Positions 1-14,417 of a stretch of 14,417 nt of DNA are shown here, piece after piece. The notes beneath the pieces are model-generated. The model saw only the letters and a program-made list of their open reading frames with translations. It did not search any database and was not told the origin of the DNA. Numbering within the stretch: position 1 is the stretch's first letter; the number at the start of each line of letters is the position of its first letter. The position numbers and the translations under genes were made by a program. The stretch lies in the NCBI GenBank assembly GCA_011364975.1, contig RDOE01000085.1, forward strand, positions 1-14,417, in the 5' to 3' direction. The DNA comes from Promethearchaeota archaeon (GTDB taxonomy: Archaea > Asgardarchaeota > Lokiarchaeia > Sigyniarchaeales > SOKP01).

Positions 1-298
1 TATAATATAGCTCCACTATAACAATACCTAAAACAATCCCAATAATTCCGAGAACCAATCCGGCAATCACCATTTGATTAGAATCATCTTTCCTAATACC
101 TAATATTCCTAAACACACTGCTAGGAAATGGATAATTCAACCAATTAATGAAATAATCCTTAATAAGTAGTTTATTAGCATGGAACCCCCAAAATAACTC
201 AAAGATCCAAAAGTAGCCATAATTATGCAGGTCAGTATGCAGATTGACCCTAATACTAACACTTTCTTACCAAATCCATTACTCGCCTTTTTTGCCAA
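1..298 (-). pseudogene. Small membrane protein (DUF4190-like C-terminus) interrupted by an in-frame TGA at 137-139; runs off the window edge
   Basis: The frame of ORF 137..385 stays open past the TGA: ..LLRIISLIG*IIHFLAVCLGILGIRKDDSNQMVIAGLVLGIIGIVLGIVIVELYY. The LGILGIRK..M.IAGLVLGIIG pattern resembles DUF4190-type membrane hairpins. Likely start is TTG at 298 (MAKKASNGFGK..). Confidence 0.6.
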
Positions 299-403
299 CC
301 TGCGCCTATTATTATTTTCAATTGAAAGTGGGATTCGTTGGTAAATATTCCTTATATATTCTATAAAAGAGAGCAAAAAGTGCACTCGAAGATTAGGAAT
401 GTA

Positions 404-494
404 AAAAAAAATCTACAAATAAAAAAAAAAATTGAAATTTAAAATTTAAAATCTATAAAAAAAAAATAGAAAATAGAAAATAAAAAGAAAAAAA
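404..494. repeat. Low-complexity A-rich tract (U-rich on the - strand; possible terminator region)
   Basis: Several long A runs plus short aaaatag and aaattt units. Confidence 0.4.
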
Positions 495-653
495 GCAATA
501 CCCATAAATTTATTTGAAATGACATGATAATCATTTAAATGATCTCAATAAAGGTATAAAATTTTAATTATTGCGAAATCATGAATTAGAAGAAATATTG
601 TTTTTAAGCGCTCATCCTCTAAACTTCATAATTAGGTTTAAAACAAAAAATAG

Positions 654-724
654 AAATCCAAATAGCACCTGAGCAAGTGAATGCCCAGGTGCGGGATTTT
701 GGATTTGGAAAAAAGACTTGTTGT
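654..724 (-). promoter_or_regulatory. Conserved hairpin/palindromic element, copy 1 (3' of the small-ORF unit; terminator-like RNA structure or operator)
   Basis: GCACCTGAGCA(665-675)-AGTGAA-TGCCCAGGTGC(682-692). The single mismatch is a G-U pair on the - strand. Outer stem AAATCCAAA(654-662)/TTTGGATTT(698-706), followed on the - strand by a U-rich tract. A second copy lies at 9012-9066. Confidence 0.65.
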
Positions 725-765
725 CTTTAACATGATTTGTTGGTAAATTAATGATTGTAATCTCC

Positions 766-834
766 TTAAAAGTTAAAGTAAGAAGTATTAAATCCCTCAT
801 AGGTTATTATATACTTTTTCACACTTTTTTTCAT
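766..834 (-). CDS. 22-aa small ORF MKKSVKKYIITYEGFNTSYFNF
   Basis: ATG at 834 preceded by AAGGTGAAAATT (AGGTGA Shine-Dalgarno). Starts 17 nt after the stop of the upstream 852..1112 gene. TAA at 766-768. Confidence 0.5.
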   Translation of the reverse strand: MKKSVKKYIITYEGFNTSYFNF

Positions 835-851
835 AATTTTCACCTTTTATT

Positions 852-1112
852 CTAAATCATAAATTTTCTAATTGATAATGCTTGCCTATCAAGGTTAGCT
901 TTATAATTATTCATTTCTGAAATTTCTTCTAAATATGTTGCATTCATTTTTGCTCTATTATATAACCCTATTGAGCCCCTTCCTTCTACTTTCTCCCCTT
1001 TTACAATAACCTTTTCCGCTTTTTTAAAATCATCCAGGATTATACCTTCCAAATCAATGTTTATATCCGCACATGCCTTACAAAATGGTTGTTTTTCTAT
1101 TATTTGAGACAT
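852..1112 (-). CDS. Small hypothetical protein (86 aa from ATG 1112; 90 aa from GTG 1124) with N-terminal CxxC; divergent from the wHTH-TPR regulator
   Basis: Protein-like composition with a CKAC motif. The C-terminal 20 aa resemble the 17-aa ORF at 9093-9146. Confidence 0.75.
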   Translation of the reverse strand: MSQIIEKQPFCKACADINIDLEGIILDDFKKAEKVIVKGEKVEGRGSIGLYNRAKMNATYLEEISEMNNYKANLDRQALSIRKFMI

Positions 1113-1182
1113 TTTTTTTTTCACTTCACTTTTTATTTTCTAAGAATAATATATCTTAAACTTTATTTTTAGTTTCATTATA

Positions 1183-1262
1183 AAAACTTCAAATAAAGTT
1201 ATGAACAAGTTTTGAATAAGAAACCTTATATTGAAGTTTTGACATAGTTATATTATAAATAC
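1183..1262. promoter_or_regulatory. Divergent promoter region with inverted/direct repeats and a BRE/TATA-like box
   Basis: Inverted repeat AAAACTTCAA(1183-1192)/TTGAAGTTTT(1231-1240). AAGTTWTGA at 1196, 1207 and 1234. AAACCTTATATT at 1221-1232. TTGACATA at 1239-1246 also occurs upstream of the paralog (9187-9194). Confidence 0.45.
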
Positions 1263-1286
1263 CAATAATTTTCCTAAAGGATAGAT

Positions 1287-2498
1287 ATGGAAGTAACTTC
1301 AATAAAAGTACCCCCAGAGAATATCTTAAATACTGAAATAAAAAACTTTGAACATATAATTCTTTGGATGTTAAAAAATAATGACGGGTGCCAATGGTCG
1401 GATTTTGTGAGTGATCCTGTTAACATAAGCGGGTCCACATTATCCGGTTATTTAAATAGCTTAATGGAGCTTCATTATATTGAAAAACTTTCCCTTATGA
1501 TCAACAATAGAAAACGAAAGATTTACAGAATTTTACCTGAAGGGGAAAGAAGATTTATTGAATTATCAACTTTTCAAAGTGAGGAAGTAAAACTAAATTA
1601 TCCTCCACAAATAATTCTTAATAGAAGAAATTATGATCATTGGATTTTATGGATGGTTTATAACAACACCACATGTAAATGGGCTGATTTCTTAGATGAT
1701 CCATTAAATATAAATCAATCCTCTTTATCCAAAAATCTTAACAAATTGATGAGTTTGAATCAGGTAATTAAAAATGAAAGAGAGAAGGATTATTCAATAA
1801 CTCAGACTGGAAAGATAGAATATTCAAGAATGTTAAGAAAATATGATTTAGATAGACAATCCATTTTAGAGGAAGAAAGTAAGAGGATAGAAGAGATTGT
1901 AGGTAAAATTAAAGATTTTTTTGCTGGCAAACAAATACAAGATGATATAAAATTTAGATTTCTTAGTAATGTATTGAAACTTGACTATTCCAAAGTTAAA
2001 GATATCCTTCCCAATGAGACTGATTTTTTTAAAATTATATTATATCTTTCTATTAATCATCCTATTGAATATCCCAATTACACTCCCTTAAAAAAGCTAG
2101 CAAGAGATTATCAAATAGAAGAACGAATTTTGAATTATTATATTCCTGAGATTGTAGAAAATGACCTTTACCCAATTAAATTCTTTAAATTAAATGTTGA
2201 AGGCTCAAAAGACTATTATTTTCGTTCAGATGATGAATTTGAAAAAAGTTTAAGGACTTTAGTCGATGGTTGTATCACTAAACTTACATATTTAAATAAA
2301 TTGTATAAAGCTACATCTAAAGAAATTCCTGAAAGCAGGTTTTTTGATAAAATTATTGAAAATATCATAAATAGAGCCTCAGGAAAGTTAATTCCTGAAG
2401 AATTAAAGGAGTCCATGAAAAAATTCCTCCCTAAATATATCCATCATTTATTATATAAATTTGATACTGGAAATAAAGAAATCTGTGGACAAATTTGA
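1287..2498 (+). CDS. N-terminal fragment: two tandem MarR-like winged-helix repeats plus helical domain (403 aa)
   Basis: Repeats PP..ILN..N[FY][ED]H.ILWM..NN..C.W.DF...P.NI..S.LS..LN.L......K.....Y.I...G at ~1311 and ~1602. Confidence 0.7.
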   Translation: MEVTSIKVPPENILNTEIKNFEHIILWMLKNNDGCQWSDFVSDPVNISGSTLSGYLNSLMELHYIEKLSLMINNRKRKIYRILPEGERRFIELSTFQSEEVKLNYPPQIILNRRNYDHWILWMVYNNTTCKWADFLDDPLNINQSSLSKNLNKLMSLNQVIKNEREKDYSITQTGKIEYSRMLRKYDLDRQSILEEESKRIEEIVGKIKDFFAGKQIQDDIKFRFLSNVLKLDYSKVKDILPNETDFFKIILYLSINHPIEYPNYTPLKKLARDYQIEERILNYYIPEIVENDLYPIKFFKLNVEGSKDYYFRSDDEFEKSLRTLVDGCITKLTYLNKLYKATSKEIPESRFFDKIIENIINRASGKLIPEELKESMKKFLPKYIHHLLYKFDTGNKEICGQI

Positions 2499-3405
2499 TG
2501 CATTAGCGTATGATACCATGTCTCATATATTTCAAGCGTTAAAACCAGTAAGTGCCTTTGAGCAAACTGGAGAGGAAGGTGATAATTATTTTGTAGATTC
2601 GATGATTTTTAAATTTTTAAAACCAATAAAGAATTGTAAATTGGATTTAATAAAACAAAAATTATTTGAAAGCAAACCTAAAGGAGAATTGATGGATCTT
2701 GTAGATTCTGCATTGAAAATAAGTCCAAATGATAGAGAATTAAAGTTATTACGAGCAATCGTTTTATGTATTTTACGTAGATACAATGAAGCTATTAAGT
2801 ATTTGAATAAAGAGACTAACTTTGAAGAGATTGTAAACAATAAAGAAGATTTTATTACAACTTCATTCATAATAGCTTATGCAAATATCGGGATTGGGAG
2901 ATATTCAAGAGCAGGAGAAGTTCGAGGTGATGTATTAAAACGATTTCCAAAAGATATGATTGCTGGTTTGTTAAATGCATTCATTTATGCTTATAATATG
3001 ATTTATGTCTTCGATCCTGATACCTCGACTGAAGAGGAATTTCATTATACAATGAATAAGTTAATCGAGAGAGAGCAGGATGAAGAAAATAAAGCTGAAA
3101 TGTACATTTTTTATGGCTATATTTTACATCTAACTGAACATAATAAGGAAGCTCTCGAAAAGGTAAATAATGCCTTAGAACTTAACCCAATTAGTGATTA
3201 TTTCTTCCATAAGGTTCATTATTTATATGATCTAGGCTACATTAATGAAGCAATAGATGTTCTGGAAAAAATTGGAAAAGATTTTCCTGAAAAAGAGGAT
3301 ATGATTAAATTTAAGATTGCATCACTTTATTATAAGTTAAATAAAACTTTAGAATCAAAAGTCTCAATCTTAAGGATGAAACTATTAAGAACGCAGAATA
3401 TTTAA
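2461..3405 (+). CDS. Middle fragment: TPR-repeat region (314 aa)
   Basis: TPR-like helices, e.g. YGYILHLTEHNKEALEKVNNALELNP and KVHYLYDLGYINEAIDVLEKIGKDFP. Confidence 0.6.
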   Translation: MILEIKKSVDKFDALAYDTMSHIFQALKPVSAFEQTGEEGDNYFVDSMIFKFLKPIKNCKLDLIKQKLFESKPKGELMDLVDSALKISPNDRELKLLRAIVLCILRRYNEAIKYLNKETNFEEIVNNKEDFITTSFIIAYANIGIGRYSRAGEVRGDVLKRFPKDMIAGLLNAFIYAYNMIYVFDPDTSTEEEFHYTMNKLIEREQDEENKAEMYIFYGYILHLTEHNKEALEKVNNALELNPISDYFFHKVHYLYDLGYINEAIDVLEKIGKDFPEKEDMIKFKIASLYYKLNKTLESKVSILRMKLLRTQNI

Positions 3406-3458
3406 TAGAAAATGGTCCCGATAATGGAAATTATTTTGATTCTTACGGAGAGGTATTA

Positions 3459-3713
3459 ATGATGTTTGGTAATTATGAGGATGCTATCACTAAGTTTAAA
3501 AAAGCTTTAGAACTCGAACCAGATGGATGGTTTGTTTATGAAACATATATTAAAATGGGAAGATGCCAGATGAAATTAGGTTTTCCTAAAGAAGCTATTA
3601 ATAATTTCAAGAAGGGAAAATCATATATCCAGAGAAATCTTCCATGCTGTAAAAAGCATTTCACATGGGTTGAGAAAGCAGATAGATATCTTGAAAAACT
3701 AAATGCTATTTAA
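3459..3713 (+). CDS. C-terminal fragment: last two TPR repeats (frame open from 3345)
   Basis: GEVLMMFGNYEDAITKFKKALELEP..YIKMGRCQMKLGFPKEAINNFKKG matches the paralog's C-terminus. Confidence 0.55.
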   Translation: MMFGNYEDAITKFKKALELEPDGWFVYETYIKMGRCQMKLGFPKEAINNFKKGKSYIQRNLPCCKKHFTWVEKADRYLEKLNAI

Positions 3714-3769
3714 GCATATATTACAAAAAACAATATTTTATTATACACTTTTTAATTGAATAGGATAAT

Positions 3770-4603
3770 ATGTCGGCAATAAAGTTTGATTTAGAGATAA
3801 TAACTTCCCATACTGTAGCAAATACTACAGGATTGGGACGAGGGAATGTGGGAGCAATAAGTTTAAGAAATTATGTCATTGCTATTGATTCCACTATCTA
3901 TGCTAAGACAGCTCAAATTTTCCGAACAAATCTCGAAGAACACTTTAACCTACCAGTAAAATTCATAATTCTTACGCATTACCATGCAGATCATATATTT
4001 GGAATTGGTCCATTTAAGGATATAGTTAGTTTTTGCAGTGAGCAAATGCTTGAAAATATGCAATCTAGCTCGATTAAGCAAACTTATGAACAAAGAGTGA
4101 AGGATCTTTTAAAGGAAGATCCTTTAGCTGAGGGGATAGTGTTTGAACTTCCAAATATAGCTTTTAACAATAAGTTAATAATAAGGGATGAGGATCTTTA
4201 CATAGAAGCAATTCACTTAGGAGGACACACATCAGGTTCTAGTATTGTACATTTTCCACATGAGAAAGTATTATTTGCCGGTGATTTAATTTTTGCTAAT
4301 ATGTTTCCTTATGCGGGGGATGCTACATGCGATCCTGAGCTTTATATTAAAGCAATTGAGATTATGAAGGAAATGAAACCAGAAATCGTGATTCCCGGTC
4401 ATGGAAAGATATTGAAAGGATATAAGACTCTAGATGAATATATCAACTTCTTTAAGAAAGTTCGAATGATAATTAAAGATGCTATTAATAATGAGATACC
4501 CCCTGAAAAAATCGAATTACCAACCCAATATGAAATTTTCAATGAAGAATTAAAAAGGTTGACAGTTAATCATTGGTACAATTTCTATAAAAAAGGTTTA
4601 TAA
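3770..4603 (+). CDS. Metallo-beta-lactamase-fold hydrolase (cyclase/glyoxalase II-like)
   Basis: THYHADH (HxHxDH), GGHTSG, LFAGDL and IPGHG motifs. Confidence 0.92.
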   Translation: MSAIKFDLEIITSHTVANTTGLGRGNVGAISLRNYVIAIDSTIYAKTAQIFRTNLEEHFNLPVKFIILTHYHADHIFGIGPFKDIVSFCSEQMLENMQSSSIKQTYEQRVKDLLKEDPLAEGIVFELPNIAFNNKLIIRDEDLYIEAIHLGGHTSGSSIVHFPHEKVLFAGDLIFANMFPYAGDATCDPELYIKAIEIMKEMKPEIVIPGHGKILKGYKTLDEYINFFKKVRMIIKDAINNEIPPEKIELPTQYEIFNEELKRLTVNHWYNFYKKGL

Positions 4604-4619
4604 AAAATATTTAAGGCGT

Positions 4620-5585
4620 TTACGAACTATTACTATTTTTGTTTTGATTATATTCTTTGACGAGTTCTATGATCTGAGCCTTCCGATACGACGAAGGAAC
4701 CTTTATTTCATTTTTTTTACAGTATTCTTTTAATTGTTTTACTGTCCATTGGTTAAAATCTATTTCTTCTTTAGACCCTTCTTTAACCATGCTTACAGGT
4801 TCCAAAATTTCAATTCCTTCAAATTTACCAGAATCATTATTAAAATATAACCTTAAGCTAAGATTATCAATTTGAATAACTTCTTTAGGTGCGGAATAAA
4901 CAGCTTCCCATTCGACTTCTTCAACTTGTTTGCCGAAGATATTAATTTTTTTTGTTACCGGATTAAAGATTTTAAAATTCCCAAGAATTAGATTTTGTCT
5001 TTTAAATTGTTCAGGAACTTTAGTAGAAATAATTTTTTTAACAATTTCGCTATAATTATCTATGGAATTAACCTTCATATCCGAGGAGATACTATTTTCT
5101 AGTTGTTCTTCCTTTAAATATTCTCTCTCCGCTCTAATTTCCTTTAGCTGGGGGGGCGGACCATTCCATTTATGAATTACCTTATGATCATCCCTAGGAG
5201 GGCTCTGTATTGAAGTAAATACATCCTCTGCCTCATTAATCTTGAAGGATTTAAAACCAAATGCGTTAAGGAAATCATCAGTTTCATCACCTTGATCTAC
5301 TGATACAATTTTACAATGATGAAAATGGGCAGTATTTAATAATTCATTTTGCAGATCTGATGCTACTCGTGAAGCAATAAACTTTTTTCGTACAGAAGAT
5401 AACGCTCCATTCCATATATAAATTCTCCTAAGATCTTCTTTAACTATTACATAAACTTGCGATGAATTTAAGATATTTTCGCCATTATTCAATCGAAATT
5501 GATCTTCAGTTACATCTAGTTTGATTCGCTCCCCCGTATCCTCTAAAATAAAAACCATAAAATGGTCATATGCTACTGCCATCAT
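4620..5585 (-). CDS. Asgard-type single-gelsolin-domain protein with a central extra domain (1DGelX-like) and a C-terminal Rho_N/HeH(SAP)-like motif
   Basis: LNSSQVYVIV..LRRIYIWNGALSSVRKKFIASRVA....KIVSVDQGDETDDFLNAFG fits the gelsolin repeat signature. The C-terminal DFNQWTVKQLKEYCKKNEIKVPSSYRKAQIIELV fits a helix-extension-helix pattern. Confidence 0.8.
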   Translation of the reverse strand: MMAVAYDHFMVFILEDTGERIKLDVTEDQFRLNNGENILNSSQVYVIVKEDLRRIYIWNGALSSVRKKFIASRVASDLQNELLNTAHFHHCKIVSVDQGDETDDFLNAFGFKSFKINEAEDVFTSIQSPPRDDHKVIHKWNGPPPQLKEIRAEREYLKEEQLENSISSDMKVNSIDNYSEIVKKIISTKVPEQFKRQNLILGNFKIFNPVTKKINIFGKQVEEVEWEAVYSAPKEVIQIDNLSLRLYFNNDSGKFEGIEILEPVSMVKEGSKEEIDFNQWTVKQLKEYCKKNEIKVPSSYRKAQIIELVKEYNQNKNSNSS

Positions 5586-5867
5586 TAAGTATCTATCTTA
5601 TCTTTTAATTTAAAAATAAGATAACGGTAATGAATTATGATTTAATTAACCTAATAATCAATTATAAGCATATAAAATTATTCAAAGATGTCTCTTTTAA
5701 TGTAAAAGGAGTTTGTTATATCCAATACATTTTATCTTCTTATAATTTTGTTAATATTTTGTATTAATCCTTAATAAAAGTATTATTTAATAGTAATCTT
5801 CAATTCTAATTTTTTAAATTAGGAAATTTTATCATCTCTAAATATGCAATAGATCCCAAAATATAAC

Positions 5868-7103
5868 GTGAAGTTAATGTCAGAAGTAACTCAGAGGAAA
5901 TTTTTCAAGTATCGAATGCTAGCACCTTTATGGATTGCTGTTTTTATAGATATATTAGGATTCTCTTTGCTTTTTCCTATGGCTGGTTTTTTTAGAGAAG
6001 TATTTAATACAAGCAATTTTGTAATTGGCTTAGTCTTCTCCGTTAATGCTATGTTTGGTTTTGTTTTTGGACCGTTTTTAGGAAAATTAAGTGATAAGTA
6101 TGGGAGAAAACCCTTACTTTTAATATCTCAATTTGGAACCTTATTGGCATTTATATTAACTGCTTTTTCTGACTCATTAATGATGCTTTTTATAGCAAGA
6201 ATGATTGATGGGGTCTTTGGAGGAAATTTCCCCATTGCAAAAGCAATTGTAAGCGATATAGTCCCTCCAAAAGATCGTGGAATTCAAATGGCAAATATAG
6301 GAGTTTCCCATGTGTTGGCAAATCTAATAGGACCTGGGATTGGAGGTATCTTGTTTACATGGTTTGGTATTATCGGCCCGGGATTATTTGCAGCGGCCTT
6401 AACTGTTATTACAATAACTCTTACGTTAACTATGCTACAGGAATCATGGCCAAAAGAAGAAAGATTGCATCATCAAGAATTTGAGATTGAAATCGACGTA
6501 AAGATAAGTAAAAACAAGAATGCTATTTTCTTTTTAATATTATTCGGATTTCATTCAGTCTCATTTATGATAATTATGTCTTCTATCTCATTTTTCGGGG
6601 CTAGTGTTCTTGGGCTACGCCCACTTGAAATATCTCTCCTTTTAACAACTTCAGGAGTATTTCGTGCGATAATTAGATTTACCCTATTCAAGCCCACGAT
6701 TAAAAAGTTTGGAGAAGATAACGCAATCAGATTAGGATTAACTATATTTCTTATCTCATTTTTCCTTGTAAGTTTTGCCACAAACCTACCTCTTCTATTT
6801 ATATTATTTATGACAATCAGTTTTGCAGCCTCATTAACAAGAGGTCCTATGAATAGTAAAATTAGCCAAACAGTTTCGCCTAAAGTTCAAGGAAAAATTA
6901 ATGGTTTATCATCCTCTCTGGACGCGATGGCGCAAATTTTAGGCCCATTAATTGGACCCTTAATTATTGATACTCTTCCTGCATTTTGGTTAGGGATCAT
7001 TATAGGGTTAATTGCATTACCTCCATTTATAATGGCTTTCCAGAATATTGCTGCAAAGAAATACATTCCAAATGAGTTTAAGTTAAACCATAATCAAAAA
7101 TAA
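5868..7103 (+). CDS. MFS transporter, DHA1/TetA-like (possible ATG start at 5877)
   Basis: Motif A GKLSDKYGRKP, FIDILGF in TM1, ARMIDGVFGG, motif C GPGIGG; about 12 hydrophobic segments. Confidence 0.92.
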   Translation: MKLMSEVTQRKFFKYRMLAPLWIAVFIDILGFSLLFPMAGFFREVFNTSNFVIGLVFSVNAMFGFVFGPFLGKLSDKYGRKPLLLISQFGTLLAFILTAFSDSLMMLFIARMIDGVFGGNFPIAKAIVSDIVPPKDRGIQMANIGVSHVLANLIGPGIGGILFTWFGIIGPGLFAAALTVITITLTLTMLQESWPKEERLHHQEFEIEIDVKISKNKNAIFFLILFGFHSVSFMIIMSSISFFGASVLGLRPLEISLLLTTSGVFRAIIRFTLFKPTIKKFGEDNAIRLGLTIFLISFFLVSFATNLPLLFILFMTISFAASLTRGPMNSKISQTVSPKVQGKINGLSSSLDAMAQILGPLIGPLIIDTLPAFWLGIIIGLIALPPFIMAFQNIAAKKYIPNEFKLNHNQK

Positions 7104-7136
7104 AAAAAAATAGAGTTTTAAATTATATTTTATTAT

Positions 7137-8897
7137 CTATTCAAAATCGGTTGACCAGTAGCAAGGATAGAAGTAAGCTTTCTGCATTCGATTTGTTGGA
7201 AATCCCATCAAATTTGTTCGCCAAGCATCATTATTGATAGGACAATATACATATGCCCATGGCATATCTTCTTCAACCAATAATTCTTGAATTCTGTTAT
7301 ATTGTTGTTCTCTCGTTACTTCATCTGTATTTAATAATGCAGCTTCCATTAGAAGTTGTACATTATCATTCAAACCAAAAGGATCTCTTAAAGCTTCTTT
7401 TGCAGAGAGATAACCGTTATATTGAACGCCATTAGACGCAACTGATCTATTTGTAAACAAGGGATTTATATAATTGCTAGGATCATTATAATCAGGTATC
7501 CAACCTAAGAAATATAATTGATTTAAATTTCGATATAATCCTGCTAACTCATATAAACTCAAAATAAATTGAGACCAGGTTGTACCAGCATCTTCTACTT
7601 TGATTCCTATTAATCCAAGGTTATTTATGAGAACAGCATACATATTTTCTCTCATATCATTTCCAATATTATATGTATAATTTACGGTTAAATAACTCGC
7701 TGCAGTCCATTCTGCTTCATTAGTTCCGGGATAATTAGTATCTAATCCGAGTCCATAACCCATACTTTGCATATACCCTCTAGCAGCAGCTATATCTGTA
7801 GTTGCTACGTTAAATGACCAATTTGCAAATGTTATTCCTTCTGGAATGGGAGATCTCAATCGAACAGCCTGTCCTTGTAATAACTCATCAATAATGAAAG
7901 TATAGTTTATTGCATGAGATATCGCTTTTCTTACGGTTGAATTTATCCAAAAATTATTCATACCTAAATATTGAATTCCTAATGTCTGATCTGCTACTTC
8001 TAAATGGACATCCGGATCTGCTTCAAATGTTGTGAGCATAGACGCCATAGGATCTATTACAAGATCTATGTCTCCTGACAATAATGCATTATTTCTGATC
8101 TGGGGATCATTTATTATTGAAAAAATTAAGGTATCACATTTTGCAGGAGCTCTCCAATAATAATCCCAAGAATGAAATCTTACTTCAACACCAGCTTCAT
8201 ATCCATCATAGACAAAAGGCCCAGTGCCAACTAAGTCACCAGTAGCAGTATCAATGACTTCATTGAATGGAGTTGAGGTTGGGGAGAGCATATAAGCAGC
8301 ATTAAATGTTAAAAGTGCTTCAAAAGCACCATATGGGACATTTAATACGAATCTTAGAATGTAATCGTCTAAAACTAAGGTTTTGTTTATAATAGGCGCA
8401 AATATAGCTGCGGTTTCACCGGTTGTTTCGTTAACTACATCAGTTCTAACATAATATTCGTAAAGTTCACCTGCTTTTGCTAAACCATGGTCCATGAAAT
8501 ATTGTAATCTATCAAAATTCCATTTCGCAACTTCAGCATCAAATTTAGTTCCATCATGAAACCAGACATCATCTCTTAATTCTACAGTGTAATTTGATCC
8601 ATCCCAAGTCCCAAAATCTGTTGCTAAAATCGGGATAATGGGTAAATTAGGATCAGTGAGATCATATTGAAATAATGCTTCAACTACTTGATCATGAACA
8701 TTAGTAGAGGCACTATCCCAAGAATCCATAGGATCTAAGTCAGCTGGTCCACTTTGGGTCCCAAAAATTATAGTTATTCCTAAATCGGGATATGTTTGGG
8801 CTGTTGGAATAAGTAATAAAATACCATTTCCTGTGATTGAAGCTACTGCGAGAACCGACAATAAAATGATTGCCCAATCTTTCTTTTCAAGGTCCAT
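7137..8897 (-). CDS. ABC transporter substrate-binding protein, family 5 (OppA/DppA-like), N-terminal membrane anchor
   Basis: LDP..SWD, VELRDDVWFHDGTKFDAEVAKWNFDR, VGTGPF, VRKAISHAIN, GWIPDYNDP and YNRIQELLVEEDMPW. No permease or ATPase genes in the window. Confidence 0.93.
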   Translation of the reverse strand: MDLEKKDWAIILLSVLAVASITGNGILLLIPTAQTYPDLGITIIFGTQSGPADLDPMDSWDSASTNVHDQVVEALFQYDLTDPNLPIIPILATDFGTWDGSNYTVELRDDVWFHDGTKFDAEVAKWNFDRLQYFMDHGLAKAGELYEYYVRTDVVNETTGETAAIFAPIINKTLVLDDYILRFVLNVPYGAFEALLTFNAAYMLSPTSTPFNEVIDTATGDLVGTGPFVYDGYEAGVEVRFHSWDYYWRAPAKCDTLIFSIINDPQIRNNALLSGDIDLVIDPMASMLTTFEADPDVHLEVADQTLGIQYLGMNNFWINSTVRKAISHAINYTFIIDELLQGQAVRLRSPIPEGITFANWSFNVATTDIAAARGYMQSMGYGLGLDTNYPGTNEAEWTAASYLTVNYTYNIGNDMRENMYAVLINNLGLIGIKVEDAGTTWSQFILSLYELAGLYRNLNQLYFLGWIPDYNDPSNYINPLFTNRSVASNGVQYNGYLSAKEALRDPFGLNDNVQLLMEAALLNTDEVTREQQYNRIQELLVEEDMPWAYVYCPINNDAWRTNLMGFPTNRMQKAYFYPCYWSTDFE

Positions 8898-9011
8898 ACT
8901 TAATTCACTTACTAATTTTTTTTAGATTTTTTTCTTAAATTAACGAATTTAGTTCCCAATCAGTATACTTTTTTTTCCACATCCTTTTTTAACATAATAT
9001 CGATTATATGT

Positions 9012-9066
9012 ATCCTGAGCAAATTATTGCTCAGGATTGGATTTAGAACTTAAGACTGGGTGTTGT
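9012..9066 (-). promoter_or_regulatory. Conserved hairpin/palindromic element, copy 2
   Basis: Perfect inverted repeat ATCCTGAGCAA(9012-9022)-ATTA-TTGCTCAGGAT(9027-9037), then TTGGATTTaGAActtAAGACTgggTGTTGT, matching copy 1 (699-724). Confidence 0.65.
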
Positions 9067-9092
9067 ATGTTATGAGATACAACTATATTAAT

Positions 9093-9146
9093 TTAAATCA
9101 TGTAAAAAGAAATAGATTTTTGCTCCGGACTACGTACATAGTTCAT
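9093..9146 (-). CDS. 17-aa small ORF MNYVRSPEQKSISFYMI, divergent from the intact wHTH-TPR regulator
   Basis: GGAGGT Shine-Dalgarno (9151-9156) 4 nt before ATG 9146; TAA at 9093-9095. Similar to the C-terminus of the 852..1112 protein, in the equivalent position. Confidence 0.55.
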   Translation of the reverse strand: MNYVRSPEQKSISFYMI

Positions 9147-9229
9147 ATTTACCTCCGAAGTATGGAGAATAAACAAAAGATATAAATTGACATAACTATC
9201 AATACATAATCTTTTAAGGGTAATGTGAA

Positions 9230-12196
9230 ATGATAAAGATAAGTAAGGCTGAAAACATTATATACCCCCCTCAAGAAGTATTAAATCCTAGGATGGGTAA
9301 AGATTATGATTATATTATTCTTTGGATGCTTTCTAATAATGATTTTTGTTCTTGGTCCGATTTAGCGGAAATTATTAGTACTTCAACACTTTCGGAACAT
9401 CTAAATAAATTACGTAACAAAGGTCTTATCCGTCATCCTAAATATAATTATTACGAAATAACCTTAGAAGGGAAAAATAAGTTTAGAAAGGTAACAAATA
9501 AAGGAATTAAAACACAAAAAAAAATTTTAATACCCCCAAAAGCAATTTTACGAAAAAGAAATTATGATCACTGGATACTTTGGATGTTGTACAATAACCA
9601 GAGCTGTCGTTGGTCCGATTTTAGAAAAGAACCTTTAGCTGTGAATCAATCTTCACTTTCTAAGAACTTGAGCTATCTTATCGAAAAACAATTAATAAAG
9701 AATGAAAATCGAAGATATAAAATCACTCAAAAAGGAAAAATCGAATATTTAAGTATCCTTAAATTCTATGAATTAGATAGACAATCAATCTTAGATGCTG
9801 AAGGAGAAAGAATAGATGCAATAACTGCTGATCTCTTTAAATTTTTTGACAAATTCACCATAAATGAAGATGATATAAGATTTAGATTTTTAAAATATGT
9901 TCTTAGAATGGATTATTCTAAAGTAGAGAACATTCTAAAAAATAAGGAAGATTATTATAAAATTCTATTATATTTAGCAATAAATCATCCAAATAATTAT
10001 CCTAAATTTATTTCATGTGAGGAATTTTCATATAAATATAAAATAAAAAATAATACTCTCAATTATTTTCTTGATAAAATTATAGAGGACAATCTTTTTC
10101 TTATTAAGTTCTTCAAGATAATCGATAACGCTTGTAGGATTTATTATTTTCAAGTAGGAGACAAAATCGAGAAGGATCTATGTAATATTGTCGAAGAAAA
10201 TATTATGAAATTCACATACTTAAAGAAATTAAAGATGATCAATAAAAATAGAGATCTTGGTTTAGATATCGACAAATTGGTAGACAATATTCTGACTGAT
10301 ATCTCTACAAAAACATTAGTCAAAGAATTGAAAGAATCATTAAGAAATTTACTCCCAGAATATATTAAATATTTAGCCTATAAGATTGGGGCTAAAAAAA
10401 ACCTATATAATAAAGTTGATAAATTAGAAAGTATCGCCATTCAAAAATTTTTTGATGTATTTCAATCAAATACCTCCCCTTTATTACAACGATTTACTAG
10501 TTCAAGGAACTCTTTATTTAGGGTCGATTTAACCATCCTTAAGAATTTAGACATTTTGTATATATCAAAAATCGACCTTATAAAAATTCCATTTTTTAAA
10601 AAATCTTTTTTCCCCGAAGATATTAAGTTACTGAATCATTTACTACATCTACTTATAAGAAGTAAGAAATTTAGTGCAGAACAATTATTGGAAAAGAATA
10701 GGTCAAAAATAAATAAATTACAGTATCTCATTCTAAAAGATCTCATAGTCACGTTTTTTAATGACTATAAAACCTCATTAAGTATCACTAACCAAATAAT
10801 AAGTCTTGATAAACGATCTCCTATTGGTTATCTATTAAAAGCATTAACTTATTTTAAAATGGGACGCTATTCTATAGCATTAAATAAAATTAAATACACA
10901 CTTGAAAGTTGGGATAAGGTATTTATTTCATTATTAAAAGCACAAATTCTTATCAAGATGGATAATCCAGAGAAAGCAATCCCTATAATAGGTTCATTAG
11001 AACTTAATAATCCCAACAACCTATATCTTTTACGCATAAAAATTCTTTTTCATATCTATTATCTTAAAAATGAACAGCCGATTTCAATTCAAGCATTAAC
11101 CCTTATAAATCAAGCATTAAAGGTCAGACCAAATAGTAAAATATTTCTAATTACAAAAGCAATGATATTATGTTTTCTAAAAAAACCAAAGGATGCTAAG
11201 AACCTGTTAATACGAAGTAATAGCCTTAATTTCTTTAAACCAAACGTATTATATGAACCAACCACATTTTTCATTATAATTATAAGTTATTTAATGCAGG
11301 GTAAGTTTAAACAATCTTTAGATTTAGTAAAAAAAGTTAACATTCATTACCCGGATAATATATATTCTGTATTAGCAGAAACAATTACTTTATTATATTC
11401 TTTTATGTTCAATCTTAAAAGAGATTCTCAAATGTCTCAACAACTTGTAGTTCTTTTAGATAAATTATCTACTATTGATTCTAACAAATCAAATCAATCG
11501 AGATACTGCATTCTTAAAAGTTATTTATATCTAAATGACAATCAAATCATTAATTCGATTCAAATTTTAGACGAAGGTATAAATCTTGATTCTGATAATA
11601 TGGATCTTTATTATTCAAAAATCTATACGCTAATAGCTTATAATAAACTTGAAAAGGCACTAGAAATTATCGATAAGTTGATGCTAATTAAGCCTCATAG
11701 AAAAAGAGAGTTATATTATACTAAATCGTTCCTTTATTATAAAGCAGGTAAATTAATTGAGGCTTTAAAGACTGTTAATCAAGGTTTAGAGTATTTTTTA
11801 GATGATGTTGGACTAATAAATAACAAAGCACTCTATTTAAAGGATTTAAAAAGAAAAGATGAAGCGATTGAAACAGCAAAAGAATTAATAAAATTAACTC
11901 CTGAAAATGCAATTTCATTTGATACATATGGAGAGATATTAATGGCGTTTGGGTATTATAAACAAGCAATAATTCAATTCAGGAAATCTCTACGATTAGA
12001 TCCTCAACTTTTGTATTCCTTTAGTAGTAACATAAATCTTGGAAAATGTTACAAAAATTTGGGGGATTATCAAAAATCAATTCATTATTTTCAGAGAGGT
12101 AAATTGTTAACAAACAAATTATTACCAATTGATAAAGAATTGTTCCTAAAGGATATTGATATTAATATCAAAGAACTAAATAAAATGTCCCAATAA
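9230..12196 (+). CDS. Tandem winged-helix + multi-TPR putative transcription regulator (988 aa)
   Basis: Two N-terminal wHTH repeats (IILWMLSNNDFCSWSDL..STSTLSEHLNKL..Y.IT.EG; HWILWMLYNNQSCRWSDF..NQSSLSKNL..Y.IT.KG) and a TPR-rich C-terminal half (FDTYGEILMAFGYYKQAIIQFRKSLRLDP; NLGKCYKNLGDYQKSIHYFQRG). Confidence 0.88.
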   Translation: MIKISKAENIIYPPQEVLNPRMGKDYDYIILWMLSNNDFCSWSDLAEIISTSTLSEHLNKLRNKGLIRHPKYNYYEITLEGKNKFRKVTNKGIKTQKKILIPPKAILRKRNYDHWILWMLYNNQSCRWSDFRKEPLAVNQSSLSKNLSYLIEKQLIKNENRRYKITQKGKIEYLSILKFYELDRQSILDAEGERIDAITADLFKFFDKFTINEDDIRFRFLKYVLRMDYSKVENILKNKEDYYKILLYLAINHPNNYPKFISCEEFSYKYKIKNNTLNYFLDKIIEDNLFLIKFFKIIDNACRIYYFQVGDKIEKDLCNIVEENIMKFTYLKKLKMINKNRDLGLDIDKLVDNILTDISTKTLVKELKESLRNLLPEYIKYLAYKIGAKKNLYNKVDKLESIAIQKFFDVFQSNTSPLLQRFTSSRNSLFRVDLTILKNLDILYISKIDLIKIPFFKKSFFPEDIKLLNHLLHLLIRSKKFSAEQLLEKNRSKINKLQYLILKDLIVTFFNDYKTSLSITNQIISLDKRSPIGYLLKALTYFKMGRYSIALNKIKYTLESWDKVFISLLKAQILIKMDNPEKAIPIIGSLELNNPNNLYLLRIKILFHIYYLKNEQPISIQALTLINQALKVRPNSKIFLITKAMILCFLKKPKDAKNLLIRSNSLNFFKPNVLYEPTTFFIIIISYLMQGKFKQSLDLVKKVNIHYPDNIYSVLAETITLLYSFMFNLKRDSQMSQQLVVLLDKLSTIDSNKSNQSRYCILKSYLYLNDNQIINSIQILDEGINLDSDNMDLYYSKIYTLIAYNKLEKALEIIDKLMLIKPHRKRELYYTKSFLYYKAGKLIEALKTVNQGLEYFLDDVGLINNKALYLKDLKRKDEAIETAKELIKLTPENAISFDTYGEILMAFGYYKQAIIQFRKSLRLDPQLLYSFSSNINLGKCYKNLGDYQKSIHYFQRGKLLTNKLLPIDKELFLKDIDINIKELNKMSQ

Positions 12197-12224
12197 AATT
12201 GATAATACCAAAAGGAACTTTCCT

Positions 12225-13064
12225 TTATTTTGATAAAAAGTTGTATAGAGCCTTATTAACGTCAGGTGCTTCTTCAATCATAAAAAAGTGTCCTCCATTG
12301 AATATCATTAATTCACTCTCAAAAATTTTTTCATGAATTAATTCACAAGAAAGTTTTGGTACGACCTTGTCATTCTCCCCCGCCATTATACATGTTTTAT
12401 TTTTAATCTTCTTTAAATCGTTGAGAGTATCATGATCAATTATAGCCTCAATCATATTTAATATATCTTGGGGCTTAGATGTTCCATTCTCATTCTCAAA
12501 ATCCATTAATTCTTTCGGTTTGAACAAATTATGATAAAGTTTATCGGGATTTTGAACCATTTCTTTATAGAATTCCCGGGAAAAACGCTGTTTCATCTTT
12601 TCCCAGAAGGCACTCTCTGGATCGTTCATTTTTTTATCATAAAAAGATAGTTGACTTTGTTTATACATTTCTAAGCCAGATTTACTTAATGGAAGATTGG
12701 CAAAAGTCGACATAAGGATTAATTTATTTAAATTTTCAGGATACTTTAAAGCAAAATGTTGAGCAATCATTCCTCCAAATGAATGTCCTGCTAGATTAAC
12801 TTTATCAACCTCTAAATAATCCATTAACGCTTTTACGTCATCTGCTAATAATTCCATAGAATAACCTCGCATTGGATGTTCTGTTTTACCACATCCACGA
12901 GAATCCAAACTAATTACTTTAAAATTCTTGGCTAAAGCCTCAATTTGCCATTTCCAGAACTCTTTATACATCGCAAAACCATGAAGGAGGATTAATGGAT
13001 ACCCTTCCCCCTGAATGGCATAACAAAGTCTAATCTCATTAATTTGAGCAAATAAATCTTTCAT
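12225..13064 (-). CDS. Alpha/beta-fold hydrolase (enol-lactonase/PcaD-like family)
   Basis: LLHGF oxyanion loop, DSRGCGKT, GHSFGG nucleophile elbow, GENDKVVP (Asp) and GGHFF (His). Confidence 0.93.
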   Translation of the reverse strand: MKDLFAQINEIRLCYAIQGEGYPLILLHGFAMYKEFWKWQIEALAKNFKVISLDSRGCGKTEHPMRGYSMELLADDVKALMDYLEVDKVNLAGHSFGGMIAQHFALKYPENLNKLILMSTFANLPLSKSGLEMYKQSQLSFYDKKMNDPESAFWEKMKQRFSREFYKEMVQNPDKLYHNLFKPKELMDFENENGTSKPQDILNMIEAIIDHDTLNDLKKIKNKTCIMAGENDKVVPKLSCELIHEKIFESELMIFNGGHFFMIEEAPDVNKALYNFLSK

Positions 13065-13105
13065 ATCTAAAGAGAGTTATAATTACTTCTTATTTATTTC
13101 TAATA

Positions 13106-14365
13106 TTAAAATACAAATTCTCCCTTTCGCATTATTGGTTCGATGGAATTATCATTCAAAATGCCATCAACATTCATTTCACCAGAACCAATCATAAAAT
13201 CTATGTGGATAAGGCTTGAATTTCCTCCAGCCTGTTGAAATTCTTTTTCAGACATCTTTTCTCCACCTTTTATGCTAGTTTTATATCCTCTCCCAAGAGC
13301 AATATGAATTGAGGCATTTTCATCTATGAGTGTATTATAAAAGAGCAGTCCTGATTTGGAAATAGGTGAACTATGGGGAACAAGAGCTATCTCGCCCAAA
13401 TATTGGGCACCTTCATCAATTTTTAAAGTATCTTGTAAAACCTTATTACCTTTTTTTGCAGTTGCTTCAATAATCCTCCCCTTAGAAAATTCTAAGGTCA
13501 TCCCTTCAATTAAAATACCCCCATAAAAAAGCGGTTTAGTAGAAGAAACAACACCTTCAGTTTTTTCTCTATGCGGTATTGTAAAAATTTCCTCAGTTGG
13601 AATATTCGGAATGAACTTAATCCCATTAAGCGTCACTTCAGTTCCTCCCTGCCAAACATGATTTTTTGGTAAGTCAATCACTAAATCTGTTCCTGGAGCA
13701 ACTAACTTTAGGCCGGAATATGATTTTTTATTAAGATAGTCACATCGGTTACGTAATAGACCAAGATGAGAATTCCATGCAACTATTGGATCATTTGTAG
13801 TTATACGGCAGATATCAAATATTCTTTTCCAAAGTTCCATTATTCTTTCTTCTGGAGGAAGATTTGGGAACAACTTATTAGCCCAACTTTTTACTGATGC
13901 TGAAATAACTGTCCAATTCATTGCATTCTTTGCAATGAGATCAGAAACGGGTTTATTGTATTTATAATAAGCTTTTTGAAATTCTGAAATAAGTTTTGGG
14001 TCTTCTTCCTTCAATAAGTCAGGATTTGTACCTAAAATGAAAAGATTTGCATTACCATCCTTACATATCTCATACTCAGCATCTAGCTTCCATTTTGGAT
14101 ACTCATTGAAAGAGTCTTTGGGAGCATTCTGAAACCTTATTAAGCGTAATTCTTCATCCCCCCACATAACATCGACTAGTTTACAGCCTAACTGATATGC
14201 CTTTTTTACTATTAAATGAATTAATCGAGCACATTCTAATGGAACACCATCATTGTAAGATGTAGGCGCCCCTATTAACAATTTTTGGCCCGATTGTAAA
14301 TTAAGCCCTACTTTTACAATTACTTCAGCATATTTTTCTAAATTCTTTTCAAATTCATAATTCAT
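13106..14365 (-). CDS. ampS: Aminopeptidase, peptidase family M29 (AmpS/PepS/aminopeptidase T-like)
   Basis: LEKYAEVIVKVGLNLQ.GQ, PNIPTEEIFT, LGEIALV, FYNTLIDENASIHIALG and NSSLIHIDFMIG. Confidence 0.93.
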   Translation of the reverse strand: MNYEFEKNLEKYAEVIVKVGLNLQSGQKLLIGAPTSYNDGVPLECARLIHLIVKKAYQLGCKLVDVMWGDEELRLIRFQNAPKDSFNEYPKWKLDAEYEICKDGNANLFILGTNPDLLKEEDPKLISEFQKAYYKYNKPVSDLIAKNAMNWTVISASVKSWANKLFPNLPPEERIMELWKRIFDICRITTNDPIVAWNSHLGLLRNRCDYLNKKSYSGLKLVAPGTDLVIDLPKNHVWQGGTEVTLNGIKFIPNIPTEEIFTIPHREKTEGVVSSTKPLFYGGILIEGMTLEFSKGRIIEATAKKGNKVLQDTLKIDEGAQYLGEIALVPHSSPISKSGLLFYNTLIDENASIHIALGRGYKTSIKGGEKMSEKEFQQAGGNSSLIHIDFMIGSGEMNVDGILNDNSIEPIMRKGEFVF

Positions 14366-14417
14366 AAGCTATCAAAACCTTATAATAGAGTTAAAATATT
14401 AATCGTATTACACGCCT

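Follow-up and report, generated by a model that had tools for sequence, protein, structure and literature searches.

Does a stretch of Asgard archaeal DNA with two similar regulator genes, each described as standing opposite a small open reading frame (ORF) and a shared palindrome, hold two copies of a peptide-sensing cassette? The window, by which we mean the whole 14 417-nucleotide stretch analysed, is best explained as containing a lineage-specific regulatory cassette of an Asgard (Lokiarchaeia-type) genus in two copies that have diverged from each other: copy a (612–3713) is complete, and copy b (9013–12196) consists of regulator, promoter and hairpin only. We found no published description of this cassette in the literature. 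The preliminary description had seen a four-component cassette conserved twice and had proposed the C-terminal peptide of each small ORF as the ligand or inhibitor of its neighbouring TPR regulator; its observation is partly confirmed and its interpretation partly supported. The features of the window are as follows.

612–800, minus strand: 62-aa ORF overlapping the micro-ORF and hairpin a, probably spurious; no Pfam match
665–692, minus (small-ORF) strand: hairpin a, 11-bp stem and 6-nt loop (from pairing and fold z-score)
693–728, minus strand: conserved 5' flank of hairpin a; on the plus strand GGGATTTTGGATTTGGAA, then a small AAGAC/GTCTT stem
766–834, minus strand: micro-ORF, 22 aa, MKKSVKKYIITYEGFNTSYFNF (from translation and micro-ORF profile)
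852–1112, minus strand: small ORF of cassette a, 86 aa, MSQ...RKFMI (family alignments A1 and A4; profile E = 3e-27)
1185–1246, no strand: divergent promoter region of cassette a, with AACTTC (1185–1190) and GAAGTT (1233–1238) inverted, cTTATAT and TTGACATA (1239–1246)
1287–3713, plus strand: regulator copy a, winged helices and TPR (ORF list, paralog alignment, Pfam)
7137–8897, minus strand: family-5 solute-binding protein (SBP), peptide/nickel type (Pfam SBP_bac_5, E = 5.6e-59)
9013–9036, minus strand: hairpin b, perfect stem (from sequence and the arrangement at locus L009)
9034–9062, minus strand: flank of hairpin b; plus-strand reading GGATTGGATTTAGAA..AAGACTGG
9093–9146, minus strand: 17-aa ORF ending in YMI, unsupported as a gene (profile scores, comparison with L009)
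9157–9194, no strand: promoter region of regulator b, with GAAGT (9157–9161) and TTGACATA (9187–9194)
9230–12196, plus strand: regulator copy b, intact, 988 aa (ORF list, Pfam, AF2 model)

The proposed architecture of the regulators holds: Pfam gives winged-helix (HTH_34, HTH_45) and TPR matches, and the TPR solenoids are long and canonical. In copy b, Pfam recognises two winged helices; a third unit is winged-helix-like, and there is a helical linker as well as a TPR solenoid spanning residues ∼434–988. The AF2 model of this protein has a mean pLDDT of 82.7, and the best Foldseek matches are TPR subunits of the APC/C, OGT and Tom70. The two regulators are indeed paralogous (their N-terminal parts are 45% identical across 386 aa, E = 4e-100), but 1287–3713 is not a single ORF in the window. 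It is read as three colinear pieces, 1287–2498 (frame 0), 2461–3405 (frame 1) and 3459–3713 (frame 0), whose order matches that of the corresponding parts of the intact paralog in an alignment. In contigs from other public runs there are five extra nucleotides (AAACT) after 2469 (X3, X13) and 76 between 3361 and 3362 (X1, X13); as 5 + 76 = 81, these assemblies restore a single frame of about 835 aa. Database relatives of copy b fall into 739 clusters at E ≤ 1e-10, and the only names these have are 'TPR repeat protein' and 'hypothetical'. Of 36 same-genus genomes 33 contain the N-terminal domain (1–8 matches per genome), as does the one genome of genus g3; the order and class are represented by 23 further genomes, none of which has a match.

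For comparison we used 100 non-redundant regulator loci from same-genus genomes. The 86-aa ORF with its FMI end is present as described and is a member of a conserved family that has no Pfam match; its database relatives form 49 clusters with no Pfam domain in any, most of them unnamed, and the names inspected were 'hypothetical protein' except for one JGI ATPase label. A profile of this family (67–95 aa) matched 35 ORFs in 33 of the 100 loci, 16 of these matches being training rows; all lie on the divergent strand and start mostly 147–252 nt from the regulator ATG. The C-terminal [FY]MI, read earlier as the ligand motif, is not family-wide: the subgroups end in RKFMI, RKFMV, RFYMG, YRNYRTNF, AIF or FGFR, with an aromatic C-terminal residue in 21 of 36 proteins. 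The 17-aa ORF exists as read but is not a homologue of the family, with bit scores all below 3 against the small-ORF and micro-ORF profiles. At L009, the only homologous locus, ATC stands in place of its start codon ATG and TTA in place of its stop codon TAA, in DNA that is 61% identical with no frame-specific conservation. Profile scoring found neither a small ORF nor a micro-ORF beside regulator b. The 62-aa ORF resembles other sequences only over the stretch that encodes the hairpin.

The 22-aa micro-ORF, absent from the preliminary description, begins 17 nt past the small-ORF stop, with GGTG 9–12 nt upstream. It matched the micro-ORF profile with E = 1.4e-4 while not a seed and, with a profile that then included it, was the sole significant match among the 20 944 tiny ORFs of the genome. 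Unsupervised clustering of 1317 tiny ORFs gave three clusters (14, 12 and 7 members) exclusively on the divergent strand. The profile recovers 37 ORFs of 21–29 aa in 21 loci, one to three in tandem per locus on the small-ORF strand, and none among 707 tiny ORFs on the regulator strand. A strict Shine–Dalgarno 4-mer precedes 31 of the 37, against 102 of 1280 other tiny ORFs, and motifs of this type are in use in this genome. The peptides are hydrophilic (mean GRAVY −0.61), and 30 of 37 end in F, Y or W. The tandem micro-ORFs would make better peptide candidates than the ORFs singled out before.

Co-inheritance, strand and position are shown for all of the cassette parts, and regulator plus divergent small ORF constitute a real, inherited cassette, which is very probably a functional unit. 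Its features map onto clades of the regulator tree. None of the 53 regulators of up to 700 aa has a micro-ORF, 8 of 18 with 800–900 aa have exactly one and 13 of 21 with at least 970 aa have one to three, a rise with length that is confounded by relatedness. Paralogs of the short class have a divergent small GTPase partner instead (24 of 100 loci). Among the six paralogs of this genome four lack the hairpin, and three (C46, C37 and C173) have none of the counted cassette features. As about two-thirds of the paralogs in the 100 loci, and regulator b, stand without a small-ORF operon, the regulator needs no operon.

The shared palindrome, CCTGAGCA-N6-TGCYCAGG at 668–689 and 9014–9035, was confirmed, with zero matches expected from shuffles, and is part of longer 11-bp stems with a conserved flank. 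The flank of hairpin a is common to a third copy on contig C11, which has no regulator nearby, and partly to the copies at C189b, C88 and L009. Hairpin b precedes regulator b by 194 nt and the start of the divergent SBP gene by 117 nt; the same arrangement, with the hairpin at −200 and TTGACATA at −44, recurs at L009, which the tree places as sister to copy b. The palindrome pattern occurs in 10 of 41 other genomes of the genus, once each and always beside a regulator (reversed-pattern control, no matches), and the 11-bp hairpin occurs once per genome in 14 of the 41, with a regulator adjoining at 11 of the 14 sites. The hairpin is thus supported as a specific companion of the regulator family, present in 13 of the 100 loci.

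On the small-ORF strand the palindrome has the behaviour of an RNA hairpin, not that of a shared DNA site or a terminator. Across 15 aligned copies, 97% of the cells are paired and five pairs change on both sides, values reached by none of 500 shuffles. Read on the small-ORF strand, 160 of 165 cells pair, 14 of them as G–U; on the other strand 147 of 165 pair, one as G–U. All 11 positions of hairpin a pair on the minus strand (one G–U), with a fold z-score of −6.66 compared with −4.57 for the plus strand. A covariance model found a further site (G064:C130), within a full cassette, where a G–C to A–U double change costs a Pro-to-Leu substitution in the small protein. These compensatory changes and the strand asymmetry of the G–U pairs point to RNA, and we consider it probable that the hairpin acts as RNA on the small-ORF strand. 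The asymmetry represents about five events among related sequences and could also be caused by strand-biased mutation, and the conservation of the arms (4 of 11 pairs invariant) would also fit a sequence-specific DNA site. In one clade the hairpin falls within the small ORF, in others it comes downstream of the peptides, so a single role is not obvious.

Of the promoter elements noted earlier, TTGACATA is present 48 and 43 nt before the two regulator ATGs, and also at −44 and −43 in two related loci, but its count is not significant (0.94 expected; at least two occurrences in 50 of 200 shuffles). The promoter of cassette a also has a TATA-like element, cTTATAT. Within the proximal 220 nt the 7-mers GAACTTC/TTCGAA show the highest enrichment of any word (40 of 92 loci against 3.7 expected), and GAACTTC-type matches number 2.0 per 250 nt in the small-ORF/peptide cassettes compared with 0.16 in the GTPase-linked loci. 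Repeats of GAAGTTC/TTCGAA in the divergent promoters are likelier to be the operator than the palindrome is, and whether they do serve as one is an evenly balanced call.

We tentatively favour the following explanation, which as a whole we rate as plausible but a little short of probable. A transcription factor that combines tandem winged helices with a long TPR solenoid would bind the GAAGTTC/TTCGAA repeats between both promoters and may thereby control its own gene and a divergent operon that encodes a basic protein of 67–95 aa and one to three micro-peptides of 21–29 aa, mostly with an aromatic C-terminal residue. A GC-rich RNA hairpin in the operon transcript would act on the mRNA through stability, processing or translation. 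The TPR solenoid would sense a ligand, for which the cassette's own products are the best candidates; with these the circuit would become an Rgg/SHP-like feedback loop. That the peptides or the small protein fill this role is itself possible but doubtful. The peptide-sensor idea is possible with peptides other than those first proposed, since the partners conserved among relatives are the divergent small protein, the tandem micro-ORFs and the RNA hairpin. Counted against this explanation are the paralogs without the operon, the weak purifying selection on the small ORFs (pN/pS 0.41–0.74) and micro-ORFs (0.63 pooled), the lack of a signal sequence on either and the absence of a conserved transporter or modifying enzyme adjoining the cassette.

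The TPR proteins that receive C-terminal tails include APC3 (IR tails), Tom70 or Hop (EEVD) and PEX5 (PTS1), and APC/C subunits and Tom70, which bind such tails, are among the nearest solved folds of the TPR part here, together with OGT. The candidate ligands here mostly end in an aromatic residue; the canonical receptors, unlike our regulators, are eukaryotic scaffold or import receptors without a DNA-binding domain. SelB, whose tandem winged helices bind the SECIS hairpin inside a coding region, offers a lead only: here, too, the winged helices are in tandem and a conserved mRNA hairpin lies within ORFs (the clade I small ORFs), but there is no EF-Tu-like domain and no UGA, and with only 13 of 100 loci carrying it the hairpin cannot be the general target of the regulator family. 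In its proposed logic the cassette resembles the streptococcal quorum-sensing pairs Rgg/SHP, a branch of RRNPP. In both, the regulator is cytoplasmic, binds DNA through its N-terminal domain and has repeats in its C-terminal domain, a tiny divergent ORF adjoins it, and a genome has several paralogous copies: PMC3679016 describes a divergent orientation of shp and rgg for groups I and II, and six copies in Streptococcus thermophilus LMD-9, comparable to the 1–8 regulator matches per genome here. Unlike Rgg/SHP, our host is archaeal, DNA binding would be by tandem winged helices instead of one HTH, about 550 residues of canonical TPR solenoid form the repeat part, the peptides are hydrophilic rather than hydrophobic, and the operon opens with an extra protein of 67–95 aa and has up to three tandem peptide genes and an RNA hairpin. 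The RRNPP receptors (Rap, NprR, PlcR, PrgX, AimR and Alo) likewise unite HTH and TPR in a single protein and have a small ORF next to them, and orphan receptors without a peptide also occur, as stated in PMC7425212; regulator b would be their counterpart. The cassette is nevertheless not RRNPP-like in membership: the small ORFs lack a signal sequence, the listed Foldseek matches of the regulator include no RRNPP receptor, the Pfam and NCBIfam matches include no RRNPP family, and the taxon is Asgard rather than Firmicutes or their phages. The leaderless communication peptides of RopB in Firmicutes, described in PMC10518010 as signalling between cells without a classical leader, are a precedent for a leader-free signalling peptide, with a different host and regulator type.

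It is also possible, though again we are doubtful, that the small protein and micro-peptides are only targets of the regulator (for example stress, competition or structural micro-proteins) that do not bind back, and that the solenoid takes another protein or a metabolite. That most paralogs, the intact copy b included, work without the operon agrees with this, as does the lack of an export signal on the peptides, and the pairing of short-class paralogs with a divergent GTPase suggests that regulators of this kind generally stand opposite a divergent target gene. Against it, micro-ORF number tracks TPR length, aromatic ends prevail in small proteins and peptides alike while the nearest TPR folds are APC/C subunits and Tom70, and the pairing is retained across paralogs that are just 45–50% identical. 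The exact model first put forward, with the [FY]MI C-termini of both small ORFs as ligands in a four-part cassette present twice, is highly improbable: both ORFs exist with these ends, RKFMI is kept in an 84%-identical orthologue and the C88 paralog ends in KFMV, but the 17-aa ORF is outside the family with neither start nor stop conserved, the C-termini vary between subgroups, and the small-ORF operon is altogether absent from copy b.

We consider it unlikely that the palindrome is a DNA operator for a winged-helix regulator dimer instead of an RNA element. Its arms, CACCTGAG and CTCAGGTG, are nearly invariant, it occurs once per genome with a regulator almost always adjoining, and symmetric arm changes are also expected of co-diverging regulator/operator pairs; however, the G–U cells (14 against 1 by strand) would in duplex DNA be mismatches to perfect symmetry, and the element lies ∼100 nt inside the small ORF or 600–900 nt from the regulator ATG, at neither promoter, and is confined to few loci while GAAGTTC repeats are common in the promoters. 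Less likely still are cis-acting leader or spacer micro-ORFs whose translation itself would tune the operon, the hairpin then belonging to a switch that resembles an attenuator. Many members have Ile/Val codon runs (IIII, IIVI), purifying selection is weak, and in some loci a strong hairpin follows 66–108 nt past the last micro-ORF (4 of 21 loci reach −15 kcal/mol or lower, and none of 60 control segments does), but a core N-[AP]-G-Y/N-P-x-Y and the aromatic C-terminus persist from clade to clade as the flanking residues change, no attenuatable gene consistently lies downstream of the array, and clade I loci have no hairpin past the peptides.

The divergent neighbour of regulator b is the SBP gene, which has NCBIfam matches to NikA, DppA and Opp, all below the cut-offs, and occupies the place where the small-ORF operon stands in other loci.

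As the preliminary description had proposed, the two regulators of the window, encoded on the plus strand at 1287–3713 (copy a) and 9230–12196 (copy b), are paralogues: they share 45% identity over their first 386 residues and both have Pfam winged-helix and TPR domains. The genome holds six paralogues of the N-terminal domain, two on the present contig (C189) and one each on contigs C88, C46, C37 and C173. The domain was found in 33 of 36 same-genus genomes, with 1–8 matches each, and in the one genome of a second genus, and was absent from all 23 other genomes of the order and class; the regulator is a lineage-specific paralogue family. Its open frames fall into three size classes of about 640, 830–880 and 980–1030 aa. 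A wide database search (E ≤ 1e-10) gave 739 regulator clusters, named at most 'tetratricopeptide repeat protein', and relatives of the proteins studied here are labelled in the databases as Asgard MAGs (Promethearchaeota, Lokiarchaeota, Hodarchaeota and others). Searched against the sequences of the PDB, the N-terminal domain had no match with an E below 0.1. In the AF2 model (mean pLDDT 82.7), regulator b has two winged helices followed by a long helix and a third winged-helix-like unit, after which a helical linker leads to a TPR solenoid. The two winged helices recognized by Pfam are of an ArsR/MarR-like kind (HTH_34, HTH_45), and the TPR part, with matches to TPR_1, TPR_2, TPR_8 and others, is an α-solenoid of about residues 434–988. 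The top Foldseek matches in the PDB are APC/C TPR subunits, OGT and Tom70. Beside short-class paralogues (about 640 aa), the place of the small-ORF operon is taken by a divergent ORF of about 183 aa that resembles a P-loop small GTPase; such pairs occur at 24 of 100 regulator loci, among them 21 of the 53 short-class loci (≤700 aa) with at least 1 kb upstream (for example, contig C46 of this genome and loci L013 and L018–L026).

Copy a had been described as one gene; its sequence in the window is not a single ORF and splits into three colinear pieces (frames 0, 1 and 0). We compared contigs from four public runs over positions 500–4000. The contigs X3 and X13 have AAACT after 2469, and X1 and X13 have 76 extra letters between 3361 and 3362. 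Together the extra letters amount to 81 (5 + 76), and from 3363 onwards frame 0 is open; the populations behind these contigs therefore encode a single protein of about 835 aa, and the breaks in the window are assembly errors or a strain variant and not an old pseudogene. The missing 5 nt (2469/2470) and 76 nt (3361/3362) are present in other public assemblies of the same population, and similar collapses may sit elsewhere in C189.

Both ORFs reported to end in [FY]MI are present, at 852–1112 and 9093–9146, and they fare very differently. The first, an 86-aa ORF divergent to regulator a, is a real family member. A single-sequence search with its product found it in only two of 61 genomes, a misleadingly low figure compared with inspection and profile searches. 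When the 1.5 kb preceding each of 30 related regulators was inspected, 17 loci proved to have a divergent ORF of 67–95 aa; these 17 ORFs align, begin with M-[AVST]-Q and lie 147–252 nt from the regulator ATG. Among 100 non-redundant regulator loci gathered for profile searches, the family profile matches 35 ORFs at 33 loci, all on the divergent strand (16 of the 35 matches being training rows). Public databases hold 49 clusters of the small protein, none with a Pfam domain; most are unnamed, and the names seen were 'hypothetical protein' except for one JGI ATPase label. Pfam and NCBIfam gave no match for the small protein, and the ESM Atlas no usable match. The [FY]MI ending is not the hallmark of this family: the C-termini vary by subgroup (RKFMI or RKFMV, RFYMG, YRNYRTNF, AIF and FGFR), with 21 of 36 small proteins ending in F or Y, and their longest hydrophobic run is 2–4 residues (n = 36). 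The 17-aa ORF at 9093–9146, taken in the preliminary description for the second small ORF, has no profile score, and at the locus sister to copy b, L009 in another genome, the corresponding DNA is 61% identical, with the ATG changed to ATC and the stop to TTA; we therefore do not count it as a gene. With the motif confined to part of the family and the 17-aa ORF unsupported, the specific ligand peptide that had been proposed falls.

At many loci the small ORF is followed on its 3' side, on the same strand, by one to three ORFs of 21–29 codons. The window has one such micro-ORF, a member of the micro-peptide family that the preliminary description had missed:

766–834, minus strand: micro-ORF, 17 nt after the stop of the small ORF.

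GAGGT or GGTG stands before each micro-ORF, in the position that shows Shine–Dalgarno (SD) enrichment among the long ORFs of the genome. When all 1317 tiny ORFs found upstream were clustered motif-free, three clusters, with 14, 12 and seven members, proved to be confined to the divergent strand; the remaining large clusters were shadow frames of the GTPase gene. The profile built from the three divergent-strand clusters finds 37 micro-ORFs at 21 of the 100 loci, all on the divergent strand, and had zero matches among 707 tiny ORFs of the regulator's strand. A strict SD 4-mer precedes 31 of the 37, compared with 102 of the 1280 other tiny ORFs. The consensus peptide has a charged N-terminus, a short Ile/Val strand, an N-[AP]-G-Y or N-P-x-Y turn and an aromatic end (F, Y or W in 30 of 37). 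The micro-peptides are hydrophilic, with GRAVY values from −1.1 to 0.12 (mean −0.61) and a longest hydrophobic run of 2–5 residues (n = 37). At most micro-ORF loci a 67–95 aa ORF lies between the micro-ORFs and the regulator. The number of micro-ORFs grows with regulator length (none at 53 short-class loci, exactly one at eight of 18 middle-class loci and one to three at 13 of 21 long-class loci), a trend that follows the clades of the regulator tree and is therefore suggestive only. The pN/pS of small ORFs and micro-ORFs is only mildly below 1, which corresponds to mildly purifying selection and for that reason is not taken as proof of coding. Among nine loci with about 2.6–3 kb of upstream sequence, no conserved enzyme or transporter gene was common to the region 3' of the peptide arrays. 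A search of public sequencing runs listed 20 DNA runs in seven studies and no RNA run. Two further tiny ORFs deserve mention. A Cys-rich 27-aa ORF (W-[VL]-C-R-[HN]-F-C-S-A-S-C-R-A-E-[IL]-C) is conserved between the small ORF and the micro-ORFs at L005 (contig C50 of genome G026) and L006 (contig C310 of G019). At the start of contig C94 of the present genome (33–250), a 25-aa ORF ending in NTTYFRF (profile E of 0.12) precedes a 9-bp inverted repeat, CCTGCCACC..GGTGGCAGG, whose loop is about 50 nt long; the pair may be the tail end of a further cassette truncated in assembly.

The two cassettes of the window are not equivalent, and the claim that the cassette is repeated twice fails. Copy a is a full cassette, with regulator, divergent promoters, small ORF, one micro-ORF and hairpin. 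Copy b is reduced to regulator, promoter and hairpin, and a family-5 solute-binding protein gene occupies the place of the operon; no remnant of a small ORF or peptide was found in its upstream region, 8898–9229. L009 has the same reduced layout up to its contig end. A ccTTAAAT-like box and GAAGTTCGAAC-type repeats recur in the intergenic regions that separate the regulator from the small ORF. In an unbiased count over the proximal 220 nt, the most enriched 7-mers were GAACTTC, ACTTCGA and GTTCGAA, at 40 of 92 loci compared with 3.7 expected, and these are concentrated in cassette-bearing loci. In copy a, AACTTC (1185–1190) and GAAGTT (1233–1238) face each other and TTGACATA follows directly after the second. 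The TTGACATA words noted before each regulator are indeed there, and are exact at −43 to −48 in four of 33 loci; they thus belong to the common promoter layout and are not an independent element. We infer that the GAACTTC-type repeats are a candidate operator.

The palindromes reported in the preliminary description are present where stated; the element as a whole occupies 665–692 and 9013–9036, and the genome has a further copy on contig C11 and a variant inside the small ORF on C88. Their association with the regulator was borne out: the pattern occurs exactly once in ten of 41 other genomes, each time beside a long-class regulator, and a reversed-pattern control gave 0. The position varies. 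In copy a, G026 and L050 the hairpin lies 66–82 nt past the last micro-ORF, in copy b and L009 it is intergenic at about 195–200 nt from the regulator, and in one clade (clade I) the 11-bp stem falls within the small ORF and encodes APEV..PQV, with codons identical across genomes. The C11 copy lies between two membrane-protein genes beside a decayed peptide-like frame that lacks an ATG. This orphan hairpin and its flank (51000–51110) are near-identical to copy a; the adjoining micro-peptide-like frame is preceded by an SD site, no regulator lies in the vicinity, and the whole is probably what is left of a cassette.

Aligning 15 copies shows pairing in 97% of cells and five pairs with changes on each side, and none of the shuffles or slid registers approaches the observed pairing. 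The small-ORF strand pairs in 160 of 165 cells (14 as G–U), compared with 147 of 165 (one as G–U) for the opposite strand, and 14 of the 15 copies fold more stably when read on the small-ORF strand. A covariance model finds a single site in each of 15 of 42 genus genomes. One of these, new in G064, has GAGG/CCTC changed to GAAG/CTTC, so that the pair is retained at the cost of a Pro-to-Leu change in the small protein; it belongs to a complete cassette with two micro-ORFs. From these sequence patterns we read the palindrome as an RNA structure in the transcript of the operon, tied to the regulator family, and the strong conservation of the arm sequences allows a sequence-specific protein partner. 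A DNA operator is the less likely reading; the pairing with its G–U excess and the greater stability on one strand are what we follow in preferring RNA. A terminator was rejected because the run of U that follows the stem of such elements, in archaea an oligo-U tract, is not consistently present: T6 and T4 occur within 30 nt 3' of the stem in copy a only, copy b, C11 and G026 have no T-runs of this type and the clade I stem lies within the small ORF. A coding relic ('FQIQNPAPG') was rejected as the main reading since the C11 frame has no start codon and covariation overrides the amino acid in G064. Rfam (whole window, E ≤ 1) gave two chance-level matches elsewhere and none at the hairpins, and a tRNA scan gave none. 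Related cassettes at L025, L053 and L061 have a different hairpin, AAGGGAGGGGUG...UUUUCCUUU (−12 to −16 kcal/mol), 70–80 nt past the micro-ORF, which holds the place of the CCUGGGCA hairpin of copy a. At locus L119 (contig C119 of G033, 8650–8683) there is a C88-type hairpin, CACTTGAGGT..ACCTCAAGT, with the frame TLEVEKPQVL and no regulator in the 5-kb locus.

RRNPP regulators commonly use an XRE-type HTH; the adjacent small ORF codes for a pro-peptide that carries a hydrophobic signal sequence at its N-terminus and is secreted, processed to 5–10 aa and re-imported by an oligopeptide permease. The DNA-binding part of the Asgard regulator is made of winged helices and is probably of a different kind. 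The system further differs in the lack of a signal sequence on either small proteins or micro-peptides, in taxon and in having no fold or sequence link to known receptors, with no RRNPP receptor among the Foldseek PDB matches listed (to rank 47). It is alike in having a C-terminal TPR domain, seen by Pfam and as the AF2 solenoid; in RRNPP proteins a C-terminal TPR or TPR-like domain forms the peptide pocket (PMC7425212). In Rgg/SHP systems a tiny ORF adjoins the regulator, divergently in groups I and II, and divergent tiny ORFs with several pairs per genome are a further likeness (PMC3679016); the SHP peptide is short and hydrophobic, whereas the Asgard micro-peptides are hydrophilic. The cassette logic is closest to Rgg/SHP (PMC3679016) and also near RRNPP in general (PMC7425212). 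The description as RRNPP-like thus holds for the logic, a TPR regulator with divergent tiny ORFs, and not for membership. Firmicutes have leaderless peptides that still signal (PMC10518010), so the site of action of the micro-peptides, intracellular or extracellular, does not follow from the missing leader. Full-text literature searches on Asgard archaea, Lokiarchaeia and archaea yielded no peptide-sensing transcription factor system, in agreement with the view that nothing like this had been described in Asgard archaea. A complex prediction for the L025 regulator (846 aa) with its own small protein (86 aa) gave a score of 0.00, 'no answer', which is not evidence either way.

Taken together, the original observation is partly confirmed and its interpretation partly supported, and the actual structure is richer than had been seen. 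A joint reading, which we regard as rather unlikely as a whole, is that these are cytoplasmic peptide sensors of an Asgard lineage: long TPR regulators would read neighbouring divergent aromatic-ended micro-peptides (perhaps the small-protein tail too), the number of peptide genes would be matched to the TPR modules and a sequence-conserved RNA hairpin would gate the peptide operon. If true, the 1–8 diverged regulator matches per genome would amount to multi-channel peptide signalling or self-recognition that evolved independently of the Firmicute RRNPP systems, with eukaryote-like TPR solenoids, in the closest prokaryotic relatives of eukaryotes. Even if the peptides are outputs only, the cassette is a clear example of micro-ORFs that are conserved and preceded by SD sites in Asgard archaea, and it shows an RNA structure maintained at the expense of amino-acid change. 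The regulator family, the small-protein family, the micro-peptide family missed by gene callers, the covarying hairpin and the candidate operator word make a concrete, testable candidate that is open to bench work (EMSA, reporter assays and ITC on synthetic 22-aa peptides) without cultivation of the host.

The window spans the entire contig C189 (14,417 nt), one of 200 contigs of a 3.74-Mb genome with 30.6% G+C. Its other genes encode a gelsolin-like/SAP-domain protein, an MFS transporter, the family-5 solute-binding protein, an α/β hydrolase and an M29 peptidase. The solute-binding protein (peptide/nickel type, 7137–8897) and the M29 aminopeptidase (13106–14365) flank regulator b, a neighbourhood that is tempting for a peptide system and is not kept in the relatives examined. 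A long A-rich low-complexity tract (395–500) lies between cassette a and an 82-aa ORF (137–385). The 321-aa protein of 4620–5585, on the minus strand, has weak N-terminal matches to the gelsolin repeat and DUF7904 and a C-terminal Ish1/HeH/SAP-like motif, a combination that looks eukaryote-like and fits an Asgard host.
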